Shown here: positions 1 through 64,000 of the stretch, piece by piece
How the letters are laid out: each line of letters starts with the position of its first letter
How positions within the stretch are numbered: position 1 is the stretch's first letter
NCBI GenBank assembly: GCA_965637545.1
Contig: OZ281499.1
Location: forward strand, 24,056,001-24,120,000
Direction: 5' to 3'
DNA: 64,000 bases
DNA from: Phallusia mammillata
Taxonomy: Eukaryota
Notes under the pieces: generated by a model
What the model was told of the DNA's origin: nothing
Database searches by the model: none
The model's input: only the letters and a program-made list of their open reading frames with translations
Program-made: the position numbers and the translations under genes

Positions 1-429
1 CTGAAGCGTGAGTTAAAGTGACTGATGACTTGGACATGCTCGGTAAACATTACAGTTGAGTTGCAGGCAACTTGCGGTCACTGTGTTAAACGCTTCGCTT
101 AGTTCTGTACCCTTAGTCTTACTTAAATAATTGTTGTTTACAGAAAATCCCAAACCGTGCAGAACGTTCGCAAAGAATTTAAGTATTAACCTGAAGAGTG
201 TACAGTTTCAAGCTTAACACTTTAAATTTGTTTACATGTTCTGCAAACGTAAAAATTTTCAAAACATTTAAACAGAATAGGGTCAGCTACAAATAATTCA
301 CATTTCTTACTCAAAATAAAGTTCATTTCTTGTGAAAGATTTTACTTTGTTAAAATAAACATTTTAGGGTCATTTGGCATTACATTGTAAGCTGTAAACA
401 AAACAAACGCCTATGGTTGATTATATCCA

Positions 430-600
430 TAATTTTGTACACAACATGTGATCCTGTGAAAGAGTTCCAATTTGGGGATCATCATGTTAAAGGCAAGAGC
501 CCTCTGACCAAGTCTTTATACAAGACCGTGGCTGGATTCGAACCCATAAGCTTCCGAGCATAAGTCACTTGAGTGTAAACCCGTCCATCTTTAAAGGAAT
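430..600 (-). mobile_element. Possible decayed tRNA-derived SINE fragment
   Basis: The minus strand reads GGGTTCGAATCCAGCC, a Pol III B-box (plus-strand GGATTCGAACC at 534-544). No clear A-box or cloverleaf. Boundaries approximate. Confidence 0.35.
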
Positions 601-1023
601 TAATTTACATTGTCCAATATATCTTTGATCGTAAGCAATCAAGTTTCATCAAAACGTTTCGGCCCGATAATTAGGCACCGGTTGCTATTGTACCTATCAC
701 AATGCAAGGTAATACTATCTGAAGCACAACACAGAACCAAAATAATTGTGATGGTAAATTCTGCGTTTGCTGGACACGAGCTGGTATTACGGATTGGCAA
801 TTCACAATCGTTATTTCAAACTTATCATTATCGGCAGCTGTGCCATTATTCCGCGGGATCGAACCGGTCATAAGGCGGCAAAACGCTTCACGATTTTCCG
901 ACAATGATGTTAAGACATCGGGCAAGGTGGCAGTTACTTGCGACAGAAAACGTGTAATGACGCTGCATAAAGGCACGAGTAAACGCGCAGCAACTCGCAT
1001 GAGCCATGGTCAAAGTTATGTGC

Positions 1024-1063
1024 ACGTGGAAATGCTATTTGCTACGTGGAAATGCTATTTGCT
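1024..1063. repeat. Perfect 20-bp tandem duplication
   Basis: ACGTGGAAATGCTATTTGCT at 1024-1043 and 1044-1063. Confidence 0.9.
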
Positions 1064-3360
1064 TTTGCCAAATACGATTATGTTTGGAAACGTTCTTACT
1101 ATTAACAACAAAAAGTTGACAACAACAAGCTGTTTTGCCATTCAAAATAGTAATAAATTTGTGGCACGATGGTCAAATAGATCTTTTGTTAAAATGAACA
1201 TTACATACCCCAAAATCTGCAGGGCCTGAACGCAAATAAACAATTTCTGTAATAGTTTATTTAAGTCTGCCTGCTCATGTTTTGTTTGTGGGATGGAGTC
1301 TTGTCCACAACGAAAATTTCCCAGTTTTTTTGGAAACAACGGCCCTAACCGGGATTCGCACCACCAAAGCAACGGTTGCAAGAGTCGTGTATTTCATATC
1401 CGACTATCGTTGTGACAACCTGGTCTAAAGCTTTTATATTTGTGGGCTGTAATGCAGTAACGCAGCAGATATAAGCCACAACGAAAAGTTTCCATATATA
1501 CGTACTTGACGTAAGCTGTACCGATACCCGAACTAACTGTCATTTGTATTATCAAAGTAAATTGCAATTTACGATTAGAAGATCATGTTGCCTTTTAACG
1601 TTACATAAAGTTATTAATGCAATATTAGTCATATAATACATGTATTAAACTTTGCCCATTAAACTAGGTCCATTATATTCCGTTCATATTGTGTTAAAAG
1701 CAAATTTGCATGGCATTTTCTTTATTCAAATGCAACCCCATTTGATTTTGATCTCCGAGAGTTTTAATTTTTGCGTGGGTAGCTTTGGCATACAGGCGGA
1801 ACCGAGATAGGCAGTAGAATATTGGAAATCCCAGGCCGCGGGCCACGTTTTCAAACGTGAAATGCAAATGCACAAATCATTTTGAGACGTGACCAAAGTT
1901 CTCTCCTTGATGAGTATTAAATGCCAATATAAACCCAGCGTCAAATTACCTGAAGGTTAATAACTGCTTAGTAAAGCGCGCCACGCAAGGGTTAAGCAAA
2001 CCAGATTGATGCCCAAAATGAAACCGCATTTTTAAAAATAACTTAATATTTTTGTGTCAACCAGCCTACACAAGACGTGTAAATGCCAAACCATGTAGTA
2101 CCAGGTGTAGTTAGGACTTTAAACGAATGCCAATAAACATTTGTGTTCAAGCAAAGTTCAAACTTAATTACTTGTCTCGTCTAGCCCTTTTCCTGATGAC
2201 TTGAATAGGTAGCTATTGTTTAGAATCATGTTCATAAATGACGGTTATCATTTAATCCATTGTGATTAGCTGATTTTGGGTGTGATTTGCATGGTACGTT
2301 TCCAAGAATATTATACCATTATAAATACGTGGGGGGTTAATATAGCAACTACCTGGTATAAATAGCCTTACCCAGCAAAGTACAATGGTAATGAAAGCGA
2401 ACCAACGTATATTAACATTCCAATTTTGACGTGGCCTATTGCTGTCATGTACATTTAACTCGTCAAACAGCCGACTCATGTGCTGCACTGAGTGCTTTTA
2501 AGTAAAACATTAGTTTTATGTTTTGCAGCAAACGAGACCATAAGCAGTAAATCCAACAAGTTTTTTTTACAAAATATACGCCTTTAACATAACCAAATCA
2601 AGTTTCACACATACTGGGAATTTTGAAAGTATTTGTCATTGTAGGAAAATCAAATTTTTCAAGAAATCATTGAAAACATGATGTTGTTGATTAAAAACCT
2701 ACCGAATGGGCAAAAATAGATCAAAAACATATTTTTAGGACGTGAAACGTAACAAACACAAAAACAAGCCTCACTTCCGTTCAAGCTTTACTAAAACACT
2801 GCGAAAGACAATCAATTAGCAATGCAGCAAGCAAATAACTCTGTGCGGGCGGCTTTGAAGAAACGCCAAGTACAAAACCACAACAAAGTGGGAAAACACG
2901 AACACACTTCGTAAGAACAAGACACAAAAGCTGTGGCAACTAATTAAACACAAATGACCTTTAGTTGAAAGCGAAAGTAGTAATGCTTTGCGGCAGCCGC
3001 CACACCCTGCATGTTGTCATTTGAAAAGGGTGCGCGTTACGGACGGCTTGTTCAGGTCTACTTACGAAATATTTGTTTTGAAATGCCTGCAATCACGACA
3101 TCAAAATAGTTTTGGGCCAAATGTCATTAGGATTAAGTTGTCAATATTGTTTTGATTCTAATCTCAGTTTTGACCTTTTCTCCTATTAGGAGACTCCTAA
3201 GGTTTGGCAGCATTTACGCTGAAAAGAGAATTCCATCAACGGTTTCAGATCTTGGTGCGACTTTTAAACACAATTGTATTGGTGTGCAATGCACAAGTAA
3301 TATGTAACAATCGACAAATGTCACACTTATGTAGAAAAGCTCTACAAAAGCTTTTACGGA

Positions 3361-3810
3361 ATTCTTACAGTTTAACAAAAATGTCGTTCAACTGGTGTTA
3401 ATGTTAAACAAAAATACTAGTTGTTTCTATCCATAACTTGTATTTTCGCTGACGTTTCGTCCACCAGAACGGTAGGACTTCTTCAGAGCAATGAATGACG
3501 AATGCAAGCAACGAGCGAAAGGCGCAAGAACAGCGTGATACCATGAAAAATAATTATATTATAACAAAGGCCATCCGAAAAGAGTAGCGTCCGTTGCAAA
3601 ACGATGAAGCGGCACTAATGTCCGAAATTTGATGGATTGGTCGGGCGTCTTGGGTGGATTCCTTTTCAAACAGTTGGTACATCGAGCTGTCCCCTAGGAG
3701 CGATTGAGCCTAAGTTCGTAATGTAGTCTATCATTAACACCAGTTGAACGACATTTTTGTTAAATATGCAACCTGGTGGACGAAAACGCCTGTACAGCAT
3801 TCTTACAGTT
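3361..3810 (-). mobile_element. Penelope-like retroelement remnant (pLTR region)
   Basis: Contains a minimal hammerhead motif of the Penelope type, a perfect 33-bp inverted repeat (3371-3403 / 3732-3764) and a partial opposite-orientation copy of the ribozyme arm (GGTGGACGAAAACG near 3776). No intact RT or GIY-YIG ORF. Confidence 0.6.
3446..3491 (-). ncRNA. Type I minimal hammerhead ribozyme
   Basis: Minus strand: UUGCU-CUGAAGA-A-GUCC-uaccguucuggu-GGAC-GAAA-CGUC-AGCGA. Core CUGANGA and GAAA present, 4-bp stem II, palindromic ACGU stem III, GUC cleavage triplet, 5-bp stem I with one G-U pair. Confidence 0.75.
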
Positions 3811-5260
3811 GTTGATAAATTTCCACTTCATCATACAGAGTTCGTTTTCAACTCGCTTAATGAGTCACAAAACACATGTGATATTTGCAACTTTACACAA
3901 TAAAATTCGGTAGTTATAGCAAAGTGTGTGAAAAAGCAAACATAACATGAGGGTCAAAATAAGCGTTACCGAATAATGAGAAAAGATAACCTCAAAACTT
4001 CTTTTCGTTAACCATGAGAGCAGCAATCTGACCAACAAACATATCGCAAGAGCTTCTTTAATTAAGCTTTACAACTGGCTGTAGCCGCACAGTGTGTTAG
4101 CAAGCCGATTGTAGCTGCAGATAAGCTAACAAGTAGTGTGAGAAGCTACCACTAAACCCAACGCAAACACGCCTGGCTCCAGTAAATTCTATTGATCTGT
4201 TGAAACGTAAACATCACTATAAGCCATGTTTATCTGTTCGTCCTTTCGTGACGGAATCAAAAGCCAGCTGATTTTTATCGCGATTGCACTTAACAGGTGC
4301 AGACCAACCCAAATATTTGGAATCTTTGACACCCGAAGTGTGTTTTTGAGTGAAATGCTGCCACGAGGCAAAGCTTTTATCTCCCACTTTCATCTCAGTG
4401 TCGCTTTCTGTCGCTGACGATGTTAAACTTTATATAAGTCACCCCCAAAGTTTTTGATGGACCGGTTGTACCAGTAGGGTATGGAGCTATTAAATGACAA
4501 GGAAGCTGCAGAAACTGCACACTGCTTTTCGATCTACGTGATTTCAGCAGTGCAGCTGGTTTCGAAAAAGTTCGAAGTTTCGAAAGATGAATGCCACACT
4601 TTGATCGTCTTTTTAAAAAAAACGGACGAACAAAATTAGGTTTTAACAGTATTACGCTTTCACTACTTATCATTTGGGTCTTGGCCGTTATACTGGTGGA
4701 TTAAGGCAAACCCAATTCTGAAACTATCTTCTTCATTTTACTCTTGATAAAACGTCTCGACGGACTAACACCACGTTGTTCGGGTTGATTTTCTTGGAGT
4801 TGGGTTCAGTTTTATTCCGACAAAGCACATGTAATAACGCTAAACATTCATATCAAGAATATTACGAGATAGTTGTCTCTGTGACCACCAGGATATAACT
4901 AAGAGAAAAGGTATCATTAAAACCTAAAATGCTTCTTTCATTACTTTAAAGTAAAACAAAACAAAACATCACGCCCCATTTCACGGCAACGTAATTTTTT
5001 ATGCCAAATGGTCGTATCGGGGTATTTAATCACATTGTTTTATACAAGTTGAAAAACTTCATAACCAAACCGCCCGTAAACACAGTTCAAAGGAATATTC
5101 CACATCAAAGCACCGCCGTACCGCGTAAAGTGCGATGTAATTTCACCAACAGGAGTAGGGAGTTGCATGTGGTATTGAACAACACACATTGGGAAATTTG
5201 AACCGCTTCATTCTGTCCCTGCAAACTGGCTAATCAAGCTGTATTTATTTAAGAAACTAA

Positions 5261-5290
5261 AGCCCAAACCCGGGCCGACTTACAGCTCTG
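5261..5290 (-). mobile_element. Solo terminal inverted repeat related to the 27675-28102 hAT MITE
   Basis: Reverse complement CAGAGCTGTAAGTCGGCCCGGG resembles that MITE's TIR CAGAGTTGCAAGTCGGGCCGGG. Confidence 0.5.
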
Positions 5291-8200
5291 GATCCCTTAA
5301 CTTGATTAAATTACTGAGGCCCACTAGAAGAGACCGTTATCACGTTTAAAATCACAATTCTAGAATGACGATGCTAATACGCCACAGTTGAAATTTGCCT
5401 ATCGTTTTTAGTACAACTGTTTGTTTGTTTGTTTTACAATTCTAAAAATGGTCACATTCCAGAGAACGGTTTTTATGATCACCCGAAATGCTCTTAAGGG
5501 GCCCACGCTCTAAAAACATTGATGGAAATATATTTAGAATGTCGGACTATGTAGACAAATTAAGACAATGACCGTGTTAAAATAGTGCACCATTCGGCTT
5601 TTATATAGGCACAGCAGCTATATCAAAATGCACAAAAATAGCCTAATGAATGCCACAAGCATTTATTACTAGGAAGCAATTACTGTTGTGTCACTTTATC
5701 AAAACGAAACATAAAACCAATGTCAAGGAAGTGGCCCTGGAAACGAAACCACAGAGCATATTGCGAATTCACTATAAAAGGCGGAAGCTCAGTATTTTCG
5801 CGAACATGGATTCGACATGACTGTTCAAGTCTCGACCACAATTGGGCGCATATTACAGTTCAAAGAGCCTCGTACAGCGAGTAGCATAAATGCTGTGGCG
5901 ACAAGCTGAAACAGGAAACGATGGTTAAGGGCTTTGGCCACAGCATCCGTTAATCGCATGCAGACACTTGCAGCAATTCCACGCGAACAACCACGAAATT
6001 CATAATCTCCGGCGCAATTACGACCAAAATAACTCAAGTTGGAACCCTAATTGCCCGGTAATTTGCCTTTCGAGTTCAAGGGCGTCAAGCACCTGGGTTT
6101 ATTACCTGAACTGTTTATCTCGTGTCTGTAAATTAACTCGGACAAGATGTTGCAAAGGCGTTTACGGCACGGGTAGTACAAGACGCCACAGTGGCAAAGT
6201 AGCCACCAATTAAACATCTCGGCATATAATTAGACAAGAACTCAAGTCGTCGGTCACAATATCACTGCCAGATGAAGGCTGATTCGAATAAATCGCTAGG
6301 AAACGGCGAGAAAATTGCCTGATCTGATTGGCTAATTTCCAACAGCGAATAAACAAACCTTAACGAGACTTAATCTGGTTCCAATTACCCGAAAGCCGGT
6401 AAGACTAAGAGCATTGGCACCACAGGGGCTGATCGGTGAATATTTCGCATAGCTGAGAGGAGATGCTGTTTGCGGGGAGACCTGTCAATCAAACTTGAAG
6501 TACGAGGGAATGTAGAAACGCCTCCGTAAGACTTTTATTTGGTGGGATTGACAAACATCAAACAAAACAGGTAAAGCTTTTCGCAGTAACAAAATGTGGG
6601 CATTGTGATTTGTGGGTATTTCAGGATTTTTGAAAGCACTTTTAACAGATTTATAATTCTGTGCTAAATAAGACTAATTGTAAAAACCTTTCTAATACAC
6701 CCACTGTGTGCATCACACCTTAAAATAAAGGATGAAGTAAATGGGTCTCTAGACTTAAGGAAGCAACAGCGCAAGTCAGTATGTTTAAAACAAGACGCTT
6801 TGACAAACATTTATAAAATACTGTCATTTTAAACAACCAAATATAAACACCGAAAAAAACATCCATGCACCAATTAGCCAGAACTTTGGTCTTCTTGTTA
6901 GAGAAAAGATTTCCCAGGGCAATAAACGTTGCTAATCTGCAACCCAAACTCAAGAGGCGACCACCCGTAGCATCAAGGTCACACCACAAAACACACAGAC
7001 CCTTTGGCCCGCGCCAAATATCAAAGACGCTTACAGAATCAACTTACAATCACACTAGGAGGCAAAAACTTTCAAACAAAAACACCGAAGTCTGACGGCC
7101 CGTAGTGACACGCAAGCTTATTCAGCAATCAAGAGCTTTAGACCTCCTCGTGCACACTGGCGATTCAACTAGGACCCACAGAGCGATCCCAGACAGCTGA
7201 TGGCCTGTGCAAATACTAAGGCAAACATCGTAGCTCGTTGGAGTGTTGGGAATCAGCAACGTGGTGGGTCTGATACCTGTCACTGCTTACCATCAATTAC
7301 ACACATTACCGTCGGATTTCGACAACTCTACGCCGAATGTCGTAATCCAAGGTGTAATTGTAAATGTTTGTTATTTCGAAATCCATTCGTGAAGTCTCAA
7401 GGACCTGAAATTCCGTGCTTGAACTTACACGGGATCGATGCTTTTAAGAACTACCAATATAAACCATTGTAGAATAACTCTGTTACGTCACAATAAACAT
7501 TTCTTGATTCCTGGCCGACTAAAAATCACCACAGTATGCTCCATTCAAACTTTGCTCCCTAACCTCTTTAATGGAAAATGCTTTCCATTCTTAGCTAACC
7601 TCTTTAGTACGAACAAATCAATGTTTTGATAAAGTTTAATCTTCAGTCAAGTATAAATGTTCTGTTCGAGGAAGGGGTCAAAACTTTTCTTGGAATGGCA
7701 AGGTTCAAAGTTGACCTTGCTGTATACATTCTATGAAAACGGTACAAAAAATGTTTAAAAGCTACATGCCAAATGATTTCATATTGTACTTTCTTAAGTA
7801 GTGCGACGAAAAAGTAAAGCCTGAACAATAGGTACAAAATTAGATTTGCCAGAATACAATTACGACATAAATGTTGCCTAGTGTGAGGTCGAGTTCAAAT
7901 CAATGTTGTTTTATTGAAGCTGTAGCCCAAACCCGGTCTGAGTTGCAACGATATTACGAGTTGTTCGATATTTCGACTTTTATAACTGGATCAATTTAAA
8001 GTCATCCTACAGAACGGATATAGCGATGTGTGTTGGACATAACTCTACTCTATAATTTATGACTAATGGCAAATACAAGGCGTAGCAGTGGCTGGTTCCA
8101 AAAGTATGAAATATTTTGCTGCACATGAAACCGGTTTTATCTAAAACCACAGAAGTCACCAAGTTGTATTGATTTGGATAATGCTTTGAACTTTGCTTCA

Positions 8201-11200
8201 CGCTTAAAACAATTGCTTAAAACTTTATGTTTGGAACATAAGAACAAACATCACATTTCCAGTAACAAGCAAGATAATTTTCTGCTTTGCTATACTTTAC
8301 AATTGACAAACTTTTTTAATGTTTACCGTTTCTCCCAAATCGTATGTAGCGATTCAAACGCGCACCAAATCGGTGGTCAATATGCCGTGAAAACGCCAGC
8401 CATGCTGTTAGTTAGTGATCGGTAGCATTGCATATTTCCAACAGCCGATAGGTGCAAGTTTTTTTGCAGTCATGCAAGGAATGAAACAAAAAATCTGGAT
8501 AACTTTACAAGCAAACAAATAATTACGGCGTCGAGGCCGCAGCGAACTCAGCCAACAGTTCAACGCAGGCTAAAGGTTTGCCGCAAAAACATGAAACTTG
8601 GGAGATAAACTATCAGGGCAGCACATGCCGTAAACGTTGGTCTCGGGCCTTAATTGAAAAAGCAACTGAACGTCGTTTGAAGAGGAATGTGTACATGAGA
8701 AGGTTACTACGCTATACTATAGGCTATAAACAAACCTGAACTTAACACAAGCCCCCTTATGCCCTTTTGTCGTATATTAAAAGGAATTACAACACCAAGA
8801 CGAAAAGCAGACACCATATTAAATAAAAGAGTCACAAAGGAAGTTGGAAACCCTTAATTACATTTTCTGATGTGCTTGGGATTTAAAAAAATGGTTGTGG
8901 TTTAGGGTTACGTTTGCGTTTACCTCTGTTGTTTTCTAACAGGCGTGCCATTGCCACAAAATAACTGCTTCTAGACATGTTGATTTGCTAATTTTGAAAT
9001 GAGCCAGAAATTTGTGAGAAGTTGTACAAAAGCTTCTGTCAGGTTTGGAAATTAAAAAAGGTTTCAGCATAATGGGTTAGTAAGTTTTTGAATGAAAAAA
9101 ATTCCTTAATTCCCGAATCTTACAAAACATTCAGAATACGGCCTTGGTGCTATAAATAGAACGGCATCATGTCACATACACTATGACACAATAGTGAATA
9201 AGATTGCGATATACAGAAGTGCCTACTGTGTGTAAACCTGTGATAACGAATTTCAGCGCGATAAAGTGTGAGATAAAGAACACTGAGACCCAAGAAAGCG
9301 ATCTGCCATTCCATACACACAAGCACCTCCGTTCGACGTCAAAACAATCACAATCCACTTTCGCCAACGCTCTTTCTGTTGTGTCACAGACGCCGAGGCT
9401 GTTACGTCATAAAATGCGTTTGTTTTTCGATAGCGATGCACTGTCGGTCGCTTGCAACTCGAGCTGGGCGGCAAGCAGGACTTTGATCGTGTTCAGTGAT
9501 GCGCGACACAGAAAGGGCCACGTGCCGGGCTTTGATGTGCAATGAGGCGTGACCTGTTCTTGTCAGCGGGTTTTGTTTGCCGAATTTGAAACGATGTGAC
9601 CGCCTGAGTAGGAGATTTTAACTAGCGCCACTTGCGAAGCACCACCGTGTGATATTGATGTACTTGCATTTAGTTACATAGACTAAAGTAGTTTCTCTGA
9701 AAAGTATCATTAATTCAATAATAGCGGCAATCTTTACGTTTTTGCCATTGTTGTATCTCATAAATACTTGTTGCAAAATTTCATGTAACACCCCTCCAGG
9801 CTAAGAATACTGTTTAGAGTTTGGATGCATAGTTTGTGCAAGTCATTGGGGGCTATTGCTCATGCAAAATTCGATAGAATTTGACCCAAGCAAAGACATG
9901 GTCATACCACACCACTTTACACTAAACGCATGGTCATTTAGGGTTTTAGCTTTATGTTTCGCCTATTTGCATGTCCAATAACAAGTTTTCCGATACTAAC
10001 TGGAGCCTACAACCAAATATTTAGGGAATGTTGTGTACGCAGCCTTACCAAACATGTTTGAATCCCGTTTTAACATTAAAGTAAACGTCCAAACCAGGAA
10101 AATATAAATAACTGTGCCAACACTTTTACAAATAGAACATTACGGACACTTCTTCTCAAACAAAAAGAACAAAAGTTGTCTTTAAAGTCCAGATGTTAGG
10201 TATGATTTTCTCCACATAAAAGATCCCCATTGAGAAACAAATTTTCTTGTGCAAGCAATACAGGCTAACCGTAAATGATACATTCTTATATTCGGAATGC
10301 ATGGAAAGAGCACTGGGGCAAAGTATTAGAGGCGGCGGTACTGGTACTGTCATCAAAACCAGCAGTCCAGCACGCTTCCTGGTGAACTGGACATCTCTTT
10401 GAAGATGTGAGGCGAACCGACCGACTGAATTGGGAGTCTGAGCCCGAATACGACAGGAACAAACGGCCATTGTTCTGTTTTATCTCCATAGTCTGCAGCA
10501 AGGCGCGCTTTTGCATCCGGTTTGGCGGCCGTTGCAAAAAAATACGTAAGTCATGAAAGCGGTCATACATTTTACAGCTAGTGTGATAGTGACAAAATTT
10601 CAACTGAAAATACTCAAAAACTAAAAATCCTCATCTGTAACGAGATAAAAAAATGATTCCCTTGGAGCTTTATTCGTCAGGTAGCAAAAATAATTTCCTT
10701 CAAAATCCATTTTTGGGCCCATTTTAGCTTTTAGAATAAAATTTAGTTTTTTGTCCTTTTTAGTCTACATATTTCTTTACTCGGCAGATTTGACATTCCA
10801 TAAAAAACGGCTACGGCCTAATTTACCATTCAGAAAAAAAAAAGTTTTTAGACATCATTTGAGGACAATTTTATAGGTTGAATAGAGAATTCCTGTCGAA
10901 ATCTAGTAGACGGAGAACAGTGTTGTATAGTATTCCTTTAAAGTGGATTTTACTTAACATAAAGACGATGCGCTGATTACTTCATTTCAAAAGGTGCAGT
11001 GTCCGCTTGCAGCCTATGCATTAGCTGCAAATCTCGTAAGGCCTTATTGCCTATCGGAGTTAATTCATGTAGGATTACACACGATTCGAGCAAAGTTTTT
11101 TCAGTTTTGTGTAGGTTCACTGGCAGTAGCGCTGGGACTTTACAGTAAGAGCAACATAATCTCGCCTTTAAAACCGCAGTAGCTTTCTCCGCAACCCCTG

Positions 11201-12304
11201 CTTACAAAACAATTACGTAACTTGAAGTTCATCGGTTAGTGGGAGACTGGATTTCCCCCAAACAGTCTAGTTGTCTGGGTAACGCACAGCATGTACTGAA
11301 GTCCGAGAAGCTTTGTTAAGATTTAAAGCTTATCTTTACACAAAATCCATTAAGTAAGCAATTAACAGAAGCCTCAATGTGCCATCTTAGTGTGTATAGA
11401 ATCCACTAAAAAGCAGTTTAGACACAATGTAGGGATGTACATTTTGTACAAGTAAAGTAGAGATTTGCAAAAACACAAAAAGTGACACAACCAGCAGATC
11501 ACGAACAGAGCAAGATTGATTAGTGACAATCCTTACAAGTGTTAAACTGTTTGACAACATAAGTTAATTGTCCAAGCTTGTGGTATTGAAAAATACACGA
11601 AATTTGAAATTAAAAAACCCACGTTATCAATGATGCAGATCGGAAAAGTGCATGCGTTCAACCGTTTTCTCCTTATATTTTGGTTTATGGTTGATGCAAC
11701 CTAACACACAAACGAACATGACAGTGGTAAGACACTTGGTTTTGTAAACATGTCAAGCCTTTAAACTTTTGACAATGGCGTTTAGCCTTCAAACAAATTG
11801 TGATGTTTAAAGCTTATTATGTTTAGTTGTATTTACAACAATTGTTGATCAAAAGCAGCGATAAAGTCAAAAGTTGGACAAGGAAGCAAAACCATTCACC
11901 AAAGCCAAACGGTGTTACAATAATGCGACACACCCAACCTTAACAAACAACTTAATGTCTATGGGACGATGTGTTTCGCCAAGTTTATGGAAGTATAATT
12001 CACAAATAAGGAGTAATTTAGATGATTTTCACATAAGACCCTTGTAGAATAAAAGTAGTCATAATATACCGATTAGGGCATGAATAATCAAGCAAAGTAA
12101 ATGACACAACAAACGTAAACTTTGTGAAGAAATACCACTTATTATTTCAACTAAATCATGCATTTACGCGATTGAATGTGTGTCGCATTTGGGAGATCGT
12201 TGAAACTGTTACGGGAATGAGGCTTGCGAACACGGGGTCCAGTTAATTAAGAAAAAGCAATCGCGGCTTTTCGCCTGTTGTGTCAAGCCAGGCAGAAAAA
12301 CGAG

Positions 12305-12391
12305 AGATCAAAGAGCCAATGCTTTGATGCGAAAAAAGGGAAAAAGGGGGCCGGTATATAAGCCGCCGAGAGGCCGTTACCGCGTATCAGT
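12305..12391 (+). promoter_or_regulatory. dkk core and proximal promoter: inverted TCF/LEF pair, CCAAT box, TATA box, Inr
   Basis: AGATCAAAG 12305-12313, CCAAT 12316-12320, CTTTGATG 12322-12329, TATATAA 12355-12361, TCAGT 12387-12391 at canonical TATA-Inr spacing; ATG at 12433. Confidence 0.75.
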
Positions 12392-12432
12392 AACCATCAG
12401 CGCCGCGTTGACGATTTAAGGCAAGAAAAGTC

Positions 12433-15400
12433 ATGTATATCGTAAAGTTTTGCCTTGTGTTTGTGATTATTCTGCAGTACACTCAGTTTAGCAGTTGTGA
12501 AGGAAATAGTGACGATGAAGAAAGTCAGGCAGTTATGTCTCCACGCCCGAGTCAAGACGACGGTTTAGAACGAACCCAGAGAGCTGCTCACAAGGTGAGA
12601 TAATCTACAAGTATTTGTGACTAAAGGTTCTTAAGTCCATTATGTGCAACAACCTTGAATCTGGTACCACTGTTAATGTGTAAAGCCACAGAACCTTAGC
12701 GGGTCACTACAATTCAACCTTCAATGGCAAGAGCATTTGTCTTCGTGTTTAACAAATATTTTGCGCTAAGATATTAGGGCTTTTCCACGGAATAACAGAA
12801 AGATTGGTGGAAATATGTCGTCTTCAATAAAATTAAAGTTGCGAATTAGTTGTAATGCCTGGATGATAATTGGGGGAAACCGTAATAACAATTCGGGATG
12901 TACAAGCGACAATATACAATACGCAAGACAATCGTGTCAAACGGCGGTGCGAATTAGGAAGAACAAATGTGTTGATATTTCCTGTATAAATTGACTTTAT
13001 TTTGCGCTTGGTTTCATCTATGAAGCGAAATTTTACAAGTGCTTTACTATGAATCTGACAGTTCCGCGATGTTACGTGGTTAAGAGGTGGCAATAACAAG
13101 TTATCGTCACATTAAAAAGCAGACTTTGTTCACTTGCAATTTTGCCCGAAAGCCTTGCGTCGAAGCATTTAAATGCATACGAAGAAATAGATGTAGATTT
13201 GTAACTTTTTGCCTCACGTGCCAACAGTTATGCGGTACTGCCGGACTTCAAAGTTCAAACAGGCCGTAGTTTTACTATTTCCGCTCTAAAAACGCAGCTG
13301 TAAAGAACAGCTCAATAATCGGGGTCTATAGGGTCTACGTTGGAACGAATACGAGGCAAACAACAAATATGTCATAGAACAAACGTTATAAATGATCTTA
13401 ATATTTCCGTTTTGCCAGTTTACTACATTAGTTTGGACAAACATCCTCCAGTTCATTGATACCGTGTAAAAAGTAGGCCTATCCGCAAGTGGTTCGGGTA
13501 CCAGGTTCCAGGGTTTCACAACTAATACGATATTTCAATGGGTATTAACAGTTACAGGATTGCCCTATTCATGACATACGGAAGGACAAACAACCGTTAA
13601 TTCCCGATTTTTTGTGATACAGCTGGGCGCTCGCGTGTTACAGGGTAACTAAAGGTTTATAGGGGCGCTGCGGAAAATTGTTTTATTTATTTTGCCATTA
13701 GTAATGTTATGAAGTTACAGGCCTTTTAAAAGATAATAAAAATCAAAAACTTAATTAAATAAATAATAAAATTGGCCCGATGGATATAAAAAGTGGATAA
13801 AAATCTTTTATGTCATTGCATCAGTTTCAATAAAAATGTTCGGTAAAACTGCTGTGATTGATGAAATTTTATGGTCAAATTTTAAGATTCGTTGAAAATG
13901 TCTTGCTTCTTTAGTGCCACCTGGCGGAAATATTATTGCTAAAACATTTTTCGGCCAATTATCCTCAATAATAAGTTCAACAGAGAACGTCGCAAACTAT
14001 CAAAGGCCTAAGACTTTGTTTGTCCAACACAAATACAAGTCGCTCAGTTTATCCGCTACCCGGGGGCGCGTGGACTTTGAAAGTCGCCGCGCCAGACGAT
14101 TGTTTTCCTTCGCTTCTTCGCCAACTGTGACCAAACAATCGACGCCTTTCGATTTCGAATTCTCGGTTAATCGCCAGGACTCTGTGTTCGCTAACAATCG
14201 ACCTGTGTCAAAATAAACCGCTGCCGCACACAATGAGCATTAAGACATAACAAAGGGTGCAAAACCGGATCGAATGCAGGTTCTTGTGAAATCTTGTCAA
14301 ATAGAAAATCTCGTTTATTTTTGGTTTGTCGGTATAAAGTTCAATTTAGTGGCGTTTGGTCGTCATGTTTGGTCGCTTAAGAACTATGAGTTAGCCTGTT
14401 GCTTCTTTTTTAAAACAACCTCATTCAAAAATGAAGTTCTGCACAAGGTATTAAATTACCTTCACATTTTTTTAAATACTGAATTTGTATACAGGTGGTG
14501 ACCATTATTATTTACCACTTTTTTGTGGCAATATATTTATTATTTCTGCAAATCTGGTAGTAATTGTGGAAACCTTTGCAAAATTGTACGACATTATGGT
14601 GACTAACTTAAAGCGAAAAAAAAAACGAACGAATTGTTTTTGCTGCGGCATTGATCGTTGCGTTACCCCGGGTCTTAACCTTTGATCCCGCCGGCTTGAC
14701 AGGTGCGGTTTTCCGCCAATCAGCTCAGCGTTTTGGGGCAGGTAAGCGCTTTAACTCAAATACCGCATAGACATGAACGTGCCTTTCAAACCACAAGCCA
14801 ATAACTAACCGATGATTTTTCAGGGGCTTAATCCTGATTTATGCTACTGAAGTTTGTTTTACGTTTCCAGGAAGAAATTTTATCAAACTTCTCCTTGATT
14901 TATAAAACGCATTGTGCTTTTAGTAAATCCCAAAGTAATCAAAACTAAGCCCCTTTTTATCGAAGGTCAACGCGCTTTTTCGGACGTTGCCTTTGAAGTA
15001 GTTTTGAAGTAGAGCCGCAAGTAGTTTTGGCTTGCGCATTGAACCATACACATACTTTATAATGGGTCATAATAGTTCATGAAGATTGTAAAAATCGACG
15101 TTGGTGATGTTTCAGCGAAAATAAATCGCTTTATTGACAAACTGGGGCTTTTCATAATCCCATCCGCCTCTTTTCGCGTCACAGCCACTGATATTCGACT
15201 ATTTCCTTTACCAGTTGGCTTTAAACAAAAATTTTAAAATTCCTTTGTTTTACAACGCCGAGATCAATGGAAGTAAAAGCGCTCGCAAAATCGTGCGCTC
15301 TGCAACCCGGAAAGAGCCTTTCAACGCTTCACGTGGCACCTGCTCGAAAACGGATAAGGAACACGCGTTTGTTCTTCAACAAGTTTCGATTTTTGGTCGC

Positions 15401-18400
15401 GCTTTGTGGAATTTCCTTCACCGAAAGCGCGCGTTTAGTGTTCAAAAGCCGAGCGGATAAATGCCTTGTTTATTTGAACACAGGAAAAGTCGGAATTGGG
15501 TTTGTGGCGACGTTAACAGCCTCCCTCGCCGTTTCCTGACTTGCGGACGCGAAATGGGAAATATTACCGAGTGAGCTAAACGACAGGTGTTCAAACATAC
15601 GACTGTTATAATGTGTCAACGAGGGCAACTTTCTCTCCAATAAATTGCCTTACAGTATTACAATGCAAGCACAAAATTTTAATTTGAAAACAATTCAATT
15701 TCATTAAGAGACAAAGTATTTGAATAAACTGAACATATTTGGCTGATGAAATAACCGCTTTTTGTTACATATTGAAGTAATTACATTACATTTTTTGCTT
15801 GCGCTGGACTTCACTACTTTTTAATTCGGAAGTGTTGAACTAATGTTTAGTGTTTAGAGAACTTGAAAGTGAACGACGTTGTAACATTGAAAACATGCAA
15901 AATAATCTTTACGGTTTTTTTTGATTAATTTTCCGCACACAATTTAAGTGCAGAGTTTATGGCTTAAAAACGCACCAAGAAAGCCTGTTTTACGATACAT
16001 TTACATGTTTCAGTTTTTCGTCGACTTATCGTTTAAATTCCCGGCTAAATTGGACAACAAACAGTTTATGAAAGCGCAAGTGATTAGAAATGATTGCATA
16101 GCGGTATACATGTATAGGTCCTTCAGATATCGCCTATCAACGTTTTTCCCCATCGATTAATCATTTGTCAGGACCTCGTTGAACGGTTATTAATAATCTA
16201 ACAACTCCTTGAGATGGAGGGTAAATTGCCGAGCCGCGCTTATGTTAGACAAACACGCGTCGCTTTGATGAGCGCACACTTACTGCATTAGCACCAGTGA
16301 CGCTGCGGCGCTTTATAGCCTGCGCAAATAAACTATGCGGGCCATAAGCTTTGTATTGCTCTCGAGCACTTATAGGCGGGATGAATTTGTCCCGTTATCA
16401 GGGTCCAACTCCTCCGACCTATGACAGCTTCATCCACTGAGCTGTGTTTATTTTCACGACATATCAACGTTTGAATTAAATTACCGATTCGCGGCATATG
16501 TGCGCGGTCTTCACCTGGCGTGAATAACCCGAAATCGTTTGTTCTTGATTCTAGAATCGGAGATATCGCTCTACCTCAGTTGCGCAATAGATGACGTGAC
16601 GCACAATCGACATTTTTGCGTCCAATTTCACGTCAATCAAACACAGAAACGCTTTCTGGTGAAGCTTAAGAACACAAACTCGCATATTTCATTATAATCG
16701 CATTAAAACTGGATTTGGGAGGTCTTATTGCCCCAAAGTGTAGGGTTTTGCTGATTTCACAGATAGCATGGATTTTCAAATGTTTCAGGCGAAATCGCTT
16801 CGGCTTACTTGTCGCTTTTGGATGGTTTTGGCATGACAATAACTTAAAACATGCACATAAAATGCTACCGACTCTGGTTTATTCTGATCTTGAATACAAA
16901 ATCATGACCTTTTACTCCCACGGTGGCCAACGTTGTCAAGTTAAAAGTAATATACAAGTCATATAACAACCGGAAGAACATATAATGACGCCAACAATCT
17001 CTCAATAAAAGTCGTTCAAATCAAAATGCAAAGATTTAAAATAAATTAATGTGACCGTTAAGAATATGCAGGGCCAAAAGTTTTTTTGTGAAACCTTTGG
17101 ATTTATAAGGTTTGTGCGATTTGGGCAAAAGGTCGTGTCATCTCACGAGTTGACTTGGTCAATTTTGTTCGCTATGTTGAACAGAAAGCGCCGAGCACAA
17201 TTTTCAACATTCCTCCCCTAACCACGAGGTTTGTCATTACAAGGTCACACGCGTTTGACCTTGAAAAACGTGCGCCCTGTTCATCGTTGACTGCGCAAGG
17301 CAAGATAAGAGCGCAGAGGGTTCAAGTAGCGCAGAAAGGGCCAATGTTGATTTGTGTTCACATATGCCCTGTATGGGTTAGGTTTTGATAAGGTTTGACT
17401 TATGTTTCGATTCCACGAATAAAGGGCCAACGCTCTTCCGCCCAAACACGGCAGCAACAAACATCGGTAGTTTATTTACCGGTCGACATCGGACATGCCG
17501 ACTCCATGTTGATGTCAGGAAGGCTCTTATCAGCCCGATTTTGATCGAGATTGTAAACAAAATGGCGCCGCATGAGCAAGAGTTAATTATGGCGCAATGG
17601 TTCTGATAACAAGCATATTGTTACCTATTGTTACAACTCTAAGGTGTTGATAAAACCGTATTGCGCGTTTTAAATTAATTATAATTTCAGCCAAAGATAC
17701 AAGTCAATATCTGAGTGTAAAACACCACAACGTTTGGACAGTTTGCATTGTCACAATGTTGCGTTCCTTCTGTGGCTTTCATTTGCCATTTTTTCTGACG
17801 ATCACAATAGAAACAGTATATCACACTCAGTTATTGGCTTATATCTTCTTGCTTAGAATATTTAAAACCGGGAATTGTGTTCCCAAATTATAATTTCTTT
17901 TTATTGTTTTGCCTGAATGGTTTGAATACTGTCTTAATTTTTAAAATATCGCCATTATTATCAAAGTAAAGGTATTTCCAATTAGAAGTTGTGGATTAAA
18001 AAGATGTAAAATAGAGAACATAGTACCAAATGTACCTTTTTAAATTTAAGGATAAAAACTTGTTTCTCACTTTCGCGACTGGAAAGGGCAACAATTTGGT
18101 ACATAGTGATTCGAATTTTATTTGCGCTAAGTTTAGCCAGCGAGTAAAAACACGCCCTTTGAAAAAATACCAACAAATCCAAAAAACTTGATCAAACATT
18201 TTCAAATCGCAAACAAAAACGCCACTTCCAAAAATTCGCGTTTCCTTTGACGTCAGTTCGGCGAACTATTTGAGTGGAAATAGTTGCAAATATTAAACAC
18301 GTTTGGGGCTATTTTGGAACGCCGTGGCGAGAAGACGTCCGGCTCCCGTTTCGACGATTGTTGACGCAATAGACCACAAACAATGTTAGTCGAACGCGAA

Positions 18401-20312
18401 CAAAGAACAGTTGTTGGGACAAAACTATAGGCGAGGCACACGGGCGGATATTAAAGCCATGAAGTCGCAACTGTAAATATGAGTCACATTTTTGTTGCCT
18501 AGGCAGGTGGGAAAAATGTGCGCGGTAAAAAAGTTGACAACCCACACAAATATTGAGATAAGTTTGCCTTTGATTGTCTAGTGATTGTTGGTCGGCTGCG
18601 GAGCTCAATTTCTAGCGCCATTTTGGATACTTTTAATTGACGGATGATGAAAGTGTAATCGTACGGTCACGCCCTTAGGTTTCAACTTTGGAAAGTCCCA
18701 ATAACTGAGACAGGTCTTCCTAAAATCCTGAAAATGATGTACAAGTGTCCCAAGTGGCGCATTTTATTCGGGATTAGCGAATAGCATTGCTGAGACATAA
18801 TGATGTATGAAAAACAAGCAGTGTTATACATCAGGCCGGAAACTCAAGCGTTTCAATTTAACTCTGCTTTGTCATCCCAATTCATTGCAATTGAGTAATT
18901 ACAACCACTTGAGGGCAATTAAATTCCACCATAAGTGGGAATCCACCAAAGCATTCAAGCCCGAAAGGTCACCGGCAGTTTCGTATGACCAACAACTACA
19001 GTGCGTTCTTAAACGCAACTTCACAAAGCAAAGCCACACAGCATGCACAGTATAAAGGCTGTAGCCTAGAAATATTTATACACGCACATTAACAATCATT
19101 TCTAACAGTGAATCCTTTGTTGTTGCAGCACCACCGTTGCCCTGGTAACAGAAAGTCCTGCACGCGGTCGGCCTCTGCGCCATCGATTGGAAAAAAACAG
19201 GCCAAACAGTGCAAGAAAAAGTTCAAGAAATGCAAAAATAAGCGCGACAAGAAGTGTAAGAACAACCTGAAGTGCTACAAGAAGAAGACAAAGAAATGCA
19301 AGAAACGCAATAAAGTGTGTTTAGCGCCACGAAACGACCGGCCAGCAAGTCAACCGGAAAGATCAACGCCATCCAGCGGAAATCTGCGATCCCCGGTTGT
19401 TGTCAAACCCAAACCCGAAACTTATAAACGTAAGTTTGCTATGCAATGTTTGATTCCTATTAGAAACAATAGTCAATGTAACTGAGGAAAAGTACGCAAG
19501 TTCAAACTAATACATAAAGGTGCACGAAGTATTTGAAGAGAGTTAATATGACAACGATATTGGTCAAAGAAAGTATTGGTTAAATTGGCTAACATAAAAG
19601 TTTTCTGCAATACAACAATAAAAAAACCCAAATCTTTACAACAATCAGGTTAGGCGCTTCCTTGCACAATAAGGGCATTAAATAACCCAAAATATTAACA
19701 ACAAAGAAAAAAAGCCCAAATTAACAACTTTTTTGTAAAATTACAGAAAAGCACGAAGCTTGTGTGAGGGACAGTGAATGTATGCCAAACCACTGTTGTG
19801 CAAGATACCGGACAGGCAAAAGATGTCAAGAAATGGTCCCAATAGACGGGGTAAGTTTATGCCACGGTGTTTAGACCATTTAGGTTAAAAAAATAATAAA
19901 TGCGACTATTATAAAGCCTATAAATACTGATTCTTGTTGAGATGGAAATTTCCAACTGAAAAAACAACAACATTTTAAAGCTAGAGATCTTAGGCGTGGT
20001 TGTAAAAGTACACATGCGTAAATCACTAGGTTTTACTGACATAAGTCACTTAGACATAGTAAACAGCAGTAATATTAGGTCATTAGGTGATAAATCATCG
20101 AAAACCTTTCACCCACAAACAATGGCGTACACGTTTCACAAAATATTGGCCTTGACCATGAATGTCCTGTTCTTTAGGTTTGTCCGATTCCACTTAACAA
20201 AAACAGACGGCGAAGCGCTCAATTCTTCGAACGTTGCCCCTGCGCACCGGGACTGTACTGTCAGAAACCTCTCACCGATTCGAGACACTACACGTGTCAA
20301 ATCGCCACGTGA
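12433..20312 (+). CDS. dkk: Dickkopf-family secreted protein (dkk1/2/4-like CRD2), 233 aa
   Basis: Exons 12433-12594, 19129-19429, 19747-19850, 20178-20312; all GT-AG and phase-compatible (0,1,0). Signal peptide MYIVKFCLVFVIILQYTQFSSC. C-terminal 10-Cys colipase fold CVRDSECMPNHCCARYRTGKRCQEMVPIDGVCPIPLNKNRRRSAQFFERCPCAPGLYCQKPLTDSRHYTCQ matches the Dkk CRD2 cysteine pattern. A hidden exon in the 6.5-kb first intron cannot be excluded. Confidence 0.88.
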
Positions 20313-23300
20313 TCAAACGTCATAAAAGAACTATTACGTCACAGAGACGTCACACAGAGCAAGTTCTCGGTCGAGCGAGCCAGCAAGCTGTACAGGAAGG
20401 CCAGGGAAGGCACGGGAAAGCAATCGGTGGCGAATGGGACTTGCACTTTTTTAACATTCTTTTCTTCTCTATCCATTTGTCCAAGTGTCATGTTGTTGCT
20501 ATTATCGGTTTGCGCGTTTTATCGTCCGTCAAAATACAAACTTTGGTTGAAAACATGGAAGGCTTGTTTGTGGTGATAGCGTTGGGAACATGGATTGTCG
20601 TCTGGGATGTTGTATTCCAGGAAGGATTTGTCACTGAAGGTCGCAAGTTCATGTTTGTTTGAGGACGAAGCAAGCAGACAGTTAACACTGATATGCGCGG
20701 ATAGCACGGGTGTGTACTGCCAACAGGGCGTGGGTTAGATTCTTAACCTGATACACAACAATTTCACATCACGATCAGCATAAAACGTTGACAAATCAGT
20801 GAATCTTAGGTTTCGCATTGACAGCTAGTTTACATTGTCGGCAACGTGTTTAAATTCGAACCTAAACAAGCATTTATGACGCCAACAATAGCGGTGTTGT
20901 GACTAGTAAAACATCCCTCGTATCAATGAGAAAATCTCGCCAATGAAAGCAAGAAGGCTATTTCAGGATGTTTTAAGTGACAGATTTATCTTTCTTTAGT
21001 GGTTTGGCGCGCCTAAAATGACAGGATCCAGTCAGAATTACCTGTATGTTTATGTTGAGTCGTTTTATTGTCCTCGCCATTAAAGCATTAAAATATGACT
21101 CAATCCTCTTACCTTTTGGCGAGTCAATGGTTTGTTTATACAGGCGGTTATAGGGGGTAATTCACGATGCCAAAAATAAAACACGCGGGTCATACACGAC
21201 AGGAAGAGCCCCATGATGTATTGACCTGCTGTGAGGTAACACTAGGAATGGAAAGCAAACAAACACGGTAGTTTTGATGTTGTTGCCAGAAAGACCAAGG
21301 GCAAAGCGAGAGACTGCAACAAACATTGCGCATAATTGGGGCAGGAATTTAAATCTTTCAGGCCTCGTTGCCCTTAGACAAAGTGATCGTTTCATGTTAA
21401 ACTAGGCGGCCTGAACCAGCCTTGTACGCCAGATTATCAGTAACGAGATTAAAGTCAGTAGTACGGTGGGTACGAGATTCTTTTAACTGGCCGACTACCT
21501 TGGTTAATCGAAATTTCCACAAAATATGCAACACATGTACGTCGGGGCTTGGTTGATGCAATAATTGACAAATAATTACACCGGTATTTTTCCTTCTGTT
21601 TTGATAACAAAGTATACAACCCAACTGAAAACCTATCAGCTAACTGTTGTTAAAAACTATAGTCTATAATTAAAACACAATTAAAGTGTTGTTGTTGTTT
21701 TTTCATTTTAACGTGGATGGTGTATATAATTTGAATACTGTTGTCAGAGTTTAGGCATTAGATAGTTTTTTAACCGAAACTGCAAGAGGCAAAGGCTTGT
21801 GATCTAAATTACATCTCGTAGCAGCGAAATTGCCTGTGTGCGGTTGAAGCGATAGGTCAATTTTGGTTTATTGATGTAAAATTGTAAAACCATTTACAGC
21901 ATTTAAATGAAAGTTGTGTTTGTACAAGTACCACATGAAACAAGTTTATTGTAATGCCAGTAAAACGTAAATCAGTAGATTACACCAACCAATAAAAATG
22001 TCCATACGCAACTACAGAACTTGATTCTTTTTGAATGAACGATAAAATAGACACAGATATTTGTACTTCTGAAGGCTTTTTAATAGATTATTAAACAAAA
22101 AACAAACGGAACCAAGAACTTGATATTTCCACATAACCTTAACAATATCCACAGTATCAAATTATTGCTCTGTGCTTGTACGGGTGGATATGCATTCTTG
22201 GTACCAACAAACAACTTTGTTTTTCGCAATGGAAAGCATGCAGATAACATGGAAAAGTCACCTCTTTTATGTTAAATATCAATCAAAGTTTGTCACTACA
22301 GATTGCCAAAGGCCAATTCCAGCCTCAGTTAACATTAAAAAAGAATTATCTCGGAATTGAATTACAGATACATGAATTTGCCGTTAAGCAGAAACTAAAG
22401 TTAAACAGTTCAGTTCACAGTTCTTATTAAGAAAGCTTGTTTTCGTGTCATTCTTACATAGGGAATTTACTCTTTTCAGACAACCTGCATAACGCAAAAA
22501 GCCTATGTTATAATGTGTGTTGCACTTCACCAATACTTGCTAAATGAATTGATATTAATGTGCAGTTGTAGCAAAACATAACCTATATAGTGCACAAGAC
22601 ACTTTGATATTTAAAGTGGGGTGTCTTCTGACAAACGTTTCGTCGCCTAATTAGAAACGTATGTTTAAGGCATTTGCTTTCAGACACATAAAACTACACA
22701 GACACGCCTGGTTTGACAAATTTGTTTCTGCAGATTTGTAAACAATATTTCCCATGTCAAGTTATGAAACCTGTGGCTGCGGGCACTACAGGCGTTGCGA
22801 CGTAGTTATTTGTCCACATGTGGTATCGATTTTACCAGGAAACATAGCTAACGTCACGCGCAAAAGGTCTTAATCCGGGCATCGTAGAAGTGACGCCGTC
22901 CGTCAAAGTGTGCTTCCGACCGCTGTAATGCCGCTAAATGCGAAATCCAACGTACGTTTTTGCATGGAAGGTAGGCGGTCTTGGCCACATGAAAGTGATA
23001 CACGGGAGGTACAAAGATGCCAAAGCCGGGCCAAACTTCTTCGCGTATCGGGTATCAAACGGGACCACCGTGCTTTGCAACTACTGGTTTGGACAGTTTG
23101 CCAAACAAAAGTCGAAATTGAACGCCTTGTGCCAGTGAAGATGAATGACGTGGTTCGGTGTTAACACTAAGATTAACTGACAAGGTTCTGTAACAGTGGG
23201 CGGCGCGTTGTTTCATCTTACGGTCAAAGTGTGGCCCGCTTAACTTCGGGAGCACGCAGGCAGCCTGTTTCAACCAACCAAGTCTTTTCTAAATCAGGAA

Positions 23301-26300
23301 ACCGCCGTTCTAGGGACCTATTGCTGACCGACCATGTAGCCTTTAGCGCTGAAGGAATTTGGGGCATTTTAGTCGTCCGATGGAAGGAAAATGAAAGTAC
23401 TTGCGCTTTTACAAACGGTATCAGGTTTCAAAACAGCATGCTCCTTATTTCCATTCCTTTCCACTTACGTCGCGTAATTAGGATTTTTCCCTTTTTAGTC
23501 CATAGAAACGTGCTTTATCTTTTAAAACAAGAACCGTCGACCCTAATGCTTTCTCTGAACCTTTAACCTGTAGGTCAAAGGTTAACAAATGGTTCGACGC
23601 ATCGTGACTCCAATAGCTTGGTTTTGTTACATCTATTTTCATCATGATCTTAGTCTTCGAAAATGTAAGCAAAAATACTTGATTTCCAAAAGCAATACCG
23701 CGTTTTGATAAACAGTAACAAACTGCATCGCATTAAATACATATTCAATCTTCATCTTTTAATATTTTTGTAAGTAGGATCTGATTTATGCATACCTTAA
23801 ATGTTTCTAGGATTAATATAAACTGAGAAGCACTGGCGTAGACTGCTTTGTGACATCATTTGACCTTGGTGACCTTCTGAGTCGAGTGCTTAGATCGTTT
23901 TGCGGCATTAATCTTAAGTTGTGGCGGCGACAAGCGAAGGCCGATAGGAAAAGGCAGAGCCAAGGACTGAAGACCTAAATTGTACGCAGCATAATGCCAA
24001 CCATTGACCAACAAATCTGTTTCAGACGTAAAGAGCAAAGCTGTATGTGTGTGGGAAATGTGATATGGGAGGTTCGGAACTCCATCACCTAGACGTGACC
24101 CTCCGTGTTTGACGTCACCACCGTGAAAACTGGCCCACATTCAAGTGTGATTTATTTTTAGGTCATGACGTTTAGATAGGACAAAGGTAGACTCAGAGCA
24201 CAAAGCAAATGACAAAGGTTTCAAAGGGAAATCTGCGCTCAACTGAACTTGAAACAAGGATAAACATACGCCGTGTCATCTTGTGTAAACTACAAAGCGA
24301 ACGATTTCGGGATTTAACTAAACACCGACTAATCTACGTTAAGGTGCAGTGGTTGCCAGACAAAACAACATCATTGCTTTAGACACAATGAGGTGTTCAA
24401 GATCAGAGAAAATACAAAGTTACGACAGTAAACGTATATAGTTGCCATTGCCCTTTTCCACGTGAAATAGTAACTGTTCGTTTGAAAACCGTTTGGTTAC
24501 ACACAATGACACTATTTAGGCAACAGTTTTTCTTTGTACAAATAGTTTCGCAAACAACAGTCTGCTTTAAATGAACACCAATCAAATCAAAACTAAAATA
24601 TTTTGGGACAAGCAAGAAAAAATGTGCAAGCTGATAAATGATTTATTTGCGAAATCAATATCACAGGTGGATAGTACATTTGGCAGTTGCACAGGCACAA
24701 CACCACTTGTAATTACAAAAGGTCAAAGCCTCGGGTTCGGGTCCCGAAATCCGCTCCCAAATACAAAACAATTCTTCCCAAACTGGGTCCCACTGTATAT
24801 AGTATTTCAGCATAAACGAAAACTCACATGAACTGTGAAAAAACAATTAGGGTGCATTTATTTTTACTGCCAGATGCAAAAGAAATCGATCTATTATTTA
24901 TGAACCGCTTCGCAGCAAATGGGAGATTTCTGCCACGGACGTAAATAGACATCAGTGCTATACCGCCACCTACAGGACGCCATATTAAACACAAAAAGTC
25001 ACCAGATGTCGCTGCAGTGACACACCAGCAAAGTAGAGAACGTATGTTGTCAACGATTTTCGTCACTTGTCGAAGATACACGAACCAAGGTATGTGATGT
25101 AATATGAAATCAAAGACTTGACTTCAGTACAAATTGGTGGCAAATTGCCTTTGCTATGCTCTTAACACGAAAAGTTTTCAAAGTGCAATTGTTGATATGC
25201 CAGAGTTGGTCTGCAAAAAACTAACAGTAAAAGTTGCTAAAACATTAAACCGGATAAAAATGCAACGTTTGGGGCGTTAGAGCGGAATATGACGTCATTT
25301 TACGTGGAGGAAACAAAAACGCAGGAAATTGCGTTGACAGACACGAACGACGTCACTACCTGTTGCCGACGACTGAATGGAAATTGACTTTGCGAATCAA
25401 CTTGCATGAAAATCAAGCGTTGCTTTCCCAAGTAGTTATATGCCATCAAGCACAGAGTTATAAGTTTGTAGACCACATTGAAAAAGCTTTTTAGGAGACC
25501 AATTCACTTGGAGAAAGGGACACAACAATCATTGAATGCCGACAAACATTTCTAAATGCTCTTGCACACTAGTTTTCACAATAAGATACTGTAGTAGAAA
25601 AGTTTCAAATAAACGACAGTTGAGGGAATGATCGTTCACAGACATGCTTGACATCTGCTTAAAACGACAATCATCTAGAAACAAGTTTAAACGTTTTCGA
25701 ATTTTACCTCATTATGTTTGGACAAGTTTTTATACACCAGGGAAAAATAGTAGACTGCAGCAGGCAACAACTAAGATAATCATAAATATTTAGTTGGTTG
25801 TTTCGTCAAACTGCTTGCGCAAATCTCAGCAAAACGTAGGGCAAACATCGTAAGCGTTAAAAATTAAGAAGCAGTTTCAGGCCCTTGAATACAGAACATA
25901 CAACAAGTGCTTTCACGTGTAGAGTAACTGTACAGCGATATATAAAACATACACGTGTATGTACACAGAAATAATGCATACCTGGAAACAATATACAGAT
26001 GAATGTATACAGAAACTGATTATAAGGTAGAAACTTTTTGGTCGGAATCGTCGAGAAAGAAACAAAAGGCTAAATACATACAAAATGATATAAGTATGAG
26101 TGATAAAATACAGCTGCGAAGAAATGTAAGGCTATGTTTTGTTAAGTACGATTCTACGCGATACAGTGCAGATGTTAATGTGATTGGTTCAATAAGGAAC
26201 GACCGTAGTGAATAACAGGTTGTCGCAAACTTGGGGTGAAACGAAGGAATGTGAAAAGTTCGTTGCCTATGGAACCGATGTAGACAATTAGGGTTGCACA

Positions 26301-27393
26301 CTCTGGCTAGATAAATGATTTAAACTTCAAGAAAACTACTAAATTTACGTGATAAGTTTGTAATAAAGGCACAAACACGTCGTTTGACGACATTAGTTGT
26401 AGGAATGAATTCAGGTTGCAAGGCAAGAAATGAAGTGCAAGGAAAGGCATAAAATGATTAAAGTTTGAAAGTGTTAAATGACAGAATTAAAAAATTTAAA
26501 TTTCCTGAAAATCAGACGTTTTCGACTTTAATAGCATTTAAGTGAAAACACTTTATTACTGTTTCTATAAGTGGAAGTCGATTGTACACGAGCAACAAAT
26601 ATTTTTGTCATTATGCTACAATGTGTAAATTTAAGGTTGAAATTACTTATTTGTATTTTGTTTATGTTCGGGTTTTTAGTCATTCCTTATTGCCATGTAG
26701 TCAATTGGATCAGCATAAATTAATAAAGTCAAATTTGGAACCATGGGGTTGTTTTAATTCTGTCCACAAATATGATTAGAGACTAAAAATTGCCAAACTT
26801 CGAAACCACTGGATTTCAAACTATATCGGTTCGTTTTGGTGCTGTCCATAAAGTGTTTAATCACGGGTTAACCAGATGATTGATTTGGAAATTTGGATGT
26901 GAGTAAACGATGTAGATGTGTGATTTAACACTGACGGCAGGGGTTTGGCACAATGGCTGGGTAGCTGGGAAGTGGAGGGTATGTGCAAGCGCTAAGCATG
27001 AAGGGTAATGAAGTAGATTTTGACTTTAGGATGTCGTGTTGTGAATTATCAAGCTCAAAGCTCTAGACAAAGTGCTATTAATATTTACAGAAACTTTGAG
27101 TGCGTTCAAGAGAAACACGAATTAAAAGGGAACGTATGCGAAACTTATAATGTCGTAAATAATCATAAAATCATGATAATTATATGGATAAAAACATTAC
27201 TTAAACCCACTAATTACGAATTAGTGTTAATTAAAAGAAAGTTTATAATGCAATTTATCTTCTTGGTCCAAAGCTTTCGTTGGCGTCACCGTAACGGTAC
27301 AAATGACGTCATGTTGGTCTTGAATCAACAGCTTATGCACAACAGAATAACAGTATTGCAGTTATGTGACCGGGGATACAAGAGACAAGGTCA

Positions 27394-30300
27394 CTAGAGG
27401 TCGTCGCTTTCTGGGAGCAAACTTTCCTCCAAGTATTTCATGGAACGAGGTTGGTGGAAGGTCCGCTGGGGGGCGTCCTCGCGCAGAGCTTTCAAAACTT
27501 CTGATTCCTCGTTGTCATCTCTGCAACAAATCAGAACTACAATCAAATTTTGTGGTAGCGTATTCAAAAGCTGTGGAAAGCAAGAAATACACAGATATGC
27601 TTTAAACATGAAAAAAATCGTGTCGATACATACAACTAACCTGCAGCTGATACCTGAAATATGTTATGCTGCCTCAGAGTTGCAAGTCGGGCCGGGCTTT
27701 TCGGGCCGGGTTCGGGTTCGGGCCGGGTTCGGGCCGGGTTCGGGCTTAGGTATTTGTGAGAAAACGGGCTTAAAACGGGCCTGACTTTACGTTCCGTGTC
27801 CGCCATTTTTTTAAATAAAATCACTCAGCTAAGTAACAAGTCTCTGGATTTGACCTAATGCCCACCCTACTCTAAAAAATATTGTTTACGCCATTGTCTA
27901 CTATTGTTCATTGTGTTTGTTGTCTTTCTCTTTTTTCTTTCTCATCCTTTGTTGCGAGGCTTTCGTGGATAGGCCTGTTAATCAAAATTTCGGGCCTAAA
28001 CGGGCTTCTCAAAAACGTTTCGGGTTCGGGCCGGGCTTCGGGCTTATACTTTCGGGTTCGGGCCGGGTTCGGGCTCAGATTTTGGGCCCGCTTGCAACTC
28101 TGTGCTGCCTTGCTGAATCATCGCAATTCACTTTCAGTAAAACTTTTCATCACATCCTGTTAGCAGCCTCGTTGCACTTTCGCTTGTAAATCATACAGAA
28201 CTGGTTGACCTCCATTTTTGAACCGAGCAAATGTCGCATAAATACCATTTGCTGCTCGTGTAACTTGTTTCCATGCAATAACTGCCTGAAATACGCTTCT
28301 CCAATCTTTAGCTCATTGTTAAATGCCGTAAACATGAAGCAACTCGCCCAAAGTAATACAAAACTGCAACAACCTTTTCATTGAAACCAACAATCCAGCA
28401 AACACGTAACCGCGCGCTATGTTGGCCAAAACATGACCACAAAGTTATGTTAGACACTCTTGTATTTGGACGACGGTTTGTAAGCTGAAAAGCTTCGGAA
28501 CAAAACCGTCTTTGATAACTTGCAGTCACAACTTAAAGATCAAAAACAGTTTGGACTCAACAGCAATTTGTTTCCACTTTTGCTTGGAATCAAACAAACA
28601 AGCGAACATCGTTTCTTCAAACATGTTTTAGTTGATCAAACTTTATTTTGTTTTTGTTTGTTTAAAAAATGTACTTGTTATTAAAGTAGGTGTTATATGC
28701 GTCGTTATGCAAGCTCTGGAAACAGTTTCTAAAATATGAATTAAGCATTTAGCTGGGCTAGCTCGACTACATCATCACGTTTCCTACATCACGTTGTATT
28801 ACATTCCGTGGCTTACTTTACACGCCAATATGACGTATTACCGGGGCAGGAAATGCTTATGCATCATCAAGCCCTGCCCTAACATGCGTAGCTAAACACA
28901 ATAAAACTTCATATTACCAAATAAAAGTATGATAAACTCGCATCAAAATACCAGGCATTGAGTAGTATCTACGTTTTGTGTGGGAGAGTAAAGCTTTTTA
29001 TTTATAATGTGTGTGGTAAGCTGACTAATCAAGTGCCAATCTATTTTTTACTGTCAGAAGTTGCAATGTAAACAATGCCTTTGTGCAACTCACATATGTT
29101 GTACTGATGGATGCACAAATCAGCAAAATGCGCATGATTCCCAGATTAATTCATGGCGAAACCACAAAAACTGTGAAATAAGTATGACTTACATTTGGTT
29201 TTTCAACTGTTACCTAAACTAATATCGCTATTTTTTGCCTAAACCAAACTAGCAACTTCTTTGTAATAAAAAATAATATGTAAAAACTTACAATTCAATA
29301 AATGGAACTGACTGTTTTTAACTAACTAAATTCATATTGCTAAACTCTAATCTAAAACTCAGCACAAAGTAACAACTGATATTTTCATAGGTCATTTCAA
29401 CCTTCCTTACCAAACTTGCTATTTATGTCATATTGTAAGTAAGTTTGTTCCTTTGCTGAACTTACTTGGTTGGTGATTGCTTCATTTGACCTTGATATGA
29501 GTCTTTAACATTTTGAGATGAATACAAGCCCAAAGAAGTACTGGCAACTACCCTTTTTGAGTCCTTAACATTTGATGGGGGAACAGAATTGGAGCGCTGC
29601 TGGGTTGTCTGCTGTGTGATAAAATGTTTATGATCAGTGACAGGTATTTGCTATTGAGGATTTATGGACCACATAGCTGGAGTGAATGTGTACAAATCAT
29701 TGTCAAGCTGTCACAACCCTTATATTAGAAACTGTAAAAATAATAAATGAACAGTAGTCAGTGTCAATTCAACTAGATATGCTTTGTCATACGGTTTTTA
29801 TACAAACGGTTTACATGCAAAGTATGTTTAAATGTCAGGATGCACAACAAAACCATAAAAAGAAACCTAAATTAAACTAAACTATGGTACTTACATGGTT
29901 GGTTCCATCAGTTTTTACAGTAACTCGACACCTTGATGATTTGGAACCATATTTGTTCATAATTGTACAAGTATAAGTTCCCAAAAGCTCAGGTGACAAT
30001 TCACCGAGTACAACAGTATGGACAGGCCCTGTGTAAATACAACATGATTTTGTAATGAATTGTAAATAAATACCAAGAATTGGTTAATTAATTATTTTAT
30101 AGTTACACACAACAATTTAGCCTAATAGGGTTTGTTTGCTGGTATAGAAGGGGTGTTTCGGCATGGCTAATTTAGTTTTTTTTTTTTAAATGTAGTTGAT
30201 TACCATGAAATGCATTCTGCCAAATAAACCAAAATTTTAACCCTAAGCCCATTTTCACCCTAACAGGGACCCCAAACCAGCAAACTTAAACAAACAAAGA

Positions 30301-33300
30301 AATAACAATAAGTTAAAAATGTAAATATCCAAAATATATGAGCTGAATCAACCTGGAAATACACAAAATGTTTTTTTAACTTTGCAAATGCATGCTGATC
30401 CTTTTTTAAGATTGACTTATTTACCGTTGCTTAGGAACCGAATATCTTTTTCCTTTGATTCCCTTGCTGGTTTATTATTGTGATACCAATGTACAGAAGG
30501 AGTTGGCATGTTGGAACCCAAACGAACTTCTAAAACAGCTGGCTCACCCATTGGCGCAGCAATGTCTTGCAAAGCCTGCAACCAAAACATAACAGATAAA
30601 TAAAACTGCTGTGATCCTGTAAATTGTTTTCAGCCTTTTCAAGTCATGCAGTTTTGCTCTAACGATTCATAAACTTTGTTACAACATGGACTCACTCAAA
30701 TAAGACCAGACAAAAAACCTTGTACAACCTATTGACTTGTACAGTTTGTGTAAGGAAGGTAGCAATTATTTAATCAGACTGACGTATGTGACCTTATAAC
30801 ATCTTCAAGGCCACCCACCCAAATAAACTAACAATAATGAAAGATTTTGTTTTTGCTTTATTCTAAGGATACTGTCAAATTGCACTAAAAGGAAGTCGTG
30901 ATTTTAGTTGAAGTAGTAATAGCTGCATTTAACATTTCACAGCAAAATGTTAAACAAAAGTGCAATACCTTAGCAAAGGTTGGTTCCCCATATCTTGGTG
31001 CTGCAGAGCCTTGAAAGAACTTTCCGATATTTCCGATCGCTTTGCTGCGATCTGCATTGCCGTTTGCAGGTGGTGCTGACTCAGATGGAAGGACCCCATT
31101 GCTGGAACTATAACAGACAAAATAAAAGAATCACCAAATAAGCTACATGAACATAATTATTCCAGTCTCCAGACATGTATTGGTCAATGAAGTTGTTAAA
31201 ATATTACTACAGTATAAGAGATAACTAAGAAAACTACATTTTTACTAAAAACTAAAAAACTAAAAAAACTACATTTTAGTTTAAGAAAATTAAAAAAAGC
31301 TGTCATGCAAATAAAGAATGAACAAGTTGTATATCTTTATGTCCTTAAAAGAACCTTAAGAGTAAAAGGTTTTCTTTGTGGCTGAATTATGGCAAAAAAT
31401 CACAATGAACTTTCAACAATGAAACTTTTACATTTGCCCTTCAGGTATTACATAAACCACATCACACAAGTTGATTCGGTTGGACAAAAAGCTCTTTTAT
31501 CCAACACAGTGTAATTTCCATGGCAAAAATTTTCCAGTAACAAGAGAAACATTTAAGCCACTACATGAGAGTTAATTGCTTTTTCATTGATTCACAATGG
31601 AAATGAATCAGCGGAATTTACTATGCCCAAAAGGGTAATTACAACTTCAGTGGAGCAATTGAAAAGTCATGTCTGGCTGTGACTAAACAATACCCAAACA
31701 CTCTGGAATGCAAACAACCATTCAATGGCATTGTTACAAAACAAAACACATTCCAAAAGTGTCTGTAAGGCTAACAAGTGCTGTAGTTTAAAGGCAGTTA
31801 AATTGGCCTCGGTTTGGTGAACATACACGGCACTGCTGTCAAGCACCAATTCATGTGTGAGTAACCAGTATTGATTTGTGGTTTGTGGTCATGGAATTCA
31901 CTTTGAAAGACAATTATGTCACATTATTAAATACTGTTTCTGTTATGTATGACATATATGGTGTGTTTACTTGACATATATGACCCTTTAGCTTTTTCAT
32001 CATTTTTGAAATAGTTCAGTTAAAATGATTTTAAGCAAATTAAACATTTCTAAATGTTACAATTCCTGTATTATTAGGCACAAAGTAATACAAACATGTC
32101 TTAAATTTTGTCTAATTTAACCATTTTACACAACAACTTTGAAAAGAGCTCTGGCAAATTTTTACCTGACATCATGCGATGGCCAAGTTTTCACTTCACT
32201 TGCTTTCATGCTCCCTGGAGCTTCTTCCTTGCTTTTCTCTTCCTCTTCCAACATTTCCTTGATCTCAGGAGTGATAGAGATTGCTTTTTTCTCTTCAGCT
32301 CTCACAGGGGCTACAGCATAAAACATTTTCACTTGTTACAATACTGTAAATCTACTTGTTACATTTGGCATTTAGGAATTAAAAGCAAATTAACTGGGAT
32401 ATAAACCGGTTGTTTACTTCTGTTGCTTAAACTGTAAACTACTATCCACAAGTAATTACAGCACCCAATGAAAAACCCAAATTGATTCAAGTTTGCAGAA
32501 AGCTTTAAGCTTTGTACAAATTACAAACTAAAAGTCAATGTAACCATCACCTTGAATTAAAAATACAGAATATGAAACGTTTCTGACCTTTGTATGGCTT
32601 GACCAGAGCCTTATTCATTGCAGGTGATTGTGTGATGGTTCCTTCCTTTTGCCAGTTTCCTGCGTCTTCATATTTCTGGTATCTTGTCTCGCCAGGCTGG
32701 TAAGTCACACTGCAACACAAGACAACATTTCAATGGCTTACCAAATAGAAACCAAAATCAACTCAACTTGGTTGAAAAGATAAAAAAGGAAATTATTATG
32801 ATATTTGTGTTTACATTCCCATAAACGTAAATGGTACCAAGTTGTTTGCTTAAATTTAATGCTATCTGTGTATAAAACTACAAAACTTACAAGCTATTCA
32901 GTAAACACATTTTTTCCTAATAGGAGCAGAAGCAACTCTAATTGAATTTTTTGAATAAAAATGGTTGGCAACAACATTGAACTACAACAAAGGAAACCAA
33001 TAAACCTCAAGGAGGGGTGCTGATTTAAAACTCAGACATTTCCCCTAGCAAGTATGAGGTAATATTCACACTGCTAGATGAAAATATTCAATGAATTATT
33101 CCACACCTATTTCACAATACCTCAGGAGTCAGGACATTATATTTTATAACATAATATTTAGATATGAAAAGAATCTTTGTAATCTTTACAATAAAAAACA
33201 GACAATCAAGTAAACATATAAAGATAATTTGGGTGAATCATGCACAAAACATTTAAGTTCAGCTTCCATGCATTAAACAAATATGTGCACCATGCACAGA

Positions 33301-35119
33301 AGTAGGTTTCAATAATATACCTTGGTTTTGGTTGTTCTGGTACAGTTGTTACATAAGGTGCAGGGGCTTGTCCTCCAGTTTTAGGTTTGCTAAATAACAG
33401 AAAGTTTTGTTTAAATATTAGGTGTACAAGGGTGTGATTTTCAGACTGTTATTTTTCCCAAAAAGAAAGTCTACTGGAAACCAAACATACATAAAAACAA
33501 ACCAAACATAAAAATGAAAGACAATATTTGAAAATACACATTATAGTCAGCAATACATCTATCTTGTTACATTAAGTGCATACACAATAAAACATAAAAT
33601 CAACCAAAACCTGCAGCATACATGACAAATCATGTTGTAGTTCTTAACAGTTTGAGTTTTAACTCTATACATTGTAAACTTCATATACAGACTAAAGAGA
33701 AATGCCTTTGTGTAAGATACGACCAAATTTGGTAGCATAGACTTGAAGTGGCCTTAAGTTGGTTGGTCTAGTGTTTGACAAGCAATTATCATTTCTCTTA
33801 ATTACAGTCCCACTAGTTCAGTAGGTAAAATAAACAAAGTCCATTTGAAAGCAAGTTATTTATATCAGTAGCTTACACCACACCACAATGTTTACAGTAC
33901 CAACAGTAATGGGTTAAACAAAGCTACTGTCAGCTCTTTGAAGTGTTCATGTCAAGTTTATAATAGTAGTCAAAAATCAAAGGAAAATGCACTATGGATA
34001 AACATATTTTGAATTACCCAAACAAACATTTATGTCTGCTGCAGTCTGCACATAGTTTTAAAAGGTTTTAAAAAAAATTAGTTAATACTGTTTAACAATG
34101 TGTTTATTATTAAGAAAATACACTTTGTCTAATGAACTGTAAGTCTAATGAACTGAATTGTATGCTTTCCACAGCTTGCACAAAGGTATCATTTTACATT
34201 ATACATGTGGATGTTGAGTTACAGCAGGACTGAACAACCTTAAAATTTGTGGGGGCACACATATGTATTTTAAGCTGTAAGTGATAGTCTTTTATCAATT
34301 CAAAGCAAAAAAACGGTGACCCAATGCTTTACAATAACAATAGAAACATCACAAACATTTAAAAATGATTGGCAAACCATCATCTACGCGACAAATCCAT
34401 TTTATTGTAAGCAAAATTATTAGGTGTTGGTCATATGTAAAATAAGAGCATTCAAAGTGAAATGTACATTTTTATGATGGTGAAAAACACCCAAGAAACT
34501 TTTGGAAATTACCTTAGGTGCATAGTTAATGTGGCTCCTGCACTTTTAATTTTATTTTGTGCTTCATGATGTCCAAGATTAGCAAAATCATCCCCATTTA
34601 CTTTTTCAATGATATATCCTTCAATGACTCCAGATCTGGAAGCTTTTCCACCAGCAGTGACCTGAAAACATATTATTGTTTTAAAACAATAAACAGTAAT
34701 AGATTATGTTGACAATAATGAAATGGCTTTCAAAAGTTGAATTTATGACCATGGCCTCATAGCCATCTTATCCAACAGGCAAGGCCTTGGTGGTTCAAGG
34801 ATTAAGCCTCAAATAAAAGTTTTTCTAGGAATGGTACAGTAATAATAAGCCGTTTTCAAAGCATAATTTTTATATTGTGCATTTTTTCGAATACAATTTC
34901 ATTGCACTTCAAAAAATACTGATTTTAACACTATTGTACACAAACATAAATAGCCAAATTTACAGCTCCACCCACTATAATCAAATTGCAATGGCAAAAG
35001 GATCCAACAGTGGAATTCATACACACCTTTGCAATTGCCAGGGGTTGGTGAAAATCTTTTCCGCCCTTCATTTTGAAACCCCAAGGGGAACCCCCGGTTA
35101 ATGTAATAACAACAGCCAT
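27394..35119 (-). CDS. ALP/Enigma (ZASP/PDLIM)-family protein with PDZ, Ig I-set, ZM and ALP-like motifs, no LIM; 424 aa
   Basis: Ten GT-AG exons with matching phases: 35119-35027, 34661-34513, 33389-33321, 32709-32588, 32310-32166, 31107-30969, 30575-30425, 30028-29895, 29611-29466, 27520-27394 (1275 nt). PDZ: GGSPWGFKMKGGKDFHQPLAIAKVTAGGKA...HHEAQNKIK. Ig: EPTFAKALQDIAAPMGEPAVLEVRLGSNMPTPSVHWYHNNK...LGTYTCTIMNKYGSKSSRCRVTV. ZM-like: STSLGLYSSQNVKDSYQGQM. ALP-like: EESEVLKALRE...PRSMKYLEESL. Confidence 0.88.
27675..28102. mobile_element. Non-autonomous hAT MITE (428 bp) in the last intron of the PDZ-Ig gene
   Basis: TIRs CAGAGTTGCAAG(T)CGGGCC; perfect 8-bp TSD TGCTGCCT (27667-27674 / 28103-28110); arrays of TTCGGG/CCGGG sub-terminal repeats. 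Confidence 0.92.
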
Positions 35120-36437
35120 GATCACCTAAATCCTACTACTCCACTATGTATTACTCTAAAGACAAAATAAATGGTAAAACGGTAAAGTTTAAAGAAGATA
35201 ACTTAAACTATGCAAACTGTATATATGTGTGTTAGTTTTTTGACGAAATAGGTGTAGAGTAAACCAAAAACAGATGATAACTTGAATTTAATACATAAAA
35301 TGACATAGCTTTGCCTTTAAAACACATGATTGCAGAAGTATTGATAAAAAAAGCATTTCTAACCAAGTAGAATTTAATTTACCACACATTTATTACAAGC
35401 TGTATCTATTATTTGGCTTGCTTAACATTAACGCAAAGTACATTTTATACTAACTTCAAAATGGCAGCGGTGTTATTAGCAAAATAATAAATAACAACAA
35501 ACAATACAAACAATAAACAACCAACACTGACTGCTATTTAAATTTTAATGCAGACTAAAAACAATAAAACCTCTTTAAAGTCAAAATATTAACTGATCTA
35601 CGGTAGACTGACAATTTGGAAGTTTACATGACTCAGTGCCGGCCGGCAAGTCTGCAAAGCAAATGCGGGAAACAAAATGATAAATCATTTATTTACATCC
35701 CAGCAGCGCGGCGAACCACGTGACCGAATTGTCTGCGGCAGACAACCATTATTTTTAATTGGGGGCAATCAGCAATTAAAGCTATGATACGCTTTCATCA
35801 AGAATATTCACGAGTTAAACTAAACATATATCATAAATAAACAAGTGGAAGAAGAATTTGGATTCGGATAAGATAAAAGTATTTTAAAACGGAAGCGATT
35901 CAAAATAGTTAAATGCACATAAAAGAATAATATTTTTTTTGTTAAATTACCAATGCCGCTTTTTACATGGTTTAATCGGCTTGCTGGAAACTGCGAAATT
36001 CTTTTATAAAGTAGGCGATGTACACAGTTCTTTAATGTGTGTCAAATCAGCATACAAAAATGTACAGGGTGTTCATTTGAATCTAAACGTATGGCGGCTA
36101 TTGTTTGAACAAACCAGTTTTGCCTTGCTGCTTGGTGTTTTGGCCCGAAAGACGACAAGGTTAAAATGGTTTCATGTCATAGTTTAGTTTGCACAGGTAT
36201 ACTACATCAATAACTTTTTGTACAGCTGATTTAATTTGAAGTGGCAACGACACTCGATCTAGACGTTACAAGTAAACACTTTATTTGAAACTAGTTAGAC
36301 CAGTAGAAAAAAAAATAATAGACCAGTGAATAGACCAGCGAATATTGTTTGGTGAAACATTTGTGTAAGAAAAATTTTAATGACATTTGCAGGTTGTGTA
36401 AGCAGATTTCTTTATTAGATTACACTTATTTTGCAAC

Positions 36438-38554
36438 ATGTCAAATCAATCGGTCAACAATTTGACCCTGATTCTCCAGAATCACCAGTTTTCAACGTCA
36501 AGGTTCGTAGCTAAGCAAGTCATCTGGACAATTCAAATCATGGTCTCTGTCTATCTGATCGTCGTCTTAATTTTATTCGAATTAAGACGAAACCCGGTTT
36601 CGGAAAGCACCCCTTTTCGTAGACGCCATTCTACCACAAGATCAAGGAGCACAATTGCCAGTTCGGCCGCAGCATCCCGCAAGACAGTTTGGTTGAACAT
36701 TTTTGGAGAAAACCCTATGTGCATACTCACAATGACGTCAGTGCTATTTCGCTGCGTCCTCTTACAGATGGAGTTCAACTTCGGGAGCCAGTACAAAATC
36801 GTGTGCGAGACTTTCAGTTGGATGTACACCCTATTTGGCACAGTGGGGTACTTCGGGGTATACATGTTACTCTGGGCCCGGCAATGGGGTTTGTACAACA
36901 GCAAGCCACTGAAACCCCTGTTTACCCGGCGCACAAGAGCTATCAGTATTGCCGTTATGATCAGTATGGTAACTGGAATGGTCGCTATTAGTGTTTTGTT
37001 TATTCTAAGTTTCAATGTCATAACTCTGACCCCACGAGGCTGCGTTTTCCAGGACACATCGTCTGATAAGTTGATCTTCACAGTAACGCTTGCTACCATG
37101 GCTACCGGGTCGGTTATAATTCAAGCTTGCCTTCTTGGCTTGACGGTCTATCCTTTAAGTAAACAGTACGAAACTTTCTGGTGCTGCTGCAACAACAACA
37201 AGAAAACTGATCAAAGTAGTGCTTCAAACTCATTAAAACGAGTGCGGGTAAGCAAAGATGAAGTTACTGTACAAAAACTCCAAAACAACACCACAAAAGC
37301 GACACAATTGATACTATTGAGCATTGGTTTTTGCTTGGTAATTTCCCCTTTTTGTCTAAATACCTTCAAAGATTAGAGAATAACCAATTTTCGACCACAA
37401 ATTAGGACGCGTCCAGAATTGGCTAACAGTCTAATGATAAACAAGCGTTTGTGTAAAGATAGTGTAGGTTGTTACTATATATGTTTCGTTAAGTTGCCAT
37501 TGACGTAACTTAAGCTAACAATGAAAAGTTGGGGCCCAATAGAAACGCAATGAAAGAAACCAACTTCAAAACAAATACTGGGTCGTAATCGATAACCTGA
37601 GTTTTGGAATTTTACAGAAAGTCATCCGGCGAATCTCAATCAGTTGTGCAGTATGTATCGTTTGTGACATATTCGTCGGAGCAGCGGCAGGTCTTCATAC
37701 TTCGCTGACAGGAAGTCGAAACACCTTTCTCCTAATGGCCTACGTTATAAACGTTACCGTGAATGTCGTTGCGGTCATTGGATCTTTCACCGACTGGAAA
37801 GATCGCCTCCTACCTATGCTGCACCGCTCCAGCGCCCCTAGTGTTCCAGCCGTAAGGAGTTACGTGAGTGAAGCTGCGACAACAAGCAGGGCAACAGCTG
37901 ACACGCCGATACGGACACCACAAAGTAAGAAAATACAGCAAGTTTAAAAAAATAAGGGCACCGTTAGTCACAAGATAAACTAAATTGTCTTTCCTTGGCA
38001 CACTTTGCGGGCCAACATAACAAAAGTTCCTAAAAAAGTTAATTATCGACTTTATTATGGTGAGTAATGTTGTATTGTTTTTTTTTTATTACCAAATAAA
38101 AAAATATGAGCTTTGAAACGTTGCCATGGACTCCAGCATTTCGTCATCAAGTCCTAAAACTCCAGAGAATGTTTCCATTTTAAAATAGATGAAATTTTCA
38201 AGGCACACTTGGAAATCTCTCACGGCATACTAGTGTTCCGCACCACACAGTTTAAAAATCACTGCCCTACAGTTTCTGGCAATAGTTTCCAACTTATTCA
38301 ATTAATGTTACAATATGACTAAAAATGTATAATTTGTCTTTTATAATCTATAATTTCTCGTAAGTATATCGTTGGAAAAGTCTTCATAAGCAAAGGTTCA
38401 GCATTTAGTCATAATGATTTTGTTCGTTTATTTAAAGCGTTGTATGTTTATCATTCTAGATCAAGCGACAAACCGAGTTGTCATGACAACCAACGAAATC
38501 CAAGTGATGGAAAAACAAACCTCACTTCCTGGAACTTCCGGTGCTGAAGAATAG
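36438..38554 (+). CDS. Orphan seven-transmembrane (GPCR-like) protein, paralogue 1, 403 aa
   Basis: Exons 36438-37247, 37618-37924, 38460-38554 (phases 0,1). Seven hydrophobic segments, N-terminal N-glycosylation sequons, conserved Cys at the top of TM3 and in ECL2, LWARQ in place of DRY. Confidence 0.8.
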
Positions 38555-39219
38555 ACTGTAAACAATGTAGCATCACAACAAAAGTGGAAAAATTTGGATT
38601 TGCAATATTTTTTTCTTTTAATCGAACAGCTTTGTTTTTCCGAAGATGTTTTCGTTAAATGAACGAATGACACTTAGGTGAATGTAAATATACCAAAATG
38701 CTAAACAATATCAAAAAGGTTCTTAAAAAAACAAACATATCACCCTCTCTGTTTTCATGAAGTTTTGTCTGTTTGAACAACACAGTGTTTCACTAGAGAA
38801 AGGTTTTGTCTTATGATCCATGTAATACAACATTGTAGTGAATGTCTTCTTTACAGTAAACAAACACATCAATCAGTTTTTCAATTAACATACAGGCACG
38901 TTGAATATTTGCATTCTGTTGACTCGGGCTTAGGTAATTAATTAACAAGTTTAGAGGGTGATTTGTTTCCTTTTTTGCAACATAAGGGTGGATATGAGAC
39001 TATTATTTGTTCAGACGAGTCTTAAATGCAACACTAAAAAGTAAAAACGAGTTTTTACAGCGTTTAGGTTGTCTATGAAATAGAGCAGGTTTTTGACTTT
39101 GCTATTTAGTGGATGGGAGGAGGTATATAAGTAATCAGAACGTATGGGGGATTATTGTTACTGTCGCGAAAGGTATAGACATGGTTAGGCCTAGAGTTTA
39201 ACATTAAGAGCACTTAGAT

Positions 39220-39583
39220 CAGGGGGTTCTTAACCAGGGGTACATGTACCCCTTGGGGGTACGAAGCACCAAAGCAGGGGGGGTACGACATGCAGTGTGA
39301 AATTATATGCTATTTAGGCATATTTGTGAAGAATGCGTAACAAGTTTCTTTGTTATATGTCTTTGACTGATTTGAATTGACTGATTGTTAGTGTGCTGTA
39401 AATATTGTTGAACTTACAAGACTGTTTTAATGTATGCATTCAACATGTAAGTTATAAAAGCACTGAGTTTAATTCCTATCATTGCAATTTTATTTACTTC
39501 CGTCGGCCATTCGAGACAGGGTGTACGAGACAATTTCATGAAACCTCAAAGGGTATGGGCGCTAAAAAGGTTAAGAAACGCTG
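39220..39583. mobile_element. Non-autonomous hAT MITE
   Basis: Ends CAGGGGGTTCTTAACC and GGTTAAGAAACGCTG; TSD ACTTAGAT / ACTTAGGT (7 of 8). Confidence 0.8.
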
Positions 39584-39724
39584 ACTTAGGTCGAGTCACT
39601 GCCTATAATTGGGATTTTGTTAAAAGCTGCGATCTAGGTATGAAGCTATGATACTTTTGTTTGTTATAGATTTATGGTTAAGAAATTTTTATCTAATTGT
39701 TTTTGACAACTTAATTATAAAATC

Positions 39725-41962
39725 ATGAACAACAACTCAACAAACAACGGGACTTTGACTCAACACAACCATGAATTTGTGATGTCGAAATTTGTCACAA
39801 AGCAAATTATTTGGGCGATCCATACAATCTTGTCGTTATATCTGTTCGCTGTTCTGGTTCTGTTTGAAAAACGGAGACGATCCTTCGTCGAAAGCACTCC
39901 TTATCGCAGCAGAAGAGATAGAAAACGCTCCAGAAATTCATCAGGCAGCAAATCAGCGCAGAAAAACTTTTGGTTGAATATTTTCGGCGAAAACCCTATG
40001 TGCATTCTCACGATGACAGCGGTTTTGCTCCGTTGCGCCCTCTTGCAATTGGAATTCAATGTAGGAATCCAGTCTGGGTTTCTGTGTAAAATTTTCTCAG
40101 TCATCTACACTTTGCTGGGCCTGGTCAGCAATTTCGGAATTTACATGTTACTTTGGGCTCGCCAATGGGGACTGTACAACAGTAAGCCTCTTAAAGTGTT
40201 GCTGACTTCCCGTACAAAAGCAGTCAGTATCGCAATATTGATCGGAATGTTAGTGGAGATGATTGCGCTTGGTATACTGTTTATATTAGGATACAATGTC
40301 TCCGTTTCAACACCCAGTGGATGCGTTTACCATGACTTGCCTTCTGGAAAAACAATTATTAATATTACACTTGGAGTTACAGTGACAGGTGCACTGTTCT
40401 TTCAGTTGTCGCTGTTGGCTTTGACCATTTACCCCTTAAGTAAGCAGTACGACACCTTGTGGTGTTGTTGCCACAAGAAGATAACCCCCGGTTGCGCTGC
40501 TTACTCGTTAAAGCGAGTTCAGGTAAGAAAAGCTGTGTTTGATAGGGCAGGAACTTCTCCGAATGGTCCGGCGCGCCTGACCCACGTACAAACATAAAAA
40601 AAACTAATCGGGATTCGTCCCCGGGAGTATGAAAATAATCCGTTTGTTTTGTGTTTGTTTTTTGTTTTTTAACAGGTTTCAAACGCAGGTCCCTGGAAGG
40701 AATCCCGATCAAGTTTTTAATGTATACGTGTGGGTCAGGCGCGCCGGATCGTTCGGCTAAAAATACTGTGTTTTTGTAAATTCTGTTTGATCTTTTTAAG
40801 CAAATATTAAAAATTAGAACTTCCACACAACATGTATTCTTTTTTATACAGCTTCGCAAACACTTTTTTTTTGTTAAACACAAAAATTTGTGTTAGGTAC
40901 CCCGAGTACGTAAACATAAAGTCAGTTGTTTGATTTGCTTTCATACTGAAATACTAAATTACACTTCAATTTTATAAAAGCAACTTTTATTTGTTTGACT
41001 AACATATAGGGATCACCATGTTGGCACAAAAGGTCACTGTCCATCACTCAAAATTTTCATATTTTCCTGCTGTTTGCGTTACTCTCCTGTGCAAAAAACA
41101 AAACAAAATCACACTGTTGCACCTTGTATACTGGTCAGATATTTTTTTTACAACTTTTCCATTTTATATATTTCCAGAAAGTCATTCGGCGCATCTCAAT
41201 CAGCTGTGCAGTGTGCATTTTCACCGACTTGATTTTCGGAGCAGCTACGGGTGTTCACACGGCAGTGGTAAATTACCGGACTGCCTACCTACTGATGTTT
41301 TACAACGTGAGCGTAACGGTCAATGTCATTGCGGTCATTGGATCTTTCAACGACTGGAAAAGCCGCCTGTTGCCAACTGCATTGCACTCGAGCACCTCTA
41401 GTGTACAATCTGTGTCAGGTTATACTAGCGAACAAGGAACAACCGAAAGAGCCACTGCCGAAACTCCGATACGAACACAAGATAGTAAGTCACATGCTAT
41501 GTTTTCTTGAGATCAATTTAGGCACAAACCAAGCCCGTTTTATTGAAACCTGACCATAAACCGGATTTGAAAAACTCGATCCAACTTACAACTTTGATTT
41601 TTTGCTTGGAAAAAAGGACTACCTTAAAAGCTTCAATGCTTGAATTTGTAATGAATAGGAATTTTACGTTATAGAGCAGATTTGTAAAAAAACGATGGCT
41701 AATTATTCACATGTTATTAAAAATGCTTTTCTTTGAAACAAACCGAAATACCGGTCGAAACATCGGGCTTGAAATAATTCAAAAAAACACCGATAACAAT
41801 ATTTTGTGTAAATACGCGAAATGTTTATTGACGATTCAAATCGTCATTTTATAATCTATTTTAGAACGACCTACTACAAAAGTTGCCATGACAGCCAAGC
41901 AACTCGTGGATCTTGGGGAACGACAAATCTCATTACACGGGCAATCTTGTGTGACAGTTTGA
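39725..41962 (+). CDS. Orphan seven-transmembrane (GPCR-like) protein, paralogue 2, 400 aa
   Basis: Exons 39725-40522, 41178-41484, 41865-41962. Same intron positions and phases as paralogue 1 and the same 307-nt exon 2; ends ...GQSCVTV*. Confidence 0.8.
40559..40756. mobile_element. Fold-back MITE with about 60-bp imperfect TIRs in intron 1 of 7TM paralogue 2
   Basis: CCGAATGGTCCGGCGCGCCTGACCCACGTA...ATCGGGATTC is mirrored by GAATCCCGATC...TACGTGTGGGTCAGGCGCGCCGGATCGTTCGG. No clear TSD; superfamily unassigned. Confidence 0.7.
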
Positions 41963-42303
41963 ATCATACATTTCGTAGAGTTGACTTTCGGAACCGTTAC
42001 TCTATCTATGACATTTGACTTTATTCGTTGTAAATAAATCTTTCCGCTTCAAATAGTCTATAACGTTGACATAGTATTGTGTTTTCATTCTTATTGACTG
42101 TACAAATTATGCAATAAATTTAGAGCTCATGGGTATAGGTGTGTTCGCCTGAATTGGCAATAAATTGAGCTTTACCTTAAGAAAACCCAGATCAACATAT
42201 TGTTGCAATGCAGAATCCAAGTCTTATTTTTTTCCATTCAACATAATCTAGCAGCACACGATGCTTTATTACATAACACTGATCGCAATACTAGACAAGA
42301 AAT

Positions 42304-45300
42304 TCAGTAAAAATCCGGTTTCAGCCTCCACCGCGTACCAGTTTCGCTTTTCAGCTTCTCGCAAACTCTGAGTAACATCGCCTTGAACTTGGGCGCCTGC
42401 TTGACCTCGACGTGACCTTTGAACTTTGACATTAACTCGTCGGTCGTTGCCTCGCCCTGAACACATATGATGTCACACATGGGTAACAACACTCATAAGG
42501 AACAACAAGAAAAGCAATTTTTGTATGGGTTGTATGACGTCACCAAAACGTCATTGATGGCGTTTTCATTAGTTGAGTTTGATTTAAAAATCTTACGTGA
42601 CACTCTTGTATAAGAAATTGGACGATTTCGCGTAGAAGTTTGTCATCAATCGAAATATCCTCATCTAAAAAATAAAGTAAGGGTTACAACAAAACATAAC
42701 ATTTGTTAAAAGATTCGGTATTAAAATCTAAATTTTACCATCACTGGGAAGAAGATGCAGATTTTCATCCTCATCCGATTCACTGTCCTCCGCAGCATCC
42801 TTATCTTCTTTATGTGTCCTCATCATAATCTGTTTGAGGATGTTCGAAGAAGATGTTCCCGCACCTGAGTAGCAACGATTTTTACAATTTAACCTTCTAC
42901 AACCCAACGAAGACTGTTGATGACGTCAATACTTGTCTGACGTCATTGATCAGGAAAGGCATGCCCCAAATATAAAATAAATGCCGAATTTTTGCAAACA
43001 CTTTTGATGTCATAAATAGTAAAGAGGGCGCCTAAAGTTATGAAGTAAATGAGAAGTGTTTACAAAGTCAAATCTCTGCGGATGTTCAAAGTAGAATACC
43101 GAATCCTTTGGATCCAGTCAGATTCGAAACCAAATTTGCCGTTTACTTTGGGTAATTGCAACCGATATAAATTTGTGCTCGGGCGGTTTGTAAAAGAAAT
43201 TCTGGATTCGAAATAACTATTCTAGAATCCCCAATTGTGCTACTCCCTTTAAATCAGGGGCCGCGATCCCTTTAAATCAGTGATTCCCAAACTTTTTCAT
43301 TATTTAGTCAAAACGGTCCCTTTGCCATTATTTCGAGGGCTCGCGGTCCTTAAGCTGGAATGTGTATTTCAAAAAAACGAAAGTTGATTGCAGGATTTTC
43401 GCTATGCAAAATTGCGCATAATAATGATCTAAACACTATTGTTTAGCAAATGGAGACAGTCGATTTCTCAATTCTGTTGATTTAAACTTATTCAGTGGCA
43501 CAAACTGACGCTAAATAAGATTATAGAATTACTTTACCCGCTTCGCGGTCCCCCCAAAATTGCCTCACGGACCCCAGTTTGGGAACCGCTGCTTTAAATC
43601 TAACATGACACACAGAAATCATACCAGGATTTCCGAACACATTTCCAGCGCCCATCGGTGTTTCATCCTCAGAAGATTCGTCTTTTGTTTCAACGATTTT
43701 CTTCTTCTCAGGTTGTTTCTTTCCGAATCGCGGTCTACGAAATAACACAACTTTATTAAAAGATCATGATGTATTATGGTAGCTTGTTTAGAAGCCCTTC
43801 ATCTTCCACAGGTTAAGCTTTGCATTTATAGTTTTAGGTAAAGGTAAATATATTTCGCCTAAATGTTTCCTAAATCCTTATTCAAATAGAATCTGTTAAC
43901 AAAACAATGTTGAGGTAACGGAATAACTAACTTTTGAGCAGGTTTGGACCCAGGGTATCTGTAATGCTTTCTTGACAACTTGAGGTTTTTAATAGCTTCT
44001 TTGGCCACTCTGTTAGCCTCAGACTCGACTAAGGCATAATCTGGCGTTGAACTGTTCATTATTGTGCTGTGCTCCATCGCAGTGTGAACACCTAGAGCAA
44101 AATAAAGTATTAGATTAAAAACTGTCTTCAAATAAATAACGCAAATACAGACGAACACTAGACTTTAACATCGACATTCAAACTTTCTACATTTTAGCAT
44201 GGAACAAAACACACAAATAATATAAATAGTTGTTGAACTACATCAAAGATGAATCCATTTGAGCTACCTTTTTTAAACAACTTTGTCAACACGTATTCAT
44301 CCGAATTCTTTCTAGAAGTTTCTTCTTCCGAACGCGGCTTGTAACGCGATTTCTTTGTGACGTAATCAATCACTTCACCCTCAACATCTGTGAAAAGGAA
44401 AAGTTAATTCAGATACAAATTGCACAACAATAAGAAAACGTTCTTGATTTAATGAATTTAATTGTGGAAGAAAAAGCTTAAAAATCTTAATCTTTTACCG
44501 TAGAGCTTCCGGTTCCGGTTCCGGTTCCCACGCTTCTTCCTGTCGCTTGTGACGTCATGTGCAGAGTTCTGTTTCGATTCCTGAAACTTCCTTAAAACTT
44601 TTAGAAAGGATTCCTTGATCTTTTTGGATCCGCCCGAATCGACATCAACGTCATGCGACGGCGGTGTGACGTCACAATCTCTATTGTCGGATTGTTGGGA
44701 ATGTGTGACGTCACAATAAATATTCTGCATAGAGTCCGTCGTACTGTTCGACAAATCGTCAACGCGCGATTCAGCTTGCGTGATGACGTCATTACTAGCA
44801 GCGCGGGTGACGTCATCATTCGTGATGTCACTATGAGTAGTTGTGCTTGAGGTATGCGGTTCAGAATATTGCATTACTTCGTTATTTGAGGAATTTGGGT
44901 CAGTTTGGTCGTGGACGTTATCCACATATTTGGCAACGGAATCAACGTTTTCAGTGACATCTTTATGTCGTTGGGCGCGTTCCAGGGCTCGCTTCGCTTT
45001 CATCTTGGCCTTCAACTTTCGCAGTTTGATTTCGGAACCGGTGCCAGCGAATATTGAAGCAGTTTCTGTCATAGTTTTCGATCCATCCCTGGGCTGGTGC
45101 TGCAGGGTAAAAAGTTCGTGCATGTCGTTGGTCTTGAAGAAACGACGCTGTTTTGGATCTTTCAGGACTCGATTTGACATAAACTGCTTGAAGATTTGCC
45201 TGTAAGTAAATTGAAATACACGTTAACAGTGTTGCGTTAAAAGCTTTTTTATAAAGGTGTGTTCACTACTTCATAACACGATTCGGAATTGGTATTAGTA

Positions 45301-48300
45301 GCTTAAAAAGAACTCCCTTTTATCTTTATTTCAAAGTGATTTAAGTGAATGTAAACAATTGTAACTGATGTAACCCTTCGTATCACTGATGATGGCATTT
45401 AAGCATTTGCCGTTTGCAAAAATAAAGCTTGTCGCGTTTTCCGTCTATTTGGACCGTTATTTTCACCATTAGCTTAAAAAGCGTTAAGCATAAATGTTCT
45501 ATGTACGTCCAGTTTATGAAGTAATAAGATATAAATAAGATTTTTTTAGAAAGGTCCAAGAACGGTTTGCATATAAAAAACAACTTATCACATTTTACTA
45601 AACTCAGGTCCATGAAAACTTTACAAAAATCAACACATCACAAGTAATTGCAAAAGCAGACAAAGACCCCAAACAACACCACTAATGGAGACAAAATACA
45701 AGTGACCTGTGGTAAATTTTCTCTTCAATTGTTCCAGTTGTGATTAGCCGGTATATAGTAACCTCTTTATCCTGGCCAATTCTCCAAGATCTTTCCTGAG
45801 CTTGTGCATCAGTGCTTGGGTTCCAGTCAGGGTCAAATATAACAACTCTATGCCACACAAACAATGTTTGATTAATCAATATTCTGCATGGCATACTGAG
45901 CTTACACAACAATTGTTGAACATACCTATCAGCCCCTACAAGATTGACCCCAAGTCCACCCACTCTTGTTGTGAGGATAAAAACAAATATAGAAGGATCC
46001 TGAGGAACAGAACCATGTTAAGGGCAACTTACTTACTGACAGTGGCGGGATTCAACCAGTTCACAACGGTTCCATAGAACCGCCTCACTTAATTTTATGA
46101 GATCAGCGAACCGGTTAGCATTACAGGTTACTGTCAATGGACTTTTTGTAACAGGACCGGCTGAACAAAATATGACTTTTGTGAAAGAACCGGCTGGCAA
46201 AAAAAATTAAATTCCACCACTGCTTACAGACATGTGTAAATTATGTAATGTATATACTTACCTCGTTGAATGCTTTTACTAAAGGTTGCCTTGATGACAC
46301 AGTAGTACCGCCGTGCATTGTCATGTAAGAGTATTTACGAAGTTTTACAAAATCTTCAAGCACATTGAGCATCTGTGAACAAAAATGTTTGTCACCTTTA
46401 AAAAAACAAAACATAAAAATAATGCCGGGTGTTGTAAAATTTAAAATTTAGTTAATCTTTTTTCTGCTGTAAAATTTAATGTTCTGCTGTTTTTTTTGTA
46501 ATAGGAGCGTAAGTACAACACATTATAAAAGTAAAAGACTAAAACAGCTTTAAACATTTACCAATTTGCTTTGTGTGAACAACAGAACTTTCTTGTTTTG
46601 TTTTTTCCAAATTCGCAGCAAAGAATCAATGACAATCATCTTTCCCGACTTTTTCCAAAACCCAAACCTTCTTTCACTGTCCAGGGGGGGTTCTTGCTCC
46701 CCCACCAGCAACTTTGTCCCTCCGGTGTACAAGTCAGGATGGTTACAGATTTTACGCAGTTGTATAAGTCCGACAAAAATCTTAAATCAAAGAAAACATG
46801 ATAAGCAATAGCTTTGACAAGCCATAAATATAACAGTTTGGTAATAACATGAGCTTCGGTAAACGTTATACGCCAGGGGTTGGCAACTTTTTAAAAGGCA
46901 CATGCCAAATTACTTGTAGTGTCAAAATAACAATGCGTTTACATAACACAATTTATGGATGTTCTATTTATGGAAGCATGGTATATCTAACTACATGTTA
47001 AACAATAAATATATACTTTTAAACAGATGTCCCTATGCCAACAAATTATTGGTGGCTTTTACACCACTAAACTATGTTTAATCACTCTGTTTGTTTCATG
47101 AGAAATTCTTTTTACAAAACATGTCATTGTCTTGTATCATATGTCGAAACGCCAACCATTAAAGCTTAGTTTGTAGTAAGGTATCAACAAAATTTTGATC
47201 TTAGTACTATACCTTAACTACCTTTGAAAAATCTTACCTTCATGTTTCTGCATAGAATAGAGTAAACAGTTTCAGAATCAAGATATTTTTTGTAAATTTC
47301 CACTTGTTCATCGGTTAAAGAACAAAACAAGACATGATCATTTTTCTTTGGTAAATTTATGTGGCATTGGACATCAACTTTCATTCTTCGAAGCAAGTAT
47401 GGCGCGATGGTGTCTCGAAGAACACAAGCACATTTGTAGGCAGTTTGAACCTGTAGTTAAAGTTGTTAGAAGAAAACATATATGCAATAAAGGTGTTATC
47501 TAGTTTTATTTGGCCAAAACATCATCACATTCTATCTTAAAAATGAAAAATTACATCAGCATTGCATATTTTCGGTTGAAAGTGAAGAGGGGTTTGAAAT
47601 CAACAAACTTTTAAGGGGATAGTGCAGCAGTACAGGAAAATGTAAGAAACACTTCTATAAACCCGGTAAAAATTCCTGGTAAACAGAACATGTACCCAGT
47701 TGTACAAACAAATACATGGTTAACTTACTTTGGTCATTAAAAGGGCCTGTAATTTCTAAAAATCACCTGCACTTCTGTGGCATTCGCATAACCTCCTTGG
47801 ACAATAGGGACTGAAAATTGTTCCATAAAACATTGCAAAGTACCAAGTTTGCCAGGAAATATGAAATCGAACAAAGACCAAAGTTCTCGGAGGTGATTTT
47901 GAATCGGAGATCCCGAGAGGATGATTCGATGAGGTGTCTGAAACTATAACACAAGCTGTTAGTTATATTTGTTCACACAAGATTTGCATACAATGTTATT
48001 CACACTTTAGCTATTGACATTAGCAAAATATTTTTAGAGGGCCTTATAGCTTTTCCCCCAGATGTTAACTGAAGATATCACTTAGTGTGTATTCTACACT
48101 TCGTTTATCATGTATTCTTTCAACATAACTTATTCTTAAAAAATGTAGGTAAAGAATTACAAAAAACATTTGTTCCTGCAATTACCTTTGAAAACCCTAG
48201 CTTATATCTTAAAATGCAAACATTTTATCCTTTGCATGCAAAATGTTTACACTTTTTAAATGCCCTGAAATTTCAGGAGTCACAAAACACTATACAAGTG

Positions 48301-51300
48301 TAATTGTGTCTTTACCATTTTGACTGCATGTGTGATAGCAGCCTCTGGGTTTCGTATTTTATGTCCTTCATCCAGAACAACATAATGCCAGTTTTGGGTC
48401 AACAGAGCATCAAGACTTATTCTCATTCTTTCATAAGAAGTGATCAGAACTCCACGAGAAAGAGCAATGTTGTGAATTAGATCAGCCTAAATCATAAAGA
48501 TAATGCTGACAAACTAAGCTTATTGTCAATTTCATTTTAGTTTGAACTGGCAACAACAAACTAAGGCAAAAGTTTGGCACATTTATATCAGTTGCCATTG
48601 TTATTTACCACATGCACAACTTGGCATAAAAAGCACCTAAACTCATATTATATAAGTGTAAAGGCAAATACGTTAAATTTTGAGTGACTTCTTAAGAGCA
48701 TATTGAATTTACAGTGGACACATAACTTTACCAGGTGGGGGAAATTCCACTTACTTTGGCTCCTTTGTAGCTCCCTGAATTGTGAAGTACAGCAACTCGC
48801 AACAATGGCGCCCACAAGTGTATTTCACGGACCCACTGATGCATAACAGTGGTAGGAGAGACTATTAAAACTGGTCCAAGGCCATCGTAACTATAACACA
48901 AATCATTTTTTTGCACGACCCGTTTGAACCGACCACAATCTTCCATACGTTACCAAAAACTGTATGTGCTTAACAATTCTAATTATCTTACCTAAATGAA
49001 CTATCTCGGTCACGAATTTTCGAATTACGCAGAGCATCAAGGAATGCAATAACTTGAATTGTTTTTCCAAGACCCATCTCATCACCCAGAATGCCACCAG
49101 CTTGTTGGCTGTGTAGCTCCCAAAGCCACTTTACACCTGTTTGTTGATATCTACAAACAAAGCGAAGTACATGACTTTAAACTGTATCAAATTAAGATTG
49201 ACATTAAAATGCCACAAGTTTGTTTGATCACTGTAGAATGTTATCAAGCAATGAAACATTTAATATACATCTCACTTAAGGATGTAGAACTAATTTACTA
49301 ATCCAACTATAACTGTAACTCTTTCAACCTTACTTGTAAAGTTTTTTCCAGACTTTTCCTGTGACCTTTAACCCCCCTTCCAAATGTTTATTATCAGGTT
49401 GTACAAAAACATCTGCCTCTTCTCGGAGTAACGTTTGTTTGTATCGAATAATTCGTTTTTTGTACATTTTGGGGTTGGCATCATCACACACTTTTCTTCT
49501 CAAAAAAATGATTGTTTAGTACACAATTCAGGTTTTTAAATCCTAATCAAAAACAAACAAGCTAATACATTTGTGTAGAACATAACGTTTCTACAGCAAC
49601 ATGTGCCATTATTAGAATATATTGGCTTGTTTGTTTCTGGTCATAGTTGTTTTGCTTGAAGCAAAATGTTTTAATATTGTACCTTCCAGAATGTGCAATG
49701 TGTTTTCTTCCAGTGTGTTTATGAGATTTTTCTTTCTCAATTTCCCTCTCTAGTTCATATTCATCAGAATCTGTGAGCAATACAAATTAAAATTTTAATA
49801 TTGCTGCTTCAAAACAGTGGTCAACAACTGCCGGGCCATGGCCCAGTGTCTGTCTGCGAGGAGTTCGTTACAGGACTGTATACTGCTTCAGGTTAAATGC
49901 TCTGAAATACTTTGCCCATGCATCCAGGGATGATAAACCAATTTTTGAGTTTTTAATGCTGAATATTTGTAGTTTTTGAAGGCCGGGCCCTAATGAAATT
50001 TCAGGTTCAAAACCAGTCTGCAGTGCTAAAAAGGTTGCCAACCCCTGCTTTAAAATATACCAAAACAAAGTGATTTGAATTTTTAAGCTGGGTGGCTTTA
50101 TAATATATAGCTACTAATTAAAAACACAAACCTTCAATTCCAACTTCATCTGAAGATGGAACTTTATAATCTTCATCAGATTCAGATTGTTTTCTTCTAT
50201 GTTTAGTTATGCTGTTATCAACGTTGACAGGAGGCACAAACTGGGCTTTGCGTTTTTGAACTGGAGAATTACTCTTTGGACAAGATCTTTCATTCAACGT
50301 TTCATCAATAGAAACTTGTTCCTTCTGCTTGTGATTTGCTGTACCCAGCAACCCGGACGACAAAAAACTTCCAAAGGCATCGTCGAGTTTTACAGCTGGT
50401 TTCAACTTGGCTGGGGTAGTTTTTAATGGTATTGCAGTTTGCAGTGAAAAAGGTGTTGCTAGTCCTTTTTTAATAAGCTCCTTCCTTTGTTTTAGGCTTT
50501 TAGCAGTTGAGAGTGTTGATTTGTCTGCAAAATTGGAAAACAGATCTCAATGTAATGCAATGTTAGACTTAAAAAGAAAATTTGGACTTTATAGGCCCAA
50601 CAATTTTTACACATACCATAAGTAACAGGGGGTCGTGGATGAGAGTGGTTTGATGTTGAATGACCTTAAATCAGAAAAATATTCAGATTAGATATTCAGA
50701 TAAATCCTTTATAACACTATACATGAATCCAATCCATTCAGTTGGACATTACACAAATATTTAAGTAGGTTAGACGTTAACTTTATAGGTGACATGCTTC
50801 AGTCACTAAGTGTTTTATTAATGATTGCTAATATCATCCTCAGTAAAAGAAAGTCTTTACGCCAACAAGTTTTCTAAACATAAATCTTTTTATGTCTACC
50901 CAGATTTGTACAGATGATATTTCACAAATAAAAACCTCAAAAACACATTTACCTGACGTCACATCAGCCAACTTGTGGTTTAGCTTCAGTAGCTTTGTAT
51001 TGAGAGAGCCAAGCTGTGTTTTATATTTTTCTTGTTGGATTTTTAAAACATTAATTTTGTGGGAATTCGAAACAGCTTGAGATTTATCAGTAAAAAATTT
51101 AAGAGCCGATTCATTCTGACGCAAAAGCGATTGTACAGATCTGAAATATATAACACACAAAAATTAGGAATTATTAATCTAATGTGTAAGTCATGCTAAA
51201 AAAATGTACCCAATTTGTTTTGTCACTTCATTTGTCTTTTTTTCAAGTTCCCTTTCCTCTTTTTCTTGAATGTTTCTGTTAATTGTTTCGATTACATCTG

Positions 51301-51535
51301 TAAAAATAAAAAACCACATGATTGTTGCTAGTTTATATCAAAATTTGCAATAATACGATATTTTGTTGTAGGTTTTTGCATATAACTATGTAAACACACT
51401 AGGTTAACAAATTGGACACTGGATTAACACTTTTTTTCCAAAAACAAAACAATACCCACCTTTTTCCAAAGTCTCTGCATTATAAACATTTACACCTTCA
51501 ATCTGCAGAACCGATTCTTCATTTATATCCGCCAT
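42304..51535 (-). CDS. ERCC6: DNA excision repair protein ERCC-6 (CSB), SNF2-family ATPase, more than 20 exons
   Basis: First exon 51535-51460 ([25 protein letters not shown]). Recognised blocks: [145 protein letters not shown], and a winged-helix C-terminus ...RWRLKPDFY* (last exon 42456-42304). Confidence 0.96.
43278..43591. mobile_element. Non-autonomous hAT MITE in an ERCC6 intron
   Basis: TIRs CAGTGATTCCCAAACT / AGTTTGGGAACCGCTG; perfect TSD CTTTAAAT (43270-43277 / 43592-43599). Confidence 0.9.
46040..46222. mobile_element. Non-autonomous hAT MITE (183 bp) in an ERCC6 intron
   Basis: TIRs CAGTGGCGGGATTCA / TAAATTCCACCACTG; TSD CTTACTGA / CTTACAGA; internal GAACCGG repeats. Confidence 0.85.
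46874..47060 (+). mobile_element. Truncated hAT MITE (left end only)
   Basis: Starts CAGGGGTTGGCAACTTTTT. No matching right TIR nearby; end approximate. Confidence 0.45.
49815..50047. mobile_element. Non-autonomous hAT MITE in an ERCC6 intron
   Basis: Ends CAGTGGTCAACAAC and GTTGCCAACCCCTG; TSD CTTCAAAA / CTTTAAAA. Confidence 0.75.
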
Positions 51536-52086
51536 TTTCGCCCGCCTTATCGGGAAAACATTGCATATGGATTATGAACTAACTAAACGATGTTGATAGC
51601 TTATTTCGCTTTTGAATCGACTCAACAACTGGGAGTCTGGGAGTAAAAAAATCCCCATCAGCTGTTTCTGTCCGATCGCGCAACTCTATGACGTTATAAA
51701 CACTTTTACTATTTCTATCAACAAAATAATTAAGATATGTCAAATCTTACCAAGTGTAGAAATTTGTTTGACAGCCAAAAAAATTGAGTAGAATTTTTAC
51801 TGTTTTTTTTATAAGAAATGTATATTAAAGATTATGCATGAAAACATTTCTATGCGCAAAAAAAGGAAGAAATGCAATTTGCGCGGCAAACTTAAGCGCC
51901 AAAGTATCAACATCAATATTTCTCGTTTTTTGTTTACAAACTTGCACACGCATGGTGCAATATTGCAATCCCTTTGTACTGTCTGTAGAGTGTAGACAAA
52001 CACTTAGAAAGGAAAAAAAGAATTCTTATCTGTTCTTGTGGTGAAACCCTGTCGCAGCATTCAGTTCAGCATCTTGCGCAAAATTA
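51536..52086. promoter_or_regulatory. Probable bidirectional promoter between ERCC6 and the orphan + gene
   Basis: Head-to-head genes about 0.55 kb apart; inferred from layout only. Confidence 0.5.
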
Positions 52087-55000
52087 ATGAACGTTATCAA
52101 AGTCCTAAACTGTGCAAACATTTCTTGGCAGTTGGCACTTTGGCAGCAATGAAGAAATAAAGAAATCATTTTTTCAGTGATAAGTAAGAAATGTGTGGTT
52201 CTTAGGTTTTAGATTTGTATGCTCGAAGGGATGTGTGTGATTGCAAAATTGGTAAATTGAAGTCTAGTTTGTTCACTGGTGCACAAAACTTCAAAATGGA
52301 CATGGAATTTTCTGTAGAGGATATTGTTTTATACGCACTGGAACACAAAATGTTGGGTGCTGTCAAATGTAAGTGGAATTAGTAATTAATTCATAATTTT
52401 GAGTTTAAAACACTTGAACTTGTTATAATACGTGTATTCTCAAAAAGTCTGAAATCATTTAGCCCGCAGGCTGATCAGGCTTAGCATGAGCTATGATGGA
52501 AAGCAGTTTTGGACACTACCAAACCATATGCTTTTTTTGTTTTTCAGATTCCTTGACAAAACTACAGCATTGTTCCATAAACTTGTCTTCTTTGTGCCAA
52601 ACCTATTTGGTTATTTTGACGATGCCTCGACAAGTATTGGAAATGAGCAGTACAGCTCAGTTGATCAGTGGTGATCAGATTGTAGCTTACTCTCAAATAT
52701 TACGAGGCCTTAAATTCATCAGATCAAATTGGCAGAAAGCTGGTGGCTTCAAATACTATGCCTTCTGTTCAATTAAACTTCAAAAAGTGGTGTGTATAAG
52801 TTTCTTATTGTAAATCAACTCTAAAAACAAACATCTTTCATAGCACAATTTTTCTTTCATAGCATGTACCCACTGTAGAGAAACTAAATACCAAGCTGTT
52901 TTTACAGCACACTTTGTTAATTATAAAATTTTAGGGCAGCGATTCGGTATTTAACCGAATATAAAACTTGACTTCAATAAGAGCATTATGTATTTTAATG
53001 CTATGTTTTGCAGGTTATAATGCATCTCATTTGTTCAAATTCAGACAATGAGACTGTTAAGCAATATCTGGATAATGGTTTTAATCCAGAAGCTGCAAAT
53101 AAACTTGTTTCAGCAAGTAATGTAAGTATACATTTTGTTTTTTACAACACCAACATACTAGGCTAAGTTTTGTTTAAATGTTTTATTCTTTTGTTTTAGA
53201 ATGAGCGTCTAGTGTCAGTTTTAAAACGTGAAATAAGTTCATTCCGACAACTTTGTACAAAACTGCTGCATGATGATGCTGCAAAACTAAGTATAAAATA
53301 CATTTATCAGTTTTTTTTTAAATGGCAATTTTTTGTAATGTGTGCCTATTTGTGCAGAGTACATCCAAAGCCAATTATGGAATGATTTTAACGACAATTT
53401 TTGGAAGTCGCTTGAAGAGGATTTAAACATGTATATCAATTTTGTGAAATCATCTTTTCCTGAACTGAAACTTGAAAAGGTATAATGCTCTGCAATGATA
53501 TTGGTTTCAGTGACAAAAAATATTAATAAAATAAAGTATCTGTACTTAGATAATGAAATAAAGTATTATAAGATAACCTGCACCGATGGTGACAACAGTG
53601 ATTGTTGAAATGTCGGAAAGCTGTATTCTATATACACAAGTACTCTGTCAGTTATGTTTTTAATTGAAGTGCTAGTGATGCTTAAAAAATCATTTTAAAA
53701 CAAAATATGTTTTAGATTTTATGCCAAGACATAGGGAGTATAGATAATTCCCCAATTCAGATGCTAAAATCAAAACACAGTGAGGAGATTTTAATATCAG
53801 AAGAGGATCTGATCTATTTGCTTAATGCATCATTAGAAGAACTTGGTATGTCAGTAGGTTCAGTACTACACTAACCATTTTAATGTGTTCATTTCATAGA
53901 TAATACTTCCAGCAATAACTTATGTCAATATGAAAAGCAACATCACTGTTTTTGGAACTTTTAAATCAACGATTACTGTGTTTTCAGAATATATGCCAAA
54001 ACTTCCACAACAAAGCATTGACAAGGAAAAAGATGTGAAACCATTTTCAAACCCTTTTTGTGAGGAAAGAATAGAAGAAGATTTCACTGGACTAAACAAG
54101 AAAACAGATGGTTTAAAACAAGCCCACAGTACAATGTCATTTTACGGGTTTAAAATCAACAAAATAATCTGCAAACAAGAACTGACAGAGAATTTCAACA
54201 TTCCTCACAAGAATGCCAAGACTGAAGAAAAAACAGAAGAAACAACTAAAAAACGAAAACTTTTGTCATCTCCTAATAACTTTGAAAAACCAGCTAAAAA
54301 GAGCAAAACATTTTCCGTTTATGATGCGGCTGCCTTGGTGTTGAATTCTGATGAAGAAAGTGACTTTGAAACTCCAGATATCAGCATAGAAGAAGTGCTT
54401 GAAGCCAAAAACTCTTCAGTTCCAGTAGATATATGCACTGATTTACCCAACAGTCCTAAAACTAATCAAAACAGTCTGTGTAATGTAAAGTCTAGTGCGA
54501 AGAGAAATCAACATAGCATCCCAGACAATGTAGAGGTATTAACAAATGCTAACAAGTATAACTTAAGAAATAGTTCAAGAAAAACAGCAACTGCTACAAA
54601 AAAGCAAAAGGAACCTCTCGCAGAAAGAATGAATGAGGAAAATCGTCCAGTTTTAAGAAACAAACTTTGCAACTTACTAAAACTGGAACGACCAGTAACA
54701 AGGTCATGGCAGAAAAATACAAGACACTTAAAACCTTTGCTTGACGTGAATCAGATCTGCAGTTCACCGAAAGCAAATCGTCGACAGAGAGTTGCACTGA
54801 GTAAAGAGAGAAAACCACTGAGTCGAAGAAAACTGACATTCAAACATGAATCAAAAAATCAAATTACGGAAGTTAATGATGAAACTCTCTGTAAAGAAAA
54901 CTTGACTTCTTTATGTGCAGTTTTTACCAGCTGCAACGAAACTGAAGAGGTAAAAAAAATCAACTAAAAAACAATAAAGTAAATCAAAGCAAATTGTAAC

Positions 55001-56246
55001 TACTATGTATATTTAAAAGATATAAATATAGGCCCTTTACTGAAAGTAAAATTCAGTATTTTTATCTTCAAATATTATTTATCATTCTTTCTTTCTGATA
55101 ATCATCATCAAATTTGATAAATTCATATCCAGCTATCTCTATGCTAAGATGCCCAACCATATTTGCTTCAATTCTGAGTTAAATTTACAGAAAAATTTTC
55201 AATGATACATCAGAATTGCCATTAGGAATGTAACTTAGGAACCGCCTTTTAACATTATTTAATTCAGTGAAGAACAAAATTTGGATCTCATGCATAGCAT
55301 GTTGTTTTCAAGATTTTTTATTATTATTGCAGCTACAGGACAGCACTAATCTTGATGTATGTGAAGAACTGCAACAATTAAGTGAAGGCAAGTTTTTACA
55401 AAGTTGAAATTTTTCATTTTCTTTGTTAATATTCTAGTAACCCATTATTGATACTGTTTCGGTATTATGCCTTAAATGGGCCTGGCATACTGTAATTTTT
55501 ATATGAGTGCGCCATAGTGATGGGACGATACCAGGTTTTGAAGCGAGTACCGATGCCGAGTATGAGTACCACATGTATATACCTTCGATACCGAGTACTT
55601 AAGTGTAGTGTTGTAGTTAGTTGTATATCACTGGCTAATTTATCTGCCGTGGTCGGGGTACAGGCGTGCACACACACATGCCGAAAAATGTAATCACCAC
55701 ATGATAGCGAAAAAAATATACGTAACCTGGCGGAACCTTTTTCCCGATTTTGTGCTGTCCGAAGCAAATATATATAGGCCAAAAGTTGCCCGTATTTGTA
55801 TGGTGTAAATCGGCCTTCGGTACTCGCACGTTGGTATCGAAAACTGAGACAAATTTTTTCGATACCGATTACCGAGTACCCGTCCCATCACTAGTGTGCC
55901 ATGAACGCTTCAGGGCTGATCCCAGTTGTGAATTCATGTCCATTATCAATAGTATCGATTCGATAAAACATAAATGAGGCTCAGTTAAAAAAATACTTTT
56001 TTTGCCCACAGATGAATGTTTGAGAGAAAGTGACTGCGAAGATGACAACATAAGCATAAACCTCAATTTGGTAAGAATGACTTCGATTTTAAACTTTCAT
56101 ACATATTAATATAAATATAGAAATTAAGAATTATCAAATAATTGCAGGATGATCCTCAGCTTCCAGATTTTACGCTCCTGTCTTCACAACAAGCTTGTTA
56201 TGCCACCCAAGCATCAGACTTAGGAGTTAACTTGCAAGTTCCGTAA
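52087..56246 (+). CDS. Uncharacterised multi-exon protein: N-terminal helical region plus long basic/acidic disordered region; start uncertain
   Basis: Phase-compatible exons: 52213-52368, then exons starting near 52549, 53013, 53200, 53358, 53717 and 53988 (to 54949), 55333-55387 (GC donor), 56012-56070 and 56148-56246. No family recognised. First in-frame ATG after the TGA at 52150 is 52296. Confidence 0.7.
55515..55893. mobile_element. Non-autonomous hAT MITE (TAG-type TIR)
   Basis: TIRs TAGTGATGGGAC / GTCCCATCACTA; TSD GTGCGCCA / GTGTGCCA; internal GATACC/GAGTACC repeats. Confidence 0.88.
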
Positions 56247-56449
56247 TAATAAACAATGCCTCATCATGATACACAAATTTTGCTTTAAGTTTGCTTTCTT
56301 TATTTCGTTGCAATATTTGAGATGTTCAAGATGCTGTGATTGTGATATTCTAGAATATTTTTAAGTACCAGGATATGCGATCTAGTTCACCTTTGTGGTT
56401 CAACTCATTACAGTCATACAAACTTGTAAAAAAACTATTTTATTTCCTT

Positions 56450-57376
56450 TCAGTGTTGTTTAGTGTGTTGCGATTTCGTTGATGAATAAACAGTGACAGC
56501 TAAAAGAAACAATGCACCAACTACAGTGGAGGCAATTGTCAGGAAAGTCACAAAGTTCTTTTCACTTAAGGAACCAACTGGCCATTTGAATACCAAGTCA
56601 TTTCCTGTCTTAAGCGACAAATTCATCCAAGGACACAAAGTTCTTGTCAAATGGGGACAAGGAGCCATTATGATGTTATATTCCGCATATATTTGACAGG
56701 CATCCTCTTTTTCTAAGCTGTCGTCTTTTTGTAATGTTGGTGTGCAAAACAGGTACACATCTGGTTTAGGAATAGTCACATTGACAAACAGTGACTCATT
56801 TGAAGGTGCATGATACCTTGTGTGCCATTTTATCTTGGTACTTGCCTTTTGATTTTCATTTAAGGCTGAAAACACAAGAATTGTATGATTTTGAGACTCA
56901 TAAGATGGTTTTTCAATGTCAATATAGTTTGTGTAGTAGACATAAAAGTCCGTAGAAGTTCTGGCAATTTCGTAAATGTCCAGGAAAAATGAGGTGCTTA
57001 CTTGTTCTACAAACATAGTGTAACATTGGAAATCACTGAAATTCGAACCAGTAATTTGCAAGTTTGTCAACACTTCATGGTGCATTCCTTGGCCTTCATA
57101 TGTTCTTGTCATTTCCCAGGCACTGTTCTGCTTCGAAAGGCTCTGTGTTAGCTGTAGTGCTTCATTAGTAGTGATCTCTATATCCCAAGGAATTTTTCTC
57201 TTCGGAAAATAGTCAGGAGTGTCAAATTTAATTTCTTTGTCAATTGCTCCAAGAATAAACTGAGGAAACCCACTCAATGGTGGCAAACTCGAACATGATG
57301 AGCTTGCATATTCAAGAGCATATATTATTTGAACAAAAACTGACAACAATATGCAGCCATAATTTGAGCTGACCAT
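56450..57376 (-). CDS. PIGX: GPI mannosyltransferase I subunit PIG-X (PBN1 family), single coding exon, 308 aa
   Basis: N-terminal signal; motifs GQGMHH, FFLDIYEI, IDIEKPS, WHTRYHAP and WPVG; C-terminal TM helix, all typical of PIG-X. Confidence 0.85.
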   Translation of the reverse strand: MVSSNYGCILLSVFVQIIYALEYASSSCSSLPPLSGFPQFILGAIDKEIKFDTPDYFPKRKIPWDIEITTNEALQLTQSLSKQNSAWEMTRTYEGQGMHHEVLTNLQITGSNFSDFQCYTMFVEQVSTSFFLDIYEIARTSTDFYVYYTNYIDIEKPSYESQNHTILVFSALNENQKASTKIKWHTRYHAPSNESLFVNVTIPKPDVYLFCTPTLQKDDSLEKEDACQIYAEYNIIMAPCPHLTRTLCPWMNLSLKTGNDLVFKWPVGSLSEKNFVTFLTIASTVVGALFLLAVTVYSSTKSQHTKQH

Positions 57377-57407
57377 CTAAAAATAAATAAAATTTAAAGC
57401 ATTTATT
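57377..57407 (-). promoter_or_regulatory. Poly(A) signal abutting a splice acceptor (operon-type intercistronic junction)
   Basis: Minus strand: AATAAA(57407-57402)tgctttaaattttatttatttttAG|ATG of PIGX. Confidence 0.65.
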
Positions 57408-57655
57408 GGCACAGTATATTATTTATGGTGCAAACTGAAGTCGTATATTTTGCATGACACAAATTAAGACATCAAATCAAAAAAATGACAAAGCAATTTT
57501 AAGAGGTAAAACAATACAAGGGCAATGTTGATACAATCTGTACCTATTTGTTGCAGTTAAAAGGGCAAACAATCATAACAAAGAAATGGTTATTTTGATT
57601 GACACCAACACAGCATAGCTTTATACTGAACCTTCTACACAAAGTAGAACTTTAA

Positions 57656-58468
57656 CTAGTCATTTGCAATTCGCAATAAAACACCAGTAGTCGATTCCCG
57701 ACAAGTTAGTAGATCGGCTCCAACAAGGTCATGTATATGATACTCTACTCCAAGTTTTACGCTAGCTGGAGCTTTTCTTGATTTCAATTCAGTACAACTA
57801 AGTTCTTTATATTTCGTTCGTCGTATAACCTGCACCAGACCTTGTCGACCTTTTCGCAAATGCTTCAAAAATTGTCCAACATTTGGGATAGAAAGCCACC
57901 AGGAGCCTGCGTTTTTTACAGTCAATACTCCAAATTTTACCAGTTCTGTTATATCCGAGTCTTTGAAATTGTTCTCGGTAATTAAACAGTTTTTATCAAT
58001 GCTCACACTGTGCGTATTATGCACTATTTCTGACAAAAACTTTGTCATGCATTTTGGCATTGCTGGAAGTTTTATGTCATCATTGTTTGCATCCGACTTG
58101 CTTGAAGCGAATTTGGTTTGGACATATTCAATGTAATCCGTTGTAAACATCACACAGTACTGGTCTTGTCCAAGGCTTGTTTTGAAGAGCTTAATGTCTC
58201 CGCTTTCACGCAGTTTGCTGATACCTTGGTCAACTTCAGTTCTGCTTGCCATAACACTGTAAAGCTGATGCTTCATAACAACTTTTGGCAGCCTTTCATG
58301 TTGGAAATAGCTTGAACACAGACCACATATATAAACAAGAGCGGATCGTACAGAACCATCAATAATGTTTTTTGGTACCATTCCATTACTTTGCCATGGA
58401 ATATACACTGTAGCCTTTGTCTTTTTACCACCTGCGATAGACCCATATGCATTGACACGTTTACCCAT
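57656..58468 (-). CDS. STK19: STK19 (winged-helix repair factor; inactive kinase), single coding exon, 270 aa
   Basis: LPKVVMKHQLYS, GVLTVKNAGSWWLSIPNVGQFLK, GRQGLVQVIRRTKYKEL and KLGVEYHIHDLVGADLLTCRESTTGVLLR match STK19. ATG at 58468 follows an acceptor at 58487-58486. Confidence 0.92.
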   Translation of the reverse strand: MGKRVNAYGSIAGGKKTKATVYIPWQSNGMVPKNIIDGSVRSALVYICGLCSSYFQHERLPKVVMKHQLYSVMASRTEVDQGISKLRESGDIKLFKTSLGQDQYCVMFTTDYIEYVQTKFASSKSDANNDDIKLPAMPKCMTKFLSEIVHNTHSVSIDKNCLITENNFKDSDITELVKFGVLTVKNAGSWWLSIPNVGQFLKHLRKGRQGLVQVIRRTKYKELSCTELKSRKAPASVKLGVEYHIHDLVGADLLTCRESTTGVLLRIAND

Positions 58469-58677
58469 ATTGTTTAACTTAATTCCTGTCAAAAAAGAAA
58501 TAAAGTCAAACAAGTTAGATTTGTGTTGGGTTGTAACGACAAAATCTTCACAAAATTGAATGTTACATAAAATGAATCATCTGCTTTTTTAAAAGAAAAA
58601 AAATACAGAAAAGCAATTTTTATTACAATGACAGTTATGCCTCATCAGTACATTTGTCACATTATTAGCGTTTACAT

Positions 58678-58747
58678 TAGGGTTACCATATATGCGTAAG
58701 CAAAATTGCGGACAAGTCCTGGAAATTCCGGACGTCTGGTAACCCTA
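58678..58747. mobile_element. 70-bp minimal hAT MITE
   Basis: Perfect 11-bp TIRs TAGGGTTACCA / TGGTAACCCTA; perfect TSD GTTTACAT (58670-58677 / 58748-58755). Confidence 0.92.
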
Positions 58748-58958
58748 GTTTACATCCACAGATTTTACTGATGGATATACCAAGTTCATAGAAAAAATCT
58801 AACCTAAATCAAAACAAGCATGGTTGCAATAGATAGTCATTATATCACATATAGTACATTTTTGGCAACTGTGCAAGCATCAATGAATGTCCAGTGACAT
58901 TCTGTATACAACAATACAATTTTTACTGCAAAATTTTTACCAACTGTATATTCAAGGT

Positions 58959-59194
58959 CCAGTCTGCAGAGTACGGCAGCTGCACGCGCGATTTAGTTTT
59001 GTAAAAAAAAATTTTGCACGCCGAATTTTCGGCGTTGCATGCGGAAATTTCGCATCAAAGGCATTAATTGTCCTATCTTAAACTCTATCGCTTGCTTTGC
59101 GCCTGTTGAAATTGGTCTTGCACGCGCGCACGCGGGACATATAGGTCCTGCACGCGCGAGATCTCGTCGGGAACTGCCATGTTCTGCAGACTGG
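58959..59194. mobile_element. MITE with 8-bp TSD (hAT/P-like)
   Basis: TIRs CCAGTCTGCAGAGTACGGCAG / CTGCCATGTTCTGCAGACTGG; perfect TSD TTCAAGGT (58951-58958 / 59195-59202); internal TGCACGCGCG repeats. Confidence 0.88.
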
Positions 59195-59471
59195 TTCAAG
59201 GTGTAGCGTTTTACCATACATTTCCAATTATCAGGATATCTTGCACAAAAACCAACAGTCAATGGTAAAAAGGGTTAGCTTTGTACCACATAATTTGTAA
59301 TGTTGATATTTACATACTTATTGCTTGGATTTACAATGGTATTGCAGTACACCAAAAAATATAAACAAATGTCCCCTTTCTGGAAGAATTTAAACTTAAG
59401 TGAAAACAAAAAACATTCTCGTTTCCAGAAATCTCTATTTTTACTAGATCTTCCAATTCCACGCCGATTTT

Positions 59472-59744
59472 CTAGCTGTTTGTAGATTCGACAGTTTGTT
59501 GTGCTTTTGCCCAATCTTGTAACGCTTTCTGAAATCTTCTAACATGCAAAGGTTTTGTTATCATCCCCACTAATGTCATAATCTCAAGAAATTCGTCGTC
59601 GTCAGCTTCGCACAGTTGTCGTAAATCGTCACCTCCCATCGCCACGAAATTGTCGAAATAAGAAATCAAATTGGCTTCAAGTAAAACCTTGTACAGCTGT
59701 TCTTCGTCTGCAGAAGGTGTCCCTTGTTTTAAAGAAGTTTCCAT
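59472..59744 (-). CDS. NAB: NGFI-A-binding (NAB) protein, NCD1 domain only, 90 aa
   Basis: [60 protein letters not shown] is the NAB NCD1 signature; TAG follows about 14 codons later. Confidence 0.85.
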
Positions 59745-60187
59745 GTTGAAAAACGTTTATTTATTTTTGATCAAAAACGTCTTGTTTTAGCTTGTGTGGT
59801 AAATCCCCTTTTAACCATTTCGTGGATACGTAAATGTATTTCAATCAAATTGGCGACGTTATTTCACCCGAATTTTTAATTATTTTAAGAGATAGGTGGA
59901 TTTCTAGGGTTAGCATTTTGTAATTTGACTATAAAATACCCAAAAGAAACACCCCAAAGAAAACAACTTTCCCGACAACCAGACAGGACGTTTGTTTGTC
60001 ACGATTTCCGTTTGAAATGTTGGGACTCAACCACGACATTTTACTTTTAGATCACGACAGCTCGATGTTGTTAAAGGTTCCAGTCGGCAGGTGGCTTTAT
60101 CGAATGTCAATTTCTGCATGTAACACCTACTAATTATATCAACAGTAATGCTAGATTCTAAGCTAGGTAAGCTATAGAAATAGGAGA

Positions 60188-63100
60188 ATGCAGGTTGATT
60201 GGCACACTTTTGGATTAAGTTTAGTGCCTTTGGTAGGACTGGCTCAGTTCTATGTGAAACGCTACTTTCGAAGATTCAATGAGGAAGTCGATTTGACTGT
60301 ACAGACAGTGTTAATCACAAATGCTGAAACACGTAAGTTATTTTTACCTGCATGCCAGCAAAATCACCTTGAAGTTGCATAAACGTATATATTTCATTAT
60401 TTTACTGATGATTACAATAGAGTTGCCGAAAAATATGTCTATGTTTTTTACGCAACTTTAATAGCAGTTTATTCCTCCCACTAGCGTTTTTCAACTGCCT
60501 TTTATGTTTTGAATAACGTTTGGAGTAGAAAAATCCATTTAATAACGTTTTAGAATTTAGTAGGTTTTTTTATGTTTGATCTACGAACGAAGGTAGTTAA
60601 CTTTATTAGGCCAATAGCACACAACTATGAACTGTGAAGTGGTCTAAAACACAAAACGCACAGCTGCGAAAACATAACTGAGTGTTTTCAAAGAACAGCG
60701 GCCCTCAGACCTGTTTTACAAGTCATCGCAAACAGAAATGGCTTTTGTTTGTAGAATTTTTCTACTACAGAGATAAAGATTTGCAAAAGAACCCCAATAT
60801 TGCTAGAAACAGAGGATTGTATCAATTGTACCCAGTAAAATTGTACTGGACTCCAGCAATAAGTTGGTAAAACAAATAAGTTGTATTGCATGATGTCATA
60901 TTAAACGATTACAAAAGATGTACGGGTTGTAAAGCCGAGTTAAATATGCAACCTTGGTCCAGAAAAGCCTCAAAATAAAAATAAAACTCGAATTAAAATC
61001 ATGTTTAATTTGTTGCAGAGCTTGGAAGGGCCTTGGGTTTGGAATTTGCAAAACGAAATGCCCGAGTGATTTTGGCCTGTCGGAGCATGATAGAAGGCGG
61101 ATTGGCAAGGTTGGACATCGTGGCGAATTCGGGGCGAAGTGACCGAAATGTTCTTGCACGAATACTCGATATGCGATCGCTAGATGGCGTGCGAGATTTC
61201 GCCGATCTGGTACTTACCCACGAGGAAAGGCAAGTACAGTAATTTAGGCAAACTGGTTTTGCGGGATCACAGATAAATATTACTATAAATACGAACCATG
61301 TATTAGGAACACAGTGTTAAAAATTAAAGAAAGCAAAAACGGGTCCTTTACACAATGGAACATAGTTTTGTACACTTTTTAAAGTTAAAATTAGGTTACA
61401 ACAATATTAATAAGGTTTTGTCGGCCGGTTCTATCACAAAAAGCCTAGTTTTCAGCCGGTTCTGTTACCATAAGTCCATTGACAGTAACCAGTAATGCTA
61501 ACGAGTTCGCTGATTTCATAAAATTTCGTGAGACGGTTCTATAGAACCGGTGCGAACCGGCTGAATCCCACTGGACATAGGCCGCATTGGATAGTGTAGC
61601 CATCCAGCGGCACTCTAGCTTGTTGGGAGCAACAGACTAAAAAGCCGTGTCTCACATATTCTGTTCGATGTCACAACTGGGGATTAAACCAAGGAGGAAA
61701 CTGGTTCACACTGGCCAAGCAATTTCGTTTCAGCCTGCTTGTAGTCTTTCGCGAGAAACAAAACTATAAAGTTTACAAAATTTTACAGACTTGATATTCT
61801 CGTCAACATTCCTGCCCACATTGGCTTTCCATCACCTCAACCTGCAAACGACACAACCAAGTTTTACAACGAAAACTACCTCGGACCTTTTCTCCTTACA
61901 ACCCTTCTGTTAGGTGAGATCAATACAAAACTGTAAATCGGCGGATTTGGGCTTTAGTTCAACTCTGCACATTTTCTTTGCAATGTAATTGTCTTTTACA
62001 ATATTTGTTGCATACAATCGCAAACTTCGATAAATTGGTCTATATAGCAAGCGTTATGTTCGAGTTTACAGCGAAATTTAAATGGGTTTTAATCAGAACA
62101 AATCGGATATAGGGCTTATAATGGGTACAAACACATATTGCTCTTCCAGCAGTTTTTATTGTAAATAATCGACGTTTCGGCGTCCCATACGAGACGTCTT
62201 CATCAGGGCAATGGCATATCTTGCAAGGCAAATTAGAGCAATTCTCGTTACAACATTAGCCTGGCAGCAATAGCTTATATATTTCTATAGGGTACGCTTA
62301 ATTATAACACATTTTATATGTTCAAAAAGTCTGTTTTACATGTAAGGTTTTTAATTAAAAAACAATGTCCTACACTCTTAGACCTTTTGAAAAAATCCGG
62401 AGCACAGCCTTGCATCGTGCATGTTGGTTCTTTCCTGCGTAAAACCGACTCTGTGGACCTGGATTATTTGAAGTCAGGCGAAGAGATTTCCTTCGATAAA
62501 ATCATGCAAACTAAACCCATGTTGGGCCAGTCACGTGTTCGTCTCCATAGCAACGTTCGCACAATGAGAGCCATGTTTACGTCAGAGCTCGCGAGAAGGT
62601 GCTTATGACGTAATAATTTAATCATACAAAATCAGTGTTACAATAATATTTTTTTTGCTTAGGGTGAGTGAGTTAGGAATTACAGTATGCTGTACGAACC
62701 CAGGAAAGGTAAAAGACTTGCTTCGTAAATATATTGTCTCATGCTTTTGGTTTAAAATTTAGTAAGTAGTATAACAGTAGTATCGGTTTATTCTATAGTT
62801 GTACACAAGCCCTTTACAATTAGCGGCGAAACAAATATGTAGTGGTAAAACGGAACAACAGCTAGCTTGGTAAGACATGGCATATCAAAATGCGATCAAA
62901 AAGCCCGTAAGTAACACAAAAACGGACCACTAATTTTTCCGTAACCTTTTCAGCAACTAGCTTGGTATATGACAGGCCTGAAACTTGTGCTAGCGTTAAA
63001 CGTACGAAAAAACTCACAATTTGTTGACATCCAGTTTTGTACATTGCAGGATCCTGACGAAGGCACTCAAATATTGCTCCACTGCGCCCTTTCGCGGACT

Positions 63101-63253
63101 TTACAAAGCGACTCGGTTCACATTTTCAGCGGTTGGCAAAAAGACAACGTTCACGACCTGGCCAAGAACAGCACACTTTGCGAGAAGTTTTGGAAATACA
63201 GTGAAACTTTAATTAGGGAATTCCCCAACGATGCAAGCGACTCTCAGGTTTAA
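60188..63253 (+). CDS. Retinol dehydrogenase-like short-chain dehydrogenase/reductase (RDH11-14/DHRS13-like) with degenerate active site
   Basis: Exons 60188-60332, about 61020-61229 (GC donor), 61789-61913, 62382-62598, 62663-62708, an ambiguous segment 62799-63001, and 63050-63253. Motifs ARVILACRS, LDILVN, NYLGPFLLTTLLL, FTSELARR, NPG and PDEGTQILLHCAL. Confidence 0.85.
61415..61573 (-). mobile_element. Second, truncated copy of the 46040-46222 MITE family in reverse orientation
   Basis: Its reverse complement aligns with the 46040 element (CAGTGGGATTCAGCCGGTTC...TCAGCGAAC...TTAGCATTAC...GTTACTGTCAATGGAC); the far TIR is missing. Confidence 0.85.
62165..62212 (-). ncRNA. Decayed Penelope-type hammerhead ribozyme in an SDR intron
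   Basis: Minus strand: auugcc-CUGAUGA-A-GACGUCUC-guau-GGGACGCC-GAAA-CGUC-gauuau. Core intact, stem II with 1 mismatch, stem I poorly paired. Confidence 0.65.
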
Positions 63254-63728
63254 ATATAAACCAATTGCACCACAAAAGTTGAATCTGGCTTAAAATTCGC
63301 ATTTTTTCTCTGAGAACCTGTGACACTTTTGTTTGCAACAGTAACTTCGGATACCACAACTTTGATGGTATTTCATGCCCTTTGTTTGTACACGAAAACC
63401 ATCAAAATCAAATGTGAAAAAACTTGTGGTTTGCCTTTTTAAGCAACATGCTATCTTAGGCGTGATATTACGGTTCCACTTTAGGTAAATAATCAAGAAC
63501 TGTCAAAGACATGTATGGACACTCTTGTTGGATTCGTTACTTTAGTTCCATTGTGTATTGTTACTTGACTTACAGTGTCTACAATGTCCGTTTTATAGCA
63601 GAGGAAAACATTGTTGCAGTATTCTACTTTGGTCCAGATTTGATATATCTTGATCGGATACCTGGGATACTCTGGGCCCGTTTGAACCAAGAAAATCGTC
63701 CAAGTGTACCGGTGTCGATGAGTTAAAG

Positions 63729-64000
63729 CAGGAATGGGCAACCTTTTTTACTGTAGGGCCAATTATAAATGTCAAAATTGGATCGAGGGCCGCACATGTG
63801 CATCACACAAAGTGATTTTGCTTTGTTTCTTACCAAATATGCTTAACTACAAGTATAGTTCGTATTTGATTCTAGCCACATTTTGCCAGAACGCAGAAAA
63901 CTAGCATCAGGCGCATTAATCAGCTCAAAAATGTGTAATACTGTATTTGGACTCGTTTGCCAGTACTTTTGAAATCCAGGCGTCTCTGCGGGCCGCACAA
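63729..64000 (+). mobile_element. hAT MITE running off the window end
   Basis: Starts CAGGAATGGGCAACCTTTTT; internal GAGGGCCGCA and terminal GCGGGCCGCA motifs typical of such elements. Confidence 0.6.

Follow-up and report, generated by a model that had tools for sequence, protein, structure and literature searches.

In the ascidian Phallusia mammillata, a trans-spliced gene encodes a LIM-less ALP/Enigma-type protein with an immunoglobulin domain between its PDZ domain and its ZM/AM-like region

Among the core organisers of the Z-disc and of actin stress fibres are disease-linked proteins of the PDZ-LIM type and others with immunoglobulin (Ig) domains, for example myotilin, palladin and titin. 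Vertebrates make the two types as separate proteins, which bind to each other. In ascidians, the invertebrates most closely related to vertebrates, one conserved small protein combines a PDLIM-type PDZ domain, a titin-like Ig domain and a PDZ-ligand-like tail; we describe its gene here in P. mammillata.

Gene structure and trans-spliced transcripts

The gene lies on the minus strand of the window, the 64-kb stretch of P. mammillata DNA that was analysed, and its ten-exon model runs from 35119 to 27394 (Table 1). All ten exons are in consistent phase and every intron is GT..AG, yielding an ORF of 1275 nt that encodes 424 aa and ends with a TAG stop at 27396-27394. A preliminary description of the locus had proposed one phase-consistent ten-exon frame, which is confirmed, its bounds being exactly those of the stop codon and the ATG, and all the peptide strings quoted in it were found, namely EPTFAK (P-x-F), HWYHNNKP, GTYTCTIMNKYG, LGLYSSQNV and SEVLKALRE...RSMKYLEE.

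Exons 1-9 are contained in single transcript contigs from three independent studies (X1, 2194 nt; X2, 1523 nt; X6, 1476 nt), with all eight exon joints exactly where predicted. The 30-nt overhang of these contigs before 29466 matches window positions 27491-27520, which correspond to the exon 10 acceptor. Thus, the Ig exons, which the preliminary description had allowed might never be spliced to the PDZ and ZM exons, are joined to both in mRNA, as seen in each of the three contigs, and transcript pieces from a fourth study agree with the ten-exon model. X1 extends 1015 nt beyond exon 9. In three studies, transcriptome-sized runs cover the region 26506-27520 at 0.85-1.00, the 3' UTR being colinear with the genome. 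Skipping of the Ig exons was seen in no transcript contig; as contigs lose rare variants, minor isoforms may nevertheless exist. The transcript runs are identified by codes that do not tell the tissue, and expression of the protein in muscle is an assumption taken from its family.

In tunicates, trans-spliced mRNAs begin with a leader of 16 nt, ATTCTATTTGAATAAG, which is attached at an AG acceptor located 5' of the ATG. The match of X6 to the genome ends at 35157 and is followed by 23 further letters, which, when reverse-complemented, read GAGTACGGG and ATTCTATTTGAATA, followed by the genomic AG acceptor. GAGTACGGG is the end of a template-switch oligo, and ATTCTATTTGAATA is the 16-nt ascidian spliced leader at the 5' end of X6. 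The P. mammillata mRNA is spliced-leader trans-spliced, as observed in this one contig.

Table 1. Features of the PDZ-Ig gene, in window coordinates
Feature	Position	Strand	Evidence or remark
5' UTR	35120..35155	-	begins at spliced-leader trans-splice acceptor tttag/AGTAAT, 35156/35155
Exon 1: ATG and first half of PDZ (aa 1-31; PWGF carboxylate-binding loop)	35027..35119	-	model; transcript joint 34659/35025; PDZ portion aligns to ZASP PDZ from residue 1 (PDB matches)
Exon 2: second half of PDZ, aa 32-80	34513..34661	-	Pfam PDZ 28.9 bits for the exon alone; best PDB matches of the exon alone PDLIM7, LDB3/ZASP, PDLIM1/4/5
Exon 3: Pro-rich linker	33321..33389	-	model and transcripts; AlphaFold pLDDT < 50
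Exon 4: linker with conserved Q-S-P-[SA]-[FM] patch	32588..32709	-	model, transcripts, alignment; P133 in the patch nearly invariant (family alignment)
Exon 5: acidic helix aa 159-172, ITPEIKEMLEEEEK	32166..32310	-	model, transcripts, AlphaFold
Exon 6: N-I-[GS]-K-F linker patch and first Ig strand EPTFAK, aa 234-239	30969..31107	-	model, transcripts
Exon 7: N-terminal half of I-set Ig (WYHNN)	30425..30575	-	joints 30574/30968, 30027/30424; exon alone matches I-set profile positions 7-50 of 90, 21 bits
Exon 8: C-terminal half of I-set Ig (GTYTC, NKYG)	29895..30028	-	I-set 62-90 of 90, 18.7 bits; best PDB match titin
Exon 9: ZM-like motif STSLGLYSSQNV at about 29542-29498	29466..29611	-	joint 29611/29895
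Exon 10, terminal: last 42 codons, TAG, 3' UTR of ~890 nt	26506..27520	-	transcript overhangs, contig X1
ATTAAA and AATAAA hexamers in exon 10	ATTAAA 26532-26527; AATAAA 26557-26552	-	sequence
AM-like motif in exon 10, aa 387-418, EESEVLKALRE...RSMKYLEESLL	27415..27510	-	family profile, AlphaFold
C-terminal pentapeptide E-S-D-D-L, candidate class III PDZ-binding motif	27397..27411	-	alignment

Domain architecture and conservation

An ALP/Enigma-type PDZ domain occupies aa 1-85 (Pfam match on the whole protein at aa 8-79, 45.8 bits) and is followed by a disordered linker. PDLIM1-5, PDLIM7 and ZASP/Cypher account for all of its top 16 PDB matches, with E values from 6.6e-21 (ZASP) to 7e-15, and the next match is DLG4 (E 1e-10). 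The Pfam I-set profile (PF07679) matches aa 235-327 over positions 1-90 of 90, scores 44.8 bits (cut-off 23.7) and is found in all 15 family members; P235 and F237, in the first Ig strand, are likewise invariant in 15 of 15 sequences. AlphaFold predicts eight strands for the Ig domain at a pLDDT of about 90 or above and a PDZ domain above 90, the remainder of the protein being disordered except for short helices. The B strand of the Ig, AVLEVRL, contains no Cys, and the domain therefore lacks a disulfide, in keeping with a cytoplasmic Ig. Titin is its best match in the PDB (3b43, 1e-30 over several domains; titin Z1Z2, 48.5 bits).

The motif downstream of the Ig is termed ZM-like mainly on account of its L-Y-S core, in which L363 is invariant and Y364 and S365 are nearly invariant. 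Both ZM and AM stay below the curated Pfam threshold: DUF4749 (PF15936), which spans ZM-AM, matches aa 361-417 with 15.3 bits (E 0.037; cut-off 28.7), and sub-threshold matches are present in 4 of the 15 family members. The reference pattern of the AM, SEVYKMLQE...QS.SF..LQ, comprises two helices, and AlphaFold places helices at 390-397 and 408-417 of the AM-like region. The AM regions of fish PDLIM2/PDLIM4 were the top non-family matches of the family profile among ~170 other proteins, mostly giant Ig proteins (15.7, 13.5 and 10.7 bits; per-sequence P 8.6e-7 to 3.3e-5), and hhalign returned P 1.1e-4 and a probability of 57% for the AM comparison; the likeness to PDLIM2/PDLIM4 is suggestive and does not reach a curated threshold. 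The preliminary description had recognised an ALP/Enigma-type PDZ and the order PDZ, Ig, ZM-like, AM-like, and both are borne out, the latter on a single mRNA, with LIM absent and with ZM and AM retaining the qualifier "-like".

Since the stop codon falls in the terminal exon and is followed by a colinear 3' UTR, the protein contains no LIM domain. A search for a LIM-like zinc-finger pattern on both strands of the window returned spurious matches only, and when the whole genome was scanned with Pfam LIM, no match fell close to the gene: on its contig, C6, the nearest lies at 11.0 Mb, as opposed to 24.08 Mb for the gene, a distance of ~13 Mb. A canonical paralogue with a PDZ and three LIM domains is present on Phallusia contig C8.

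A 100% identical 424-aa P. mammillata protein, named 'Palladin-like', is deposited in UniRef/nr, and orthologues with PDZ and I-set were identified in Ciona (60%), Clavelina (56%) and Styela (35%), that is, in ascidians of three orders, the domain order being the same in orthologous transcripts and proteins of at least four ascidians. The family tree splits into two clades, each with a support of 100/100. The second, assembled from plankton and other transcript assemblies (SRR28369012, JGI 3300018950, ERZ27288795), contains forms with PDZ and forms without it, the latter, with full 5' ends, consisting of Ig, ZM-like and AM-like motifs and DL; no spliced leader was found at the 5' ends of its contigs, and a search of the ESM Atlas for this clade gave no match.

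The PDZ-Ig gene is thus old and kept across ascidians, and it is an undescribed variant of the known ALP/Enigma family, not a one-off hybrid. The term "lineage-specific", used at the outset, does not hold in the narrow sense, as the combination of PDZ and I-set extends to Ciona, Clavelina, Styela and the second clade. Nor does the Ig look like a clean shuffled cassette, its first strand, PTFAK, being encoded by the last part of exon 6. A genome search with exon 7 matched only exon 7 itself and revealed neither a close Ig paralogue nor a shuffling donor. Whether the architecture had already been catalogued, a point also raised in the preliminary description, has a divided answer: the sequences are in databases as 'palladin-like' or 'PDLIM5-like' but are not described in the literature searched. 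These automatic names are misleading, and the family merits its own annotation.

Proposed role and alternative readings

We consider it probable that this expressed, trans-spliced gene specifies a 424-aa cytoplasmic, LIM-less ALP/Enigma scaffold with a titin-like Ig inserted between the PDZ and the ZM-like and AM-like motifs. Beyond the observed gene structure, transcript, domains and conservation, we infer its partners, cellular site and self-association: it is most likely an alpha-actinin/actin-associated scaffold, which possibly self-associates via its PDZ and tail. The PDZ would bind ESDL-type C-termini, first of all that of alpha-actinin (GESDL in Phallusia, where the protein ends in YGESDL). 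As in ALP and ZASP, the ZM/AM region would in addition touch the rod of alpha-actinin. The Ig might offer a second docking surface, taking the role of the LIM domains in other family members, with actin, filamin or a titin-like protein as candidate partners. Because this Ig does not specifically resemble the Ig domains of palladin or myotilin, an actin- or filamin-binding role is not transferable from them.

Palladin and myopalladin end in ESEDL. In 2009, von Nandelstadh and colleagues reportedly defined E[ST][DE][DE]L as a class III motif and found that myotilin, palladin and FATZ bind the PDZ of ALP/Enigma proteins. The 424-aa protein ends in ESDDL and its orthologues in ESDDL, ESEDL or DSEDL, so that 8 of the 9 ascidian-clade sequences terminate in [ED]-S-[DE]-D-L (P0155 ends in SDDN), with the tail reduced to [DE]-D-L in the second clade. 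Judged by sequence, the ESDDL tail fits the PDZ-binding motif and is a candidate ligand; it may itself be of the type bound by ALP/Enigma PDZ domains, which would permit head-to-tail chaining, fold-back or docking onto the PDZ-3xLIM paralogue. Complex prediction with PDZ aa 1-90 and the C-terminal 40 residues scored 0.09 relative to a mark of 0.34, peptides and disordered chains being outside the tested range of the tool, a score that is therefore neutral with regard to binding.

A bolder and rather doubtful possibility is a self-ligating Z-disc unit, in which the PDZ would bind the ESDDL of a neighbour, or this tail would compete with the GESDL of alpha-actinin, leaving the Ig as a site for cargo or filament. 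If so, copies would form chains head to tail or close into an autoinhibited state, the PDZ-E[ST][DE][DE]L wiring seen in the Z-disc of vertebrates would be older than vertebrates, and one tunicate polypeptide would unite roles that vertebrates divide between PDLIM and myotilin/palladin. Provided that the tail binds a PDZ, the protein would constitute a compact natural model of Z-disc scaffold assembly and a clue to the wiring of the vertebrate Z-disc network, and the embryos of Ciona and Phallusia suit rapid reporter and CRISPR tests.

The same tail would also befit a tunicate counterpart of myotilin, palladin and myopalladin, namely an Ig protein that gained a PDLIM-type PDZ by fusion and whose PDZ-less isoforms would reflect the original form. 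This origin, which we regard as unlikely, would agree with the fit of ESDDL/ESEDL to the motif of that family, with the cytoplasmic I-set Ig, with the PDZ-less second-clade forms and with an empty niche, given that no myotilin homologue was found outside vertebrates (Puz et al. 2017, PMC5479843). However, the Ig is single, as opposed to a tandem pair, and matches the palladin Ig (2dm3) with 32 bits as compared to 48.5 for titin Z1Z2, the myotilin Ig being absent at E < 0.001. In addition, the Ig is followed by motifs resembling PDLIM-type ZM/AM, which the myotilin/palladin family lacks, and an acidic tail of five residues can evolve convergently.

The presence of PDZ and ZM/AM-like motifs in a protein devoid of LIM might alternatively denote a blocker or capper, akin to the short ZASP isoforms or Drosophila Zasp66/Zasp67, which would occupy alpha-actinin/PDZ sites and limit the growth of Z-disc-like assemblies rather than help to build them. 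The canonical PDZ-3xLIM gene of the same genome could be its target or partner, and LIM-less family members are known (PMC9751615; Ciona 'ZASP-like', PMC1781342), but we deem this role improbable, as the conserved, well-folded Ig and the conserved ligand-like tail suggest gained binding, not mere loss. Finally, a merger of adjacent or nested PDZ-ZM and Ig genes, or a seldom-included Ig cassette, is scarcely credible despite the phase symmetry of exons 7 and 8 (0/0; skipping keeps the frame) and the loss of rare variants from contigs, because single contigs of three studies run from the PDZ through the Ig to the ZM exons and every joint is exact, the fourth study is consistent, at least four ascidians share the order and exon 6 encodes the first Ig strand together with the linker; as the main form, a chimeric or merged gene model is ruled out by the contigs that join these exons.

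Comparison with known Z-disc proteins

Viewed as a LIM-less ALP/Enigma scaffold, the Phallusia protein has the same type of PDZ as the ALP/Enigma proteins (PDLIM1-7, ZASP/LDB3/Cypher; Drosophila Zasp52; C. elegans ALP-1), in which the PWGF loop is kept, as is the His that opens helix B, followed in the same order and spacing by a disordered middle, the L-Y-S (ZM-like) core and an AM-like motif of two predicted helices. ALP/Enigma membership, however, entails one to four C-terminal LIM domains, whereas the Phallusia protein lacks LIM, has a complete I-set Ig between PDZ and the ZM-like motif, and ends in the PDZ-ligand-like ESDDL.

A PDZ plus ZM-type motif without LIM is also the make-up of the LIM-less members (Drosophila Zasp66/Zasp67, short ZASP isoforms, and 'ZASP-like' genes of zebrafish and Ciona), but these are described as PDZ + ZM only, with no mention of an Ig. 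Two Ciona 'ZASP-like' genes were listed by te Velthuis et al. 2007 (PMC1781342), one of which may be the orthologue of the Phallusia gene; the accessible portion of the supplement to that paper contained neither the PDZ nor the ZM strings of Ciona. The word 'immunoglobulin' has no occurrence in the 2007 paper on ALP/Enigma evolution or in the 2022 and 2023 family reviews, in keeping with the preliminary description, according to which no PDLIM member is known to have an Ig, and literature searches (PDZ/ZASP/Ig/Ciona, palladin/ascidian, accessions, PDLIM/tunicate) did not retrieve the Phallusia PDZ-Ig protein.

With myotilin, palladin and myopalladin, the Phallusia protein has in common the cytoplasmic I-set Ig, and its C-terminus fits, as a sequence match, the E[ST][DE][DE]L motif of these proteins and of FATZ/myozenin; NCBI and UniProt list it under the name 'palladin-like'. 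In contrast to myotilin and palladin, its Ig is single, with palladin no closer than titin or Robo, and it has a PDZ and ZM/AM-like motifs, which those proteins lack. The best sequence matches of the Ig are I-set domains of the titin type (titin Z1Z2/I-band, SPEG/APEG-1, telokin), yet in titin such domains form an array in a giant protein, whereas that of Phallusia stands isolated in a small scaffold.

Gene structure and transcript evidence

The combination of a PDZ domain, an I-set immunoglobulin (Ig) domain and ZM-like and AM-like motifs in one Phallusia mammillata gene is real and, for the ALP/Enigma (PDLIM/ZASP) family, undescribed within the literature searched. The exons were delineated by reading the three minus-strand frames and then anchoring the exon ends (see table). 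GT..AG borders were found at all nine introns with compatible phases, yielding an open reading frame (ORF) of 1275 nt (424 aa plus TAG). This agrees with the ten-exon, phase-consistent frame of the preliminary description, whose ends are exactly the ATG and the stop codon, and all of the strings quoted there occur in the ORF.

Exons of the gene (window positions) and domains of its protein P0012 (residues)
Feature	Position	Strand	Basis
Exon 1	35119-35027	minus	frame reading and anchored ends
Exon 2	34661-34513	minus	frame reading and anchored ends
Exon 3	33389-33321	minus	frame reading and anchored ends
Exon 4	32709-32588	minus	frame reading and anchored ends
Exon 5	32310-32166	minus	frame reading and anchored ends
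Exon 6	31107-30969	minus	frame reading and anchored ends
Exon 7	30575-30425	minus	frame reading and anchored ends
Exon 8	30028-29895	minus	frame reading and anchored ends
Exon 9	29611-29466	minus	frame reading and anchored ends
Exon 10 (coding part)	27520-27394	minus	frame reading and anchored ends
PDZ	aa 8-79		whole-protein Pfam, 45.8 bits
I-set	aa 235-327 (profile 1-90 of 90)		whole-protein Pfam, 44.8 bits
DUF4749	aa 361-417		whole-protein Pfam, 15.3 bits, E 0.037, below the cut-off of 28.7

In transcriptome-sized runs from the same organism, 15-17% of the sequence words of a 5.7-kb stretch were present, close to the exonic fraction of that stretch. Window positions 29300-35290 were then compared with four runs, each from a different study. 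In three of them, single contigs (X1, 2194 nt; X2, 1523 nt; X6, 1476 nt) each carry exons 1-9, with 8/8 joints at the predicted positions and skipped ends that read CT..AC on the plus strand, equivalent to GT..AG on the minus strand; the fragments of the fourth run agree with the exon model. Exon 10 directly follows exon 9 in the mRNA, because a 30-nt contig overhang before 29466 matches window positions 27491-27520. The Ig exons are thus connected to the PDZ and ZM exons in single transcript contigs from three studies, and skipping of the Ig exons was seen in none of the contigs examined, rare isoforms lying beyond the reach of such contigs.

When reverse-complemented, the 5′ overhang of the X6 contig reads GAGTACGGG-ATTCTATTTGAATA, in which the first part is the tail of a template-switch oligo and the second is the 16-nt ascidian spliced leader; the genomic AG at 35156/35155 comes next. 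A trans-splice acceptor 36 nt ahead of the ATG thus marks the start of the mRNA, and no coding exon lies farther upstream. At the other end, the X1 contig extends 1015 nt beyond exon 9, and the stretch 26506-27520 is covered to 0.85-1.00 by small runs from three studies; the terminal exon is therefore colinear with the genome. The 3′ UTR measures ~890 nt, with ATTAAA/AATAAA signals close to its end.

Several further features were observed in and around the gene. Within intron 5 (31307-31460), a separate low-depth (2.7) X1 contig of 154 nt, which carries a T>C change at 31338, could come from pre-mRNA, a transcribed repeat or a minor exon. Intron 9 harbours a MITE-like element of ~428 bp (27675-28102), whose terminal inverted repeats are 19 nt long (CAGAGTTGCAAG...) and whose interior holds GGGTTCGGGCCGGG repeats; a first look yielded 2031 candidates in the genome, and the 92-100% identity of the 40 copies scored suggests that the family was recently active. 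On the opposite (plus) strand, an intronless 312-aa ORF (36438-37376) lies some 1.3 kb upstream of where the gene begins; it has several hydrophobic stretches and may encode a membrane protein.

Domains and motifs of the protein

With exon 7 as the query, a search across 1.84 billion representative proteins retrieved P0012, a 100% identical match of 424 aa, in which exon 7 occupies residues 240-289, as predicted. P0012 is identical to the spliced model and is present in UniRef/nr as A0A6F9DNM6, 'Palladin-like', from Phallusia mammillata. Exon-by-exon Pfam searches placed the PDZ on exon 2 (28.9 bits) and divided the I-set between exon 7 (positions 7-50, 21 bits) and exon 8 (positions 62-90, 18.7 bits). 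Against the PDB, the best 16 matches of the PDZ all belong to the ALP/Enigma type, with ZASP first (6.6e-21), followed by PDLIM7, PDLIM4, PDLIM1, PDLIM2, PDLIM5 and PDLIM3, and then a gap to DLG4 (1e-10). The Ig domain matches titin best (multi-domain chain 3b43, 1e-30; Z1Z2, 48.5 bits), ahead of Robo, neurofascin and SPEG, while palladin (2dm3) reaches only 32 bits. It is therefore a generic intracellular muscle-type I-set rather than a specifically palladin- or myotilin-like one, and membership of P0012 in the palladin/myotilin family, despite its database name, was rejected.

The B strand of the Ig does not contain the Cys needed for a disulfide. Based on a 15-sequence alignment, AlphaFold2 modelled the PDZ with pLDDT values >90 and the Ig with values of ~90 or above, and predicted disorder elsewhere, apart from short helices at residues 159-172, 218-225, 366-377, 390-397 and 408-417. 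The last codons of exon 6 already encode the first Ig strand (PTFAK), so the Ig does not form a self-contained exon cassette; this layout does not support the simple exon-shuffling origin initially proposed, and a genome search with exon 7 found no donor Ig.

In the family alignment of 15 sequences, L363 of the ZM-like core is invariant and Y364/S365 nearly so; in the AM-like region, S389, V391 and L413 are invariant and R408 nearly so. A profile of the family region from ZM to the C-terminus was run against the proteins gathered for the analysis (~170 non-family, mostly giant Ig proteins), and its best non-family matches were fish PDLIM2, PDLIM2 and PDLIM4 (15.7, 13.5 and 10.7 bits; per-sequence P 8.6e-7, 4.4e-6 and 3.3e-5). 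The AM alignment sets EESEVLKALRE...SRTMKYLEEQL of the family against ESEVYKMIQE...QSNTFKMLQEVL of the fish PDLIMs, and hhalign gave P 1.1e-4 for the AM-like region. The profile ranking, these alignments and hhalign lend the AM-like assignment reasonable though only suggestive support, with scores below curated thresholds. DUF4749 matches, all sub-threshold, were obtained in 4/15 family members; the putative ZM-like assignment draws mainly on the L-Y-S core and the DUF4749 match that begins there.

LIM domains, the paralogue and the C-terminal tail

The terminal exon contains the stop codon, a scan of the window for LIM-type zinc-finger patterns gave nothing credible, and in a whole-genome Pfam scan the closest LIM match on the same contig (C6) lies at 11.0 Mb, versus 24.08 Mb for the gene. 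P0012 has no LIM domain and hence, strictly speaking, falls outside the PDZ-LIM proteins. At G000:C8:6512165-6516714 (Phallusia genome, contig C8, minus strand) lies a compact canonical ALP/Enigma paralogue; its PDZ exon (L003) is 45% identical to exon 2 and is followed within 4.5 kb, on the same strand, by three Pfam LIM matches. Phallusia therefore possesses both a classical PDZ-3xLIM gene and the Ig-bearing gene without LIM.

The C-terminus of P0012 is ESDDL, which the preliminary description did not mention. Orthologues end in ESDDL (Ciona, Styela and the family member P0034), ESEDL (Clavelina, P0168 and P0044) or DSEDL (P0154), and D423 is invariant across the 15-sequence alignment. The E[ST][DE][DE]L signature is reportedly the class III PDZ-binding motif of myotilin, palladin, myopalladin and the FATZ proteins, and its PDZ partners are said to be ZASP, ALP, CLP36 and RIL. 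The classical ligand of ALP/Enigma PDZ domains is the alpha-actinin tail, those of vertebrates binding GESDL. In Phallusia, the last alpha-actinin exon (L010; G000:C1:15761339-15761506, plus strand) ends with ...NALDYQSFSTALYGESDL and a stop, giving the C-terminus ...STALYGESDL. Carrying both an ALP/Enigma-type PDZ and the ESDDL tail, P0012 thus has a reader domain and a ligand-like tail. It would be plausible for P0012 to associate head-to-tail, to be autoinhibited or to dock onto the PDZ-3xLIM paralogue, and self-association of PDZ and tail is the most testable new idea to come from this analysis.

Distribution and classification

PDZ and I-set occur together in proteins of Ciona intestinalis (LOC100177804, XP_002127748/H2XKB3, 425 aa, 60% identity, 'palladin-like'), Clavelina lepadiformis (LOC143464982, 430 aa, 56%, uncharacterised) and Styela clava (XP_039273110, 576 aa, 35%, 'PDLIM5-like'), as well as in several proteins of various lengths and identities from Logan and JGI transcript contigs. 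A tree of the common Ig-to-C-terminus part resolves two clades (support 100/100 each), one ascidian and the other drawn entirely from assemblies of JGI metatranscriptomes, Logan and ENA. Named proteins of other phyla were absent among the matches listed, in searches that rely on shared 5-residue words and of which one considered at most 8000 candidates. The gene is thus kept across ascidians and present in a further clade, and the lineage specificity first envisaged does not hold in a narrow sense.

The second clade comprises long forms, which have a PDZ (P0184, P0188), and short ones, which lack it (P0105, P0182 and others), nearly identical downstream; in the organism or organisms sampled by contigs L006 (Logan SRR28369012) and L008 (JGI 3300018950), the orthologous gene yields both PDZ-containing (538 aa) and PDZ-less (372-423 aa) proteins. 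One PDZ-less contig opens with template-switch oligo sequence and carries a stop in frame ahead of its ATG; PDZ-less isoforms made from an alternative first exon are therefore real in this clade. Two linker patches are kept in both clades: Q-S-P-[SA]-[FM]-x-K-A (P0012 aa 125-140, exon 4) and N-I-[GS]-K-F (aa 214-225, exon 6), the latter in a predicted helix immediately N-terminal of the Ig.

Two Ciona 'ZASP-like' genes with PDZ and ZM and without LIM have been reported (te Velthuis et al. 2007, PMC1781342), and the orthologue of the Phallusia gene may be among them. An Ig domain is mentioned neither in that paper nor in the 2022 ALP/Enigma (PMC9751615) and 2023 PDLIM (PMC10754285) reviews, and a literature search by accession and name found no paper on P0012. 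The sequences themselves are already deposited publicly, with automatic names that mislead. We infer that the protein could link to actin or filamin and be expressed in muscle. We class the gene with the ALP/Enigma lineage, as a variant that has an Ig and no LIM domain; its PDZ is of the same type as that of the family.
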